In this document: in pieces, positions 1 through 64,000 of the stretch
How positions within the stretch are numbered: position 1 is the first letter of the stretch
How the letters are laid out: every line of letters starts with the position of its first letter
Source of the DNA: Polyangiales bacterium
GTDB lineage: Bacteria > Myxococcota_A > Polyangia > Polyangiales > Ga0077539
Assembly: GCA_044229975.1 (NCBI GenBank)
Contig: JBGARZ010000021.1
Location: forward strand, 32,001-96,000
Reading direction: 5' to 3'
DNA length: 64,000 nucleotides
Translations under genes and position numbers: made by a program
Notes under the pieces: generated by a model
Told to the model about the DNA's origin: nothing
What the model saw: only the letters and a program-made list of their open reading frames with translations
Database searches by the model: none

Positions 1-1200
1 GTGATGGCGCGCGAGTTCATCCCCAGTGTCGCCACGGGCTTCGGCGCAACGTGGGAGCGCCTCGTCGACGCCCTCCGTTCACGCCTCGTCGAGCAGGACC
101 CGGCCGACCCCGAGGCGCTCGCCCTCGCGCGGCAGATCACGCGCGCCGCGCGCACGCCCACCGAGCGGCTGCGGGCGCTGCACCACTGGGTGCTCGACAA
201 CATCCAACAGGAAGGCGCCGGAACCCCCTTCGAGCTCGCGCCCCGCATGCTCGCGGCCCGGGCGGGTCATCGCACACGGGTGCTCTGCTACCTGCTCAAG
301 CAGGTGGATGTCCCGTGCGAGCTGTCGCTGGTGCGCCAGGGCAGCGCCGACTCGACGCGCTCGCAGCTCGCCGACGACGAGACCTACCAGTCACTGCTCC
401 TCCGCGTGCAGACCGAGGCGGGTGAGCGCTGGGTGACCGCCGCCGACGCCAACTCGCCGACGCTGTACATCCCGCCCGCGACCGCGGGGGGCGAGGCGCT
501 GGTGCTCGCCGCCGGGGCGCCGCGATCGCGCGTCAACGACCTCGACATCAACGCGCACGGTCGGCAGCTCACCGTGAACCTCGCGCTCTCGGCCGACGGG
601 TCGGGTCGCGCGACGGTGCTCGAACGCCTGCGCGGCTACGCGGCGACGGGCGCGCGCGCGGCGATGCGTCGGCTCGACGCGGCCAACCGCGATCGGCAGT
701 TCGAGGCATACGTCGGGGCGATGGTGAGCGGCGCGACGCTGGAGTCGCTCGTCGTCGAAGGGACCCAGGACGTCGAGGCCGACATGGTGTTCCGGTACAC
801 CTTCCGCGCGGCGGGGCTCGCTCGCCTCGACGGCGACCGGCTGCGCTTCGACGGGATGTTTCGCGCCGAGGCCGGCCGCGCCTACGCCGAACTCCCCGCC
901 CGCCGGTTTCCCCAGTGGAACGGCGACCCCGTCAACGCGTCGCTCTCGCTCACCGTCGCGCTGCCCGCGGGCGCCACGCTGGGCTCGCTCCCCACCGACG
1001 CGAGCGACGAGTCCGCGGGTGGTGTTCGCTGGTCGCTCCAGTGGCGCGCTGTCCCGACGGGCTTCTCCGTCGAGCGTCGCGTGACCGTCCCCACCGGGCG
1101 CGTGAGCCCCGCCGACTACCCCGCCTTCGCCACCTCGTTGCGCGCGCTCGACACCGCGGACACCCGCGAGGTCGCCATCACCGTGCGCCCCGCCCGCTGA
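1..1200 (+). CDS. DUF3857/transglutaminase-like (DUF3858-type) protein, C-terminal part (5' truncated)
   Basis: TGase-like segment (RLRALHHWVLDNI...LAARAG) and typical C-terminal beta domain (ERRVTVPTGRVSPADYPAF). No catalytic Cys seen at the expected position. ORF runs off the window edge. Confidence 0.7.
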   Translation: MMAREFIPSVATGFGATWERLVDALRSRLVEQDPADPEALALARQITRAARTPTERLRALHHWVLDNIQQEGAGTPFELAPRMLAARAGHRTRVLCYLLKQVDVPCELSLVRQGSADSTRSQLADDETYQSLLLRVQTEAGERWVTAADANSPTLYIPPATAGGEALVLAAGAPRSRVNDLDINAHGRQLTVNLALSADGSGRATVLERLRGYAATGARAAMRRLDAANRDRQFEAYVGAMVSGATLESLVVEGTQDVEADMVFRYTFRAAGLARLDGDRLRFDGMFRAEAGRAYAELPARRFPQWNGDPVNASLSLTVALPAGATLGSLPTDASDESAGGVRWSLQWRAVPTGFSVERRVTVPTGRVSPADYPAFATSLRALDTADTREVAITVRPAR

Positions 1201-1203
1201 TAT

Positions 1204-2235
1204 CTACGGATCGCCCGTCACATCGACCGCGGCGAAGGGCTCGTGCTCGATGAGCTGCACCGCGCGGAAGCGGTAGAGCGTCACGTCGGGTCGCAGGTAC
1301 CCCGGCGCGGCGATGCCTCGCTGGTGCGCGAGGTCGCTCAGCGCCGCCACCGGGTCGACCGCGGGTGTGCCCGGAGCGCCCGGGAGCACGTACTCCCAGT
1401 TGACCGAGCGCTCATATCCGACCGACCAGCCAGCGCCCGCCGCGCGCCGCAAGAACTCTGGCGACCGCGCCCCCAGCACGCCCTTGTCGTGGAAGATCAC
1501 GACGCTGATGCGCCGCGTGAGGAGCGCGTTGTGCAGGGTGCCGACGCGGTCCTGCGTGGGCGTGCTCCAGTGGTTCATGAGCGAGAAGGTCGCGTCGAGC
1601 AGGGCGCGGGCGATCGATCCGCCGCGGGCCGAGCGCCAGATGAGGGGCGTGCCGTCGAGGTTGCGGACGACGATGCCGACCTCGACCGGGTGGGCGCGGC
1701 GCAGGGCCTCGGGGAAGATGCGCTCCGACGGGGCGGCGGCGCCCGTCAGCACGAGGCGCGCGACGGAGACGAGGCGACGGGCGTCTTCGGCGCCGATGGC
1801 CACGGGCTCGTCGCGCTCGTAGAGGGCGGTGCTGTCGTCCATGAAGACGGCGGTGAGGCCGCTCACGGGGCGCAGCGTCGCGAGGCGCGCGGCGACGCTC
1901 CCCGCGGGGGCGCGGACGACGCCGTCAGTACGGACGAGCAGACCGTCGAGGTGGGCGGCGGACATCGCGGCGCCCACGGCATTGCCGTCGATGCCATCGA
2001 GCGCGGCGCCGAGCCCCGCGACGCGGCGGGCGTCGGTGATGGCGGTCTCCAACGAGGGCATCCCGATGGGGACGCCACCGAGCACGGCGACGGTGCCGCG
2101 GTCACGGAGCTGGTCGGCGAGGCGGTCGTAGCGGGCCGACCAGGGCGCGCGGACGAGGCCGGTACGCCAGGCGGCGCCGAGGGCCACGAGCAACAGCGAC
2201 GCGACGAGGGCGACGATCCAGAGGGCCTTACGCAT
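1204..2235 (-). CDS. Membrane-anchored hypothetical protein with a divergent AMMECR1-like C-terminal domain
   Basis: N-terminal hydrophobic helix. RRLVSVARLVL and LSDLAHQRGIAAPGYLRPDVTLYRFRAVQLIE resemble the AMMECR1 start and end motifs. Confidence 0.5.
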   Translation of the reverse strand: MRKALWIVALVASLLLVALGAAWRTGLVRAPWSARYDRLADQLRDRGTVAVLGGVPIGMPSLETAITDARRVAGLGAALDGIDGNAVGAAMSAAHLDGLLVRTDGVVRAPAGSVAARLATLRPVSGLTAVFMDDSTALYERDEPVAIGAEDARRLVSVARLVLTGAAAPSERIFPEALRRAHPVEVGIVVRNLDGTPLIWRSARGGSIARALLDATFSLMNHWSTPTQDRVGTLHNALLTRRISVVIFHDKGVLGARSPEFLRRAAGAGWSVGYERSVNWEYVLPGAPGTPAVDPVAALSDLAHQRGIAAPGYLRPDVTLYRFRAVQLIEHEPFAAVDVTGDP

Positions 2236-2375
2236 GAGCGGCGGACCTATACCGCCAAGCGCGGCGCTTCACTACCCGTCGGCGGTTGCACGCGACGGGG
2301 AGGCGGGTGGTGTATCTTCCGCGCCCGCTATCGAAGCCGAAGCGTGAAGAGACATCCTGTGAAGGGAGCTGCGAC

Positions 2376-3491
2376 GTGATCATTGGCGTTCCGAAGGAGA
2401 TCAAGACCCGCGAGTACCGTATCGGCATGACGCCCGCGGGCGTCCGCCAGCTGGTGACGCAGGGGCACACGGTGCTCGTCGAGACCCGCGCGGGCGAAGG
2501 CTCGGGGCTGCGCGACGAGCAGTTCGTCCAGGCGGGCGCCACCATCGCCCAGTCCGCGAGCGAGGTGTGGAACCGCTCCGACATGGTCATGAAGGTCAAG
2601 GAGCCGCTGCCCGCGGAGTTCGAGTACTTCCGCCCGGGGCTCGTGATCTACACGTACCTCCACCTCGCGGCCGAGCCGGTGCTCACGCGCAAGCTGCTGG
2701 AGAAGAAGGTGCGCGCGGTGGCCTACGAGACCATCCAGCTCCCCGACGGGTCGCTCCCGCTCCTGCGTCCGATGAGCGAGGTCGCTGGTCGCATGGCCGT
2801 GCAGGCGGGCGCTACGTCGCTGGAGAAGTGGCGCGGCGGGAAGGGCGTGCTGCTCGGCGGCGTGCCCGGTACGCGGCGCGGTCGCGTGGCCATCCTCGGC
2901 GGCGGCGTCGTGGGTCGCAACGCGGCGAAGATCGCCATCGGCATGGGCGCGCAGGTCACCGTGCTCGACGTGAAGCCCGAGACCATGGACTACCTCGAAG
3001 ACATCTTCGGCGGATCCATCGAGACGCTCTACTCCAACCCGGCCAACCTCGAAGAAGCCGTCACCCGCGCCGACCTCGTCATCGGCGCCGTGCTCGTGCC
3101 GGGCGCCGTCGCGCCGCGCCTCGTCGACCGCGCGCTCGTCTCCAAGATGGAGAAGGGCTCGGTCATCGTCGACGTCGCCGTCGACCAGGGCGGCTGCATC
3201 GAGACCGTGCGCCCCACGAGCCACGACAACCCGACCTACGAGGTCGACGGCGTCATCCACTACTGCGTGCCCAACATGCCGGGCGCGGTCGCGCACACGT
3301 CTACCTTCGCGCTGACCAACACCACCATCCGCTACGCCATCGCCATCGCCAACCACGGCATCGTCGGCGCCGCGCGGCGCGACCCGGTGCTCGCGCTCGG
3401 CATCAACTGCTTCGACGGCGCGTGCACCTACGAGGCCGTGGCGAGCGCCCACTCGCTCGAACACACCGCCCTCGCGACCGCGCTCGGCTGA
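2376..3491 (+). CDS. ald: Alanine dehydrogenase
   Basis: [65 protein letters not shown] start after a GAAGGGAG ribosome-binding site. Confidence 0.97.
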
Positions 3492-3516
3492 CCCTTCTCG
3501 TCGGAGACACTTCCCC

Positions 3517-4806
3517 ATGAACTTCATCGAAGAGCTGCGCGCTCGCGGCCTCGTGCACGCCGTCTCCGAGGAGGCCGCGCTCGCCGAGGCCCTCGCGGCG
3601 GGCCCCGTCACCGGATACATCGGCTTCGACCCCACGGCTGCGAGCCTGCATGTGGGGCATCTGCTCCAGATCCTGACGCTGGTGCGGCTCCAGCGCGCCG
3701 GGCACCGGCCCATCGCGATCGCGGGCGGCGGAACAGGCCTCATCGGTGACCCGAGCGGCAAGGCGAGCGAGCGCAGCATGCTCACCACGGAGAAGCTCGC
3801 GGAGAACCTCGCGGGCATCCGCGCGCAGCTCGCCCGTCACCTCGACTTCAACGACAGCCCCACCGGCGCGGTGATGGTCGACAACGCCGAGTGGCTCGGC
3901 AAGATCGGTCTGCTGGAGTTCTTGCGCGACGTCGGCAAGCACTTCTCGGTCAACGCGATGGTGCAGCGCGACTCGGTGCGCACCCGCCTGGAGCAGCGCG
4001 AGCAGGGCATCTCGTACACGGAGTTCAGCTACATGCTGCTCCAGGCGTACGACTTCCTCGCGCTGTACGACCGCTTCGGCTGCACGCTCCAGCTCGGTGG
4101 CAGCGACCAGTGGGGCAACATCCTCTCCGGGGTCGACCTCGTGCGCCGCCTCCGCAACGGCAGCGCGTACGGCGTCACCACGCCGCTGCTCACGCGCAGC
4201 GACGGGAAGAAGTTCGGCAAGAGCGAGGAGGGCAACGTGTGGCTCGACCCCGCGCTCACGTCGCCGTACGAGTTCTACCAATTCTGGCTCAACGCCGCGG
4301 ACGCCGACGTCGAGAAGTACCTCCTCGCCCTCACGCTCGAACCCGTCGACGCCATCAAGGCGTGCCTCGCGGAGCACCTCGCCGCGCCGCAGAAGCGGCT
4401 CGCGCAGGAGATGCTCGCCGCGTCCGTCACCCGCTTCGTCCACGGGGGCGAAGCGCTCGCCAACGCGCAGCGCACCACCGAGGTGCTCTTCAAGGGTGGC
4501 GACCTGCGCGAGCTCGCGGCGGTCGATCTGGCGGCGGCCTTCAAGGGCGCGCCGAGCCACGAGGTCGCCCGCTCGCTCCTCGGAACGCCCGACGCAGGCT
4601 TCGTGAAGGTGCTGGCCGACGCGGGGCTCTTCAAGTCGCGCGGCGAGGCGCGCAGCTTCGTCGGACAGGGCGGTGCGTCGATCAACGGCGTGGCCGTCTC
4701 CGACGTGCAGCGGGTGCTCGTCGCCGACGATCTCCTGCCTGGTGGTTTCATTGCGCTCCGCAAGGGTCGCAAGAGCTGGCACCTGGTGCGGGTCATCGAG
4801 GGCTGA
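3517..4806 (+). CDS. tyrS: Tyrosine--tRNA ligase
   Basis: [15 protein letters not shown] (HIGH motif), [29 protein letters not shown] (KMSKS motif), C-terminal S4 domain. Confidence 0.98.
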
Positions 4807-4841
4807 TGCATCGTTGCCGCGGCCTGGGATAGAGTCGCCGC

Positions 4842-7490
4842 GTGTGGACGCGTGTTGGACTCGGGTCGCGCCTCGGTGCGCTGGTGATGGTCGCGGGCTC
4901 GTGGGGATGTTCGTTTCCCACGAGTGAGTTTCAGATCAGGGAGGCGCGGCCCGACACGGGCGCGGTCGACACCGGGACCGACGTCGCGGTCGCGACCGAC
5001 GTGCCCACCATCGACACCCCGACCCTTGATACTCCCGGCACCGATGTCGTCGCGGCCGACAGCGTCGACGCCGGGTCACCCACCGACGTCAGCCTGAGCT
5101 GTAGCGCCGATGTGCCGTGCGCCGCGGGGGCGGCGTGCTGTGGCGGGACCTGCGTGCAGGTGCAGACCGACGCCCGCAACTGCGGCGCGTGCGGAACCGT
5201 CTGCGCCACGGGCCAGACCTGCTGCGGCGGCGCGTGCACCGAGATCGCGACCGACGCCCGCAACTGCGGCGCCTGCGGGAGCGTCTGTGACTTCGCCAAC
5301 GGCACGGCGCGGTGTGCCGCGGGCGTGTGCGCGGGCGGAACCTGCGCGGCCGGCTTCGGCGACTGCGACCTCATGGCGAGCAACGGCTGCGAGGCGAACC
5401 TCGCCGAGTCGCCGCAGCACTGCTCGATGTGCGGCCGCGCTTGTATGGCTGGGGCCAACGCCACGTCGCGCTGCGAGAGCATGGCCTGCGTGACGACGTG
5501 CGAGCCCGGCTACGACAACTGCAACGGCAGCGCGGCGGATGGGTGCGAGGCGCAGCTCTCGACGTCCAACGCCCACTGCGGGATGTGCGGTCGCACGTGC
5601 ACGGCGGGGCCCAACGCGGTGGCGGCCTGCTCCAGCGGAGCTTGCACGATCACCTGCGCCATGGGCTTCGCGGACTGCGACGGCAGCCCGGCCAACGGGT
5701 GCGAGGTGAACACCGTCACGTCGCCTGCCAACTGCGGCGCGTGCGGGCGGGTCTGCTCTTTGCCCAATGTGTCCACGGCGACCTGCGGGTCGTCGATGTG
5801 CGCGGTCGTGTCCGGGACCTCGGCTTGCTCTGCGGGCTACGGCAACTGCGACAGCGACATCGCCAACGGGTGCGAGGCCAACGTTCGGCTCGACTCCCGC
5901 AACTGCGGCGCGTGCGGCACGGTGTGCGCCGCGGGGAGCGTGTGCAGCAACGGGACGTGCCAGTCGACGTGTGCGACGGGCACCACGCTCTGCGCGGGGG
6001 CGTGTGTCGATGTGACGTCCAACGCGGCGCACTGCGGGACGTGCGGGCGGGTGTGCTCGCTCCCCAACGCGACGGCGGGCTGCGCGTCGGCGGCGTGTAC
6101 GGTGACGGCGTGCGCGGCGGGCTTTGGCAACTGCGACGCGGTGGCGGCCAACGGGTGCGAGGTCAACACCAACACCGACCCGCGCAACTGCGGCGCGTGC
6201 GGCGAGGTCTGCAACTCCACCAACGGCACGTCGACCTGCGCGGCGGGTCGGTGCAGCATCGCGTGCACGGCGGGCTTCGCGGACTGCAACCGCGACCCCG
6301 ACGACGGGTGCGAGACCAACACGCGCACGAGCGTGGCCAACTGCGGCGCGTGCGGGACGACGTGCAGCACCCCCAACGCGACGCCCGTGTGTACGAGCGG
6401 GGCCTGCGCGGTCGGTACCTGCGCGCGCGACCGCGCCGACTGCGATCGGGCGGTGGCGAACGGGTGCGAGGTCGACACGTCGAGCGACGCGCTCAACTGC
6501 GGCGCGTGCGGGACGATTTGCCGCTCGGGCACCGTGTGCTCGGACGGGCTGTGCCAGGTGGCGTGCAGCGGCCGGCTGACGGCGTGCGGCGGTCGTTGCG
6601 TCGACCTCAACTCGGACGAGGCCAACTGCGGCTCGTGCGGTCGTCGGTGCTCCACGTTGCTCACGTGCCGACTCGGGGCGTGCGTCTTCCCGCCGCCGGT
6701 CAACGACCTGTGCAGCGCGGCGACGGAGCTCAACCTGGCGGCGGGGTCGCGCATCGCGGTGACCGGAACGCTGGTGGGAGCCTCGCGCGAGGTGACGCCT
6801 TCGTGTGGCGCGCTGGGGACGGCGGATGTGTTCTATCGGCTGACGCTGACGCGGCGCGAGATCGTGTACGCCGACACCTTCGGGTCGACCGTGGACACCA
6901 AGCTGTTCTTCATGAACTCGTGCACGGCGACGACGGCCACGCAGACCACGGGCGACTCGGTGTGCGACGACGATCGCGGGCTTACCTGCACGGGCGGGAC
7001 GACCGGGGCGCAGGTGTTCACGGTGCTCAACGCCGGGACGTACTACCTCGCGGTGGGCTTGCAGACCGGGGCGACGGGGTCGTTCTCGTTGCAGCTCGAA
7101 CATCTCCCGGTGGGGAGCGGTCGGGTCGCTCCGCTCGCGCGGGGCTCGAGCACGCTGATCGGGACGACGTCGGGCACGAGCGGATACAGCGGGAGCTGCG
7201 GTGGAACGGGTCCCGAGGCGACGTTCTGGTGGGCGTCGTGCCCGGAGACGGTGGCGGGGACCTTCACGGCGGCGACGTGCCTGGGGACGACGTTTGACCC
7301 GGTGCTCAACCTCCTCAACGGGACCGGCACGGGGCAGACGTGCAGCACGACGCCGATCGGCGGGAGCTGCTCGACCAACAGCGCGGCCATCACGCCGTCG
7401 GTCGCTGGCGGTGCGGGCATCCACGCGCTCATCGTGGACGGCTTTGGCGGCGGTCTCGGCAACTACTCGGTCAATGTGACGCGACCGTGA
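4842..7490 (+). CDS. Large Cys-rich repeat lipoprotein (myxobacterial NCGACG repeats) with C-terminal beta-sandwich/PPC-like domains
   Basis: Lipobox SWGC. Seven G(F/Y)xDC...(N/D)GCE-type units plus NCGACG units. C-terminal NDLC...ADVFY...DTKL...GTYYLAV and HALIVDG modules. Confidence 0.8.
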   Translation: MWTRVGLGSRLGALVMVAGSWGCSFPTSEFQIREARPDTGAVDTGTDVAVATDVPTIDTPTLDTPGTDVVAADSVDAGSPTDVSLSCSADVPCAAGAACCGGTCVQVQTDARNCGACGTVCATGQTCCGGACTEIATDARNCGACGSVCDFANGTARCAAGVCAGGTCAAGFGDCDLMASNGCEANLAESPQHCSMCGRACMAGANATSRCESMACVTTCEPGYDNCNGSAADGCEAQLSTSNAHCGMCGRTCTAGPNAVAACSSGACTITCAMGFADCDGSPANGCEVNTVTSPANCGACGRVCSLPNVSTATCGSSMCAVVSGTSACSAGYGNCDSDIANGCEANVRLDSRNCGACGTVCAAGSVCSNGTCQSTCATGTTLCAGACVDVTSNAAHCGTCGRVCSLPNATAGCASAACTVTACAAGFGNCDAVAANGCEVNTNTDPRNCGACGEVCNSTNGTSTCAAGRCSIACTAGFADCNRDPDDGCETNTRTSVANCGACGTTCSTPNATPVCTSGACAVGTCARDRADCDRAVANGCEVDTSSDALNCGACGTICRSGTVCSDGLCQVACSGRLTACGGRCVDLNSDEANCGSCGRRCSTLLTCRLGACVFPPPVNDLCSAATELNLAAGSRIAVTGTLVGASREVTPSCGALGTADVFYRLTLTRREIVYADTFGSTVDTKLFFMNSCTATTATQTTGDSVCDDDRGLTCTGGTTGAQVFTVLNAGTYYLAVGLQTGATGSFSLQLEHLPVGSGRVAPLARGSSTLIGTTSGTSGYSGSCGGTGPEATFWWASCPETVAGTFTAATCLGTTFDPVLNLLNGTGTGQTCSTTPIGGSCSTNSAAITPSVAGGAGIHALIVDGFGGGLGNYSVNVTRP

Positions 7491-7544
7491 GCGGCGGGGT
7501 GACGGCGAGGCGCTGACCAATCCGTGGCGCGCCCGAGAGTCACG

Positions 7545-7574
7545 TTGACGGCGTCTCGCGAGGGACGATAGCGT
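7545..7574 (+). promoter_or_regulatory. Putative sigma70-type promoter (TTGACG-18 bp-TAGCGT), probably leaderless onto ATG 7583
   Basis: Motifs read directly. The -10 ends 8 nt before ATG 7583. Confidence 0.45.
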
Positions 7575-7576
7575 CG

Positions 7577-8062
7577 ATGGGGATGGCACATCGGCGTGGG
7601 TATGGGTCGGGTGTTGCCACGTTCGCGTTGCTGCTGGCGGGGCTCTCGCTGGGCGCCGGGTGTGGCAACTCGGGCACCGCGACGGGCGACGACGGCGGGC
7701 TCGGGGGTGACCTGGGCGCGGTCGACGGCGAGGTGGTCGACACGGGCGTGACGGTCGACGCCGGGCCCATCGATGCGGGCGTGGTCACCGACAACGGGAT
7801 GACCAACGACGCGGGTGGGGGGACGGACGTGGTCGCGGTCGACGCGTCGGACGGTGGCGGCACCGACGGCGGAGGCGGTGATGGAGGCGTGACACGGCGC
7901 GGGCGCGCGGGCGCGTCGCTGGTGTCGGCGGGGTCGCTGATGCAGTCGGCGCGGTTCCAGATGATTTCGACGCTCGGCGGACGGAGCGTTCAGCAGACGT
8001 TTTTGCAATCGCCCAACTACCGGCTGCGCGGCGGCCTGGTGGGCACGATCGGAGCGCGGTGA
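7577..8062 (+). CDS. Small lipoprotein with acidic D/G linker and C-terminal beta-rich motif; probable partner of the downstream fibre
   Basis: Lipobox GAGC. C-terminus SAGSLMQSARFQMISTLG...SPNYRLRGGLVG. Stop overlaps the next start (GTGA). The real start may be 7583. Confidence 0.7.
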   Translation: MGMAHRRGYGSGVATFALLLAGLSLGAGCGNSGTATGDDGGLGGDLGAVDGEVVDTGVTVDAGPIDAGVVTDNGMTNDAGGGTDVVAVDASDGGGTDGGGGDGGVTRRGRAGASLVSAGSLMQSARFQMISTLGGRSVQQTFLQSPNYRLRGGLVGTIGAR

Positions 8063-9654
8063 CGATGAGGACTTCGATGAACGGTGGAATCGCGGCGCGG
8101 GCGTGGCGCGGGGTGATCGGGGCGGCGGTGCTGGCGGCGCTGTGCGCGGTGCCGTCGATGGCGTCGGCGCAGGTGCCGACGACGATGATCCACCAGGGTC
8201 GGCTCCTTGACCGGGCGGGCGCTGGGGTGACCGGGTCGCAGTCGCTGGTCTATCGCATCTACGACAGCGCGACGGGGGGCACGCCCATCTGGACCGAGAC
8301 GCTGACGGTGACCCTGGATGACGGGTACTTCTCGACGCAGCTCGGGTCGACGACGCCGCTGACGCCGGCGGTGTTTGCGGGTCGCACGCGCTTCCTCGGG
8401 GTGACGGTGGGCACCGACCCGGAGATGACGCCGCGGGAGCCGATGGGGAGCGTTCCGTATGCGCTGGTGGCGGGCAACGTCACCGGGGACATCACGCCGA
8501 CGAGCATCACGGTGGGGGGGACGCAGATCGTCGACTCGATGGGCCGCTGGGTGGGCGCATCGAGCGGGCCATCGGGCCCGGCGGGTCCTGCGGGGCCGAT
8601 GGGTCCGGCGGGACCAACGGGGCCGGCGGGGCCGGCGGGAGCGACTGGACCAGCGGGGCCTGCCGGACCGGCGGGGCCTGCCGGGCCGTCGGCGGTAAAC
8701 ATCGGCTGTGAACGGGGGCTGATGCTGGGTGGCGTGTGCGTGGTCGGCATCGACAACAGCGGGCCAGGCTCTGATTGGAACCTGGCGGCGAGCACCTGCG
8801 CGGGCCTGGGCGGGGATTTGTGTAGCCCCATGCAATATGCCGTGATCCGCGACGACCAAAACGGCACGGGTCGGTACATGTTCTATACGGGCACACTGCG
8901 CCGTGCGGTTTGGTCGTCTAGCTTCTCGGACAATGACGGCGGTCGACTCTCCAGCTACCTCCAAAGCGCGGATGATCCGGTGCTCAGCAATGGGTATGGC
9001 TACGCGTGCTGCGCCAACATCACTCCCCCCGAGTTCCGCGGTCGAGCTGAGTTGGTGCGGGCCATGGGCTCACCGGACATGGGCGTCCAGGTGACCTACC
9101 TCAACAATCGAGAGGAGAGTTCTGCGCTGCTCGCAACCAACATTTGTGCGTCACTAAGGAGTGACCTCTGCTCCAAGGCACAGTACGTCACCTTGAATGA
9201 CGCTGGCCGTTTCTCGGGTGCAACGCGACGGTTGACGCGGGAGATGTCGGACAACGATAGTGGTACCTTCAACGCGATTGTCGGTTCAAACACCGCTGAC
9301 GATCCGGTCTGGAATAACGCGTGGGCATTTGCTTGCTGTGCTTCGCAGCGGCCGGTCGACAACACGTGCCCCTCCCCGGGCACGGTGGTCAACAACGTCT
9401 GCGTCTTGGATGTACACACGACCGAGGACAGTAGCTTCCTTGATGCCGCTCGAGCTTGCGCGCGCATGGGAGCCGACGTCTGCACAAACAGCCAGATGCA
9501 GAACATCCGCAACGCCGGCCGCCTGCCGGGGATCCGAGCTTGGACCAACAGTGGGGCCGACAACGACGTCCTCCGAGTAGGCGGTTTGCTTCCCAGCATG
9601 CCAGACAACCCGAACCCGCTGACCGACCGGTTCGGCTACGCCTGCTGCCTCTGA
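8059..9654 (+). CDS. Secreted collagen-like fibre protein with three C-terminal C-type-lectin/Link-like repeats
   Basis: Signal peptide (ASA|QVP), N-domain IHQGRL...RIYDSATGGTPIWTE...SVPYA, 14 Gly-X-Y triplets, three repeats ending (Y/F)ACC. Confidence 0.8.
   Translation: MTMRTSMNGGIAARAWRGVIGAAVLAALCAVPSMASAQVPTTMIHQGRLLDRAGAGVTGSQSLVYRIYDSATGGTPIWTETLTVTLDDGYFSTQLGSTTPLTPAVFAGRTRFLGVTVGTDPEMTPREPMGSVPYALVAGNVTGDITPTSITVGGTQIVDSMGRWVGASSGPSGPAGPAGPMGPAGPTGPAGPAGATGPAGPAGPAGPAGPSAVNIGCERGLMLGGVCVVGIDNSGPGSDWNLAASTCAGLGGDLCSPMQYAVIRDDQNGTGRYMFYTGTLRRAVWSSSFSDNDGGRLSSYLQSADDPVLSNGYGYACCANITPPEFRGRAELVRAMGSPDMGVQVTYLNNREESSALLATNICASLRSDLCSKAQYVTLNDAGRFSGATRRLTREMSDNDSGTFNAIVGSNTADDPVWNNAWAFACCASQRPVDNTCPSPGTVVNNVCVLDVHTTEDSSFLDAARACARMGADVCTNSQMQNIRNAGRLPGIRAWTNSGADNDVLRVGGLLPSMPDNPNPLTDRFGYACCL
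8566..8691 (+). repeat. Collagen-like (Gly-X-Y)14 coding repeat
   Basis: GPSGPAGPAGPMGPAGPTGPAGPAGATGPAGPAGPAGPAGPS. Confidence 0.95.
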
Positions 9655-9733
9655 TTCGTCGTCCACTTCGCTGCCAAATCCCCACAGTTCGCTCGACACG
9701 CCGCGGCGCGACTAATGCGTTGAAGGAGGAGCT

Positions 9734-11128
9734 ATGTCGCGAGTCTCGTTCTTGTTCTTCGTGGTCGGGTTGTCGGCTTGTGTCCCGGAGCTTCGAGTGG
9801 CGCCTCGCGACGCTGCGGAGGACCTGCCAGACAACCAACAACCGATCGACATTGTGTTTGCTGACGACCGCACTGTGACGGTAACTGACGTTCCGCCGTT
9901 GCTAGACATCACGCCGCATGACTCGTTGTTGACGAGCGATCACGTCGGTCCCGACGATGCGGGTGCCGGGATGGACGTATTGGATACTGGAATCACTCCC
10001 GATGTGGTCACTACGGTAGATGTCCCAACGGTACCGGATGTCTCGTTGGATTCCGGGCCGGTAGATGTTGGTTGTTTGGCGTGTTCGCTCCCCAACGCCG
10101 TGGCCATCTGTCGCTCTGGCGCCTGCGGAGTCGATCGGTGTAATGTCGGTTTTGGTGACTGCAATGGTGTCGCGGCCGATGGTTGCGAGGTCGCGCTCGA
10201 TTCTCCTTCCAACTGCGGCGCTTGTGGCTCGTCTTGTGGTTTAGGAGTGTGCTTGTCGCGAACCTGCATCCGACAGCGAAGTTGTCCTGTTGAGTCTGAA
10301 CGCGGTTGCGGCCTGCTCGCGGCACCCGGCGCGAGGTTCGAGATGGGAGCCACCGAAAGTAGCACCGCCGGCATACTCCGAGGCTCCGTCACCGTGTCTG
10401 CGATGGTGACTGACACATACGAGGTGACCGTACGAAGGTTCCGTCGTTTCTGGGAAGCGGGACATCCAACTTCCACAAGCGCGATTCGATATCCGAACGG
10501 TGTCGTGGTCGCGGCTGCTGTTGCTAGTGAGCCTGTGAGCTCGATTAGCGGTATGCAATGCAACTGGACGTTGAGCGAGGCGAGCCGAGAGGATCACCCG
10601 ATCAACTGCGTGGATTGGGCGACAGCGCAATCATTCTGCGCGTGGGACGGTGGACGTCTCCCAACCGAAGCTGAGTGGGAATATCTCTCCCGACATCGGG
10701 AAATCAGCGGCGTTGGCTCACCGCGCCTCTACCCTTGGGGTAACACACCGCCGATAGAGGCCATTCCCGGCTATCCTCGCGCCACTCCCTGTGAACGTGC
10801 GCAGTTCCAAGACTGCCTTGGCGACGACGGCGCCCGAACTCGTCGCGTCGGGAGTTTTCCCGGAACTGGGGGTATTTTTGACCTCGCGGGTAATGTTGTG
10901 GAGTGGGTCGCAGACAATGCTGGGAACTATGGGATCGACCGTTGCTGGACCCCTGTTCCCGTTGATCTTCACGACCCTCTCTGCATAGATGAGGCGAGAG
11001 GGCACTCTCTGCGCGGTGGCAGTTTCCGCGCGGGCGGAATCGAGACGTTGATGTGCGCCTCGCGCGACGCGGCCGCTGCTACCTCCCACGAAGACACTCT
11101 CGGCTTCCGCTGCGTCCGCTCTCCCTGA
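9734..11128 (+). CDS. FGE-sulfatase (SUMF1/EgtB/PvdO-like, C-type lectin fold) domain lipoprotein with one Cys-rich repeat
   Basis: Lipobox LSAC, FEMG, YEVT, HPINCVDW..AQSFCAW.GGRLPTEAEWE, YPWG, DLAGNVVEW, RGGSF, GFRC. Strong AAGGAGGAG ribosome-binding site. Confidence 0.9.
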   Translation: MSRVSFLFFVVGLSACVPELRVAPRDAAEDLPDNQQPIDIVFADDRTVTVTDVPPLLDITPHDSLLTSDHVGPDDAGAGMDVLDTGITPDVVTTVDVPTVPDVSLDSGPVDVGCLACSLPNAVAICRSGACGVDRCNVGFGDCNGVAADGCEVALDSPSNCGACGSSCGLGVCLSRTCIRQRSCPVESERGCGLLAAPGARFEMGATESSTAGILRGSVTVSAMVTDTYEVTVRRFRRFWEAGHPTSTSAIRYPNGVVVAAAVASEPVSSISGMQCNWTLSEASREDHPINCVDWATAQSFCAWDGGRLPTEAEWEYLSRHREISGVGSPRLYPWGNTPPIEAIPGYPRATPCERAQFQDCLGDDGARTRRVGSFPGTGGIFDLAGNVVEWVADNAGNYGIDRCWTPVPVDLHDPLCIDEARGHSLRGGSFRAGGIETLMCASRDAAAATSHEDTLGFRCVRSP

Positions 11129-11147
11129 TCCACACTCACCCACCGCG

Positions 11148-11175
11148 GAGCCCGGCGTTCTCACGAATGCCGGTT
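11148..11175 (+). terminator. Stem-loop after the FGE gene (CCGGCGTTC-TCAC-GAATGCCGG)
   Basis: 9-bp stem with one G-T pair, about 20 nt after the stop. No strong U-tract. Confidence 0.35.
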
Positions 11176-11274
11176 CCTCGATAACACGCTCGCCCTATCA
11201 CGGTTGCCGTCGTCGCCCATGGCGCCCCTGTCGCCCTTTCCCCGCGTCAGCCATCTAGCCCTCTGCGCCCGCGC

Positions 11275-11304
11275 TTGACACCCCGTCCACGCCGCGACTA
11301 GCAC
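11275..11304 (+). promoter_or_regulatory. Putative sigma70 promoter of the ABC operon (TTGACA-18 bp-TAGCAC)
   Basis: Consensus -35 and weak -10, 13 nt before GTG 11318. Confidence 0.35.
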
Positions 11305-11317
11305 CCCCTCCACGCCC

Positions 11318-12286
11318 GTGATCGAGACCCATCAACTCACCCGTCGCTTCGGCGCGCGCACCGCCGTCGAAGCCCTCTCGTTCACCGTCCCCAAGGGGGC
11401 CATCGTGGGCTTCCTCGGGCCCAATGGGGCCGGTAAGAGCACCACCCTCAAGATGCTCTCCGGCTTCCTGCCGCCCACCTCCGGCACCGCGCGCATCGGC
11501 GGCCTCGACGTCGTCAATGACTCCCTCGCCGCCCGCCGACTCATCGGCTACATGCCCGAGAGCGTCCCCCTCCACCCGGAGATGCGCGTCCGCGAGTACC
11601 TTCGCTTTCGCGCCGAAATCAAGGGCGTCACCCGTCAGCGCGACGCCGCCGTCGACCGCGCGCTCGAGCTCGCCGACGTCGCCGACGTCGCCGCCCGCCT
11701 CATCGGTGAGCTCTCCAAGGGCTACAAACAACGCGTCGGGCTCGCCGACGCCCTCGTCGCCAAACCCCCACTCCTCATCCTCGATGAGCCCACCGAGGGC
11801 CTCGACCCCAACCAGATCCAGCGCTTTCGCGACATGCTCAAGCGCCTCGCCGCCGAGCACACCATCCTCCTCTCCACGCACATCATGCAGGAGGTCGAGG
11901 CCGTCTGTGAGCGCGTCATCATCGTTCACAAAGGCCGCATCGCCGCGGACGGTCCGCTCGAAGAAGTCCGCGCCCAGCTCACCGGAGGCGAGCGCGACCT
12001 CGTCCTCAAGCTCCATCCCCGCGAGCACGCCGTCGCCTGGCGCGATGACCCCGCCGCCGCCGCGAAGGCCCTCGTCGAACCCGTCACCGGAGTCTCCTTC
12101 CGAGAAGCCATCATGGACGGTGAGCTCGCCAGCGTGACGGTTCGCACCGCGGACAAAGACGACTCCGTCGAGGCACTCGTCGCGCGCTGCGTGCAGGGTG
12201 GCCTCGGCGTCCGCGCGCTCTCCCCGCGCGGCGGCAGCCTCGAACGAGTCTTTCAAGCGCTCACGGGCGCAGAAGGTGACGCATGA
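11318..12286 (+). CDS. ABC transporter ATP-binding protein (GldA-like)
   Basis: GPNGAGKSTT, LSKGYKQRVGLA, LILDEPTEGLDP, STH. Confidence 0.93.
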   Translation: MIETHQLTRRFGARTAVEALSFTVPKGAIVGFLGPNGAGKSTTLKMLSGFLPPTSGTARIGGLDVVNDSLAARRLIGYMPESVPLHPEMRVREYLRFRAEIKGVTRQRDAAVDRALELADVADVAARLIGELSKGYKQRVGLADALVAKPPLLILDEPTEGLDPNQIQRFRDMLKRLAAEHTILLSTHIMQEVEAVCERVIIVHKGRIAADGPLEEVRAQLTGGERDLVLKLHPREHAVAWRDDPAAAAKALVEPVTGVSFREAIMDGELASVTVRTADKDDSVEALVARCVQGGLGVRALSPRGGSLERVFQALTGAEGDA

Positions 12287-13032
12287 GGACGGCGTGGGCG
12301 ATCTACAAGCGTGAGCTCATCGGCGTGTTCTGCTCGCCGCTGGCCTATGTCGTGATGGTGGCGTTTCTGCTCTTCAATGGAGTGCTGTTCTGGTTCTTCA
12401 TGCGAATGACGGCGGATAATCCCGCCCTCACCGGGGCGCGGTCGCCGCTCCAGATGTTCTTCGGGGCCACCATTCTCTCCATCCTGACCCTGCTGGTGTT
12501 TAGCCCCGCCACCACCATGCGCACCTTCGCCGAAGAGCGCCGCGCCCGAACCTTCGAGACCCTCTTCACCGCGCCCGTCACCGACCTCTCCGTCGTCGTC
12601 GGCAAGTACCTCGGCGCCATGACCTTCTACGCCTCGCTCTGGGCGCCCACCGCCCTCTACGCCCTCGTCGTGCGGCGCTACGGCTCCGTCGACTGGGGCG
12701 CCCTCGCGGCGGGCTACACCGGCATGCTCCTCATCGGCTCGGCCTTCGTCGCGCTCGGCATCCTCATGTCCGCCCTCGCGCGCTCGCAGGTCGTCGCGTA
12801 CATGCTGACCTTCCTCGCCATCGGGGGAGTGATGTTTTCCCTCGGACTCGGGTCGTACATCTTTCAAGAAGAGTCGACGCGGCAGTTCTTCTCCTACGTG
12901 AACCTCTGGGAGCACATGGAGCACTTCTCCGTTGGCCTCATCGACTCGCGCGCGCTCGTCTATTACGGCTCCATCGCCGTCGGCGCCCTGGCCCTCGCGA
13001 CGCGAACCCTCTCCGTGCGGAGGGAGTCATGA
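12283..13032 (+). CDS. ABC-2 type permease (GldF-like)
   Basis: F.SPLAYVV, TMRTFAEERR..TFETLFTAPV, VVGKYLG. Six hydrophobic segments. ATGA overlap. Confidence 0.9.
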   Translation: MRTAWAIYKRELIGVFCSPLAYVVMVAFLLFNGVLFWFFMRMTADNPALTGARSPLQMFFGATILSILTLLVFSPATTMRTFAEERRARTFETLFTAPVTDLSVVVGKYLGAMTFYASLWAPTALYALVVRRYGSVDWGALAAGYTGMLLIGSAFVALGILMSALARSQVVAYMLTFLAIGGVMFSLGLGSYIFQEESTRQFFSYVNLWEHMEHFSVGLIDSRALVYYGSIAVGALALATRTLSVRRES

Positions 13033-14603
13033 GCGAGCCCACGCCGACGACCGAGATCGCACCCGAGTCGACGCCCGACACCGCGCCACCCGCGTGGCTC
13101 GACCGCCTCATGAACGGCCCCGTCTGGGTGCTGCTCGTCGTCGCCCTCTTCACGCTCGTCAACTACACCGCCTCGCGCCACTACCGCCGCTGGGACTGGA
13201 CCTCCGCGCAGCGCTTCACGCTCTCCCCGCGCTCGACCCAGATCGCCCGCGGCCTGCGCGAACCCGTCGACCTCTACGTGCTGCTCGCCGGCCGTGACCC
13301 GCTCTTCGCCGAGACCCGCGAGCTCGCCGAGCGCTACGCCGCCGCGTCGTCGCGGGTGCGCCTCCACCTCATCGATCCTGACCGGCAGCGCGAGGAGTAC
13401 ATCCGCCTCGCCGACCAGCTCGGCCTCGCCCAACCCGACCGCACCGAAGACGGGCGCACCATCGCGACCGCGGGCATCGTGGTGAGTCGCGGCACCCGTC
13501 ACTGGGAGGTCGAGCGAACCCAGTTGCAGGAGCTCGGACCGGCGCCCACCAGCGACGAAGGCAACGAAGGATCGCGGCTGCTCAACGCCAAGATCACCGT
13601 CGAGCGGCGCATCTCGGAAGGTCTCCTCCAGGTCGACCGCGAGCGCGTGACGAAGCTGTGCTTCTCCACGGGCCACGCCGAGATGCCCATCGTGGCGGGT
13701 GAGCGCGCCTCGGCGGGCCTCGCCGACGACCTGCGGCACCTCAACTTCGAGGTGACCGAGTCGGAGGTGCGCGGGCAGACGGGCGTTCCGTCGGACTGCG
13801 ATGCGCTGGTGATCGCCGGCCCGCAGCGGGCGTGGTCGCGCGAGGACGCCGACGCCGTGGTGCGCTACCTGCGCGCGGGCGGCAACCTCGTGCTCTTCGT
13901 CGACCCGGTGTTGTTGGAGGGACGAGTGGTTCCGACGGGCCTGGAGGACGTGGTCGCGATGGCGGGCATGGGGTTGCCTGCGGCCATCGTGGTGGAGGGC
14001 GATCAGCAGCACCTGCTGCCCGACGCGCTCCCCGTGCACTTCCGCGCCGACACCTGGAACGAACACGACATCACCACCAACCTCCGCGGCGCCTCGGTGC
14101 TGGTGAGCATGGCGCGGCCCGTGGTGCGCGCCGAGGGGGCGACCGCCGCGACGTCGCTGGTGCTGTCGACCCCAGCGGCGTGGGGCGAGACGGGCATCGC
14201 CGACCTCATGCGCAACCACGCGCCGGCGAAGGGCGCCGACGACGTGCAGGGCCCCGTGTCGCTGGCGATGGCCGGGATGGTGGCCGACGGTCGCTCGCGC
14301 GGCGAGGGCGTGGCGTCGGGTCGCGTCGTCGTCGTGGGCAGCTCGGAGATGGTGGGCCCCGACTACTTCAACCTCCGCGTGCGCTCGTCGGTGGCCAACG
14401 CCAACCTCGCCGAGGCCGCCATCGGGTGGGCCACCGCGCGTCGTGAACTCGTGAACATCCCAGGTCGCCCCGTCGACCGCGCGGCGCTGCTCGTGAGCCC
14501 CAATGACCTCACCAAGATCGGCATCTACGTGATGTTGTTGATCCCGCTGGCGGCGGGGCTCGTCGGGCTCGCGGTCTCCCGCGCGCGAAAGAACGCCGCG
14601 TGA
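13029..14603 (+). CDS. GldG family / ABC auxiliary component
   Basis: RWDWT..QRFTLS..S, F.TGHAE, DALVIAGP, YLRAGGNLVLFVDP, GRVVVVGS, N- and C-terminal TM helices. Confidence 0.88.
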   Translation: MSEPTPTTEIAPESTPDTAPPAWLDRLMNGPVWVLLVVALFTLVNYTASRHYRRWDWTSAQRFTLSPRSTQIARGLREPVDLYVLLAGRDPLFAETRELAERYAAASSRVRLHLIDPDRQREEYIRLADQLGLAQPDRTEDGRTIATAGIVVSRGTRHWEVERTQLQELGPAPTSDEGNEGSRLLNAKITVERRISEGLLQVDRERVTKLCFSTGHAEMPIVAGERASAGLADDLRHLNFEVTESEVRGQTGVPSDCDALVIAGPQRAWSREDADAVVRYLRAGGNLVLFVDPVLLEGRVVPTGLEDVVAMAGMGLPAAIVVEGDQQHLLPDALPVHFRADTWNEHDITTNLRGASVLVSMARPVVRAEGATAATSLVLSTPAAWGETGIADLMRNHAPAKGADDVQGPVSLAMAGMVADGRSRGEGVASGRVVVVGSSEMVGPDYFNLRVRSSVANANLAEAAIGWATARRELVNIPGRPVDRAALLVSPNDLTKIGIYVMLLIPLAAGLVGLAVSRARKNAA

Positions 14604-16816
14604 AGCGCTACCGCACCCATCTCATTCTCGCCGTGATCGTCGGCGGCCTGTCGGGCTTCCTGGTCTGGGACCGTCAACGGGCCAGCACCGGCGACCTGGA
14701 GTCGCGGCACCGCAACGTGTGGCGGGCCTTCCATCGCGAGCGGGTCGACCGCATCGAGGTGGCGCACACCAGCGGTCGCTACGAGCTCACCCGCCGCGCC
14801 CAGGCATGGACCATCCGCAGCGGCAACATGGCGCGGCCCGCCGACGCGGTGGAGGTCGAGCGCGTGCTCTCGGAGATCGAAGGAGCCGAGGCCAACCGCT
14901 CGCTCGGTCCGCTCGATGGGGCGGCGCGTCGGCGCTTCGGGCTGGAGCCGGGGCACACGCAGGTGGTGGTGCACGAGGGCTCGGAGGTGACGGCGCGCTT
15001 CGCGCTCGGCGGCGCCGTGGAGCGCGAAGACCGGGTGTACGTCGCGGCCAGCGCCCAGGACGGCGGGCGCGACAGCGCGGTGACCGGCGTGGTGCTGGGC
15101 AAGGCCTTTGGTGACCTCTTCGACCGCATGGCGACGGCGTACCGCGACCGCTCGGTGGCCGACGTGGAGCCCTCGCGGCTCGATCGCATCACGCTCACCC
15201 ACGAGACGCGTCGGGTGGTGCTCGATCGCACGGGCGGCGTGTGGCGGCTCAACGAGCCCGCGTGGGGCCGAGCGTCGCGCGGGTCGGTCGAGGCGATGAC
15301 GTCGCAGCTCCGCGAGCTGCGGGCCGAGCGGGTGATCGCGGATGACCCCGACGCCGCGGCGCTGCTGCGCTACGGGCTGGAGCCGGCGGTGACGCGGGTC
15401 GAGCTGCGTCGCGGCAACATCGAGCCGGTGGTGCTGCGCCTCGGTGAGCCGTGCCCCGGGCACGACGGCGAGGTGACCGCGATGCGCGAGGGCACGGGCA
15501 CGGTGGTGTGCTTCCCGAGGACGTTCGCGGATGCGTTCAGGGTGCCGCCCGATGGGCTGCGTGATGACCGGGTGCTGGCGGCGCGCACCGACGAGGTGTC
15601 GCGCGTGCGGGTGTCGGGCGGGGCGCCGGGCGGCGGTGAGCTGGTGCTGGAGCGAACGGGCTCGCAGTGGCGCTCGACGACCGCGGGGGTGACGGTCGAC
15701 CCGGAGGCCATCGAGTCGTGGCTGACGACGCTGCACGACCTCGCGTCGGCGCAGCGCATCGACGGCGACGTGCGGGCGGCGCACGGCATCGGGGCGACGT
15801 CGCGCACCATCACGGTCGAGCGCGAGGGCGTCGAAGGCAGCGAGCGCATCGTGATCGGGACGCCCGACGCGACGGGCTTCTACGTGAGCCGCGACGACGA
15901 GAGCGTGGTGCTGCGCTTCGCGGCGTCGGCGGCGGAGACGCTGCTCGTGGACGCGCTGCGGTTTCGCCCGCGGGCGCTGGTGCACGACACGGCCGACGAC
16001 CTGCGCGCCGTGCTGGTGGACGTCGGGGCGATGCACGAGGAGATCGTTCGGGGGGAGGAGGGCTTCCGCCTGGCGCGGCCGCAGACGGGGAGGGCCGACC
16101 CGGCGCTGGTGACCGACCTCGGTCGGCAGATCGCGACGCTGGAGGTGGAGCGCTGGGTCTCGGTGACGCCGCGGCCCGAGCACGGGCTGACGACGCCGCG
16201 GGCGAGGGTGGTGGCGCGCTACGAGGGGCGCGGTCCGGCGAGCGACGGCGGGGTCGACGCGTCGGTGGCCGCGGTGCGCACCTACGGGTTGAGCATCGGC
16301 GCCGAGGCGACGGGCGGCGGGAGCTACGCGACGCTCGACGGGGGCCCAGGGGTCTTCGTGATGCCGCGGGCGCTGGTGGAGCTGGTGACGCAGCCGCACC
16401 TCGACCACGCGGCGACCCTCATCGCGCGCGACGGGTTGCAGCGGCTGGTGCTGCGCTTCACCGGGCCTGCGCGGGTCGTGACGGTGGTGCGCGACGGCGA
16501 GCGCTGGCGTACCGAGAGCGGGGCGCCGGCGGACACGGCGCGGGTCGACGCGCTGCTGGAGACGCTGGGCGCGATGGGGTCGCCGCGGGCCTTCGCGTAC
16601 GGGCCACCGGGCCCGGAGATGGGCTTCGTGTTTCCCACGGTGGTGATCGAGGCGACGTACGGCGGCGACGCGGGCGCGCGCTCGGTGCGCCAGATGGTCG
16701 GAGCGCGGTACGGGAGCGGCGAGGGCGCGGGGTTCTACGTGCGGCGCGACGGGCTCGACGCGACGCTGTCGTGGCCCGAGGCGGTGGTGGACTCGCTGCG
16801 GGGGTTCAGTCCGTAG
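14600..16816 (+). CDS. Multi-repeat DUF4340-like protein
   Basis: N-terminal anchor and repeated W...ADxxxV..L..L...(Y/F/H)GL..P units. Occupies the usual fourth position in gldAFG-like operons. Confidence 0.8.
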   Translation: MKRYRTHLILAVIVGGLSGFLVWDRQRASTGDLESRHRNVWRAFHRERVDRIEVAHTSGRYELTRRAQAWTIRSGNMARPADAVEVERVLSEIEGAEANRSLGPLDGAARRRFGLEPGHTQVVVHEGSEVTARFALGGAVEREDRVYVAASAQDGGRDSAVTGVVLGKAFGDLFDRMATAYRDRSVADVEPSRLDRITLTHETRRVVLDRTGGVWRLNEPAWGRASRGSVEAMTSQLRELRAERVIADDPDAAALLRYGLEPAVTRVELRRGNIEPVVLRLGEPCPGHDGEVTAMREGTGTVVCFPRTFADAFRVPPDGLRDDRVLAARTDEVSRVRVSGGAPGGGELVLERTGSQWRSTTAGVTVDPEAIESWLTTLHDLASAQRIDGDVRAAHGIGATSRTITVEREGVEGSERIVIGTPDATGFYVSRDDESVVLRFAASAAETLLVDALRFRPRALVHDTADDLRAVLVDVGAMHEEIVRGEEGFRLARPQTGRADPALVTDLGRQIATLEVERWVSVTPRPEHGLTTPRARVVARYEGRGPASDGGVDASVAAVRTYGLSIGAEATGGGSYATLDGGPGVFVMPRALVELVTQPHLDHAATLIARDGLQRLVLRFTGPARVVTVVRDGERWRTESGAPADTARVDALLETLGAMGSPRAFAYGPPGPEMGFVFPTVVIEATYGGDAGARSVRQMVGARYGSGEGAGFYVRRDGLDATLSWPEAVVDSLRGFSP

Positions 16817-16828
16817 TCGCCGCGCGCA

Positions 16829-17917
16829 TCACCGACCACCCACTCCAACCACCCGCGCCACATACCTTCCCAGCACCCGGTTGCCATCGCCCCGGTAGTG
16901 CAGCGCGTCGCCCGGCAGCCGCAGCGCCTCGGGCCGCGTGCTCGCCCGCCACTCGTCGAGCGGATCATGCACCGTGAACCCCGCTGCCCGCCCCGCCGCG
17001 GCCACCAGCGCGTGCGCCGCCTGCCAATGGTAGTGCGACCAATCCCGCAGCACCGGCGAGATCACCAGGTGCCCCGTCGCCCCGTCCGCCCTTACCGCGT
17101 CGCCCAGCGCCCGCAGTCCTTCCGCGACGCGCGCCACCCGATCGGGCAGCGCATACATCACCGTGTATTCGTCGCGGTAGTCCGCGCTCCTCTGGTGCCT
17201 CTGTACTCGCCACGCCGACCGCGCCCGCGCCACCCATCGCAGCGACGCGCCCTCCTCCTCGCGCTGCCCCAACCCTTCGAGCGTCTCCGCTCGCACCGGC
17301 GCCACCCGATCGAAGAACGCGTCCTGCTCATCCTTCCGCCGCATCTCCTCCGGCGTCGCGTACCGGTTGAAGGGCCCGCTCATGATCATCACGTCGTTGA
17401 TGCAGTAGACGACCACCACCACCGTCGGCCGAAACCGCCGCACCGCGCGCACATACCAGAGCGCCTCTTGCGCGGTGTCGTACCCGCTGACGCCGAAGTT
17501 CAGCACCTCCGCGCGACCGCCCGACGCTGCCTCGATGTGTCTCGGGAGCGTGTCCGCCAGCGCGATCTCTTCGCCCCACACCACCGAGTCACCGACCACC
17601 GCCACGCGCGTTCGCCCGTCGCCCCGCTCGTCGTGCTCGCGGTCGTCGCGCATCCCCGCCGCGTTGAAGCCCGCCACCCCGTACGGCATCAACACCGACG
17701 CTCCTCGATGCGGCTCGTAGATGAGCCGGGCGTCGTCCGAGCGCTGGTAGATGGTGGCGTTCATTCGCGAGATGCGTTGCCGCCATGGACGGTCGCCGTC
17801 GGAGGTGTGCCCGCTCCCGCGCGAGTACACCCGGTACACGACCTCCCCTCCCAGCACGGCGACCACCGTGCCCACTGCGAGCAGCCCCAGCCGCACCCCC
17901 ACCGCTCGCCTCGTCAT
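16829..17917 (-). CDS. SGNH/GDSL hydrolase family protein, membrane-anchored
   Basis: VVGDSVVWG, NFGVSGY, CIND, GDALHY motifs. Confidence 0.85.
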   Translation of the reverse strand: MTRRAVGVRLGLLAVGTVVAVLGGEVVYRVYSRGSGHTSDGDRPWRQRISRMNATIYQRSDDARLIYEPHRGASVLMPYGVAGFNAAGMRDDREHDERGDGRTRVAVVGDSVVWGEEIALADTLPRHIEAASGGRAEVLNFGVSGYDTAQEALWYVRAVRRFRPTVVVVVYCINDVMIMSGPFNRYATPEEMRRKDEQDAFFDRVAPVRAETLEGLGQREEEGASLRWVARARSAWRVQRHQRSADYRDEYTVMYALPDRVARVAEGLRALGDAVRADGATGHLVISPVLRDWSHYHWQAAHALVAAAGRAAGFTVHDPLDEWRASTRPEALRLPGDALHYRGDGNRVLGRYVARVVGVGGR

Positions 17918-17990
17918 CGCGGGCGAAGCCTATCCCACCGCCTCCGCCTTGCGTCCCTGTTGCCGTTGCGGTGGTACGCTCCGCCCCACC

Positions 17991-18860
17991 ATGGAACCCG
18001 CCGCCGCCGTGTTGTTGTTCCCCCTGTTCATCCTCTTCGTGATGGCCATGCGGTCCATCCGACAGGTCAACCAGTGGCAGGTGGCGCTGCGCTTCACCCT
18101 CGGCAAATTCACCGGCCGCATCGAGCCGGGCATCACGTTGTTGATGCCGTTCTTGCAGCAGATGGTGCTCATCGACACCCGCATCCGAAACCGCGACCTC
18201 CCCGCGCAGATGGTCATCACCCGGGACAACGTCTCCGCGATGATCGACGCGGTCGTCTACTACAAGGTCGTCGACCCCGAGAAGGCCACGCTCAACGTCG
18301 AAAACTACGAGACCGCCGTGCGCGACCGCGCCAAGGTGGTACTCCGCGACATCGCCGGAGAGACCACCCTCGACGAGCTGCTCCAGCACCGCGAAGAGAT
18401 CGCCGCCAAGGTGCGCCTCGCCGTCGAGGAGTTCGTCGCGCAGTGGGGCCTGCACGTCGAGCTCATCGCGATTCAAGACATCCAGCTCCCGCAGATGATG
18501 CAGGAGGTCATCGCGAAGAAGGCCATCGCCGAGCGCGAGCGGCAGTTCGTCATCATCAAGTCGCAGGCCGACGTCGAGAGCGCCAAGAACTTCGCCGAGG
18601 CCGCCCGCATCCTCACCGAGTCCCCCGGCGCCATGGAACTCCGTCGCCTCGAAGCCCTCCAGACCCTGACGGGCACCGGCGTCAGCAAGGTCATCTTCGA
18701 CCTCGCGCGCCCCACCGAGACGCACCCCGCCGCGATGGCCGCTGCGATGGCCGACGACCGCACCAACGTCCGCGTCGCCCCCGGCACCGAAGCCCCCGTC
18801 CAGACCGCCCGCGAAGAGATGGCCGCCGCCTCCGCCGCCATGCACCGTGCCTCGCGCTGA
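17991..18860 (+). CDS. SPFH domain (stomatin/slipin) protein
   Basis: Q.VITRDNVS..IDAVVYYKVVDP.KA..NVENY, LDELL, AERER, AMELRRLE.L. Confidence 0.93.
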   Translation: MEPAAAVLLFPLFILFVMAMRSIRQVNQWQVALRFTLGKFTGRIEPGITLLMPFLQQMVLIDTRIRNRDLPAQMVITRDNVSAMIDAVVYYKVVDPEKATLNVENYETAVRDRAKVVLRDIAGETTLDELLQHREEIAAKVRLAVEEFVAQWGLHVELIAIQDIQLPQMMQEVIAKKAIAERERQFVIIKSQADVESAKNFAEAARILTESPGAMELRRLEALQTLTGTGVSKVIFDLARPTETHPAAMAAAMADDRTNVRVAPGTEAPVQTAREEMAAASAAMHRASR

Positions 18861-19366
18861 TCATCCCGACGGCGACGCCCTCCGCCACGCCGCCGTCGCC
18901 GCCGCGCCCGACCCTCGCCTCCGTTCGATGCTCGCCACCGCGACCGTCACCGTCGCCCCCGAAAACCAGCCCTGGGCCGCCAGCCATGGGTCCGTCCAGG
19001 GCTACGCCGTCGCCGTCGCGCTCTGCGCCGAAGACCTCGCCGCCGTCGACACCTCGCACTCCCTCCGCGACCAGTTGGTGCGCGCCTTCGCGGCCGCCGT
19101 CGCCGCGTCCCGTCACCACTCGCTGAGCTCCGTCGTCACGCGCTGGAACCGTCGCGTCCGCGCGGACACCGCGACCTACCGCGACGCGGCCGTCGACTCG
19201 ACCGAGGTCACCCTCGCCGAGGGCCTCCGGTGCTACCTCGCCGCCGACGCGGGCTCCCTCGCCGCCCACGAAGACGGAGCGACCGTGACCGTGCGCGCTC
19301 CCTCCATCGACCGCCGCGCGCGGCCGAAGGTCGAAGCCGCGCTGCGCTCGATGCTGGGGCCGAAGG

Positions 19367-19386
<20 letters not shown>
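18847..19386 (+). CDS. Hypothetical protein
   Basis: Host-like codon usage; overlaps the end of the stomatin gene. Confidence 0.6.
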
Positions 19387-22447
<3,061 letters not shown>

Positions 22448-22492
22448 GCGCGCGCCGGGGACGGGCGCGGCGACTCTACCACCGCCGTCGCG

Positions 22493-24064
22493 TCACGCGT
22501 CCGTCGTCGCGAGCGGAGCGAGTGCCGCTGCCAAGGACGCAGCATCGGGAAAGCGCTCCACCGGATTCTTGGCGAGGCACTTCATCACCACGGCCGTGAG
22601 CGCGGGCGGCACGAGGGCGCCGCGCGCTTCGAGCGAGGGCGGCTCCTGGGTCATGTGCATGAGGACGGTGGTGGCCGCGTTGCCCGTGTCGAAGGGCGGT
22701 TGTCCGCAGAGGGCGAAGTACATCACGCAGCCCACGGAGTAGAGGTCGGCGCGGGCGTCGATGGCTTCCCCCGCGCCCTGCTCGGGGGCCATGAAGAGGG
22801 GCGTTCCGAGCATGATGCCCTCGCGGGTGATGTCGCTCGTCGGAGCGAGCGTCCCGCGGGTGGAAGCGATCTTGGCGACGCCGAAGTCGAGCACCTTCAG
22901 GAAGTCGGGCTGCCCCGCGAGCTGGGCGATCATCAGGTTGTCGGGCTTGATGTCGCGGTGGATGATCCCGTGGGCGTGGGCCTCGCCGAGCGCGCCCGCC
23001 GTCTGGAGCGCGATGCGGGCGACGCGCGCAGGAGCGAGCGGGCCGTCGCGGTGCACGAGGGTGGAGAGCGTCTCGCCGGGGAGGTGCTCCATCACGTAGT
23101 ACCAGTGCCCGTCTTCGGTGGTTCCGTAGTCGAAGACGCGCACCGTGTTGGGGTGCACGAGGTCGGCCGTCGCGCGCACCTCGCGCTCGAAGCGATGCAC
23201 GGCCGCGGCGTTGGGCTCGCCCTTCAAGAGCTTCACCGCGACGTCGCGCTTGAGGGCCGGGTGGTGCGCGAGCCAGACCTCGCCCATCGCGCCGGCGCCG
23301 AGCTTGTGCTTGAAGCGATAGCGACCGACCGAGCGGGTCTCCAGCACGCGGCGTCGCAGCGCCCAGGTCGCGTGACCGCCGGTCGCCGCGAGGACGAAGG
23401 TGACGAGCTGGAGCCCGACGCCGAGGGCAAACTCCGAGACGCGCTCGGGGTGCCGGAAGTCCTCTGCGATGGTGGGCGAGAACCACGCCGCGACGCCCAG
23501 GGTGACTCCGAAGAGCAACGCCGGGATGAGTCCCCAGGTGGCGTTGCGCTGCCAGGGTTCGGGGAGCGCGACGGCGCGGGCCACGAGCACGCACGACACC
23601 GCGTGGGCGTAGGGGCTCGCGATGCCCTTGTACTCCATGGCCATCATGGCGACGGAGATCGCCGCGGTGCCGTGGGCCATCAGCTCCAGCGCGCGAAGCT
23701 CGGCCGGCGAGGGCGGCGGATCGGAGCGCAGTCGAAACACCTCGCCCACCAGCACCACGAGGACCGTCGCGCGCCACACCAGAAACCACCCGATGGGGCG
23801 GTGGGTGACGAAGGTGGTGGCGTTCCAGTCGCAGGCGATGGTGAGCACCCAGAGGGCCGCGGCGACGGTGTGCACCGTGCGCAGGCGCGAGACGTTGGCG
23901 AGGTGCTCCTGCGCGTCGATGCGCTCGGCGGCGCTGCGCGAGCGGGTGCCCAGGCCACTGCTGCTGGAGGGGTCGGTCGCGCCGAGGCGCGGGGTGCCGG
24001 GCGTCGATGCCGACGGCCGACCATCGGCGGATCTCTGGACGCCTGAGCCCACGGGAGGGCGCAA
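22493..24064 (-). CDS. Ser/Thr protein kinase with N-terminal multi-pass membrane domain
   Basis: About five TM helices, then LGAGAMGEV, VAVK, HRDIKPDN, DFG, GTPLFMAPEQ. Start codon uncertain. Confidence 0.92.
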   Translation of the reverse strand: MRPPVGSGVQRSADGRPSASTPGTPRLGATDPSSSSGLGTRSRSAAERIDAQEHLANVSRLRTVHTVAAALWVLTIACDWNATTFVTHRPIGWFLVWRATVLVVLVGEVFRLRSDPPPSPAELRALELMAHGTAAISVAMMAMEYKGIASPYAHAVSCVLVARAVALPEPWQRNATWGLIPALLFGVTLGVAAWFSPTIAEDFRHPERVSEFALGVGLQLVTFVLAATGGHATWALRRRVLETRSVGRYRFKHKLGAGAMGEVWLAHHPALKRDVAVKLLKGEPNAAAVHRFEREVRATADLVHPNTVRVFDYGTTEDGHWYYVMEHLPGETLSTLVHRDGPLAPARVARIALQTAGALGEAHAHGIIHRDIKPDNLMIAQLAGQPDFLKVLDFGVAKIASTRGTLAPTSDITREGIMLGTPLFMAPEQGAGEAIDARADLYSVGCVMYFALCGQPPFDTGNAATTVLMHMTQEPPSLEARGALVPPALTAVVMKCLAKNPVERFPDAASLAAALAPLATTDA

Positions 24065-24162
24065 GCGATCACGCCCACCGACGCATCGTCAAGCGTTCGT
24101 CGGTGCGAGAGACCCAGTGCTGCGAAGGAGAGTCGAGAGGGAGGGAGAGAAGGAGAGGACGA

Positions 24163-24591
24163 TCAGCCGCCGCGACGGCCGCCGCCACCGCCGCCGCCAC
24201 GGGGGCCGCCGCGACCACCGCCACCGCCGCCGCCGCCGTAGCCGCCGCCACCGCCGTAGCCACCACCGCCGCCACCGCCGCCGCCGCCGTAGCCGCCGCC
24301 ACCACCGCCGTAGCCACCACCGCCGCCGCCACCGCCGCGGTTTTCACGCTCGCGGGCCTCGTTGACGGTGAGGGCGCGGCCGCCGAAGTTGAGGCCGTGC
24401 ACCGCCTTGATGGCCGCGATGGCTTCGGCCTCGCTGTTCATCTCGACGAACGCGAAGCCGCGGGGGCGGCCGGTCTCGCGGTCTTCGACGATGCGAACCT
24501 CTCGCACGCCGCCGCTCGGCTCGAAGAGGGCGCGCACCTGAGGCTCATCTGCGGTGAAGGGAAGGTTGCCGACGTAGATTCTGGATCCCAT
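24163..24591 (-). CDS. RRM RNA-binding protein with Gly-rich tail
   Basis: RNP2 IYVGNL, RNP1 RGFAFVEM, GRALTVNEAR, GGGGGY repeats. Confidence 0.95.
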   Translation of the reverse strand: MGSRIYVGNLPFTADEPQVRALFEPSGGVREVRIVEDRETGRPRGFAFVEMNSEAEAIAAIKAVHGLNFGGRALTVNEARERENRGGGGGGGGYGGGGGGYGGGGGGGGGGYGGGGGYGGGGGGGGRGGPRGGGGGGGRRGG

Positions 24592-24824
24592 GACACGACC
24601 TCGGACAGTTGTGACGGACGCCCGGAGTTGGGGAGCGTCTCGTCGGGCGATGCACCGTCACACGACCGTGGTCTGCGCCGTGGTGACGACCACTGCGAGG
24701 ATGGGGTGACGGGCCATCCACCAGACCACGCCTGGGATGAGCACCACCCCCACTGCCACCCTTCGATGACGGCGGCGGCTCCATGTCCGTGGGTGAAACG
24801 GCTATGAACCCGCAAGCGTCGGCG

Positions 24825-24853
24825 ACCCTATCATCGCGTCCCGAAACGGTCTA
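24825..24853 (-). promoter_or_regulatory. Putative promoter (TAGACC-17 bp-TAGGGT) giving a leader of about 225 nt for the RRM gene
   Basis: Motifs read on the minus strand. Confidence 0.4.
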
Positions 24854-24888
24854 TCGCCCCCGGAGGGATTTTCTCCGCCCGGGCGCCG

Positions 24889-25770
24889 TCACGGCCGGGT
24901 GAGCGCATCGAGCCACGCCTCGGGAGGTCCCCGCCGGAGCACCCCGCCGAGGTCGAAGAGGGTGATGGCATCGACCCCTTCGCGCCGCGCGGCGGCGACG
25001 TCGGCCGCGAGCTCGGCGGGGTCGCGGTAGCGCGGCTCGTCACCCAGCGCGCCCACGTCGACGACCCCGAGCGAGACGCCCGCGGCGTGACCGAAGCGGC
25101 GTCGGGCGGCCGCCGAACCGCGCGCGAGCAGGTCGACGGCGCGGTCGCGGCGAACGAATCCACCCGACCAGCCCTCCATCATCGAGGTGTAGAGCATGAC
25201 GCTGGCGTGGTCCCAGGGGAGGGCGTCGACGGGGACGGACAGCACGCGTTGGATGGGGCGCAGTCGACCGCCGCGCGGATCGAGGAGGACGAAGGGCAGC
25301 ACCGCGGACGTGCAGAGAACCCCGCGCTCGTGGACGGCGCCGATGAGGGTGCGGAAGAGGGCGCGGGCGGCGGTCCAGTTGGTTCCGTTGATGGAGGCGA
25401 GGGAGGGCCACACGGCAGCGGGCGAGCGCAGCGCGGTGGTGACGACGCCGAAGGGCGGTTCGAGGTCGACGGCAATATCGATGATGCGCGCCCCATCGGG
25501 GACGGCATCGAGGAGGTCGCGCACGAAGCGGGTGAACGCGAGGGCGTTGAGCGCGTTGGCCCAGCGGCCGTCGGCGTCGGCGATCATCGGCCAGAGGCCG
25601 AGACCCACGCCCGCGTCGTTGCAGGCGCCGACGAGGGCGGGCACGTCGACGAGGTCCCACGGGCGCACGGCGGCGACGAGCTCCACGTCGAAGCGGGCGA
25701 GCAGCCGCAGGGTCGATGGGTCCGTGAGCGCGGAGAAGGGGAGCGTCTCGCTCCAGACGCGGCGGCGCAT
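24889..25770 (-). CDS. Hypothetical protein, possible TIM-barrel glycoside-hydrolase-like fold
   Basis: Alternating beta/alpha pattern (GLWPMI..., IAVDLEPP, SVMLYTS, ITLFDLGG). Divergent from a glycosyltransferase gene. Confidence 0.55.
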   Translation of the reverse strand: MRRRVWSETLPFSALTDPSTLRLLARFDVELVAAVRPWDLVDVPALVGACNDAGVGLGLWPMIADADGRWANALNALAFTRFVRDLLDAVPDGARIIDIAVDLEPPFGVVTTALRSPAAVWPSLASINGTNWTAARALFRTLIGAVHERGVLCTSAVLPFVLLDPRGGRLRPIQRVLSVPVDALPWDHASVMLYTSMMEGWSGGFVRRDRAVDLLARGSAAARRRFGHAAGVSLGVVDVGALGDEPRYRDPAELAADVAAARREGVDAITLFDLGGVLRRGPPEAWLDALTRP

Positions 25771-25812
25771 CGGTCAGCGCTCCCGCGCGGGGCCTGCGGT
25801 ATGGTCCGCGGG

Positions 25813-26913
25813 ATGAAGATCCTCTACGGGGTGGTGGGCGAGGGATTGGGTCACGCGATGCGCTCGCGGGTGGTGTTGGAGCACCTCGTCGCGGCGGGGC
25901 ACGAGGTGCAGGTGATGGCCTCGGGGCGCGCGGTGGACTTCCTCTCGAAGCGCTTCAGCGGGGTGCACCAGATCCATGGGTACCACATGATCCTGGAGGA
26001 GAACCGCGTGCGGAAGACGAAGACCCTCTGGTCCAACGTCACCAGCGGCCTCACCGGAACGCCCAAGAACATCCTCGCGTACTTCGACCTGCTCGACAGC
26101 TTCCGCGCCGAGGCGGTCATCTCCGACTTCGAGTCGTGGACCTGGCTCTACGCGAAGAACCAGCGCCTCCCCATCGTGTCGATCGACAACATGCAGGTGA
26201 TCAACCGCTGCACCCTCGACCCGCGCGTCGTCGACGGCGCCGAGGCGGAGTTCGCCGTCGCCAGGGCCTTCGTGAAGGCCAAGCTCCCGTTCTGCGATCG
26301 CTACCTCATCACGACCTTCTTCCGGCCGCCGGTGCGCAAGGCGCGCACGGCGCTGCACGCGCCCATCCTGCGGCCGGAGATTCTCGCCGCGACGCGCAGC
26401 GCGGGCGAACACCTGCTCGTCTACCAGACGGGCGGCGGCGACCAGACGCTCATCGACGCGCTCAAGGCGACGGGCCTGGAGTGTCGTGTCTACGGCGTGC
26501 GTCGCGACATCAGCGAGGACGTGCGCGACGACAACCTCGTGTACCGACCCATCGGCGAGAAGGGCTTCATCGCCGACCTCGCGAGCTGCCGCGGGGTCAT
26601 CGCGTCGGCGGGCTTCACGCTGATGGGGGAGGCCGTGTACCTGCGCAAGCCGATGCTGGCGGTGCCGCTGGCGGGGCAGTTCGAGCAGATCCTCAACGCG
26701 CGCTACCTCGACCTCATGGGGTACGGGGCGTGGGCGCCGTCGCTCGATGATCCGCGGGTCATCGCGGACTTCGTGAAGGCGCTTCCACGCTACGAGGCCG
26801 CCCTCGCGACGTACACGCAGGACGGCAACAAGGTGCTGCTGGCGGACCTCGACGCGACGCTCGACCGCTTCGCGGCGGGCCAGCGTGCAGAGGAAGAAGG
26901 CGAAGAAGACTGA
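25813..26913 (+). CDS. MJ1255/VC2487-family glycosyltransferase (GT-B, GT28-like)
   Basis: MKILYGVVGEGLGHAMRS, VISDFE, SIDN, AGFTLMGEAVYLRKPMLAVPLAGQFEQILNA. Confidence 0.9.
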   Translation: MKILYGVVGEGLGHAMRSRVVLEHLVAAGHEVQVMASGRAVDFLSKRFSGVHQIHGYHMILEENRVRKTKTLWSNVTSGLTGTPKNILAYFDLLDSFRAEAVISDFESWTWLYAKNQRLPIVSIDNMQVINRCTLDPRVVDGAEAEFAVARAFVKAKLPFCDRYLITTFFRPPVRKARTALHAPILRPEILAATRSAGEHLLVYQTGGGDQTLIDALKATGLECRVYGVRRDISEDVRDDNLVYRPIGEKGFIADLASCRGVIASAGFTLMGEAVYLRKPMLAVPLAGQFEQILNARYLDLMGYGAWAPSLDDPRVIADFVKALPRYEAALATYTQDGNKVLLADLDATLDRFAAGQRAEEEGEED

Positions 26914-26917
26914 GGGG

Positions 26918-29900
26918 TTATTCGAGCGTCTCGGTGGCGGTCGGGACGAGCGTCGGGTCGATGGGCTCTTCGACGAGTTCGCCGTTGTGGATGACATAGG
27001 CACGGGCCCGGTGCGCGGCGTCGAGGGCGACGTCGACCTGAACCGCGCGCGGTCGGTCACCGCCAGCGAGTCGCAACAGCAGCGTGGCGTGCGCCGAGCG
27101 ACCGCCGCGTAGACCGACGCGACCGCGCACCACGAGGCGCAACCCCTCCACGGCCGTGAGCGGCTGAAAGACCCGCAGCCCAAGCGCGAGCGGCGACTCA
27201 CCGACTTCCGCGAAGGCGACGTCGTCGGGGGAGCGGGCGAGCAGCTCCAGGCCGACGTCGGGGTGGCTCCAGCGCAGCGCGATGGTGTCGCGGCTCGCGG
27301 CGCGGGTTCCGCGGGTCCACGCGCGCAGGCCCGGGTCGTCGGGTCGCGCGGCGGCGATGCGCAGCACCTCACGGTCGAGCACGGCACGCAGTCCGGCCAC
27401 GAGCGCCGCGTCGCCGCTGCCTTCGGAGGCCGCGCGGAGGGTTCGCAGCGCCTCGTCCTCGCGGCCCGCGCCGAGGGCGGCCATGGCCACGCGCACCTCG
27501 ACGGCGGGGTCGCCGGGGCGGAGCGCGCGCAGCGTCACGTACTGGGCGTACGCCTCCTCGAACCACTCGAAGGCCAGCAACAGATCGCCCAGTCGCTCGC
27601 GCGCCGCAGGGTCGTACGGGGCGCCCTCGACGATCTCCGAGAAGGCTCGCAGCGCTTCGTCGCGCGCGCCCAACCGGAGCAGGAGTTCGCCCACGCGGCT
27701 GCGGACCCGCGCATCGGCAGCCGGGTCGCGGCGCAGTCGATCGGCGATGGCGCGCGCCTCGGGTCCGCGGTCGACGGCGGCGAGGGCGTCCATGTAGCGG
27801 AGCAGGAGGTCGATGTCGCGCGGGGCGACGGCGAGCCACGCGCGGAGGATGTCCACGCGCTGGGCCGGCGTGACGCCAGGCGTGGCGAGGCGGCGGAGGA
27901 GCGCGTCCCAGTCGACGAGCTCGGTGCGACCGTGCGCGGCGCGCCACGCGAAGGCCGGACCGAAGCGACGCGCGAGCGCGGTGTCGAACCAGTCGATGAC
28001 CGAGGGATCGACGAGGCCCTCGCGCAGCGTCGACAGCGCGGCCGGGTCGTGCAGCCCTTCGAGGAAGACCTCCAGCAACGCGACGCGGTCCTCCCACCAG
28101 CGGAGCTCGCAGCGGTTGCGGGCGTCGGTCCAGACCGCGACGGCGCCGTACGCATCCTCGCCGCGTGTGCGCCAGCGCTCACGCCAGAGCGCCGCGCGGA
28201 GCGTTCGCGGGAGCTGCGCGCTCGACGGGCACCGCGCCGCTGCGGGCCCACGCCCGCCGCCTTCTGCGGGCGGGTCGAAGCGGAACGTGCGATCGACGGT
28301 GTCGGGCGTCGCGCCGAGGAGTTCGAGCGACGGGAACGTCACCGATGCGACGGCGCGCTGCACGCACGCTTCGGTCTCGACGTCGCGCAGGGTCGAGCTC
28401 GCGACGGTGGCGAGGCTCACGTGCCCGTCGGCGCCGACGGTGGCGCGCACGGTGACCTCTCCCGCGAGGGTGGGGCGCAGCGCGCGCTTGCGGGCGACGC
28501 AGGCGTTGGCGGCGTCTCCTGCGCTGGCGAGCGCGGCGACGAGCGCGGCGCGTCCGCCGAGCCCCTGGCCCTCGCCGAGGGCGTGGGGCGTCCAGCCGCT
28601 GCCGTCGTCGATGGCGATGGGCGCGGCGTGGCTCTCGCCGAAGCGCGCGATGCCGCGGGGCGAGATGGACTCCGCGACGCCGAGCGCGGGGAGCGACGTG
28701 CGGGCGGTGTCCTCTTCCCACAAGCTCGAACGCGCGAAGAGCCCGGTGGCGTCTGGTGCCGAAGCGCCGAGCGCGAGGCCCGACACGGAGGTCACCAGGC
28801 CGAAGCGGGCGCCGAGGTCGGCGACGGCGCCGCGGCTGCCGCCCTGGGCGATGAGGTCACGCACCCGGAGCTGGGCCCAGCGCCGTTGCAGATCGCCCTC
28901 ATCGAACACGGGCGTGGGGTTGATCGGGAGCGTCCACTCGCGGACATCAGCGCCGACGCGGGCGCGCACACGAACCTCCTTCGGGAGCTTGCCCTCGACG
29001 ACGCCCACGAAGCGCAGCGGGTCGCCCGCAAACCATCGATCGACCCGCGCCGGGAGCATGGTGTGCACCGTGTTGCCCGCGGTGACGACGACGTCGCGGA
29101 GCATCGGCTGCATCGCCCTCGCGACGAGTCGACCCGAAGCGGCGACGGCCTCGGCGCGGTCGGTCGCGCGCTCGGTGGCGTGCGCTCCGGCGGCGAGAGG
29201 AGCGAGCACCTCGGGGTGCGCGTCGCTGCCGAGGCCGAGCACGTAGAGGCGCAGGTCGGGCGCCTGGCGGCGCAGGTCGTCGCGCAGGCGCGACGGGTCG
29301 ATGGGGCCCACCGTGGGGGTCGCGTCGCCGAGGTAGATGATCACACCGTTGCGCGACGGATCGAGCGCCGCGTTGGCATCCGCGAGGATGCGCCCGAGGT
29401 TGGTCGCTCCGCCGAGTCGCACCCGCGCGACGGCGTCGACGATGGCCTCGCGGCGCGCGTCGTCGAGGCGGCTCAAGGCGCCCGCGGGCCCGGCTGCGGG
29501 GCGTCCGCGGAGGTCACCGAACCACAACGCCACGCGATCGGAGGCGCCGAGCTGGCGGAGCATGGCGTCGACCGCGGCGCGGGCCATCTCCAGGGCGCTG
29601 CGTTCGGTTCCGGCGGAGTCGTCGACCACGACGATGACGTCGCTGCCGTCGAGGGTGGGCGTCGGCAGCGCGAGGTCGACGGAGAGCGAGGAGGTGCCGT
29701 TGTGGGCGCTGCGCCAGGCGCGGGCCGACGGCGTGGCCGAAGGCGCATCGGTGAGCTCGACGGCGGTCTCGCCGCGCGGGCGGTAGTCGCTGCGGCGCAA
29801 GCGCACGTGACCCTCGACGAGGCGGGCGCCCTCGGGGATGGCCACGGAGCGGGCGCCCGCGCGCGACACGTCGACGTCGACGCTGTACTCGCCGATGAGC

Positions 29901-30910
29901 GGCGGGTCGGTGGCGGCCGTTCCGGCGACGTAGATGCGGCGGTTGCCGTCGCGGGTGAGCCACTGCGTCCACGAGAGCGAGACGCGCAGCTCCTCGCCCG
30001 GGGCGAGCGTCCCCAGGTAGGCGCGGGCCGTCCCGTCGTCGTCGGCGTAGAGGGCCGAGGACACGCCGTCGCGCGAGACGCGCGAGAGCACCACGGGGGA
30101 GGAGTCGGTCCACGTTGCTTCGCCGTGCGCGACGCGGAAGCTCGACACGATCGCGCCTTCCGGGAGCGGGAGCCGCCAGTCCACCTCCGACGCGCTGGGC
30201 GCGCCGTTGAAGAAGCGCTGCTCGACGGTGGTCACCGCGAGGTCGCCGCGGATGGCTGTTCGCACCTCGTGCGAGCGCACCGCCAAGGCCATGGGCGCCT
30301 CCCCGTCCGTGACGTGCGCGAAGGCTGCGCCCACGCCGCGCCCGGGAGGACGCGCGATGCCCTGCGGGGAGGCCGCTCCGCCCGTCCAGTCGTCCCACAC
30401 CGAGGCCGCGCGCGGCGTGAGCTCACCTGTCCCCTCCAGCGACTCGCCCTGCGCGAGCTGACCCTGCCGTCGACCCTGTCGCCACGCGACCTCGCCGCGC
30501 ACCACGATCACCCGCGCGCCCGCGGTGTCGCGTTCGAGCTCCAGGGCCGCGTCGCCGATCTCCACGCGCGCTTCACCCACCTGGAAGCCGCGCGCGTCGA
30601 CGCCTCGCCCCGTGGCAAACACCCGCCCGCGCTCCAGCGATGCGACGCCGTCGACGAAGCGCAGGCTGGTATCACCCGCGACGCGCAGCTCCAGGCCGTT
30701 GTCGGTGTGCAGCACCGCGCGGCCCGCGGTGTCCGTGACGACGATTCCCGCGCACGGAACCCGCGCGCTTCGGGCGACGGACTCGCTCGCGACGGTCACG
30801 CCGCCGTGCTGGACATCGAGCGTCGCACACGTGGTCGGCGCCGACCGGAGGGCCTGCGCCCGGCCGCCGCAACCGATGGCGAGCGCCGCGAAAACGCAGA
30901 CCGCCCTCAT
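26918..30910 (-). CDS. Lipoprotein with FecR-like, VIT, vWA, AgmX/TonB-C-like and TPR domains (paralog B)
   Basis: Lipobox AIGC, VIT (GDLAVTTVEQRFFN), vWA (VIVVVDDSAG, GATNL, YLGDA), AgmX-like (L.GEVTV...VGADG.V...EACV), TPRs, LRWSHPD. Confidence 0.85.
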   Translation of the reverse strand: MRAVCVFAALAIGCGGRAQALRSAPTTCATLDVQHGGVTVASESVARSARVPCAGIVVTDTAGRAVLHTDNGLELRVAGDTSLRFVDGVASLERGRVFATGRGVDARGFQVGEARVEIGDAALELERDTAGARVIVVRGEVAWRQGRRQGQLAQGESLEGTGELTPRAASVWDDWTGGAASPQGIARPPGRGVGAAFAHVTDGEAPMALAVRSHEVRTAIRGDLAVTTVEQRFFNGAPSASEVDWRLPLPEGAIVSSFRVAHGEATWTDSSPVVLSRVSRDGVSSALYADDDGTARAYLGTLAPGEELRVSLSWTQWLTRDGNRRIYVAGTAATDPPLIGEYSVDVDVSRAGARSVAIPEGARLVEGHVRLRRSDYRPRGETAVELTDAPSATPSARAWRSAHNGTSSLSVDLALPTPTLDGSDVIVVVDDSAGTERSALEMARAAVDAMLRQLGASDRVALWFGDLRGRPAAGPAGALSRLDDARREAIVDAVARVRLGGATNLGRILADANAALDPSRNGVIIYLGDATPTVGPIDPSRLRDDLRRQAPDLRLYVLGLGSDAHPEVLAPLAAGAHATERATDRAEAVAASGRLVARAMQPMLRDVVVTAGNTVHTMLPARVDRWFAGDPLRFVGVVEGKLPKEVRVRARVGADVREWTLPINPTPVFDEGDLQRRWAQLRVRDLIAQGGSRGAVADLGARFGLVTSVSGLALGASAPDATGLFARSSLWEEDTARTSLPALGVAESISPRGIARFGESHAAPIAIDDGSGWTPHALGEGQGLGGRAALVAALASAGDAANACVARKRALRPTLAGEVTVRATVGADGHVSLATVASSTLRDVETEACVQRAVASVTFPSLELLGATPDTVDRTFRFDPPAEGGGRGPAAARCPSSAQLPRTLRAALWRERWRTRGEDAYGAVAVWTDARNRCELRWWEDRVALLEVFLEGLHDPAALSTLREGLVDPSVIDWFDTALARRFGPAFAWRAAHGRTELVDWDALLRRLATPGVTPAQRVDILRAWLAVAPRDIDLLLRYMDALAAVDRGPEARAIADRLRRDPAADARVRSRVGELLLRLGARDEALRAFSEIVEGAPYDPAARERLGDLLLAFEWFEEAYAQYVTLRALRPGDPAVEVRVAMAALGAGREDEALRTLRAASEGSGDAALVAGLRAVLDREVLRIAAARPDDPGLRAWTRGTRAASRDTIALRWSHPDVGLELLARSPDDVAFAEVGESPLALGLRVFQPLTAVEGLRLVVRGRVGLRGGRSAHATLLLRLAGGDRPRAVQVDVALDAAHRARAYVIHNGELVEEPIDPTLVPTATETLE

Positions 30911-33900
30911 CGTGCACCCCCAACCGGAGCAGCAACGAGCGGACGCTCGGTGAGCGCGGTGGGCGTCACGTCGAAGACCACGCGCGGGTGCTCCGGGTCG
31001 AAGGTGACCGTGGTGCGGAGCAGTCGCTCGTCGGCGGTTCCTTCGGCCCACAACACGATGAGGTCGGCGGTGCCGCGCGGCCTCGCGCCGCCGCCGCGTC
31101 GCACCTCCAGCGAGAGCGCGGTGGGGCGCTCGGCCAGCGTCGTGGCCTCCAACGGAACCGCCGACGCCACCACATCCGCTCGCTGCGACGGCGCACCGGG
31201 CAGCGTCACCCAGAGCTCGGCGCCATCGTCAGGGTGCGTCCAACGAAGGACGGCCCGCACGGCTCCCGCTCCTTGCGCGGCGGGGCTCCGGCGCCAGCGG
31301 GCGCGGAGCTGCGGCACCGAGGCGGCGGGCAGCGCGGGGTCGTTGGAGGCGATGGCGAGCTCGCAGGCCACCCACGCCACGACCGCTTCGATGAGTGGTG
31401 CCCGTGCGCCCGGAGCGCTCTCGGCGGTCACCCGCTCGGCGAGGCGAATGGCCTCGTCGAGGCGACCGAGCATCCGCGCCGCCCACGCCACGCGCACGAG
31501 AATCTCCGGCGCGTCGGACTGCGACGACGCCAGCGTCTGAAACTGCCGGTACGCCTCGTCGGCCCACCCGTGCGACAGCGCGATGTCGCCCAGCCGCTGC
31601 CGCGCGAAGGGGTCGTCCGGCGCAAACTCCACGATCTCGCTGAAGGCCCGGCGCGCCTCGGGCTCGTCGTGCACCGCGAGCAGCGCTTCGCCCACGGCCG
31701 TACGGACGCGCGCGTCGGCCCGTGGGTCCGATCGGAGTCGCTGTGCCGTGCGGTGCACCTCGTCGGCGTCGCCCGCCGCGGAGGCCGCGTCGAGGGTCAG
31801 CAGCATCAGGTCGAGGTCGTCGGGGAAGCGCCGCGCCAGCGTCTGGAGCAGCGCACGCCGCGCGGCGGGGTCGGTCGCCGTGGTGAGCATCTGCGTGAGC
31901 TGCGATGGGTCGAGCCGACCGAGCCCGAGCTCGCCTACGCGGGAGAGGTCACCCGCGCGCGCCATGGCCCGCATCGCCTGCTGCTGGAGCCAGCGCTTCG
32001 CTCCGCCCTGCGCCGCCCGCGCGAGGGCGATGGCATCGTCGACCGAGCCGTGGGCCGTCGTGATGAGACGCAACAGCGCGACCTCGTCCGACCAGGACGG
32101 GAGCTCGCAGCTCCGGCGCGCGTCACGCAGCACCGAGAGCGCACCGCTGACGCCGGCGTGGGCGCCGAGGCGTTCGCGCCAGAGGGGGATGCGCTCGGCG
32201 AGGGTGACCGCCGCCGCGTCGCTGCAATGAGCCGGACCGGCGGCCACGCTCGTCACTGCGCGACTGCGTTCGGCGTCGGTGGTGGTGCGGTCGTCGCCGT
32301 CGATCTGTCGCGCGGCCTGTTGGGCGGCCTGCTCGCCGCCATGGGCTCTCTCGTCGACGGACGGTTGGGCCGCCGCAGGGTCGGTGGGTGCCTCGCTGGT
32401 GTCGAGGTCGACCCCATCGCGGGAGCGATCGGCCTCGCGTCGGATCTCGTAGCGACGGTTGACCGCATGAGCGCGTGGTCTCGCGGCCGCTTCGGGCGCG
32501 GGCGCCGCCACCACCGGGGCGGGCGCAGCGGGTGGCAGCGGGACCATCTGGGGCGCGATCAAACCACCCGGTACGACGGCCTCTGCCGCTGCCGGGGCCG
32601 CAGCAGGCGAACCCCCCGCGGCCTCGCCGGCCATGCCTCCGATGGAGTCCCCGCCCTCCTCGTTGGCGACGCCGTTTCGCGCTTCGGTCTCGCGGCCGCG
32701 GGTCTGTGCGAGTCGCGGGGCTGCCGACGTGCGGACGGGGCTGTCGCGACGACCGGCCGGTGCGTTGTTGGGCATCGGCGCGCTCTGTGGCGTGGGCGCG
32801 ACGACAGAGGTCGGCGTCGTCACCGGAGGCGGTGCTGGTGGTTCGGCTGAAGCCAAGGAGGGCGCGTCGCTGCGCGAGCAGCCCACCAGCGGGATCAAAT
32901 CGAAGATCGAGAAGTCCCTCACATCGCTGACGGCTGGCGGTGCCGCGTACTGGTCCTCGCCCGGCACGAACAACGACGTAAACGGCGTGATGAGGTGGTA
33001 GCGCGTGCCGAGCTCCACGATCGCCGCGCGTGGTTCGTCGCGCGCCAGCAGGTGCTCCAACCGTGCGCCCGCCCACCGCGCCCGCAGGTCGCCGCGGTCG
33101 GGGATCACCAGGCTGGAGAGCGTCACGGTGCTGGTGCGTTCGACGCCGTGCCACCGCGCGCGAACCGTCACCCGACTCGGGGGCTCTGCCACCGCGCGAC
33201 CGAGCACCTCCAGCGGTTCGCCCGCCGGGAGGTCGACGGCCTCCGTCGGGTACACCCGCTCGACCTCGGGCCCGAGGTCGGCGCGAAAGCCGCGCACCAG
33301 CGGCCGCGCCATGTGCGAGAGCAGCGTCATCGCGGTGCGCGCGACCTCCGACCGATCGACCACCCGCGCGGCCAATCCCGACGGCTCGGCGATGCCCGTC
33401 AGCAGGTCGAGCCGCGGCCCTTCGCCCATCGCCACGGCGTAGAACCTCGGCCTCGGCTGCATCCGCGCCAGCCTCGCGCGCAGCTCCGAGAGCTCCCGCT
33501 CGCCGACCGTTCCCCGACCGTCGCCGAGGTACACGATCGCGCCGTTGCGCTCGGGGTCGAGCGCGGCGTGCGCGGCCTCCACCATCGCCAGCAGGTCCGT
33601 CGCGCCGCCGAGGCGGTCACGCGCGAGGGCGTCGAGCGAGGCGTTGCGCGCCTCAGCGCTCGCAGCATCGAGTCGCATCACGGTCTTGCCCAGCGGGCGC
33701 ACGCCGACGTCGCCCGCCGCGACCAGCACCCGGTCGCGCGCCGTGAGCGACGAGGTCAGCGCGTCGACGAACGCCAACTGCAACGCCGCCGCATCGGACC
33801 CGGTGGCCGCCGAGTGGTCGGCGATGACCACCACATCGACGCCGTCATCGTGAGCCGCGCGCGCCGCTCGCTCCGGCGCCTGCACCGAGACGCGGATGAA

Positions 33901-35217
33901 GGCGCCGCGGTCGTTGCCCTGGGTCTCGCCCGGGCTGCGAAGGATGGTTCCGTCGGAGGGGGGCGCGCCGAGGAGGTCGAGCACGAAGTCCGCGGTCGGC
34001 GTGGTGTCGCTGCGGCGCAGGGTGAGGGTGGTGCCGTCGACGACGGTGCCGCTGCTGGCGCGCACCTCGCGGATGGCGGTGCGCGAGAGGTCCACCTCGG
34101 CGCGGAGCTCGCCGATGGAGGTCCCCACACCGGAGAGCGGCAGACGGTAGCTGCGACGACCATCGGGCGTCGGGTTGAGCCACTGGGTGTACGTGACGAG
34201 GATGCGCCGCGCGCTCCCCGCCACGACCGGGAAGAGCCGAGCGTGGTAGCGACCGGGCGCGTCCCACTCCAACAGCGCGGGGTCGAAGGGACTCCCCGCG
34301 TACACCTGCGCCTGGTACTGCGCGGCGGCCGAGGCGCGCTCCTGCACGATGGCGTCGACCATGTTGCCGCGGCGCTCGACCGCGAAGCGTTGCAGCACCG
34401 CCCCGTGCGGAACGGTCAACGTATACAGCCCCTCGACCGTGTCGGCCGACGGGTTGAAGAAGGTCTGCTCCAGCTCGGTCACCGCGAGGTCGCCCACCAC
34501 CGAGACCCGTGCGTCGACCCGCTGCAACACCAGCGGCCACCGCGGCCGACCCACGTCGTCGGGACGCCGCGCCGACACCGCGCCGAGCTCCGTCGCGCCC
34601 GCCGTCGAGACGCCCCGCGCCGTCGCGTCGGCGAGGCCGCCCGTCCAGTCGTCGAAGAGCCGCCGCGCTGCGACCGTCGCCTGATCGCCCCGCAGCGCGC
34701 CGTGCTCGCCCGTACGAACCACCCCCTGCCGGTCGCGCAGCGCCCAGGTCACCTCGCCCTCCAGCACGTCCACCTCGGCGCCGTCGCCCTCGCGCCGAAC
34801 GCTCGCCCGCGCCCCGTCCAGGCGCAGCGTCGTCACGCCCGCGCGCAGCGTCGCACCCGCGCCCCGCACGCTCGTCGCGCCGCGCTCGATCCACACGCGG
34901 CCGGTGTCGAGGGTGACCGTCCCGTCGTCGCCCACCCGCACGGCGCTGTCGTGGTCGAGCAGCAGCCGCTCGCCGTGGTCGAGCCCGAGCACCGCACGAC
35001 CCGAGGCGTCGGTGCGCACGAGCGCGCCTCGCTCGACGCGCAGCAGGTCTTCGACGGGGCGGGAGTGCGAGCCCTCCACGACGGTGATGCCGGCGCGCAC
35101 GCGCTCCACCTCGCCTACTGTCGGGACGATCGCGACGGACCGCCCAGGGCAACCGGTACCGAAGGCGGAGAGCGCGACGAGGCACGACGCCTGGAGGAAA
35201 AGAGAGCGTGAGCGCAT
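30907..35217 (-). CDS. Lipoprotein with FecR-like, VIT, vWA and TPR domains (paralog A)
   Basis: Lipobox GTGC, VIT (GDLAVTELEQTFFNP...EGLY...ERASAAAQY...DPALLEW), vWA (IADHSAA, GATDL, YLGDG), LITPFTSLFV, TPRs, LRWTHPD. Confidence 0.87.
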   Translation of the reverse strand: MRSRSLFLQASCLVALSAFGTGCPGRSVAIVPTVGEVERVRAGITVVEGSHSRPVEDLLRVERGALVRTDASGRAVLGLDHGERLLLDHDSAVRVGDDGTVTLDTGRVWIERGATSVRGAGATLRAGVTTLRLDGARASVRREGDGAEVDVLEGEVTWALRDRQGVVRTGEHGALRGDQATVAARRLFDDWTGGLADATARGVSTAGATELGAVSARRPDDVGRPRWPLVLQRVDARVSVVGDLAVTELEQTFFNPSADTVEGLYTLTVPHGAVLQRFAVERRGNMVDAIVQERASAAAQYQAQVYAGSPFDPALLEWDAPGRYHARLFPVVAGSARRILVTYTQWLNPTPDGRRSYRLPLSGVGTSIGELRAEVDLSRTAIREVRASSGTVVDGTTLTLRRSDTTPTADFVLDLLGAPPSDGTILRSPGETQGNDRGAFIRVSVQAPERAARAAHDDGVDVVVIADHSAATGSDAAALQLAFVDALTSSLTARDRVLVAAGDVGVRPLGKTVMRLDAASAEARNASLDALARDRLGGATDLLAMVEAAHAALDPERNGAIVYLGDGRGTVGERELSELRARLARMQPRPRFYAVAMGEGPRLDLLTGIAEPSGLAARVVDRSEVARTAMTLLSHMARPLVRGFRADLGPEVERVYPTEAVDLPAGEPLEVLGRAVAEPPSRVTVRARWHGVERTSTVTLSSLVIPDRGDLRARWAGARLEHLLARDEPRAAIVELGTRYHLITPFTSLFVPGEDQYAAPPAVSDVRDFSIFDLIPLVGCSRSDAPSLASAEPPAPPPVTTPTSVVAPTPQSAPMPNNAPAGRRDSPVRTSAAPRLAQTRGRETEARNGVANEEGGDSIGGMAGEAAGGSPAAAPAAAEAVVPGGLIAPQMVPLPPAAPAPVVAAPAPEAAARPRAHAVNRRYEIRREADRSRDGVDLDTSEAPTDPAAAQPSVDERAHGGEQAAQQAARQIDGDDRTTTDAERSRAVTSVAAGPAHCSDAAAVTLAERIPLWRERLGAHAGVSGALSVLRDARRSCELPSWSDEVALLRLITTAHGSVDDAIALARAAQGGAKRWLQQQAMRAMARAGDLSRVGELGLGRLDPSQLTQMLTTATDPAARRALLQTLARRFPDDLDLMLLTLDAASAAGDADEVHRTAQRLRSDPRADARVRTAVGEALLAVHDEPEARRAFSEIVEFAPDDPFARQRLGDIALSHGWADEAYRQFQTLASSQSDAPEILVRVAWAARMLGRLDEAIRLAERVTAESAPGARAPLIEAVVAWVACELAIASNDPALPAASVPQLRARWRRSPAAQGAGAVRAVLRWTHPDDGAELWVTLPGAPSQRADVVASAVPLEATTLAERPTALSLEVRRGGGARPRGTADLIVLWAEGTADERLLRTTVTFDPEHPRVVFDVTPTALTERPLVAAPVGGAR

Positions 35218-35372
35218 GGGTTCCCCTGCGAGTGGATGGACTTCCGCCGCGCGCATCGTACGGCGCAGCCGCGCGGGATGACAGCAACGACACTCCGAGG
35301 CGGAGCGTCCTTTGATCGACGGGGTGCTGACACCGCCGCGCGTGATGGGTTTCGGCGCGCGGGCGATTCGCG

Positions 35373-37205
35373 CTACGGAGCCGGGGTCGGCGTCTCGGCG
35401 GGCGGCGGGGTCGGCGTCTCGGCAGGCGGCGTCGCGGGAGCCGGGGTCGTGGGCGGCGTCGCGGGCTCGGTGCGCGCGAAGGTCCACCGATACGCGAGGG
35501 TCATCGGCGCCGGAGGCGGGTTGCGGAAGGTCATTCCCCGCACGAGGCCCGACACACACTCGGCGACCGCGGGCGCCGCGGGGAGACCACGAACGGAGAT
35601 CTCGGAGGTGCGCCCGTCGGCGCCCACGACGCAGCTCACGATGAGCTCGCCCGCGAGCGTGGGGTTGTGCTCCGACGCCTGCTCGAAGCACGCGTGGACG
35701 TCGACGCGCCGGTCGCGGAGCTGCGCCTCCAGACGATCTTGCAGGGCACTCTCGTTGGGGGCCTCACCGGCATCGGCGCGGGCGGCGACCACGGGCGCCA
35801 CGGGTCCGGGTCGAACGACCGGGTTGGCGACCGGGTTGGCGACCGGCGTCACGACCGTCGGCGTCACGACCGTCGGCGCCGGGCCCGCGTCGGTCTCGGA
35901 GGGCGCGAACACCATCGCCGTCGTCCCACCCGCGTCCACCGTCACGTTGACGGCGACGGGCGCGGCGGTCTGGGCGTCGACGATCGCCGCGGTGCTCGGC
36001 AGGCTCGGTGGCAGCGGCTGGGTGGCGCTGCGGCGCAGGCCCATCGCGACGGCGAAGACCACGGCCGCACTCACCAGCGCGCCGACGAGCACGTACCCGA
36101 CCTGTCCCATGAGCCGCGACGGCGGCGCTTCGGGCAGCGAGGTCATCGATGGCTGGCTCGACGCGGGACCATCGAGCGTAAACGGCGTCTCGTCGCGGTG
36201 GATCTCCGCGTCGAGGTCGATGACCGGCGGGCGGCTGAGCGCACGCATCGGACGCAGGCTCGGCGACTCGAGCACCGGGAGCAGCTCGCTCAACGCCTCG
36301 TTGGCGTCGCGGAAGCGCTGGTCGGCCTCGCGCACCACGCACCGCGCGAACCACGCGTCGAAGCGCGGCGGCAGGAGGTGCCCGACGCCGTACTCCGCGG
36401 CGCGCACCGAGGCGGGCTCCAACGGCTGCATCAGCACCTCGGTGAGCTGCTGCATGATGGTCGAGCTCGGCGAGTTGGCGATGCGCCAGTAGACCTTGCC
36501 CGTGAGGAGGTTGAAGGCGATGAGCCCGAGCGCCCAGATGTCCGTCTGCGGCGCGATCTGACCGCTCAGGCCCGCCTGTTCGGGGGCCATCCAGCGCGGA
36601 GAGCCCACCGCCTGCGTGGCCGAGCCCTGCGTCGACGACTCCTGCACCAGCTTGGCGAGGCCGAAGTCGAGGATCTTCACCGTGAAGGGGATGCCCTCCC
36701 GCCGCGGCAGGGCGAGGAAGATGTTTTCGGGCTTGAGGTCGCGGTGCACGAGCCCCTCGCGGTGCGCGCCGCCGAGCCCGTGGCAGAGCTGACGAAACAT
36801 CTCCGCGACCTCGGGCTTCGTGAAGGTGCCGCGCTCGGCGAGGGCGGTCTTCATGTCGCTGCCCTGGAGGAGTTCCATGGCGATCCATGGGGTGTTGGTC
36901 TCCTCCTCGACGCCGGCCGTGACCATCTCGACGATGTGGTCGCTCTCCACCGCGGCGGTGGCCTGTGCCTCCTGGATGAAGCGCAGCCGCGTGCGGTCGT
37001 CGCCCTCGTACTGGGCGTGCATGATCTTCAGCGCGCGGCGCTTGCCGGTGGAGAGCTGCACCGCCTCGTAGACGGTGCCCATTCCCCCGGCGGCGATGCG
37101 CTGCACCACGCGGAAGTCCCTTCCGAAGATCGCGCCTGGTGCAAGCTGTTCGGCCATAGAAGAGGGAACCGTCCCGTCCGGCAAAGTCGTTAGCCCCGTC
37201 GACAC
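35373..37205 (-). CDS. Ser/Thr protein kinase with TM helix and C-terminal AgmX/PglI (TonB-C-like) domain
   Basis: IAAGGMGTVY, RALK, HRDLKPEN, DFG, GSPRWMAPEQ. C-terminal VHACFE...LAGEL...VGADG...AECV. Alternative start ATG 37157. Confidence 0.92.
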   Translation of the reverse strand: MSTGLTTLPDGTVPSSMAEQLAPGAIFGRDFRVVQRIAAGGMGTVYEAVQLSTGKRRALKIMHAQYEGDDRTRLRFIQEAQATAAVESDHIVEMVTAGVEEETNTPWIAMELLQGSDMKTALAERGTFTKPEVAEMFRQLCHGLGGAHREGLVHRDLKPENIFLALPRREGIPFTVKILDFGLAKLVQESSTQGSATQAVGSPRWMAPEQAGLSGQIAPQTDIWALGLIAFNLLTGKVYWRIANSPSSTIMQQLTEVLMQPLEPASVRAAEYGVGHLLPPRFDAWFARCVVREADQRFRDANEALSELLPVLESPSLRPMRALSRPPVIDLDAEIHRDETPFTLDGPASSQPSMTSLPEAPPSRLMGQVGYVLVGALVSAAVVFAVAMGLRRSATQPLPPSLPSTAAIVDAQTAAPVAVNVTVDAGGTTAMVFAPSETDAGPAPTVVTPTVVTPVANPVANPVVRPGPVAPVVAARADAGEAPNESALQDRLEAQLRDRRVDVHACFEQASEHNPTLAGELIVSCVVGADGRTSEISVRGLPAAPAVAECVSGLVRGMTFRNPPPAPMTLAYRWTFARTEPATPPTTPAPATPPAETPTPPPAETPTPAP

Positions 37206-37334
37206 AACGCTGTCAACCGCGGCGTCGACGTGATGACTGGCGCCTCACGTCGGGCGCCGCCGACATCAGAACCCGCTGGCGCGCTGCCTCTTTGCTTGAC
37301 TTCACCCCGGCGGCTGCCCGACCAATCGAAGCCT

Positions 37335-38333
37335 ATGGTGGAGCACCGGTTTCTCCGTCGGGGACTCGCCGTCGTCGTCGCTGCGTCCGCCGCGCTCGCC
37401 GTGGTCGCGCCCTCCGTCGCCGACGCGCAAGACCGCTTCAACACCCGCGTCGGCCGGGTCACCAACGGGCTGTACCTCCGCAACAGCACCGTGCTGCGGG
37501 TCAACCCGCTGGGGCTCTTCAACGACCTCCGCGTGGGCTACCGCCACCGCATCTTCGACCGGCCCGACAACCCCATCGTGCTGCGCAACACCTACTGGGC
37601 GGCGGCGGGCAGCCTCGCGGTCTCGCCGGGCTTCGTGCGCGCCGGGGCCGCGGTGGAGTTCGCCCCGCTCGCGGTGCTCAACCTGTCGGCGGTGTTCGAG
37701 CGGGTGCAGTGGTTCGGCACCTTCAGCTTCGTGCAGTCGTACGACAACGCCAACGCCAACTTCTCCGACAGCGCCATCGCCAACCCCTCCATCGCGATGC
37801 GCGGCCCGCCCACCGCCGAGGCCGCGGGCGGTTGGATGCTCACCCTCCAGGGAATCCTCCAGGCGAAGGTCGGCGACCTCGCCATCCGCAACACCTTCCG
37901 GGGTGTCTGGAACTCCCTCTCCCTCACCAACAACCGCCCGGTCTTCTACGACAGCTTCTACGACGCGATGTCCCCCAACAACGGGTGGACGCTCACCAAC
38001 GACCTCGACCTCATCTATCAAAACACCGAGATGGGCTTCAACGTGGGCGTTCGCTTCACGGCGGTCGTCCCGCTCTACCGCACCGCCGACTGGGGCAACG
38101 ACGGGCAGGCGCAGCCCGGCTTCGGCGATCGCAATGGCCCCACGCTCCGGGTCGGTCCGCTCGTGTCGTACACGTTTCGCGAGGGGCGACACTCGTTCTT
38201 CAACGCGCCGACGGTCTTCGTGCTCGCGCAGTGGTGGGTCGCCCATCGCTACCGCACCGGCGGCTGCGACGAGTGCATCCCGGCGGGCCTCCCGATGATC
38301 GCGGTGGGCTTCGCCTTCCGCGGCGACACCTGA
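37335..38333 (+). CDS. Exported protein, probable outer-membrane beta-barrel
   Basis: Signal peptide (ADA|Q), amphipathic aromatic-rich strands, ends IAVGFAFRGDT. Confidence 0.6.
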   Translation: MVEHRFLRRGLAVVVAASAALAVVAPSVADAQDRFNTRVGRVTNGLYLRNSTVLRVNPLGLFNDLRVGYRHRIFDRPDNPIVLRNTYWAAAGSLAVSPGFVRAGAAVEFAPLAVLNLSAVFERVQWFGTFSFVQSYDNANANFSDSAIANPSIAMRGPPTAEAAGGWMLTLQGILQAKVGDLAIRNTFRGVWNSLSLTNNRPVFYDSFYDAMSPNNGWTLTNDLDLIYQNTEMGFNVGVRFTAVVPLYRTADWGNDGQAQPGFGDRNGPTLRVGPLVSYTFREGRHSFFNAPTVFVLAQWWVAHRYRTGGCDECIPAGLPMIAVGFAFRGDT

Positions 38334-38357
38334 CGGCCGGGTGATAGAACCGTCCGT

Positions 38358-39398
38358 ATGACAACGGCGTGGCGGTTGATGCAGGGAGTGGCGCTGCTCG
38401 CGGGCTGCCACAACAGCGACGGGTTCGTGACGATTCCGCGCGATGCCGGCCCGACGCCCGCCGACGTTCGCGCGATGGACGTTCCCGCCACGCCGGTCGA
38501 CCGACCCGTGGTGGTCACCGACGTCCCGCTCGATGTTGGTGCGCCCGTCGACACCGGCCCCGTGGTGCTCGGTCCCGACCCGGTGGCCTTCACCGGAACG
38601 CTCCCCACCACCGTGGGTCGCAGCACCGGGCAGCTCACCATCGGCGGTCGCGCGCGGTCGATGCTCGTCTACCTCCCCACGACGCGTAGCGCGTCACCGC
38701 CGCTGCTGGTGCTCTTCCACGGCACCAACGACACCAACGACGCCGTCTTCTCGGAGAGCGCGGCGCAGCGCGTGGCCGACGCCAACGGCGTGGTGGTCAT
38801 CGCCCCGCAAGCGGTCGAGCAGACCGTCTCGGACTGGGATCACCCCGACTCGCAGGGCGTGTGGTGGCAGACCTATCCGAGCGTCAACCCCGACACCAAC
38901 GCCGACATCCTGCTGGTGCGCTCGATCCTCGTGGCGGCGCAGCGCGCGTACGCGGTCGACCCGACGCGCATCTACCTGCTGGGTCATTCCAACGGGGCGT
39001 TCTTCACGCAGCTCCTGGCCAACACCATCGGTGAGCGTGTTGCGGCGTGGGCGTCGAGCTCGGGCGGTCTGTGCAACTGCCCCACGCGCCCCGACTGCAC
39101 CTTCGTCGGCCGCGGAAGCTCCTGCGCCGACCTCGCCCGCCAGTCGGGGTGGTGCGCGTGTACGGGTCCCGACAAGCCGGGCCCCATCCGCACGACGGGG
39201 CGCCGCCCGCCCGCGTACGTCACCCACGGCTCCAACGACGACATCGTCTCGGTGAACTTCTCCTGCACGCTCGCGAGCCGTCTCGCGGCCGCGGGCTTCG
39301 AGGTCGAGACGGTGATCCGCGACAACGAGCAGCACGTCATGCCCGACGACTTTGCCGTCACCGTGTGGCCGTGGCTCTACCGCCACCGCCGCGACTGA
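38358..39398 (+). CDS. PHB-depolymerase/LpqC-like alpha/beta-hydrolase lipoprotein
   Basis: Lipobox LAGC, PLLVLFHG, VDPTRIYLLGHSNGA, HGSNDDIV, His near the C-terminus. Confidence 0.85.
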   Translation: MTTAWRLMQGVALLAGCHNSDGFVTIPRDAGPTPADVRAMDVPATPVDRPVVVTDVPLDVGAPVDTGPVVLGPDPVAFTGTLPTTVGRSTGQLTIGGRARSMLVYLPTTRSASPPLLVLFHGTNDTNDAVFSESAAQRVADANGVVVIAPQAVEQTVSDWDHPDSQGVWWQTYPSVNPDTNADILLVRSILVAAQRAYAVDPTRIYLLGHSNGAFFTQLLANTIGERVAAWASSSGGLCNCPTRPDCTFVGRGSSCADLARQSGWCACTGPDKPGPIRTTGRRPPAYVTHGSNDDIVSVNFSCTLASRLAAAGFEVETVIRDNEQHVMPDDFAVTVWPWLYRHRRD

Positions 39399-39414
39399 CG
39401 CATCCTTCCGCGTC

Positions 39415-40065
39415 ATGGACACCGCCTGGATCGCTGGAGCCACGGGGCTCGTCGGCTCGCAGCTCCTGACGCAACTGCTCGACGCTCCGCAGGTGAGCGC
39501 CGTCGTCTCGCTCGGTCGTCGGCCCACCGGGGTCACCCACCCGAAGCTCACCGAGCGCTCGGTGGACTTCGCCCACATCGACACGGCGGGTCTGCCCGCG
39601 CCGACGGTCGCGCTGTGCTGCCTCGGGAGCACCATCAAGAAGGCCGGCAGCAAGGAGGCCTTCCGCGCGATCGACCACGACGCGGTGGTCTCCTTTGCGA
39701 AGGCTGCGAAGGCTGCGGGCGCGACGCGCTTCCTGGTGGTGTCGTCGGAGGGCGCCGACGCGGGGTCGATGTTCTTCTACAACCGGGTGAAGGGCGAGGC
39801 GGAGGCGTCGTTGCGGGCGCTGGGTTTCGCGTCGCTGGCCATCGCGCGGCCGTCGCTGCTCCTGGGCGAACGCAGCGAGTCGAGGCCGGGGGAGCACGCG
39901 GCGGCGGCGGTGGCGCGCTTCCTGGCGCCGGTGATCAAGGGCATCGGGGCGCGGCCCATCGAGGACCACGTCGTGGCGCGGGCGCTGGTGGCGCTCACGC
40001 GCGATCCGCCGAAGGGCGCGGAGGTGATCCACTCGGGGCGCTTGCAGGAGCTCGGCGGGGGCTAG
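39415..40065 (+). CDS. NAD(P)-binding oxidoreductase (YraR/TIP30-like)
   Basis: IAGATGLVG, CCLGSTIKKAGSKEAFRAID, FYNRVKGE, RPSLLLGER. Confidence 0.92.
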   Translation: MDTAWIAGATGLVGSQLLTQLLDAPQVSAVVSLGRRPTGVTHPKLTERSVDFAHIDTAGLPAPTVALCCLGSTIKKAGSKEAFRAIDHDAVVSFAKAAKAAGATRFLVVSSEGADAGSMFFYNRVKGEAEASLRALGFASLAIARPSLLLGERSESRPGEHAAAAVARFLAPVIKGIGARPIEDHVVARALVALTRDPPKGAEVIHSGRLQELGGG

Positions 40066-41399
40066 TCGAGCAGGCGTTCGAGGCGGCCCGTCGCCGTGAG
40101 CAACTGCGCCCGGGAGAGCGCGAAGTTGAGCCGCGCGCGCACCACGGCGATGCGGGCCGAGGCGTCGGCGGCCTGCGCGTCGACGACCTCCAACAGCGTC
40201 CCGGCGCCGCCCTGGTAGCGGCCGGTCGCGAGTTCGAGGTTGGACGCCGTGCCCGCGGCGAGGCGCTCGGACTGCTCGACCTGGGCGCGCGCGGAGCGTG
40301 ACGCGACCGCGGCCTGCACGGCGGCTGTACGCACGGCGAGCGACTGCGCGTTGAGCGTCTCCTGCGCCGTGGCGACGGACGCATCGGCGACGTCGGCGGC
40401 CGCGGCGAGCGAGCGGTCGAACACCTGCCAGCTCAGGCTCAGACCCCCGGAGACGGTCTCCGAGACGCCGCCGAGGCTGCGGCCGGCGAGCACCTCGTTG
40501 TAGCCGACGCTCGCGTTGGCGTTGGCGGTGAGCGCCGGGCGGCGGTTGGCGTGCGCGAGGTCGGCCTGCGCCTGCGCCTGGGCGACGCGGTGCCTCGCGG
40601 CGGCAAACTCGGGTCGCGCGGCGACGGCCTCGGTCGCGGCGCGGGCGGGGTCGTCGTCGGCGGCGAGCGCCTCGTCGGGGAGGCGAACGATCTCGATGGG
40701 CACGGCCGGGTCGAGACCGAGGGACGCAGCGAGGGCGGCGCGATCGCTGGCGGCGCGGGCTTCGGCGATGGTGAGGTCGAGGCGTCCGGCGTCGAGGTCG
40801 ACCTGGGCGCGCACGGCCTCGTTGGGCCCCGCGGCGCCGGCCTCGACGCGGCCCTGGGCGATGCGGAGGCGGGCCTCGCGCTGGGTCACGGTGATGCGCG
40901 TGGTCTCGATGGCTTCGAGGTCGGCGAGCACGGTGAGGTACTGCGTGGCGGCCGACGAGAGGGCCTGGAGCGCGGCGGCGCGGGAGTCTTCGCGCAGGGC
41001 GTCGCGGGCGCGCTCGGAGGCGCGGACGTTGGCGGAGGTGCGACCGAAGTCGAAGAGGTTCCAGCGGGCGGCGGCGGTGGCGTCGATGTTGATGCTCGAC
41101 CCCTGGAGGCGCTGCGCGGGCGTGGTGTCGGTCGCCGGGAGAAAGGGCCGATCGGAGAAGCTGATGGATGGCGACGTGCTGACACCGAGGGTGGGGAGCC
41201 ATCCGGCGCGGGCCTGCTCGATCTGGGCGTTGGCGGCCGTGACCCGGGCGACCGCGGCGCGCACCGTGGGCGGCAGGCGCGCGGCGAGGCGGAGGGCCTC
41301 GACGAAGGTGACGGTGCGCTGCTCCTGCGCCGAAGCGACGGAGGGCAGGGCGAGGGTGAGGGCGAGGGCGAGGGCGAGGGGAGGGGTGCAGCGGCTCAC
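40062..41399 (-). CDS. TolC family outer-membrane protein
   Basis: Two OEP repeats (ARAGWLPTL...WNLFDFG; RPALT...LSWQVFD; RYQGG.GTLLEVVDAQ). Start placed at the GTG before the signal peptide. Confidence 0.9.
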   Translation of the reverse strand: MSRCTPPLALALALTLALPSVASAQEQRTVTFVEALRLAARLPPTVRAAVARVTAANAQIEQARAGWLPTLGVSTSPSISFSDRPFLPATDTTPAQRLQGSSINIDATAAARWNLFDFGRTSANVRASERARDALREDSRAAALQALSSAATQYLTVLADLEAIETTRITVTQREARLRIAQGRVEAGAAGPNEAVRAQVDLDAGRLDLTIAEARAASDRAALAASLGLDPAVPIEIVRLPDEALAADDDPARAATEAVAARPEFAAARHRVAQAQAQADLAHANRRPALTANANASVGYNEVLAGRSLGGVSETVSGGLSLSWQVFDRSLAAAADVADASVATAQETLNAQSLAVRTAAVQAAVASRSARAQVEQSERLAAGTASNLELATGRYQGGAGTLLEVVDAQAADASARIAVVRARLNFALSRAQLLTATGRLERLLD

Positions 41400-41500
41400 G
41401 GTGGCGGCGACCCTAGCGCGTCGTGAAGGGGTGTGCGCGGGGTGGGTCGTCCGCAAGAAAGTTGACCGGAGCTCTCGCGATGGTGTTGGACCGATGTCCC

Positions 41501-42865
41501 GTGAAGAAGAAGCTGCTCTGGGGCGTGTCGTTGGCGGCGGTGGTGGCGCCGATGGTGGCGCTCGGGCTGCGAGTCCGGGAAGACGCCCGGGCTGATCGCG
41601 GGATGCGCGAGGGATTGGCGCTGCTCGACGTCTCCATCGATCGGGCGCCGACGCCCGAGTCCATCGACTGGCACCGCGCCGAGACGACCTTCGAGGGGGT
41701 GATGCACGCGAGCGGCGACGGCGATCGGGCCCGCCGGGCGAGGGCGCTCTGGCACGGGTGCCGCGCGCTGGGCGACCTGTCGCGGGCCGAGCTGGTGCTG
41801 GCGAGCGCGGAGATCCAGACGGCGAAGCGCGAAGACCCTGATGAGCCGCGGGTGGGGTTCATCGAGGCGGTGGTGCTGCAACGCCGCGGCGAGCGTCGGC
41901 GGGCGGCGCAGGTGCTGGAGACGATCACACGGTCGGCATCACTGTCGGACGCGCTGCGGATGCGGGTGGGTCTGCATCGGCTCGACCTGATGCTGGACGA
42001 GGGCGACGGCCACGCGGCGCTGACCCTGGCGGAGTCGCTCGCGCGCGGCACCAACGTGCACTCGGCGCTGGGCAACCGCCTGGGTCTCGCGCGCAGCGCG
42101 GTGGGTGACAACGTCGGCGCGCGGGCGGCCTTCGAGGCGGCGCGCGCGAGCGACCCGCGGGACGCGACGCCGCTCATCAACCTGGCGCGGCTGGCGCGGC
42201 AGACCGGCGACGCCGCGACGGCGCGGACGCTGTTGCAGCAGGCGCTGGCGCTCGACGGGACGAGCGGCGAGGCGTGGCTGGCATACGCGGTGGTGTTGAC
42301 CGACCTCGGGGCGCTGGTGGAGGCGCGGCGCGCGGTGCTCGACGCGGGAAGGCGGATGCCCGATCAGCCGGGGCCGTGGATGACGCAGGGCGAGATCGAC
42401 CTGCGCGAAGGGCACCCGGTGGAGGCGGCGGCGAGCTTCCGCGAGGCGCTCCAGCGGGCGCCCGACGACACCGGCGCGCGGACCAACCTGGGCGTGGCCT
42501 TGGCGCGAACGGGTGACCGACAGGGCGCGATGCGGGCCTTCGAGCAGGTGACGCAGCGGTCGCCGTCGGTGGGCCAGGCGTGGAACGGCCTGGGCGTGAT
42601 GCGGCTGTCGCTGAGCGACCCGGAGGGGGCGATCGGTCCGCTGGAGCACGCGACGCGGCTCCTGCCCGAAGACCCGAACCCTCCCTTGAATCTCGGCCTC
42701 GCCTACGAGCGGCTCCGGCGGTGGAACGAAGCGGCGCGCGCGTTTCGCGAGACGCTGCGGCGGTCGCCGACCAACGAGCTGGCGACGACGCACCTCGCGG
42801 CGATGCAGCCGTCGACGGCGGTGCGACCTGCGACGCCGCGCGCGCGGGTGACGGCGTCACGGTGA
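41501..42865 (+). CDS. Membrane-anchored TPR protein
   Basis: N-terminal TM and several TPRs (ARTNLGVAL, AWNGLG, NLGLAY). Confidence 0.85.
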   Translation: MKKKLLWGVSLAAVVAPMVALGLRVREDARADRGMREGLALLDVSIDRAPTPESIDWHRAETTFEGVMHASGDGDRARRARALWHGCRALGDLSRAELVLASAEIQTAKREDPDEPRVGFIEAVVLQRRGERRRAAQVLETITRSASLSDALRMRVGLHRLDLMLDEGDGHAALTLAESLARGTNVHSALGNRLGLARSAVGDNVGARAAFEAARASDPRDATPLINLARLARQTGDAATARTLLQQALALDGTSGEAWLAYAVVLTDLGALVEARRAVLDAGRRMPDQPGPWMTQGEIDLREGHPVEAAASFREALQRAPDDTGARTNLGVALARTGDRQGAMRAFEQVTQRSPSVGQAWNGLGVMRLSLSDPEGAIGPLEHATRLLPEDPNPPLNLGLAYERLRRWNEAARAFRETLRRSPTNELATTHLAAMQPSTAVRPATPRARVTASR

Positions 42866-42887
42866 CCGTCGACTCGGCGACGGATCT

Positions 42888-43460
42888 CTAACGCTCCCGC
42901 GGCAGCCCCTCGGACACCAGATCGACGGTCGCCTCGCGCACCTCGATGGCGGGCTCGTGGTCCATCGGGTCGTCCGACGCGAGCGGCGGCTGCGAGGCGG
43001 GCGCCGGCGGCAGCAGCGACGGCCGCTCCACGGCACGGCCCGCGTCGAGCAGCGCATCGCGCACCGGCAGCCGGTACTGCTGCGTCACGCCCACGAGCAG
43101 GTCGAGCGCGATCACGACCTCGCCCCGCTGGAGCGACTCGGTCGGCAGCTCGGCGCGCAGCGTGAGGTCGCCGTCGTCGTCGAGCGCGAACTTCACCAGC
43201 GTGAGGTTGTAGTTCACCGCGAGGATGCGACCGAGGAAGCGCGGAGGGTACTTGCCCGCGCCCCACGGCTTCGTCGTCGACGACTCCAGGAAGGGCAGCA
43301 CCGCGAGGTACATCCACGGCCCCGCGTGGCGCACCACGAGGCGGATCTCCCCCGCGTCGCTCTCCAGCGTGCAGCGCAAGGTGTGCTCGTCGAGCAGCCG
43401 TGGTGACCACGAGCGCTCATCCAGGATCGCCTTGACGTCTTCCACCCCGAGGGCAGCCAT
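42888..43460 (-). CDS. YbjN/T3SS-chaperone-like domain protein
   Basis: RILAVNYNLTLVKFALDDDGDLTLRAELP pattern. Confidence 0.7.
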   Translation of the reverse strand: MAALGVEDVKAILDERSWSPRLLDEHTLRCTLESDAGEIRLVVRHAGPWMYLAVLPFLESSTTKPWGAGKYPPRFLGRILAVNYNLTLVKFALDDDGDLTLRAELPTESLQRGEVVIALDLLVGVTQQYRLPVRDALLDAGRAVERPSLLPPAPASQPPLASDDPMDHEPAIEVREATVDLVSEGLPRER

Positions 43461-43526
43461 ACTCACCCGCCATCTGACCGGGTCGGGCGCCCGCCCGTCA
43501 AGCGCCGATCGCTCCGCACCCCCCGG

Positions 43527-43847
43527 TCAGGCCCCATCGAGGGGGTCGGGGTGCGCCCCCGCGAGCTTCTCGACCTCCGCCCGAAGCTTCGGGTGGGCCA
43601 GCAGTTTTCGCACGAGCAGCATGAAGCCCGGGTCGGCCAGGAGCTGCATCGGCGACGGGCTTTTCGTGGGCTTCGGCGGCGGATGGGCCCGCAGCTTCTC
43701 CATGGCGAGGCAGTGGGCCTTGGTCGGAAACTCGTCCCCGGCCTCCCACGAGCGCAACAACGCCACATCGACGTCGAGCGCCTCGGCCATCGCCCGCACG
43801 TTGATGCCGAGCTCCTTCCGGAGCGCCTTGATATCGTCCGCGGTCAT
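43527..43847 (-). CDS. XRE/Cro-type helix-turn-helix protein
   Basis: MTADDIKALRKELG...MAEALDVD..LLRSWEAGDEFP. Confidence 0.85.
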   Translation of the reverse strand: MTADDIKALRKELGINVRAMAEALDVDVALLRSWEAGDEFPTKAHCLAMEKLRAHPPPKPTKSPSPMQLLADPGFMLLVRKLLAHPKLRAEVEKLAGAHPDPLDGA

Positions 43848-43854
43848 GGCGCGG

Positions 43855-43861
43855 TAGCATA
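43855..43861. promoter_or_regulatory. Overlapping bidirectional -10 elements (TAGCAT on +, TATGCT on -)
   Basis: Each hexamer lies exactly 8 nt before the ATG of its divergent gene, in a 21-bp intergenic gap. Confidence 0.55.
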
Positions 43862-43868
43862 GGCGCGG

Positions 43869-44414
43869 ATGGAGCTACGCACGCAACTCGCCATCGTCGC
43901 CGCCGTCGCCATCGCCTGGTCGGCGGGGCGCTTCGTCCGCGTGAGGGCCGTGGTCGACTCCCGCGACAACGACCGCCTCTCGCTCGCCGCGCTCGAAGCC
44001 CGCATCGCGCGCCACCCCGACGACGCCGCGGGCACACGAACCCTCCTGCGCCGCTACTTCGACCAGGGCATGCCCCGCCTCGTCGTCGACAGCGCCCAGC
44101 GCGCGCCCGCCAACGTCCAGCACGACGGCGCGGTGTGCCTCACGGTCGCCCGCGCCCACGAGGCGCTCGGCAGCGTTCGCACGGCGCAGGCGGTGGTCAA
44201 CGGCGCGCTCTCGCGGTGCGGCATCTTGCCGGAGTCGCTCCTCGAAGGCGCCGGCTGCGACCACCGGACGCAGGCCGAGCTCGCCATGGAGATCGTCGCC
44301 CTCGACCGCATGATCGAGTGGAACATCACCCCGCAGAGCGACCCCGCGCGCGCCTCCCTCGCGCACGAGCTGTCGACCCGCCCGGTTCGCATCAGCGCCC
44401 GGTCGTCGCAGTAG
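43869..44414 (+). CDS. Hypothetical membrane-anchored helical (TPR-like) protein
   Basis: N-terminal hydrophobic helix and host-like codon usage. Confidence 0.65.
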   Translation: MELRTQLAIVAAVAIAWSAGRFVRVRAVVDSRDNDRLSLAALEARIARHPDDAAGTRTLLRRYFDQGMPRLVVDSAQRAPANVQHDGAVCLTVARAHEALGSVRTAQAVVNGALSRCGILPESLLEGAGCDHRTQAELAMEIVALDRMIEWNITPQSDPARASLAHELSTRPVRISARSSQ

Positions 44415-44420
44415 CGCTCA

Positions 44421-44543
44421 GAAGGTCAGCACAAACCGTCGCGAGCACCCCGAGACGAGGGAGGCCGCGCGAGACATACGCGGGGTATTTCGAGCGCGGC
44501 CGACCGCTGGATCGGGGGGCGCAGCAGGTTTGTGCTGACCTTC
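44421..44543. mobile_element. 123-bp MITE-like element
   Basis: Perfect 17-bp terminal inverted repeats GAAGGTCAGCACAAACC / GGTTTGTGCTGACCTTC, flanked on both sides by TCA. Internal GGCCGCGC...GCGCGGCC hairpin. Confidence 0.7.
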
Positions 44544-44873
44544 TCAGATTCCGCGCGGCACCTTGGCGAGGTCGAGCTGCAACATCGCGGCGCGCAGCAC
44601 CGACGAGCGGCTGGCCTTCGTGTGCCCCTTGCGCTTCAGGTCGCGCACGGCGGCGTCGAGCCGGTCGAGGTCTTCGGTGTAGAGCGAGATGCAGATGACC
44701 TTGTAGTGCTCGGGTCGGGCCTTCGCGTCGGGCACCGCGCGCCGCGGCCCCGGCCGCTCCGTCTCCTCGGTGAACGTGGGCGAGAAGAACCGCTCGCGCA
44801 GCACCGTGTCGATGTCGTCGCCCAGCACATCTTGAATCCCCTGCGAGGGGTCCTTCAGCGTCGTCCTTGCCAT
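44544..44873 (-). CDS. Small ribbon-helix-helix protein (ParG/CopG-like), 109 aa
   Basis: YKVICISLYTEDLDRLDAAVRDLKRKG...SRSSVLRAAM. ATG overlaps the stop of parA. The longer ORF in the track (to 45254) is an upstream extension. Confidence 0.75.
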   Translation of the reverse strand: MARTTLKDPSQGIQDVLGDDIDTVLRERFFSPTFTEETERPGPRRAVPDAKARPEHYKVICISLYTEDLDRLDAAVRDLKRKGHTKASRSSVLRAAMLQLDLAKVPRGI

Positions 44874-45997
44874 CACGCCACCTCCGCCGCGGCCATCGCC
44901 GGCGCCACCACCGGGGTCGCCCGCACCGTCGCCACCAGCTCGCCGTTGGTCGCGGCCGGCGCCTTGTGATCGCGCTGCACCGCCTTGAGCACGCGATCGA
45001 CCACCGTCGCGTAGTCCTCGGCGCCGTGCGAGTCCGGCGCGTACTCGAAGATCGTCTGCTTGGCCGCGGGCGCCTCGCGCAGCTTCATGTTGGCGCGCAC
45101 CGGCGGGAAGCACAGGTCCTCGAACTTCTTCTGGAGGGTGTCCGTCACCTCGCGACCGAGCTTGTGCCGCGCGTCGTAGAAGGTCGGAATCACCCCGAGG
45201 ATGTACACCGGGTGCTTGAGCGCCTCGTGCACGTGGCCAAGCGTTCGCACGCACTGCTTCACGCCCACCAGCGCGAGGTAGTCGCAGCTCACCGGGATGA
45301 GCACCGAGTCGGCGTAGCAGAGGGCGTTCTGGTTGAGCAGCGAGAGCGACGGCGAGCAGTCGAGCACCACCACGTCGTAGGCGTCCGAGCCCATCATCCG
45401 CTCGCGCAGCACCCGGTCACGCGCGGGCCGCGACGCGAGGTACACCTCCGCCGCCGCCAGCGTCTCGTTGGACGTGATGACGTCGAGGTTCTCGCGCACC
45501 GGGACCGCCACCTCGCGCGGGTCGGTTCCGAGGACGAGCACATGGTAGAGCGTGCTCTCGCTCTTCAGGCCCAGCGAGACCCCGACGTTGCCCTGCGGGT
45601 CGACGTCGACGAGCAGCACGCGCAGGCCCTTCTCCGCGAGGCCCGCGGCGACGTTGATGGCCGTCGTGGTCTTGCCCGTTCCGCCCTTGTGGTTGAACAC
45701 CGCGATGCGCCGCGTGGCCTTCGCCGGCGCCGGGGCGGCGACCAGCGCCTCACGACACGCCTGCGTGCACATGAAGCGCGTGCCGTGGTCCTCGACCATC
45801 ACCTGCCACGCAAACTCCAGCTTGAACGGCCGCTCACAGTGCGAGCAGCTGGCCGCCCCGCGGTCGACCCCGAGGTGCTTCTGCTGGCACCGCTGCGAGC
45901 AGAAGTGCCGCACGCCCGCGGCGTCCTCTGTCACCTGGTAGCGGAACTTCAGCTCGAAGCCCTTCCCGCACACCGAACACGTCTTGCCTGTCGCCAT
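44873..45997 (-). CDS. ParA/Soj-family ATPase with two N-terminal TRASH/FCS-like zinc ribbons
   Basis: [24 protein letters not shown], signature Lys present. N-terminal CSVC...HFCSQRC and CSHC...FMCTQAC. Confidence 0.9.
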
Positions 45998-46163
45998 TCG
46001 TCGCCTCCCGTTCCCAGCGCCGCGGCGAGCGCTTCGGAGACCCCGTCCAAGGGTCCGAAGCACCTCCGCAACTGGTTATGGAAGCGCCGTTAGCCTGCGC
46101 CGGAATGGTGCCGCAAATTTTCGGCGGAGAAGTTTCGCCGCTGCGTAGGCCGACAGGCGTCGG

Positions 46164-46694
46164 TCAGTGGACGACGGGGCCGTTGGCGCCCGTGAAGTCC
46201 ACCACGCCGTCGTGGCGGTCGGGGATGCCCACGAGGCCGATGCGACCGCGGGCGATCTCGGTGGCGCCGCGCGAGTCGTTGACCGTGATGGCGACCTCGT
46301 AGTTTTCCATCGGCTGGAACTCGTCGGGCCCGCGGTGCAGCACCGTCTGGTGATAGAAGATCTGGTCGTTGGGGTTGGTGAGCGCGATGGCCTGGTTGGT
46401 CACATACCGCCGGGTGCGCCCCTCCAGCTTGTAGAACACCAACGTCACCTCGACGGCCCGCGGCGCCCTCGCCAGGAAGGCCATGAACTGTACCCGCCAC
46501 ACGTGCGACTGGGTGTCTTCGGCGTAGGTGCGCGCCTGGTTGGAGGTCGCCCAGCCGCGGATGTTGCCCACCATCTCGCGCGGCGGACGGCGGTTGGTGA
46601 ACACGATGGACCCGTTGGACTGCGCCGGGAGGTGAGACGTGGTGGCAAGCGCCGCAGCGCCGAGGAAGGAGGCCAGGAGGGCTCGTCGGTTCAT
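46164..46694 (-). CDS. Exported hypothetical protein with a possible Tat signal
   Basis: MNRRALLASFLGAAALA followed by a beta-rich mature region. Confidence 0.7.
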   Translation of the reverse strand: MNRRALLASFLGAAALATTSHLPAQSNGSIVFTNRRPPREMVGNIRGWATSNQARTYAEDTQSHVWRVQFMAFLARAPRAVEVTLVFYKLEGRTRRYVTNQAIALTNPNDQIFYHQTVLHRGPDEFQPMENYEVAITVNDSRGATEIARGRIGLVGIPDRHDGVVDFTGANGPVVH

Positions 46695-46798
46695 GGGAGG
46701 GCTACGCAGTCTATCCAAGACCGCTTCAGAGACAATCCCACCGCGCTGCCGAAAACTGGCGCCCAGCCCTCCGGGTGTGACAGCGCCTTCGGGAGCCG

Positions 46799-49168
46799 AT
46801 GCAGCCCTCCACGATGCCCTCCGCGCGCGCGCTCTCCGAGCGGGCGATCACCCTGGCCCAGGAGGCGCGCGTCACCCCGACGACCCTCCACCTCATGGTG
46901 GCCGCCGCCGACGGCTCGCCCGAGCTCGCGCGTCTGCTGAGGTCGTTCGGGCTGCGCTCCATCGAGCTGCGCCAGGCCAGCGCCCAGCACCAGGAACCCG
47001 ACGGCACCCTCGGCCGCGCCCAGGTGCAATCACGCACGCTCGCCGTCGCGCAAGGCGTCGCCGAACCCAACGGTCGCCACCTCCTCGCCGCCGCCGTGGT
47101 CATCCCCGACAGCAGCGTCGGCGTCGTGCTCCGCGGCCTCGGGCAAGACCTCGCCAAGGTCGCCCGCACCCTCGTCGGCCCGATGCCCGTGTCGCGCGTC
47201 GTCGCCCCGCGCTCGGCCGAGCTCGCCGCCGTGTCCGCCTCCATCGCCGCCACGCAGGGCTCACCGCGCGTTCCGGCTTCGGCGAGCATGGCCGTGTCTC
47301 GCTCGCGGCTGTCGCCCCTCGACGCGCGCCGCGTGCAGCCCGTCACGCCACCACCATTGCCGACGGCGAAGTCCGCTCCGCCGCGCGTGCGACCGACGCG
47401 CATCAAGGCCGTCGAGGCGCCCGACGAGATCGCGACCGCGCGCCGCAAGAGCCCCGTGCTCGACCGCTGGCTTCTCCCCGCCACCGGGCCCGAGATCGTC
47501 GGTCGCGAGGACGAGCTCGCCCGCCTGCGCGACGCCGTCGAGCGTCGTGAGTCGCGCGGCGCCCTCCTCGTCGGCGCCCCCGGCGTCGGCAAGAACGCCC
47601 TCCTCACGGCCCTCTCCCGCGAGACCGGCGGCGCCGTGTTGCGACTGCGCCACGCCGACGTGATGGCGGCCCTGCGCGGCGAAGAAGCCGAGGCCGCCCG
47701 CGCCGCGCTCACCTGGGCTGCGCGCGGTCACGCCGTGGTCGCGCTCGACCCCGTCGCTGCATGGACCTCTCCCCGCGAGACGCCCGACGACGTGCTCACC
47801 GCCATGCGCGCGTGGATGCAGTCGGGGCGCGTTCCGTGGGTGGGCGTCGCCACCGCCGAGGAGGCGCGTCGCCTCGTCGAGAGCGACCCATGGATCGACC
47901 AGGGGTCCCAGCGCATCGACCTCGACGAGCTCCCTCCCGCGCAGGTCATCGACGTGGTGGTCGCCCGCGCGCACGCCCTGTCGTCGCTGCACAACGTCAC
48001 CATGACCAGCGAGCTCGCCCAGCGCGCCGTCGCCCTCTGCGACCGCTACGCCGGGGGCCGCGCGCAGCCCGAACGCACGCTCACGGTCATCGACCTCGGC
48101 CTCGCCCGCGCCCGCCGCGAAGGCCGCGCCGCGCTCGATGACGACACCCTCTGCGAAGTCGTCGCGGGCGTCGCGGGGCTCCCCCGCGAGCGCGTCGCGA
48201 GCACCGACCACGCCCGTCTGCTGGCGCTCGAAGAGCACCTCGGCGCCCGCGTCGTCGGACACCGCGCGGCCCTCTCGCGCATCGCTGATGTGGTGCGCCG
48301 CAACGCCGTGGGTTTTCGCGGCTCGCGCCCGCTCGGAACCTTCCTCCTCCTCGGCCCCACCGGCGTCGGGAAGACCGAGACCGCGAAGGCGCTGGCCGAA
48401 GCTCTCTTCCCCGGTGATGGCGGCCTCTCGCGCTTCGACATGGCGGAGTACTCCGAGGCGCACGCCGTCGCGCGTCTGGTCGGCGCACCGCCTGGATACG
48501 TGGGCTACGGCGAGGGCGGTCAGCTCACCGAGGCGGTGAAGCGACGGCCGTGGCAGCTCATCCTCATCGACGAGATCGAGAAGGCGCACCGCGACGTTCT
48601 CCAGGCGCTGCTCGGCTTGCTCGACGAGGGGCGCATGACCGACGGCCGCGGCCGCACGGCGGACTTCCGCAACACGCTCATCGTGATGACGAGCAACCTC
48701 GGAGCGGAGGCGTTTCAGGCCACGATGACCCGCCGCGGGGTGGGCTTTGCGAGCGTTCGTCCGACGACGGACGTCAGCGTCGATGCGTCGCAGTCGGTGC
48801 TCGACGCCGCCCGTGCCTCGCTCCCGCCCGAGCTCTGGAACCGCATCGACGAGCCCCTCGTCTTCGGCGCCCTGTCGCGCGCGGAGGTCGCCGAGGTCGC
48901 GCGCCGCCTGCTCGACGATCGCGCCGGAAGGCTGGAGAAGGAGCAGGGCGTCTCGCTCCGCATCGACCCCACCGTGGTTGAGCTCCTGCTGGCGGGCGGC
49001 GGGTACGACGCGTTGCTTGGTGCGCGTCCGATGCGCCGGGCGGTGGCGCGTCTGGTGGAGGCTCCGCTGGCCGAGGCGGTGCTGCGCGGTCGCCTCCCGC
49101 GAGGGTCGAGCGCGAGGGTCTCGGCGGCGGACGGAGCGCTGCGCATCGAGGTAGCGGGAGACCCTTGA
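46799..49168 (+). CDS. Clp/Hsp100 ATPase (ClpA/C-like) with degenerate first NBD
   Basis: Clp-N-like repeats. NBD1 GAPGVGKN with eroded Walker B (VALDPV). NBD2 GPTGVGKTE, DMAEYSE, GAPPGYVGY, LIDEIEKAH, VGF loop, PELWNRID, GARP. Confidence 0.9.
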   Translation: MQPSTMPSARALSERAITLAQEARVTPTTLHLMVAAADGSPELARLLRSFGLRSIELRQASAQHQEPDGTLGRAQVQSRTLAVAQGVAEPNGRHLLAAAVVIPDSSVGVVLRGLGQDLAKVARTLVGPMPVSRVVAPRSAELAAVSASIAATQGSPRVPASASMAVSRSRLSPLDARRVQPVTPPPLPTAKSAPPRVRPTRIKAVEAPDEIATARRKSPVLDRWLLPATGPEIVGREDELARLRDAVERRESRGALLVGAPGVGKNALLTALSRETGGAVLRLRHADVMAALRGEEAEAARAALTWAARGHAVVALDPVAAWTSPRETPDDVLTAMRAWMQSGRVPWVGVATAEEARRLVESDPWIDQGSQRIDLDELPPAQVIDVVVARAHALSSLHNVTMTSELAQRAVALCDRYAGGRAQPERTLTVIDLGLARARREGRAALDDDTLCEVVAGVAGLPRERVASTDHARLLALEEHLGARVVGHRAALSRIADVVRRNAVGFRGSRPLGTFLLLGPTGVGKTETAKALAEALFPGDGGLSRFDMAEYSEAHAVARLVGAPPGYVGYGEGGQLTEAVKRRPWQLILIDEIEKAHRDVLQALLGLLDEGRMTDGRGRTADFRNTLIVMTSNLGAEAFQATMTRRGVGFASVRPTTDVSVDASQSVLDAARASLPPELWNRIDEPLVFGALSRAEVAEVARRLLDDRAGRLEKEQGVSLRIDPTVVELLLAGGGYDALLGARPMRRAVARLVEAPLAEAVLRGRLPRGSSARVSAADGALRIEVAGDP

Positions 49169-49188
49169 TCGCGGGGGACGTTGGGGGC

Positions 49189-50475
49189 ATGGTCCGCCCG
49201 CCAATGGCTGCCACCAGCGAGGGACCGGAGTTCGATCTGCCGCGTCGCTTCGGGCGATACGTGCTGTTCGACCACATCGGTCGCGGCGGCATGGCGGAGA
49301 TCTACCTGGCTCGCGGCACCACCCAGATGGGGGCCGCGCGGCTCGCGGTCGTGAAGGTGGTGCTCAACCAGTTCTCCGACGACCCCGCGTTTGCGTCGAT
49401 GCTCATCAGCGAGGCGAAGCTCGCGGCGCGGCTCTCCCATCGCAACATCGTCCAGACCTTCGACCTCGGTCGCGAGGAGGGTCGGCTCTACATCGCGATG
49501 GAGTACGTCGAGGGCTTCGACGTCACGCAGCTCCTGCGCAAGCTCTCGCAGAAGAAGATCGGGCTGCCCGCGGAGTTCGGCTTCTACGTGGTGCTGGAGA
49601 TGCTCCAGTCGCTCGACTACGCGCACCGCTGCTCGGACGACGACGGCAACGCGCTCGGCATCGTGCACCGCGACGTGTCCCCCTCCAACGTGCTGGTCTC
49701 GCTGGAGGGCGAGGTGAAGCTCTGCGACTTCGGCATCGCGCGCGCCGTCACCGACATCGCCGAGCTGCCCGCGGGGGCCCTCGAAGGCAAGGCCGCGTAC
49801 ATGTCCCCCGAGCAGGCGCGGGGCGAGCGCATCGACGGCCGCGCCGACATCTTCTCGGCGAGCATCATCCTGTGGGAGCTGCTCTGCGGCCGACGCATGT
49901 ACAAGGCCCAGCCCGATCGCGAGGTCATCGACATCGCGCGCGCCGGCGAGGTGCCCGCGCTCATCGACCGCGGACTGCCGCAGTACGCCGAGCTGCAAGC
50001 CATCGTGTCCAAGGGCCTCGCGGCCGCCCGCGAAGATCGCTACGCCACGGCCGGGGCGATGGCGCGCGACCTGGAGGACTACATCATCCGCAACCGCCTC
50101 CGGGCGTCGCCGATGAAGCTCGGGCACTTCCTCACCGAGCAGTTCGAGACCGAGCTGGTGAGCGTGCGTCGCGACCTCGAACAGCGCGCCCTGTCGGTCA
50201 CCGCGGAGGTCCCGGTGGAGGTCATCCCCAACCTCTACTCCGACCCGCCGCCGCCGATGGTCACCGCGCCGCCGCCCCACGCTGCGCCGCAGGACGTCGA
50301 CCCCCTGCCGCTCCTCTCGTCGGGCCCGCCGATGCCCGTCGCCGTCGTCGCGCCGCCTGTCGTTGCACCGGCGTTCGCGCCGCCTCCGCCGAAGCGCCCC
50401 GTGGCCGTCGTCGCGCTCGCGGTGGTGGCGGTGCTCGGCGTCGTGGCGCTGGTCGTCTCGCAGCTCGCGCACTGA
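49189..50475 (+). CDS. Ser/Thr protein kinase with C-terminal TM helix
   Basis: FGRY, IGRGGMAEIY, HRDVSPSN, DFG, GKAAYMSPEQ. Start could also be 49165 or 49204. Confidence 0.93.
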   Translation: MVRPPMAATSEGPEFDLPRRFGRYVLFDHIGRGGMAEIYLARGTTQMGAARLAVVKVVLNQFSDDPAFASMLISEAKLAARLSHRNIVQTFDLGREEGRLYIAMEYVEGFDVTQLLRKLSQKKIGLPAEFGFYVVLEMLQSLDYAHRCSDDDGNALGIVHRDVSPSNVLVSLEGEVKLCDFGIARAVTDIAELPAGALEGKAAYMSPEQARGERIDGRADIFSASIILWELLCGRRMYKAQPDREVIDIARAGEVPALIDRGLPQYAELQAIVSKGLAAAREDRYATAGAMARDLEDYIIRNRLRASPMKLGHFLTEQFETELVSVRRDLEQRALSVTAEVPVEVIPNLYSDPPPPMVTAPPPHAAPQDVDPLPLLSSGPPMPVAVVAPPVVAPAFAPPPPKRPVAVVALAVVAVLGVVALVVSQLAH

Positions 50476-50485
50476 CGTCGTCGCC

Positions 50486-51223
50486 GTGGCCGTCGCGCGC
50501 GAACGCGTTGATCGCCTCCTCGTCGACAAGGGTCTCGCCGAGAGTCGCGAGCGCGCCCAGTCGCTGCTCATCGCGGGTCGGGTGTTCGTCGCGGGTCAGC
50601 GCGTCGACAAGCCGGGCCACCGGTTGCCCATCGACACGGTGCTGGAGGTGCGGGGCGACGCGTGTCCCTACGTCTCGCGCGGCGGGCTGAAGCTCGCGGG
50701 CGTGCTCGACCCGCTCGGCGTCGACCCGGCGGGCCGCGTCTGCCTCGACGTGGGCGCGAGCACCGGCGGGTTCACCGATGTGTTGTTGCAGCGCGGTGCG
50801 ACGAAGGTGTGGGCCGTGGACGTGGGCCACGGGCAGCTCCACGAGCGCATCCGCCGCGACGCGCGGGTGGTCGTGCACGAGGGCGTCAACGCGCGGCTGG
50901 GACTGCGGCAGGTGGTCGACGAGCTGGTGTCGCTGGTGGTGATGGACGTGTCGTTCATCTCGCTGACGAAGGTGTTGCCTGCGGTGGTCGAGGTGCTCGC
51001 GGCGGGCGCGTCGGTGGTGGCGATGGTGAAGCCGCAGTTCGAGCTGGAGCCGAAGCTGGTCCCGGGCGGCGTGGTGCGCGACGACGCGCTGCGCATGCGC
51101 GCGGTGGACGGCGTGGTGGCCGCGGCGCAGGCGCTCGGACTGACGTGCGTGGGGCGGGAGGACTCGCCGGTGCACGGACCCGCGGGCAACCGCGAGGTGT
51201 TCGTGCACCTGCGGCGGGGGTGA
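50486..51223 (+). CDS. tlyA: TlyA-family rRNA 2'-O-methyltransferase
   Basis: S4 domain, YVSRGGLKL, LDVGASTGGFTD, DVSFISL, VKPQFE, GNRE. Confidence 0.95.
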   Translation: MAVARERVDRLLVDKGLAESRERAQSLLIAGRVFVAGQRVDKPGHRLPIDTVLEVRGDACPYVSRGGLKLAGVLDPLGVDPAGRVCLDVGASTGGFTDVLLQRGATKVWAVDVGHGQLHERIRRDARVVVHEGVNARLGLRQVVDELVSLVVMDVSFISLTKVLPAVVEVLAAGASVVAMVKPQFELEPKLVPGGVVRDDALRMRAVDGVVAAAQALGLTCVGREDSPVHGPAGNREVFVHLRRG

Positions 51224-51250
51224 CGTCGGGGGGTGTCCGACGCGTCGTGA

Positions 51251-51470
51251 CCGGAGTTCACGGTGCAGGCGGTGCGCCCGTCGCGTCCCGTTCACTCCGG
51301 GCTATTTCACGCGGATCGCCCCGCTGCTGCGGGGCTCCGTTTACCTATTCAGATATATTCGTACGGCAACAGACGGGTCACTGGAGCCCCGCAGCAGCGG
51401 GGCGATCCGCGTGAAATAGCCCGGAGTGAACGGGACGCGACGGGCGCACCGCCTGCACCGTGAACTCCGG
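51251..51470. repeat. Perfect 88-bp inverted repeat (51251-51338 / 51383-51470) around a 44-bp AT-richer spacer; REPIN-like
   Basis: The arms are exact reverse complements by eye. Each contains a REP-like hairpin GGAGCCCCGCAGCAGCGGGGCGAT. Confidence 0.9.
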
Positions 51471-51566
51471 CGACGACGCGACGGGCGCACCGCCTGCACC
51501 GTGAACTCCGGCGACGACGCGACCGGCGCACCGCCTGCACCGTGAACTCCGGCGACGACGCGACGG
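51434..51566. repeat. 41-bp tandem repeat, three full copies plus a partial copy
   Basis: GACGCGACGGGCGCACCGCCTGCACCGTGAACTCCGGCGAC at 51434, 51475 and 51516 (one mismatch in copy 3). Confidence 0.92.
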
Positions 51567-51575
51567 AAACCCTGG

Positions 51576-52735
<1,160 letters not shown>

Positions 52736-52739
<4 letters not shown>

Positions 52740-53869
52740 GAGACGGCTGCCTCCATGAGACCGGCGCCCTGGAGGAGCGGCGCCGACGGGGGGTCCTTGA
52801 TCGTTGAGCGGGCGGGTTCGAAGGGCAGCGCCCGGCGCAGGGCCTCGACGGAGAGGCCGAGCCACGGCGCGGCGCGCTCGGGGCCGAGGCGCAGGTAGGC
52901 GTCCATCGCGAGCGGCTGTGAGACGGAGGTGACCGACCCCTGCGGCGCGCCGCCGGCGACCGACGACGGCGTCACGACGCCGCGATGACCGAGCGCGTCG
53001 AGGCAGAGCATCTCGAGGTGGAAGCGCAGCAGCGTCTCGGCGACGGCGCGCGGGGCGCCCATCCGCATGGCGGTGAGGGTGGCCTGTTCGAGCGCCCGCA
53101 CCGACGAGGCGCCGCGGGCGAGCACGGCGCGGTGGGCGGCGCCGCGGATGGCCCCGTCGGCGATGGCGTTGATGGACGACGGGGTCCACCGAAACGTCCA
53201 CGGCGCGGGGCGATCGGCGAGGAGGATGTCGGTGAGCGGCGAGGCGGCGAGCGCGGCGCGGGTGACGTCCGTGAGCTCGGGGACATCACCCGACCCGGAG
53301 CCCTTCACTTCGAGCGCGGCGAGCAGCGAGAAGAGGTCGACGCGGCGACGGCTCTCGCGCACACGACGCACCGAGGGCAGCGCGACGAGGGCCTTCGGGG
53401 GAGCGACGCCGATGAAGTCCGCGTACCCGGCCCAGAACTCCACGTGGGTGTCGACGCGGCCAAGGTCTCCGAGCCGGCTGAGCACGGCGTGGCGGAGGGC
53501 GATCTCGAAGCGCGACACGGGGGCCTTCACCCATTCGAGCAGCGCCACGCACCAGTGGCGGGCGACCTTGCGGAGACCCGAGCGCCCGGCGGCTTCGGGG
53601 TGGGTCATGGCGAGCAGGTCGTACCAGACGGCGGCGAGGGCGAGGGCGTCGAGGGGGAGGGTGTCGAGGGGGCCGACGGTTCCGAGACGGAGGAGGCGTT
53701 TGCGGGCGACGTCGCAGATGCGGACGAGGCGCGTGGCGTCGGGGTGGGGCGAGCGCGTCCAGGCGACGAGGGCGGTGGGGGCGATGAGTCCGTCGACGAC
53801 GACGCGGCCACCGAGCACGAGCGGCTCGACGAAGGCCGACACGAACTCGTCGACGGTGGGCTCAGCCAC
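52736..53869 (-). CDS. Uncharacterised helical protein in the MoxR operon (possibly an FtsH-ternary-system fvmX-type domain)
   Basis: Translationally coupled on both sides. FVEPLVLGG, LRHAVL, RVDTHVEFWAG and SPLTD look like conserved motifs. The family assignment is from memory only. Confidence 0.6.
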
Positions 53870-55478
53870 GGGTCTCGGAGTCGTCCTCGACGGACGGCGC
53901 GACGGCGACGGTGGGGTTCTGATCGGCGAGGGTCGGCGACGGGGGACGTGACGCGGGAAGCTCGGCGCGGGCCATCGGCGAGAGCAATCCCGTGAGCAAC
54001 CCCGGTGGTGTGGGCCAGAGGTCGGGCAGGGGGAGCTCCGCGTCGAGAGGGCCGACGAGGGTCTCCTCTTCGATCACCGGGAGGTCGGACAGGAGCACCT
54101 TGGTCGCGGGCACGAAGGCGCTCTGCGCGACGGCCGTGAGCGGTCGCGTGCCGCCCGTGACGAAGACGCGGAGGTCGCTCGTGGCGCGCGAGAGCTGTCG
54201 CAGCACATCGGGCGGAACGGGCGGAGACAGCCCCCACCCGAGCGGCACGAAGACACCGTCGCCGAGCTCTTCGTAGAGGGTCCCGAGCGGCACGGCGTCG
54301 GCGGCGTCGGGCCCGTGGAGGAAGATCGACTCGTCGGTGAAGGCGATGGACAGCTTGCCGAGCGTGGTGGGCGGCAGCACGCCGAGGATGCGCCCGAGGG
54401 TCTCCTGCTCGCGCACCGGGATGATGGCGGCCGCGACGCGCTTGGGGGCGCTGCCGGTGGGGACGAGCCGCAGCGGGAGGTTGAAGGTCGCGGTGATGCC
54501 GAAGGTCTTCGCGCTGTCGACGGTGGTCTGCGCGTTGGCGACGAGGCTGGTCACCGATTGAACGTCGACGAAGGGCGGGCGCTGCGCGAGGGCGATGGCG
54601 CCGACCCCTTCGGCGCGGAAGAGCACGAGCTCTTCGCTGCCGAAGAGGGGTGCGCACGACGAGAGCGGGATGGGGTGGCGGTAGCCGAACTCCACCGCGC
54701 AGCGCTCGCCATCGGGGACGAAGAGGCTGACACCGGGGAGCGACCGCAGGAGCTGCACGAAACGCGAGGCAGGCGAGGCGAGCTGGAGGAGGATGCCTTG
54801 ATCGACGGCGTCGCTCGGGCCGCCGCGCTGCCACTCGACCATGGCGACGCGGGCGGGGGCGTTCCAGCGGGCAAGGTAGCCGATGACGGAGTCGCCGAGG
54901 CCGGGGCGCAGGAGCGCGTAGAGGGTGCGCGGCGTCTCCCAACGCGCGCGGTGCAGCGCCTGCGGGGCGAGCCGCAGCAGCAGGTCGCGGAGCGAGAGCA
55001 CCTTGTCGTGCCGGTAGGGCTGCGCGAAGCGGTCGTGATAGAGCGCGACGTCGCCAGGCTCGGGGAGCAGCTCGGAGATGTCGTAGCCAAAGGGCGCCTG
55101 GGCGTCGCGGTACTTGACGAAGTGTCGACCCGACCCGGTGAACACCATCGCGCCGACGAGGCGGGCGATGGCGGCGAGACGGTCCATGCGGTGCGAGGCG
55201 CCCGACTGGACCTCCACGAGGAGCTCGCGGGTGCGGAGCGGCGAGATGACCTGCACGATGCGGAGCGCGTCGAGGAGCTCGTCGAGCGCGCCGTCTTCGC
55301 CGAGGGAGCGCAGGAGGGCGACGAGGCGCTCCATGGAGGGGACGAGCACGACCCCCACGGGGCCGAGCGCCACGCCGCGCACGTCGGGGCTGAGTCCGGG
55401 CGCCCGAAACCGGCTCTGGTGCTGCGCGACCCGCTCGATCACCGGCGGACCGTACTTCGTATCCCCCGGGGGATTCAA
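53862..55478 (-). CDS. Uncharacterised protein in the MoxR operon (possibly an FtsH-ternary-system fvmX-type domain)
   Basis: Globular sequence with FTGSGRHFVKYRD..APFGYD, VEFGYRHPI, VFVPLGW. Start is TTG 55478 or GTG 55442. Confidence 0.65.
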   Translation of the reverse strand: MNPPGDTKYGPPVIERVAQHQSRFRAPGLSPDVRGVALGPVGVVLVPSMERLVALLRSLGEDGALDELLDALRIVQVISPLRTRELLVEVQSGASHRMDRLAAIARLVGAMVFTGSGRHFVKYRDAQAPFGYDISELLPEPGDVALYHDRFAQPYRHDKVLSLRDLLLRLAPQALHRARWETPRTLYALLRPGLGDSVIGYLARWNAPARVAMVEWQRGGPSDAVDQGILLQLASPASRFVQLLRSLPGVSLFVPDGERCAVEFGYRHPIPLSSCAPLFGSEELVLFRAEGVGAIALAQRPPFVDVQSVTSLVANAQTTVDSAKTFGITATFNLPLRLVPTGSAPKRVAAAIIPVREQETLGRILGVLPPTTLGKLSIAFTDESIFLHGPDAADAVPLGTLYEELGDGVFVPLGWGLSPPVPPDVLRQLSRATSDLRVFVTGGTRPLTAVAQSAFVPATKVLLSDLPVIEEETLVGPLDAELPLPDLWPTPPGLLTGLLSPMARAELPASRPPSPTLADQNPTVAVAPSVEDDSETRG

Positions 55479-55539
55479 TCGCGACGAGTGTCCGCGAGCG
55501 ATTGACGCACTGGCCCTCTCCGCGCAACGTGCGAGGCCC

Positions 55540-56070
55540 ATGACATGGCCCCTCCGGCGCTCGACGGGCGCCCTCTTCGCGACGCTGGCGTTCACTGCGG
55601 TGCTGTCCGCGCAGACCGTCCCCCGACCGACCCCGCGCGAGGCGATGGACCGGGCGCTCACGCCGCTGCGCGAGGCCCAGTCCGCGCTGTCGCTCACCGA
55701 GGACGAGCGCACCCGACTGCGGGACGTCACCGACCGCGGCGAGGCGTGGGCCGCCGAGCTCGTCGAGGCCGAGCACCACCGCGATCAGCGGACCGTGCAG
55801 GCCCGGACGCGTCGCATCGCGTGGCTCGCGCGGGTGATGCGCTCGCGGGTCGAGGCGATGCGGGCGCAGTCCGCGTCCGCGCAGGCGCTGACGGCGACGG
55901 CTGCTCTGCGCGGTACGGTGGGCGAGCGGCGCGCGGCGCGCGATCGTGTGAGCGAGGCGCTGGTGGCGGCCGAGCGCAACGACCCGGTGTCGACGAGGCA
56001 GCTGCCTCGACCCGACGCCGACTCAGGCGCATTGACGACAGGTGACGCGGCGACGGGGGTGGGGCGATGA
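55540..56070 (+). CDS. Exported coiled-coil hypothetical protein
   Basis: Signal peptide (LSA|Q), Ala/Arg/Glu-rich helices, ATGA overlap with the next gene. Confidence 0.65.
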   Translation: MTWPLRRSTGALFATLAFTAVLSAQTVPRPTPREAMDRALTPLREAQSALSLTEDERTRLRDVTDRGEAWAAELVEAEHHRDQRTVQARTRRIAWLARVMRSRVEAMRAQSASAQALTATAALRGTVGERRAARDRVSEALVAAERNDPVSTRQLPRPDADSGALTTGDAATGVGR

Positions 56071-57128
56071 ACACGCAACGACACCTGGGATGGATGCTCT
56101 CCCTGTCGCTGCTCGGTTGCGCCGGGTCGACGGTGCGACCCGACGAAGACCCGGTGGCGCGCGCGCTGGCCGGGCCCGTCGCACGTAGCCTCGTGACGGG
56201 TGCGCCCGAGGCGTGGGCGGAGGTGCTGCGCGAGGCCGACCGCGTTCGCTCGTTGCCCGAGAGCGAACGGGCCGACGGCGAGGTCGAGCTCGCGCTGGCA
56301 TTGGAGTGGGCGCAGGGCGTGGCCGAGCGCGGCGCGGCCGATCGTGCGTTGGCGGAGACCGCGACGCAGCGCGCGTCGCTCACGGAAGAGCAGACGCGCC
56401 TCGACGCCGAGGTGACCCGCCTCGAAGCGTCGGTGCAGCGCAGCGTCGCCGCGCATGCGCAGGTGGGCGGCGCGCAGGCGGCGGCGCGAGCACCGACGGC
56501 GGTGGAGGCAGCGCGGCGGGCCGCGACCGCGGACGACCTCGACCAGCAGACCGAGCTGCTCCTCGCGGCGGCCGAGCTCTTCGGCGCGCGGCCCGAGGCG
56601 CTTGCTCCGCTGCGGGCGCGGGTCGTCCAGGGGCGCGCGTCGGGCGCCAATCGCGTCGCGACGTCGGCCGCGATCTACCGCGAGGCCGAGACGCAGCTCG
56701 ACGTGGCGCGGTCGTCGGGCGCGGTGGTGTCGGCGGCCGACGTCGAAGCGTTGAGGTTGCAGTCGTCGCTGACGGAGAGCGAAGGGGTCGACGCTCATCG
56801 TGATCCGCGGGGTGTCGTCGCGGTGCTGCGCGGTCTCTTCGCGGGCCCGCGGCTGGCGCCGACGTCACGCGCGCGGGTCGAGCTCCTCGGTCGGGTCATC
56901 CGGTCGCACGGGACGCTCCCGGTGCGCGTCGAGTGCTTCGTCGGCGGAGCCGTCGCGACCAGCGCCACGGCGACCGCGCGCGCTCAGGCCAACGCCTTGC
57001 GCGCGGCGTTGATCACGGCGGGCGTCCCGACCGAGCGCGTCGTGGCGGCGGGCTTCCATCGTCCCGCCGGGAGCGCTCGCACCGAAGACCGCGTCGAGGT
57101 CGTGTTGCTCACCCCGCGCGCGGAGTAG
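56067..57128 (+). CDS. Coiled-coil lipoprotein with degenerate OmpA-like C-terminal domain
   Basis: Lipobox LLGC. C-terminal DPRGVV..L..LF...PVRVE...ANALRAALITAGVPTERVVAAGF...RVEVV. Confidence 0.75.
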   Translation: MNTQRHLGWMLSLSLLGCAGSTVRPDEDPVARALAGPVARSLVTGAPEAWAEVLREADRVRSLPESERADGEVELALALEWAQGVAERGAADRALAETATQRASLTEEQTRLDAEVTRLEASVQRSVAAHAQVGGAQAAARAPTAVEAARRAATADDLDQQTELLLAAAELFGARPEALAPLRARVVQGRASGANRVATSAAIYREAETQLDVARSSGAVVSAADVEALRLQSSLTESEGVDAHRDPRGVVAVLRGLFAGPRLAPTSRARVELLGRVIRSHGTLPVRVECFVGGAVATSATATARAQANALRAALITAGVPTERVVAAGFHRPAGSARTEDRVEVVLLTPRAE

Positions 57129-57137
57129 GCGACCGAC

Positions 57138-57803
57138 TCACGGGCTGGCGCCTTCGCGGAGACCCTCGACGTGCCAGCCGTCGCGCTCCCACACGAGGAG
57201 CAGCACGCGCCCATCAGGGAGCTGCACCCGTGTCGACCCTGGAACGTCTGGAAAACGCAGCGCGTCCGGGTCTTCGAGCGCCCCGGCCAACGCCCGCAGG
57301 TCGCTCTCCATGGCGCCGCGCGCTCGCGCGGACAGCATCGCGATGAGTCCCTGGAGGTCGCCACGCAGCAAGGTCCGGCGGAGGTGTTCGAGCGCGGCGC
57401 GGGCCCCGTCGCGTCCGGGGGTGGTCACCACCGAGGCGTCGCCGAGGGCCGGGCCGCCGACGCGCCAGCCATCGCGCTCCTCGACGGCAAGCACCCGACG
57501 CGAACGCTCTCGCAACTCGACCGACACCGGCGCGCCAGCGCGCAACGCGTCGTCGACCGAGGCCCGCAGCTCGTCGACGGAGCGCAGATCGGCACCCACG
57601 CGGGCACGAAAGGCTTCGCGGGTCTCGGCCCGCCGAGCGCGCTCGGGTAGGAGGTCATAGAGCGCACCCGCGGGGTCGGACGAACGGGTCGCTGCCACGA
57701 CCGACAGCAGCGTCGCGCGTGGCGAGGAGGGCGACGGAGCGCAACCCAGCGCGGCCAGCACGACGACTCCCAGACAACCGCGGGTCGTGGCCGAACTCGT
57801 CAC
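57138..57803 (-). CDS. Hypothetical lipoprotein with two NTF2-like/DUF4878-like repeats
   Basis: Lipobox ALGC. Two units ending V.ERDGW(R/H)V. Confidence 0.65.
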   Translation of the reverse strand: MTSSATTRGCLGVVVLAALGCAPSPSSPRATLLSVVAATRSSDPAGALYDLLPERARRAETREAFRARVGADLRSVDELRASVDDALRAGAPVSVELRERSRRVLAVEERDGWRVGGPALGDASVVTTPGRDGARAALEHLRRTLLRGDLQGLIAMLSARARGAMESDLRALAGALEDPDALRFPDVPGSTRVQLPDGRVLLLVWERDGWHVEGLREGASP

Positions 57804-57986
57804 GCGAAGGCGACCCTAAGCCTGCGCCGACGTCGGGCACAATCCCGGAGGTGTTCACGCGAGGCTTGTGAAGCACCGTTCACGCGGGCGCGCTCGCCTC
57901 GGGTGAGCCGGATGGACTGAGTGCGTGGCATGGTTCTGTCATAGACTGACGTCATCACAAGATCCCCACACCGGGAGGCGATCCTC

Positions 57987-59039
57987 ATGAGCCGACTTCA
58001 CTTCACGCCCGCCAGACTCGTCCTCGCGCTGATCGCGACGGGCCTCCTCGGTAGCGCCGCCGCTGGATGCTCCGACGACTCCTACTACTGCGACTCCAAC
58101 GGCTGCTATTTCTGCGACGGCGTGGGCTGTCGGGCCGTCGCCCCGCCCACCCGCGCGACCTGCGCTGGCGACTACCAGTGCGCGACCAACCAGGTCTGCA
58201 CCAGCCTCGGCTGCGCGCCCACCTGCCTCAACGACGCCGACTGCTCGCAGGGCTGGGTCTGCCGTGGCGCTTCGGGCACCACCCGCGGTCTGTGCGTAGC
58301 CCCCACCGAGACCACGCCCACCCGCAACCCCGGCACCTGCACCGACAACAGCCAGTGCTCGGGCGGCGCCGTCTGCCTCGACGGCACCTGCGCGCGGCGC
58401 ACCTGCGACAGCACCACCACGAGCTGCGCCTGCACCGACAACACCCAGTGCTCCGGCGGCCAGGTCTGCCTCGCGGGTCGCTGCGCCGTCCCCACCGACG
58501 CGTGCCGCTTCAACTCGCAGTGCGGCGCGGGTCGCGTCTGCGTCAACCAGGTCTGCCGGGCTGCGTGCAGCGCCGCCAACCCGTGCCCCACCGGGCAGGC
58601 GTGTGACACCGCGAGCGGCGCGTGCGTCGATCGCCCCGCCGGCCAGTGCACCCGCGACAGCGAGTGCGGCACCGGTCGCCGCTGCCTCAACTCCACCTGC
58701 CTCACCCGATGCGCGTCGGCCACCGACTGCGGCACCGGCACCTACTGCTCCGATCAGGGCGTGTGCGAGGCCGACACCCGGCGCCAGCCCACGTGCTCCA
58801 GCAGCGTCGCCTGCGCCGCGGGCAGCCAGTGCCTCGATGGCGTCTGCCGCGTCCCCTGCACCACCGCCAACCAGTGCCTGATGACCGCGGTGGAGTACCG
58901 CAACTGCGAAGCCATCGCGTACCTCGGCACCACGCAGCGGTACTGCCAGACCAACAGCGAGGTTCAGTCCAACTGCGGTGCGCAGCGCGACTGCGCCGCG
59001 GGTCAGTCCTGCGTCGACGGCACCTGCCGCAGCAACTGA
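57987..59039 (+). CDS. Cys-rich repeat lipoprotein (Dickkopf-N/EB-like CxxxxxCxxGxxCxxGxC units)
   Basis: GGGAGG ribosome-binding site, lipobox AAGC, about eleven 4-Cys units. Confidence 0.85.
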   Translation: MSRLHFTPARLVLALIATGLLGSAAAGCSDDSYYCDSNGCYFCDGVGCRAVAPPTRATCAGDYQCATNQVCTSLGCAPTCLNDADCSQGWVCRGASGTTRGLCVAPTETTPTRNPGTCTDNSQCSGGAVCLDGTCARRTCDSTTTSCACTDNTQCSGGQVCLAGRCAVPTDACRFNSQCGAGRVCVNQVCRAACSAANPCPTGQACDTASGACVDRPAGQCTRDSECGTGRRCLNSTCLTRCASATDCGTGTYCSDQGVCEADTRRQPTCSSSVACAAGSQCLDGVCRVPCTTANQCLMTAVEYRNCEAIAYLGTTQRYCQTNSEVQSNCGAQRDCAAGQSCVDGTCRSN

Positions 59040-59079
59040 TCGCTCCCGTCATCACCCCTCCTTCGTCCCCCATCCGGGG

Positions 59080-59109
59080 TTGACGCCTCCCAATCCCCTC
59101 CGCTAGTTT
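59080..59109 (+). promoter_or_regulatory. Putative sigma70 promoter (TTGACG-18 bp-TAGTTT)
   Basis: Lies upstream of AGGAG (59141) and ATG 59155. Confidence 0.55.
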
Positions 59110-59154
59110 CCGCGCCCCCTGCATCCAGAATCATTCGGATAGGAGCTCATTCCC

Positions 59155-59304
59155 ATGGTTTCCCTTACCCAACAGACCAGCCGCATCCGCCGCCGCAAGC
59201 AGACCTCCAACGGCAAGGTCAACAAGCGCGTCCGCCGCGCCAATGGCACGCCGGCCTTCCCGGTTCACGTCGAAGCCGTCGCGGCCGCCCCCGCCACGAA
59301 GTAG
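59155..59304 (+). CDS. Small basic protein, 49 aa (not in the ORF track)
   Basis: MVSLTQQTSRIRRRKQTSNGKVNKRVRRANGTPAFPVHVEAVAAAPATK. Has its own promoter, AGGAG RBS and G/C-ending codons, and fills an otherwise empty gap. Confidence 0.75.
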   Translation: MVSLTQQTSRIRRRKQTSNGKVNKRVRRANGTPAFPVHVEAVAAAPATK

Positions 59305-59310
59305 CGCCCG

Positions 59311-60048
59311 TCAGTCCGCCGATCGCGTCGGTCGTGGGAGGTCCCAACCTCCCGCGACGGTGATCTCCGCGCCCGTCACGTACGCGGCCTCCTCCGACAA
59401 CAACCACCGCACCATCGCCGCCACATCGTCGGGCCTCCCGGCTCGTCCGCCGGGCGCCTTCGCCGCCACGCGCGCGAACACCTCCGGCTCGACGCCGCCC
59501 GTGTCGATGACACCCGGCGACACGCAGTTGACCGTCACACCATGGCCCGCGTGTTCGGCCGCGAGCGCGCGTGAGAAACACAACAGCGCCGCCTTGGCCG
59601 CGTACCAGGCCGCGATGGTCGCCGGGGGTCGCAGCGTCGAGACGCCCGCGTGCCCGAAGACCACCACGCGCCCGTAGCCGCGGTCGCGCATCGCGGGAGC
59701 GACCATCCCCGCGAGGCGCACCACCGCGAAGAGGTTGTCCTCGAAGACGCGCTGCCAGGACACCGCGGCGTCGGTGCTCGCGGGCGCCCGCGCGAAGGGC
59801 CCCGCCGCGTGGATCAGGGCATCGGGCGCCCCCAACCGTCGACGCACGTCGTCGAGCCAACGCCGCGTCGCGGTCTCATCGCTCACATCGCACAGCGACA
59901 CGTCGTGCCCGTCGCCGAGCGCTGCGCGCAGCGTGCGGAGGTCGCCGGTGTCGCGACGCCCCGCGACAGCGACCGCCCACCCGTCGTGCGCGAGGGACAG
60001 CGCGAGCGCCCGCCCGATGCCGCGCGCGCCGCCTGGGATGAGCGCCAC
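59311..60048 (-). CDS. SDR-family oxidoreductase (FabG-like)
   Basis: VALIPGGARGIG, YAAAK, VTVNCVSPGVIDT, YVTGAEI.VAGG. Start uncertain. Confidence 0.88.
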   Translation of the reverse strand: MALIPGGARGIGRALALSLAHDGWAVAVAGRRDTGDLRTLRAALGDGHDVSLCDVSDETATRRWLDDVRRRLGAPDALIHAAGPFARAPASTDAAVSWQRVFEDNLFAVVRLAGMVAPAMRDRGYGRVVVFGHAGVSTLRPPATIAAWYAAKAALLCFSRALAAEHAGHGVTVNCVSPGVIDTGGVEPEVFARVAAKAPGGRAGRPDDVAAMVRWLLSEEAAYVTGAEITVAGGWDLPRPTRSAD

Positions 60049-60053
60049 GCGCC

Positions 60054-60506
60054 TCAGGGGATCACCTCGCGCACCATCGCCTCGGCGGTGTCGCCGTCGA
60101 AGCCAAACGCCGAGGCCAGCCACTCCAGGAAGTCGGTCTCGTCGGCGGAGAACTCCCCGTCGCTCGACGCGCAGTACACCGCGAGCTGAAACGCCGCCCG
60201 TCGCAGCCCCGGCTCCGTGATGCCCGCCGCGAGCGCGTGGATGCGCGCGGTGACCTTCGGCTCCGTGTCGTGGGCGGCCATCTCTTCGAGCAGCGCGCGG
60301 GCGTCGTCGTCGTCGAAGTCGCTGAGCCCGGGTATCTGCTGGATCGTCGCGACGATGCCATCGAGCTCGTGGGTCTCGACCTCGCCGTCCGAGGTCGCCG
60401 ACCACAGCGCGAGCTCGGCGACCCGAACCCCTTGCTCGGTCAGCAGGTCTTCCTCGCGAATCTCACTGAACGATCGACGGACGCTGTACGCCATGACGGC
60501 TCGCAC
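60054..60506 (-). CDS. TerB-family (tellurite-resistance-like) protein
   Basis: ATSDGEVETHE and ASSDGEFSADETDFLEWLASAFG. Start may be ATG 60494. Confidence 0.82.
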   Translation of the reverse strand: MRAVMAYSVRRSFSEIREEDLLTEQGVRVAELALWSATSDGEVETHELDGIVATIQQIPGLSDFDDDDARALLEEMAAHDTEPKVTARIHALAAGITEPGLRRAAFQLAVYCASSDGEFSADETDFLEWLASAFGFDGDTAEAMVREVIP

Positions 60507-60615
60507 CCTCGCACGGCCCCGCGGTCGCCCTCAACCGGCGCTCGTCACCATCGCTCACGCAGCGTTCGTAGTGCGACGGTCGCCCGCGAGGCGCGTGGTA
60601 GCGTGCGCGCTAGCG

Positions 60616-61575
60616 ATGGCAGCTCCGCGGCCGCAGCGCTGGCGATGGACGCTCCCCGTGACGGTGGCGCTCGCCCTCGTCGGGGCACCCACCTCGGCCC
60701 AACCGCGCGACGCTGCACGGGCAGAGGCGCGGGCGGCGTTTCGCGACGGCATGACGGCGTGGCGCGCGGGTGACTTCGTCCGCGCGGCGACACTCTTCCG
60801 ACAAGCTCAGTCGCTCTCGCCGCACCCCGATACGCAGTTCAATCTGGCGCGCGCCGAGGAGCGGGCGGGCAACGCCGCCGCCGCTGCGACTGCCTACGAG
60901 GATTACCTCCAACAGGCCCCGGCAGCCCCCGACGCCGACGCGGTGCGTGTGGTCATCGCGAGGTTGCGCGCGTCTCTTCCTGCCGTGGTGACGCCTCCCG
61001 TGGTGACGCCCCCCGTAGTGACGCCTCCCGTAGTGACGCCCCCCGTGGTGACGCCTCCCGTGGTGACGCCTCCCGTGGTGACGCCTCCCGTGGTGACGCC
61101 TCCGAGTACCTATGACCGTATTACCGAGCGCCGCCGGCGCCGCGTGTCGTTTCGACTCGGGCTCATCGGTGGCTTCGCCGCGCCCCGCGATCGACAGAAC
61201 CTCGCCGTCGGGGTCGAAGCGACGATGTTCATCGGGCGCTCGCTCACGCTGCTCGGACACGGCCTCTTCATCGACACCGACGGCGCGCCGAAGGTCGTCA
61301 CCGGGGAGGCCGGCTGGACCTTCGTCGGCGACGACTTCGACCTCGCGGTCCTCGCCCACGCCGGGGTGCTGCTGGAGTGTGACGCCGTCTGTCGTGAGGG
61401 CACCCAGCGCGGGTCGGCCGTCTTCCTCGGTGGCATCACCTTGAAGGTCGACGTGCTCTTCCACCCGCGCCTCTCCGTCGGTCTCTACGGTCGCTTCTCC
61501 TGGCAGGACCTCAACCTCCTCTCCAGCGACGCCCTCTTGTCTTCCATCGGGCTCTCCGTCAGCTTTCACCTGTGA
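60616..61575 (+). CDS. Exported TPR protein with (VVTPP)8 linker and C-terminal beta-barrel-like domain
   Basis: Signal peptide, EARAAFRDG...QFNLARAEE TPR, ends SIGLSVSFHL. Confidence 0.8.
   Translation: MAAPRPQRWRWTLPVTVALALVGAPTSAQPRDAARAEARAAFRDGMTAWRAGDFVRAATLFRQAQSLSPHPDTQFNLARAEERAGNAAAAATAYEDYLQQAPAAPDADAVRVVIARLRASLPAVVTPPVVTPPVVTPPVVTPPVVTPPVVTPPVVTPPVVTPPSTYDRITERRRRRVSFRLGLIGGFAAPRDRQNLAVGVEATMFIGRSLTLLGHGLFIDTDGAPKVVTGEAGWTFVGDDFDLAVLAHAGVLLECDAVCREGTQRGSAVFLGGITLKVDVLFHPRLSVGLYGRFSWQDLNLLSSDALLSSIGLSVSFHL
60985..61104 (+). repeat. 15-bp coding tandem repeat x8 (GTRGTGACGCCYCCS, encoding VVTPP)
   Basis: Read directly. Confidence 0.95.
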
Positions 61576-62930
61576 GCGCGTCCGACACCGCGACGCCCGT
61601 GATCGCGCCCCCCAGCGGGTCGGGCGAGCGCGTGCACACCGTTCGCATCGAGCGCGGCACCGCGTCGGTTCCGCCACCCGCGGCCCCGATCGACGCCGTC
61701 GACCCGGCCCTCGGGCGCGTGCTCGGCGGGCGATACGCCATCGAATCCGTCGTCGCCCGCGGCGGCATGGGCATCATCTATCGGGCCCGCCACCTCGCCG
61801 TCGGGCGCCCCGTGGCGGTGAAGATCCTGCGCGCCGACCTCGCCCGCAACACCGAGGCCCTCGCGCGCTTCCACCGCGAAGCGCAAGCCGCGGCGGCCAT
61901 CGGTCACCCGCACATCATCGAGGTCATCGACTTCGGGCACAGCCCCGAGGGCGACGCCTACCTCGTGATGGAGCTCATCGACGGCACCGACCTCGCCGGG
62001 CTCCTGCGCCGCGAGGGCAGGCTCCCGGTCGCTCGCGCCCTCGCCATCGTCCGCCAGGTCGCCGACGCGCTCGGCGCCGCGCACGCCAAGGGCATCGTCC
62101 ACCGCGACCTCAAATGCGAAAACGTCATGGTCCTCGCGCGCGGCGAGGAGGACTACGCCAAGGTGCTCGACTTCGGCATCTCCAAGGTGCTCGAAGACGA
62201 CCAGGGCCGCGCCCCCATCACCCGCGACGGCGTCGTGCTCGGAACGCCCCAGTACATGGCCCCCGAGCAGGGCTCCGACGGCGCGCTCGTCGACCACCGC
62301 GCCGACCTCTACGCGCTCGGGTGCATCTTCTTCGAGCTCCTCACCGGCACGCTCCCGTACGAGGGAAAGACGCCGATGGAGGTGATGTACAAGCACAACC
62401 ACGCGGCCATCCCCGTGCCCTCGTCACGCGTGACCCAGCACCGCGTCCCGTCGGCCATTGACGCCATCGTGGTGCGGCTCCTCGCCAAGTCCCGCGACGA
62501 TCGCTTCCCCGACGCGCGCGCCGTGGTCGACGCCCTCGACGCCGCGCTCTCGCCCGACCGGGGCGTCGTGCGCTGGCGCCGTCTCGTGGTCGCCGCCGTG
62601 CTCGTCGCTGTCGGCAGCCTCGTCACCGAGCTCGCGTGGCGCTCGCCCCACCACCCCGACCCCCCATCCGTCGTCGCGCGCACCATCGCCCGCCTGCCCG
62701 CCGCTCGTCGCGTGCCGACGGCTCCGCTGCGCCTGCCGACTGCGCCCGCGGCGCCGGTCGTTCCCGCGGTGGTGCCGACGACGGATGTCCCGCCCGTCGC
62801 GGTGGTGGCTCCGCTCGCGCCTCCGGTCGAGGCCGTCCGTCCGGCACGTCCGCTGCCGATCGTGCGTCGACGACCGCGCCCGACGGTCGTCGAGGATGAC
62901 GCCGGCCTCAGGCCCGATCCGTACGGGTGA
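61572..62930 (+). CDS. Ser/Thr protein kinase with TM helix and Pro-rich tail
   Basis: VARGGMGIIY, VAVK, HRDLKCEN, DFG, GTPQYMAPEQ. GTGA overlap with the TPR gene. Confidence 0.93.
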   Translation: MSASDTATPVIAPPSGSGERVHTVRIERGTASVPPPAAPIDAVDPALGRVLGGRYAIESVVARGGMGIIYRARHLAVGRPVAVKILRADLARNTEALARFHREAQAAAAIGHPHIIEVIDFGHSPEGDAYLVMELIDGTDLAGLLRREGRLPVARALAIVRQVADALGAAHAKGIVHRDLKCENVMVLARGEEDYAKVLDFGISKVLEDDQGRAPITRDGVVLGTPQYMAPEQGSDGALVDHRADLYALGCIFFELLTGTLPYEGKTPMEVMYKHNHAAIPVPSSRVTQHRVPSAIDAIVVRLLAKSRDDRFPDARAVVDALDAALSPDRGVVRWRRLVVAAVLVAVGSLVTELAWRSPHHPDPPSVVARTIARLPAARRVPTAPLRLPTAPAAPVVPAVVPTTDVPPVAVVAPLAPPVEAVRPARPLPIVRRRPRPTVVEDDAGLRPDPYG

Positions 62931-63642
62931 GCTCGCGCATCATCACCCGCCGCTCGCGTCGACCCACGATGGTCGCCAGCCGCGCGTAGAAACGCTCGGT
63001 CTCGCGCGCTACCCACGGCACCGTCGCCTCGCGGTGTCCGCGCACCCGCAGATCGGCCAGCACCGTCGTCGCGAGCGCCGCTCCCAGCCCCGTCCCCCGC
63101 GCCTCGGCGAACACCCCGATGGGGCCGAAGGTCCCCCGGTGCGCGAGGTTGCCCGAGTGCGCCGCAAAGCCCAGCCACGCGCCCTCGGTTGAGCGCGCGG
63201 CGAAGAGTCCATCGTGCGACAGCGCGCGCGTCGCCTCCCACGCCCACGCCGCGCCAAACCGCGCCTCGATCAGCGCGATGACCTCGCCCGCCCCGCGCAC
63301 CGTCTCGACTCCTTCGACCGCGCGCACCGCCACCGCTGTCTCCACCCGCAGGTCGACGTGCCCACCACGCGTCGCAAAGCCCACCGCGGCGAAGCGCTCG
63401 GCATCATCGTCGTCGACCCCGCTGTCGATGTAGTTGCCCGGCGGTCCACCCACCGTGAGACGCGTTGCGCCCAGCTCGCGCGAGCGCTCCATCACCGCGT
63501 CCAGCGAGCCCGCGTCGCCGTCCCACCAGGCGAGCCATGCCGTGCGCGATCCGTCCGCGGGCCCGGCCATCAACGACCCGCCGACGAGCGTCAGCGCCCG
63601 CGGCGGTCGGAGCTTCTCCGCCAGCGTCTCGGCGTCGATCAC
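62908..63642 (-). CDS. GNAT-family N-acetyltransferase
   Basis: FGPIGV..EARGTGLGAAL, ERFYAR. GTG overlaps the wecB stop. Confidence 0.8.
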   Translation of the reverse strand: MIDAETLAEKLRPPRALTLVGGSLMAGPADGSRTAWLAWWDGDAGSLDAVMERSRELGATRLTVGGPPGNYIDSGVDDDDAERFAAVGFATRGGHVDLRVETAVAVRAVEGVETVRGAGEVIALIEARFGAAWAWEATRALSHDGLFAARSTEGAWLGFAAHSGNLAHRGTFGPIGVFAEARGTGLGAALATTVLADLRVRGHREATVPWVARETERFYARLATIVGRRERRVMMRELTRTDRA

Positions 63643-64000
63643 CGCCACGCGTCGAGGAGCACCTGCGTCACGCGCTCGGCCGCCCGACCGTCCCAGCCCT
63701 CCACCGCGCGACCCTGCTTGTAGCGGCCCTCCAGCACCTCCAGCACCCGCGCCCACGCGGCGTCGAGGTCGTCGCCCACGAGGGTGTTGGTGCCGTCGGT
63801 CACCGTCGCCGGCCGCTCGGTGTTGCTCCGCAACGTCAGGCACGGAACCCCCAGCGCGGTCGTCTCCTCCTGGATGCCGCCAGAGTCGGTGAGCACCAGC
63901 GCGGCGTCGGCCATGAGCCCGAGGTTCTCCCGGTAGCCCAACGGGTCGCGCAGGTGGATCGCCGCGTTGGACGACAACCGATCGAGCAGACCGAAGCGCA
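63639..64000 (-). CDS. wecB: UDP-N-acetylglucosamine 2-epimerase (non-hydrolysing), C-terminal part
   Basis: PLGY, VLTDSGGIQEETTALGVPCLTLRSNTERP, WDGRAAER. Truncated by the window end. Confidence 0.93.
   Translation of the reverse strand, partial: RFGLLDRLSSNAAIHLRDPLGYRENLGLMADAALVLTDSGGIQEETTALGVPCLTLRSNTERPATVTDGTNTLVGDDLDAAWARVLEVLEGRYKQGRAVEGWDGRAAERVTQVLLDAWR

Follow-up and report, generated by a model that had tools for sequence, protein, structure and literature searches.

The window analysed here, a stretch of 64,000 nucleotides in its full length, contains a gene that encodes a MAT-like mosaic fibre, which is likely a trimeric surface adhesin. There is a moderate probability that the base of this fibre is gripped by a lipoprotein encoded by the upstream gene. 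The locus has the following features:

7577..8062, + strand: partner lipoprotein, 161 aa, with a lipobox containing Cys29 (from the sequence; the layout is common to relatives)
7889..8059, + strand: conserved C-terminal motif of the partner, about 55 aa, a candidate fibre-binding module (from conservation and position)
8059..9654, + strand: fibre gene, 531 aa (ORF translation)
8059..8169, + strand: signal peptide of the fibre, residues 1-37 (from the sequence and the starts of homologues)
8170..8478, + strand: MAT-like base domain, residues 38-140, a predicted beta-sandwich (NF053851 match and model)
8479..8565, + strand: conserved beta-hairpin neck, residues 141-169 (two family alignments; hairpin in the model)
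8566..8691, + strand: collagen stalk of 14 Gly-X-Y triplets, residues 170-211 (sequence and Pfam Collagen)
8707..9012, + strand: head repeat 1, residues 217-318, predicted C-type-lectin fold
9085..9339, + strand: head repeat 2, residues 343-427, predicted C-type-lectin fold
9367..9648, + strand: head repeat 3, residues 437-530, predicted C-type-lectin fold and best match to the Bd2740 tip

The stalk and the triple head

By eye, the signal peptide of the fibre is of the signal-peptidase-I type, with Ala-Ser-Ala before Gln38, and no lipobox was seen when its sequence was inspected. The true start of the fibre may lie a few codons inside the annotated start. The count of 14 Gly-X-Y triplets given in the initial annotation was found to be exact; the triplets are mostly Gly-Pro-Ala and extend without interruption over residues 170-211. 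The Pfam Collagen model matched the stalk with an E-value of 8.9e-6 and 25.8 bits, slightly below the cut-off of 27.2. With the rise of collagen being 0.29 nm per residue, the stalk would be about 12 nm long. It is solely from these triplets that we infer a homotrimeric fibre. No Cys is present in residues 30 to 216, and the first Cys of the head stands five residues from the collagen, with no helix modelled in between. A scan for promoters and terminators yielded results at chance level only, and no RNA sample holding the locus was present among the listed sequencing runs.

Three tandem repeats had been claimed for the head, and all three are present. They comprise about 100 aa each, and their Cys-Cys ends are located at 317, 426, and 529. 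Repeats 2 and 3 share 39% and 38% identity with repeat 1, respectively, and the positions of the consensus proposed at the outset are invariant across all three. A plain BLASTP self-comparison of the fibre revealed the diagonal only. HMMs for single repeat positions scored the other two repeats with 54-76 bits, while the maximum for 900 shuffles was 15.6 bits, and therefore the repeats are not due to chance.

A search with residues 212-531 identified 69 proteins among 3,573 candidates, and a genome scan for the head yielded 47 loci from 67 pattern matches, mostly in Myxococcota. Outside this phylum, head-bearing loci were found in Marinicella, Arenicella, Desulfocapsa, and one Bdellovibrionales bin. 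The closest relatives of the head were labelled Myxococcaceae or Deltaproteobacteria, a kinship that assigns the host to Myxococcota. The repeat was present in 123 of 201 collected proteins, with three copies in 106 cases, two copies in 9, and one copy in 8, and most of the latter resembled fragments. A single, more distant lectin-fold repeat is carried by several complete fibres that otherwise share the base and the collagen (P0116, P0139, and P0173; also L082 and L087). In a quick tree search with 90 repeats from 30 loci and only 96 columns, the repeats grouped by position, with 4 label changes compared with 43 for shuffles. Therefore, the triplication is old and fixed, and position-specific repeats have been retained across phyla. 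Among four close relatives, the identity of the head was 78-88%, and that of repeat 3 was 86-88%.

Exclusion of 18 fragments resulted in a set of 88 full-length triple-head proteins, 26 of which contain collagen and 62 of which do not. In the triple-head fibres P0020-P0025, a P-proprotein domain (PF01483) is located within the stalk. The fibre genes at L019:5365-6964 and L048:5190-7020 are frameshifted, as are the neighbours of the former, probably due to sequencing errors. Two further possibilities were considered and rejected. A recent swap of the head could have been indicated by a drop of GC3 from 0.93 to 0.75, yet close relatives share the head together with a milder drop, and the swap remains unproven. 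The head could also have been the target of a DGR, as in Mtd; no template copy was found, within the genome, which is 93% complete, the head DNA has no match other than itself, and a hypervariable tip is contradicted by the high identity of repeat 3 among the relatives.

A model of the head that included all three repeats (66 sequences) reached a pLDDT of 93.9 and a pTM of 0.92. It contains a strand-helix-helix-loop-strand pattern three times over, and the Cys residues of helix 1 and of the last strand are invariant columns in 90 repeats. The high pTM suggests that the three repeats of a chain form one rigid unit. The top structural match among 48,161 chains was Bd2740 (8OKS), which aligned with repeat 3 over 89 residues with a Z-score of 9.7 and an rmsd of 2.8 A. 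The next match had a Z-score of 7.7; 62 chains reached a Z-score of at least 5, and all 50 that were listed have C-type-lectin or Link folds, with animal CTLDs populating the list below Bd2740. In a search with a profile of the 90 repeats, 8OKS was also the best single-domain sequence match (E 3.4e-4), and only the multi-CTLD receptor DEC-205 ranked higher, via summed weak domains. Foldseek detected no match to the head at E<=0.001 in the PDB or in viral models, its weak rows were all CTLD/Link, and single-sequence PDB searches yielded nothing useful. Taken together, the C-type-lectin/Link-like fold that had been proposed is supported by the head model and by the structural matches, with no other fold among those listed, and the nearest relative is bacterial, because Bd2740 leads both by structure and by profile.

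The repeat family had been suspected to be unnamed, and this was supported in that neither Pfam nor NCBIfam contains a family for the head. Matches to Xlink (PF00193) were weak and confined to 11 of 90 repeats (best E 0.0073). An atlas search, which provided leads only, linked repeat 3 to unnamed and DUF7495 clusters with a score of 0.90. No published description of the triple head or of the partner lipoprotein was found in the literature searched, which covered few subscription papers. On its predicted fold, the triple head represents a bacterial family of C-type-lectin folds that has no name and in which the threefold repetition is fixed.

A base domain related to the MAT fibres

The initial annotation had passed over residues 38-169, the very region that contains the most informative domain, the MAT-related base. 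The model NF053851 (Bdello_MAT_N) matched residues 38-140 with an E-value of 4.7e-5 and 23.2 bits, compared with a curated cut-off of 60 bits. It was matched by 90 of 92 aligned relatives (E<=0.001, best E 1.2e-11), the best relative scanned reached 40.8 bits, and a match above the cut-off was found in none of three genomes tried. Judged from these matches, the base is a member of the wider MAT superfamily, outside the Bdellovibrio subfamily model. The base domain was modelled as a beta-sandwich with a pLDDT of 87.5. Its structural matches were generic Ig/FnIII-like only (best Z 7.1, none at 8), and Foldseek retrieved weak rows of phage beta-sandwiches at E>=0.001.

Of 251 genomes sampled from the phylum, 156 contain the base domain, frequently in multiple copies. 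The source genome contains only three base-domain genes, compared with 21 MATs in Bdellovibrio, which speaks against the MAT reading. Two short paralogues (L002 and L003; G000:C36:423224-426175, - strand) have a diverged base and no collagen. They are preceded by a small gene, the tail of which resembles the partner motif by eye, while the HMM misses it. When 81 base-domain proteins were scanned, most contained collagen, and the named tips were ILEI, LamG, and CTHRC1-C; single-repeat heads and further types also occur on the same base. Base, stalk, and tip are thus exchangeable, and therefore the fibre family possesses the trait that defines MATs.

The MAT fibres of Bdellovibrio bacteriovorus (non-S74 subgroup) likewise have a related beta-rich base right after the signal peptide, followed by a variable stalk and a tip with a C-type-lectin fold, and among them Bd2740 is the best counterpart by structure and sequence. 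Bd2740 has a single tip domain per chain, whereas the fibre has three in tandem. The fibre further differs by its collagen stalk, by additional invariant Cys and Asp residues, and by a base that stays under the cut-off of the Bdellovibrio model. There is one triple-head fibre per genome, compared with the 21 MATs that are reported for Bdellovibrio in the accessible sections of the MAT paper (Caulton et al. 2024, PMC10769870). A further difference is the dedicated upstream partner gene, which is not mentioned in those sections of the paper (PMC10769870). Its Table S3 lists a Myxococcales MAT with a beta-helix tip and a collagen-like MAT of Saprospiraceae, and therefore a myxobacterial or a collagen-like MAT is not new alone (PMC10769870). 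In their Discussion, the authors propose a surface element, awaiting identification, as the binding partner of the MAT base (PMC10769870).

The partner lipoprotein and its pairing with the base

The partner consists of a lipobox, an acidic low-complexity linker rich in Gly, Asp, and Thr, and the conserved C-terminal motif, in this order, and its stop codon overlaps the first start codon of the fibre gene (GTGA). No Pfam or NCBIfam family matched the partner or the myxobacterial motif, and the atlas search gave a single lead, an unnamed cluster with a score of 0.87 to the motif. In four close relatives, the motif is 79-88% identical, and the linker is 49-52% identical.

The pairing of motif and base was quantified with searches that used the motif only. 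Metagenome contigs yielded 48 loci, and 10 matches were found in 9 of 251 genomes. In 57 of 61 matches, a base-domain gene starts at most 350 nt downstream, where the counts include the source locus and near-duplicates; the other four were one tandem copy, one match without room, and two without a base gene. With an iterated profile, 7,951 ORF tails from 170 loci were searched, and 107 of 117 matches were base-adjacent, corresponding to 83 of 93 distinct sequences. Six of the 93 were not base-adjacent, namely four extra copies 0.8-2.4 kb upstream of a base gene and two without one. Motif-base pairs occur in Myxococcota, in Gammaproteobacteria, and in one genome labelled Bdellovibrionales (L110), and 79 pairs represent at least 36 motif clusters at 60% identity. 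Because most of the paired fibres bear other tips, the occurrence of the motif is tied to the base rather than to the head. Viewed from the base, a motif gene lies directly upstream of 13 of 25 base genes in Myxococcota, 17 of 32 in gammaproteobacterial relatives, and 16 of 33 in head-bearing loci; some of the base genes without an adjacent motif belong to tandem fibre arrays or are diverged look-alikes. All these pairing counts overstate independence, because the loci are related and were fetched via one of the parts. Covariation of motif and base in the 79 pairs (effective number 43) reached a top z of 5.8, which was equalled in 23 of 50 lineage-preserving shuffles. The correlation between partner and base distances (rho 0.77) reflects shared descent only and was discarded as support for pairing. 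Some loci contain tandem partner-fibre-partner-fibre cassettes or doubled partner genes (L065, L069, L012, L016, and L068).

The distribution of lipid anchors was then compared with that of the base. Among the 88 full-length triple-head proteins, a lipobox was present in 1 of 60 proteins with a base compared with 17 of 28 without a base, as counted with a simple pattern in related sequences. Therefore, the base behaves as if it replaced a lipid anchor. Neither feature was found in 11 of the 28 base-less proteins, such that 77 of 88 have a base domain or a lipobox. The gammaproteobacterial partners have a plain signal peptide, no lipobox, and a conserved acidic-aromatic C-terminal tail, which is similar to Asp-x-Ile-Phe-x-x-Gly-Phe-Glu (L024, L026, and L144-L170). 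The same tail is found on some unrelated secreted proteins (L148 and L152), and it is matched by no NCBIfam model. It resembles a sorting or anchoring signal of an undescribed kind.

The fibre itself is devoid of an anchor, the gene pairing is tight, and the partner is a candidate for the tether. We regard it as reasonably probable that it tethers the fibre directly. The domain order, the homology of base and tip to parts of MATs, the exchange of stalks and tips on the base, and the pairing of the genes have been demonstrated here, and the steps that follow go beyond them. In the mechanism that we propose, the fibre and the partner would be exported by Sec, and the partner would be lipidated at Cys29 and reach outward via its disordered linker. 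Its C-terminal motif would bind the base of the fibre, which lacks an anchor. Neck and collagen would join three chains, with the neck presumably nucleating the trimer. The three repeats of each chain would pack as one rigid head, and nine lectin-fold domains would be displayed about 12 nm beyond the base. These heads would bind the surface of other cells or a substrate, possibly via the invariant Asp cluster. A tentative extension, for which we see somewhat less than an even chance, generalizes both parts of this mechanism: the motif may be the missing cell-surface dock of MAT-type fibres across several phyla, equipped in myxobacteria with a lipid anchor and in Gammaproteobacteria with a C-terminal tail, and the head may mimic the Bd2740 homotrimer within a single chain, such that the collagen versions would be trimers of pseudo-trimers with nine binding domains and a non-canonical acidic site, perhaps for Ca2+.

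The main rival reading is also unlikely, namely that, with the same fibre, the partner is instead a folding or export helper or a pilin-like subunit and that the fibre is held otherwise or released. Such a role would fit the gammaproteobacterial partners with their plain signal peptides and missing lipoboxes, and also the half of the base-domain genes that have no adjacent partner. In addition, 2 of 9 gammaproteobacterial partners weakly matched the N-terminal part of PamT, with E-values of 1.7e-6 and 0.015 and 27.6 bits compared with a cut-off of 240; this is a lead only. PamT is a CPR pilus protein and, according to the prediction of its authors, a donor-strand acceptor (PMC13278184). However, the motif is surrounded by varied devices that resemble attachments, i.e. 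a lipobox and a long linker in Myxococcota and the tail in Gammaproteobacteria, and the mutual exclusion of lipobox and base suits anchoring better than chaperoning. Direct tethering by the partner remains the preferred reading.

The neighbouring genes were also inspected. Directly after the fibre gene, a gene at 9734-11128 (+) encodes a lipoprotein-like protein with an FGE-sulfatase domain (PF03781, E 2.9e-32). Its GC3 is 0.62, compared with about 0.9 for its neighbours, and the protein is only 47-59% identical among close relatives whose heads are 78-88% identical. The predicted product is a second, faster-changing lectin-fold surface protein. Upstream of the partner, the gene at 4842-7490 (+) encodes an MXAN_6577-like cysteine-rich lipoprotein of 882 aa (NF041328 above cut-off), which is kept in 4 of 5 close relatives. 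The genes at 11318-16816 (+) for an ABC transporter, a permease, an auxiliary component, and a DUF4340 protein are syntenic only in the five closest relatives, and the synteny comparison gave no sign of a link with the fibre.

Comparison with collectins and function of the head

The protein had initially been filed as a collectin-like protein. Animal collectins (MBL, SP-A, and SP-D) likewise have a collagen stalk ahead of a C-type-lectin fold, and the head of the fibre matched those of SP-A and SP-D with Z-scores of 6.2 and 6.0. The hallmarks of collectins are a Cys-rich N-terminus, a coiled-coil neck, and an EPN/WND sugar site. Unlike collectins, the fibre has no Cys-rich N-terminal oligomerisation segment, no alpha-helical coiled-coil neck, and no EPN/QPD or WND motif, and it has three heads per chain instead of a single CRD as well as a bacterial base. 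The filing is not supported: the nearest solved relative is Bd2740, the base is MAT-like, the hallmarks are missing, and collagen is optional in the family (26 of 88). Convergence is the best reading of the resemblance to collectins.

Link modules and tandem CTLD receptors (aggrecan G1, TSG-6, and DEC-205) have the short-form fold in common with the head. Aggrecan G1 matched with a Z-score of 7.3 and as the top Foldseek row (E 0.022), with all Link-module matches below family thresholds. The structural scores of the Link modules (Z 7.3 and 6.3) are both below that of Bd2740, and no sign of hyaluronan binding by the head emerged from this comparison. The bacterial collagen-like proteins Scl1/Scl2, Lcl, and BclA are likewise surface proteins with a Gly-X-Y stalk and a globular tip. 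The NCBIfam matches of the fibre to such adhesins involve the collagen only (21-25 bits compared with cut-offs of 325-500), and, unlike these proteins, the fibre has no LPXTG motif or other anchor of its own.

The conserved acidic residues of the head raised the question of a calcium site. Of the 106 copies of each repeat, 96-97 retain Asp-Asn-Asp, and 87-98 retain a second Asp motif. Two of these Asp columns are at least 90% conserved in 90 repeats, and one is invariant. Motifs of the WND/WD-D type occur in at most 2 of 106 copies per repeat, and EPN or QPD was found in 31 of 106 third repeats only, near the C-terminus, and is absent from the fibre studied here. A true collectin mimic, i.e. 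a Ca2+-dependent multivalent sugar sensor that uses the Asp-Asn-Asp and Asp-Asp-Pro motifs as its site, would be in line with the high conservation of these motifs over the repeats and with the parallel in architecture. We consider it improbable, however, because canonical WND/EPN sites are missing here and infrequent elsewhere in the family, 62 of 88 relatives lack collagen, and Bd2740, which has a Trp...Asp-Asn stretch in common with the head repeats, is reported to lack a Ca-binding motif and not to bind calcium (PMC10769870). A non-canonical acidic site, perhaps for Ca2+, is nevertheless a possible candidate in the head, because the triple head has more acidic residues than Bd2740.

With regard to function, an adhesin-type fibre is highly probable. 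A non-adhesin alternative, in which the protein is released, belongs to the matrix, or acts as a decoy for phages or grazers and its head binds a protein or nothing specific, could invoke protein-binding C-type-lectin folds such as that of phage Mtd and the small predation phenotype of MAT deletions (PMC10769870), but it is very improbable given the 78-88% conservation of the head in four close relatives, the position-specific repeats across phyla, a head that is always stalk-mounted, and an anchor-like base or a lipobox in 77 of 88 proteins. Prey recognition by the adhesin is not established, because the head is also present in Marinicella, Arenicella, and Desulfocapsa, none of which is known as a predator.

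In summary, the fibre illustrates that a collectin-like layout arises in bacteria through module shuffling, and a structure of the head would show a new multivalent design and might reveal a new ligand site. The 2024 MAT paper leaves open what holds the fibres on the cell (PMC10769870). The 55-residue motif and the 100-residue base domain represent a small, testable pair for this question, and an answer would apply widely, because the base domain is present in 156 of 251 sampled genomes.
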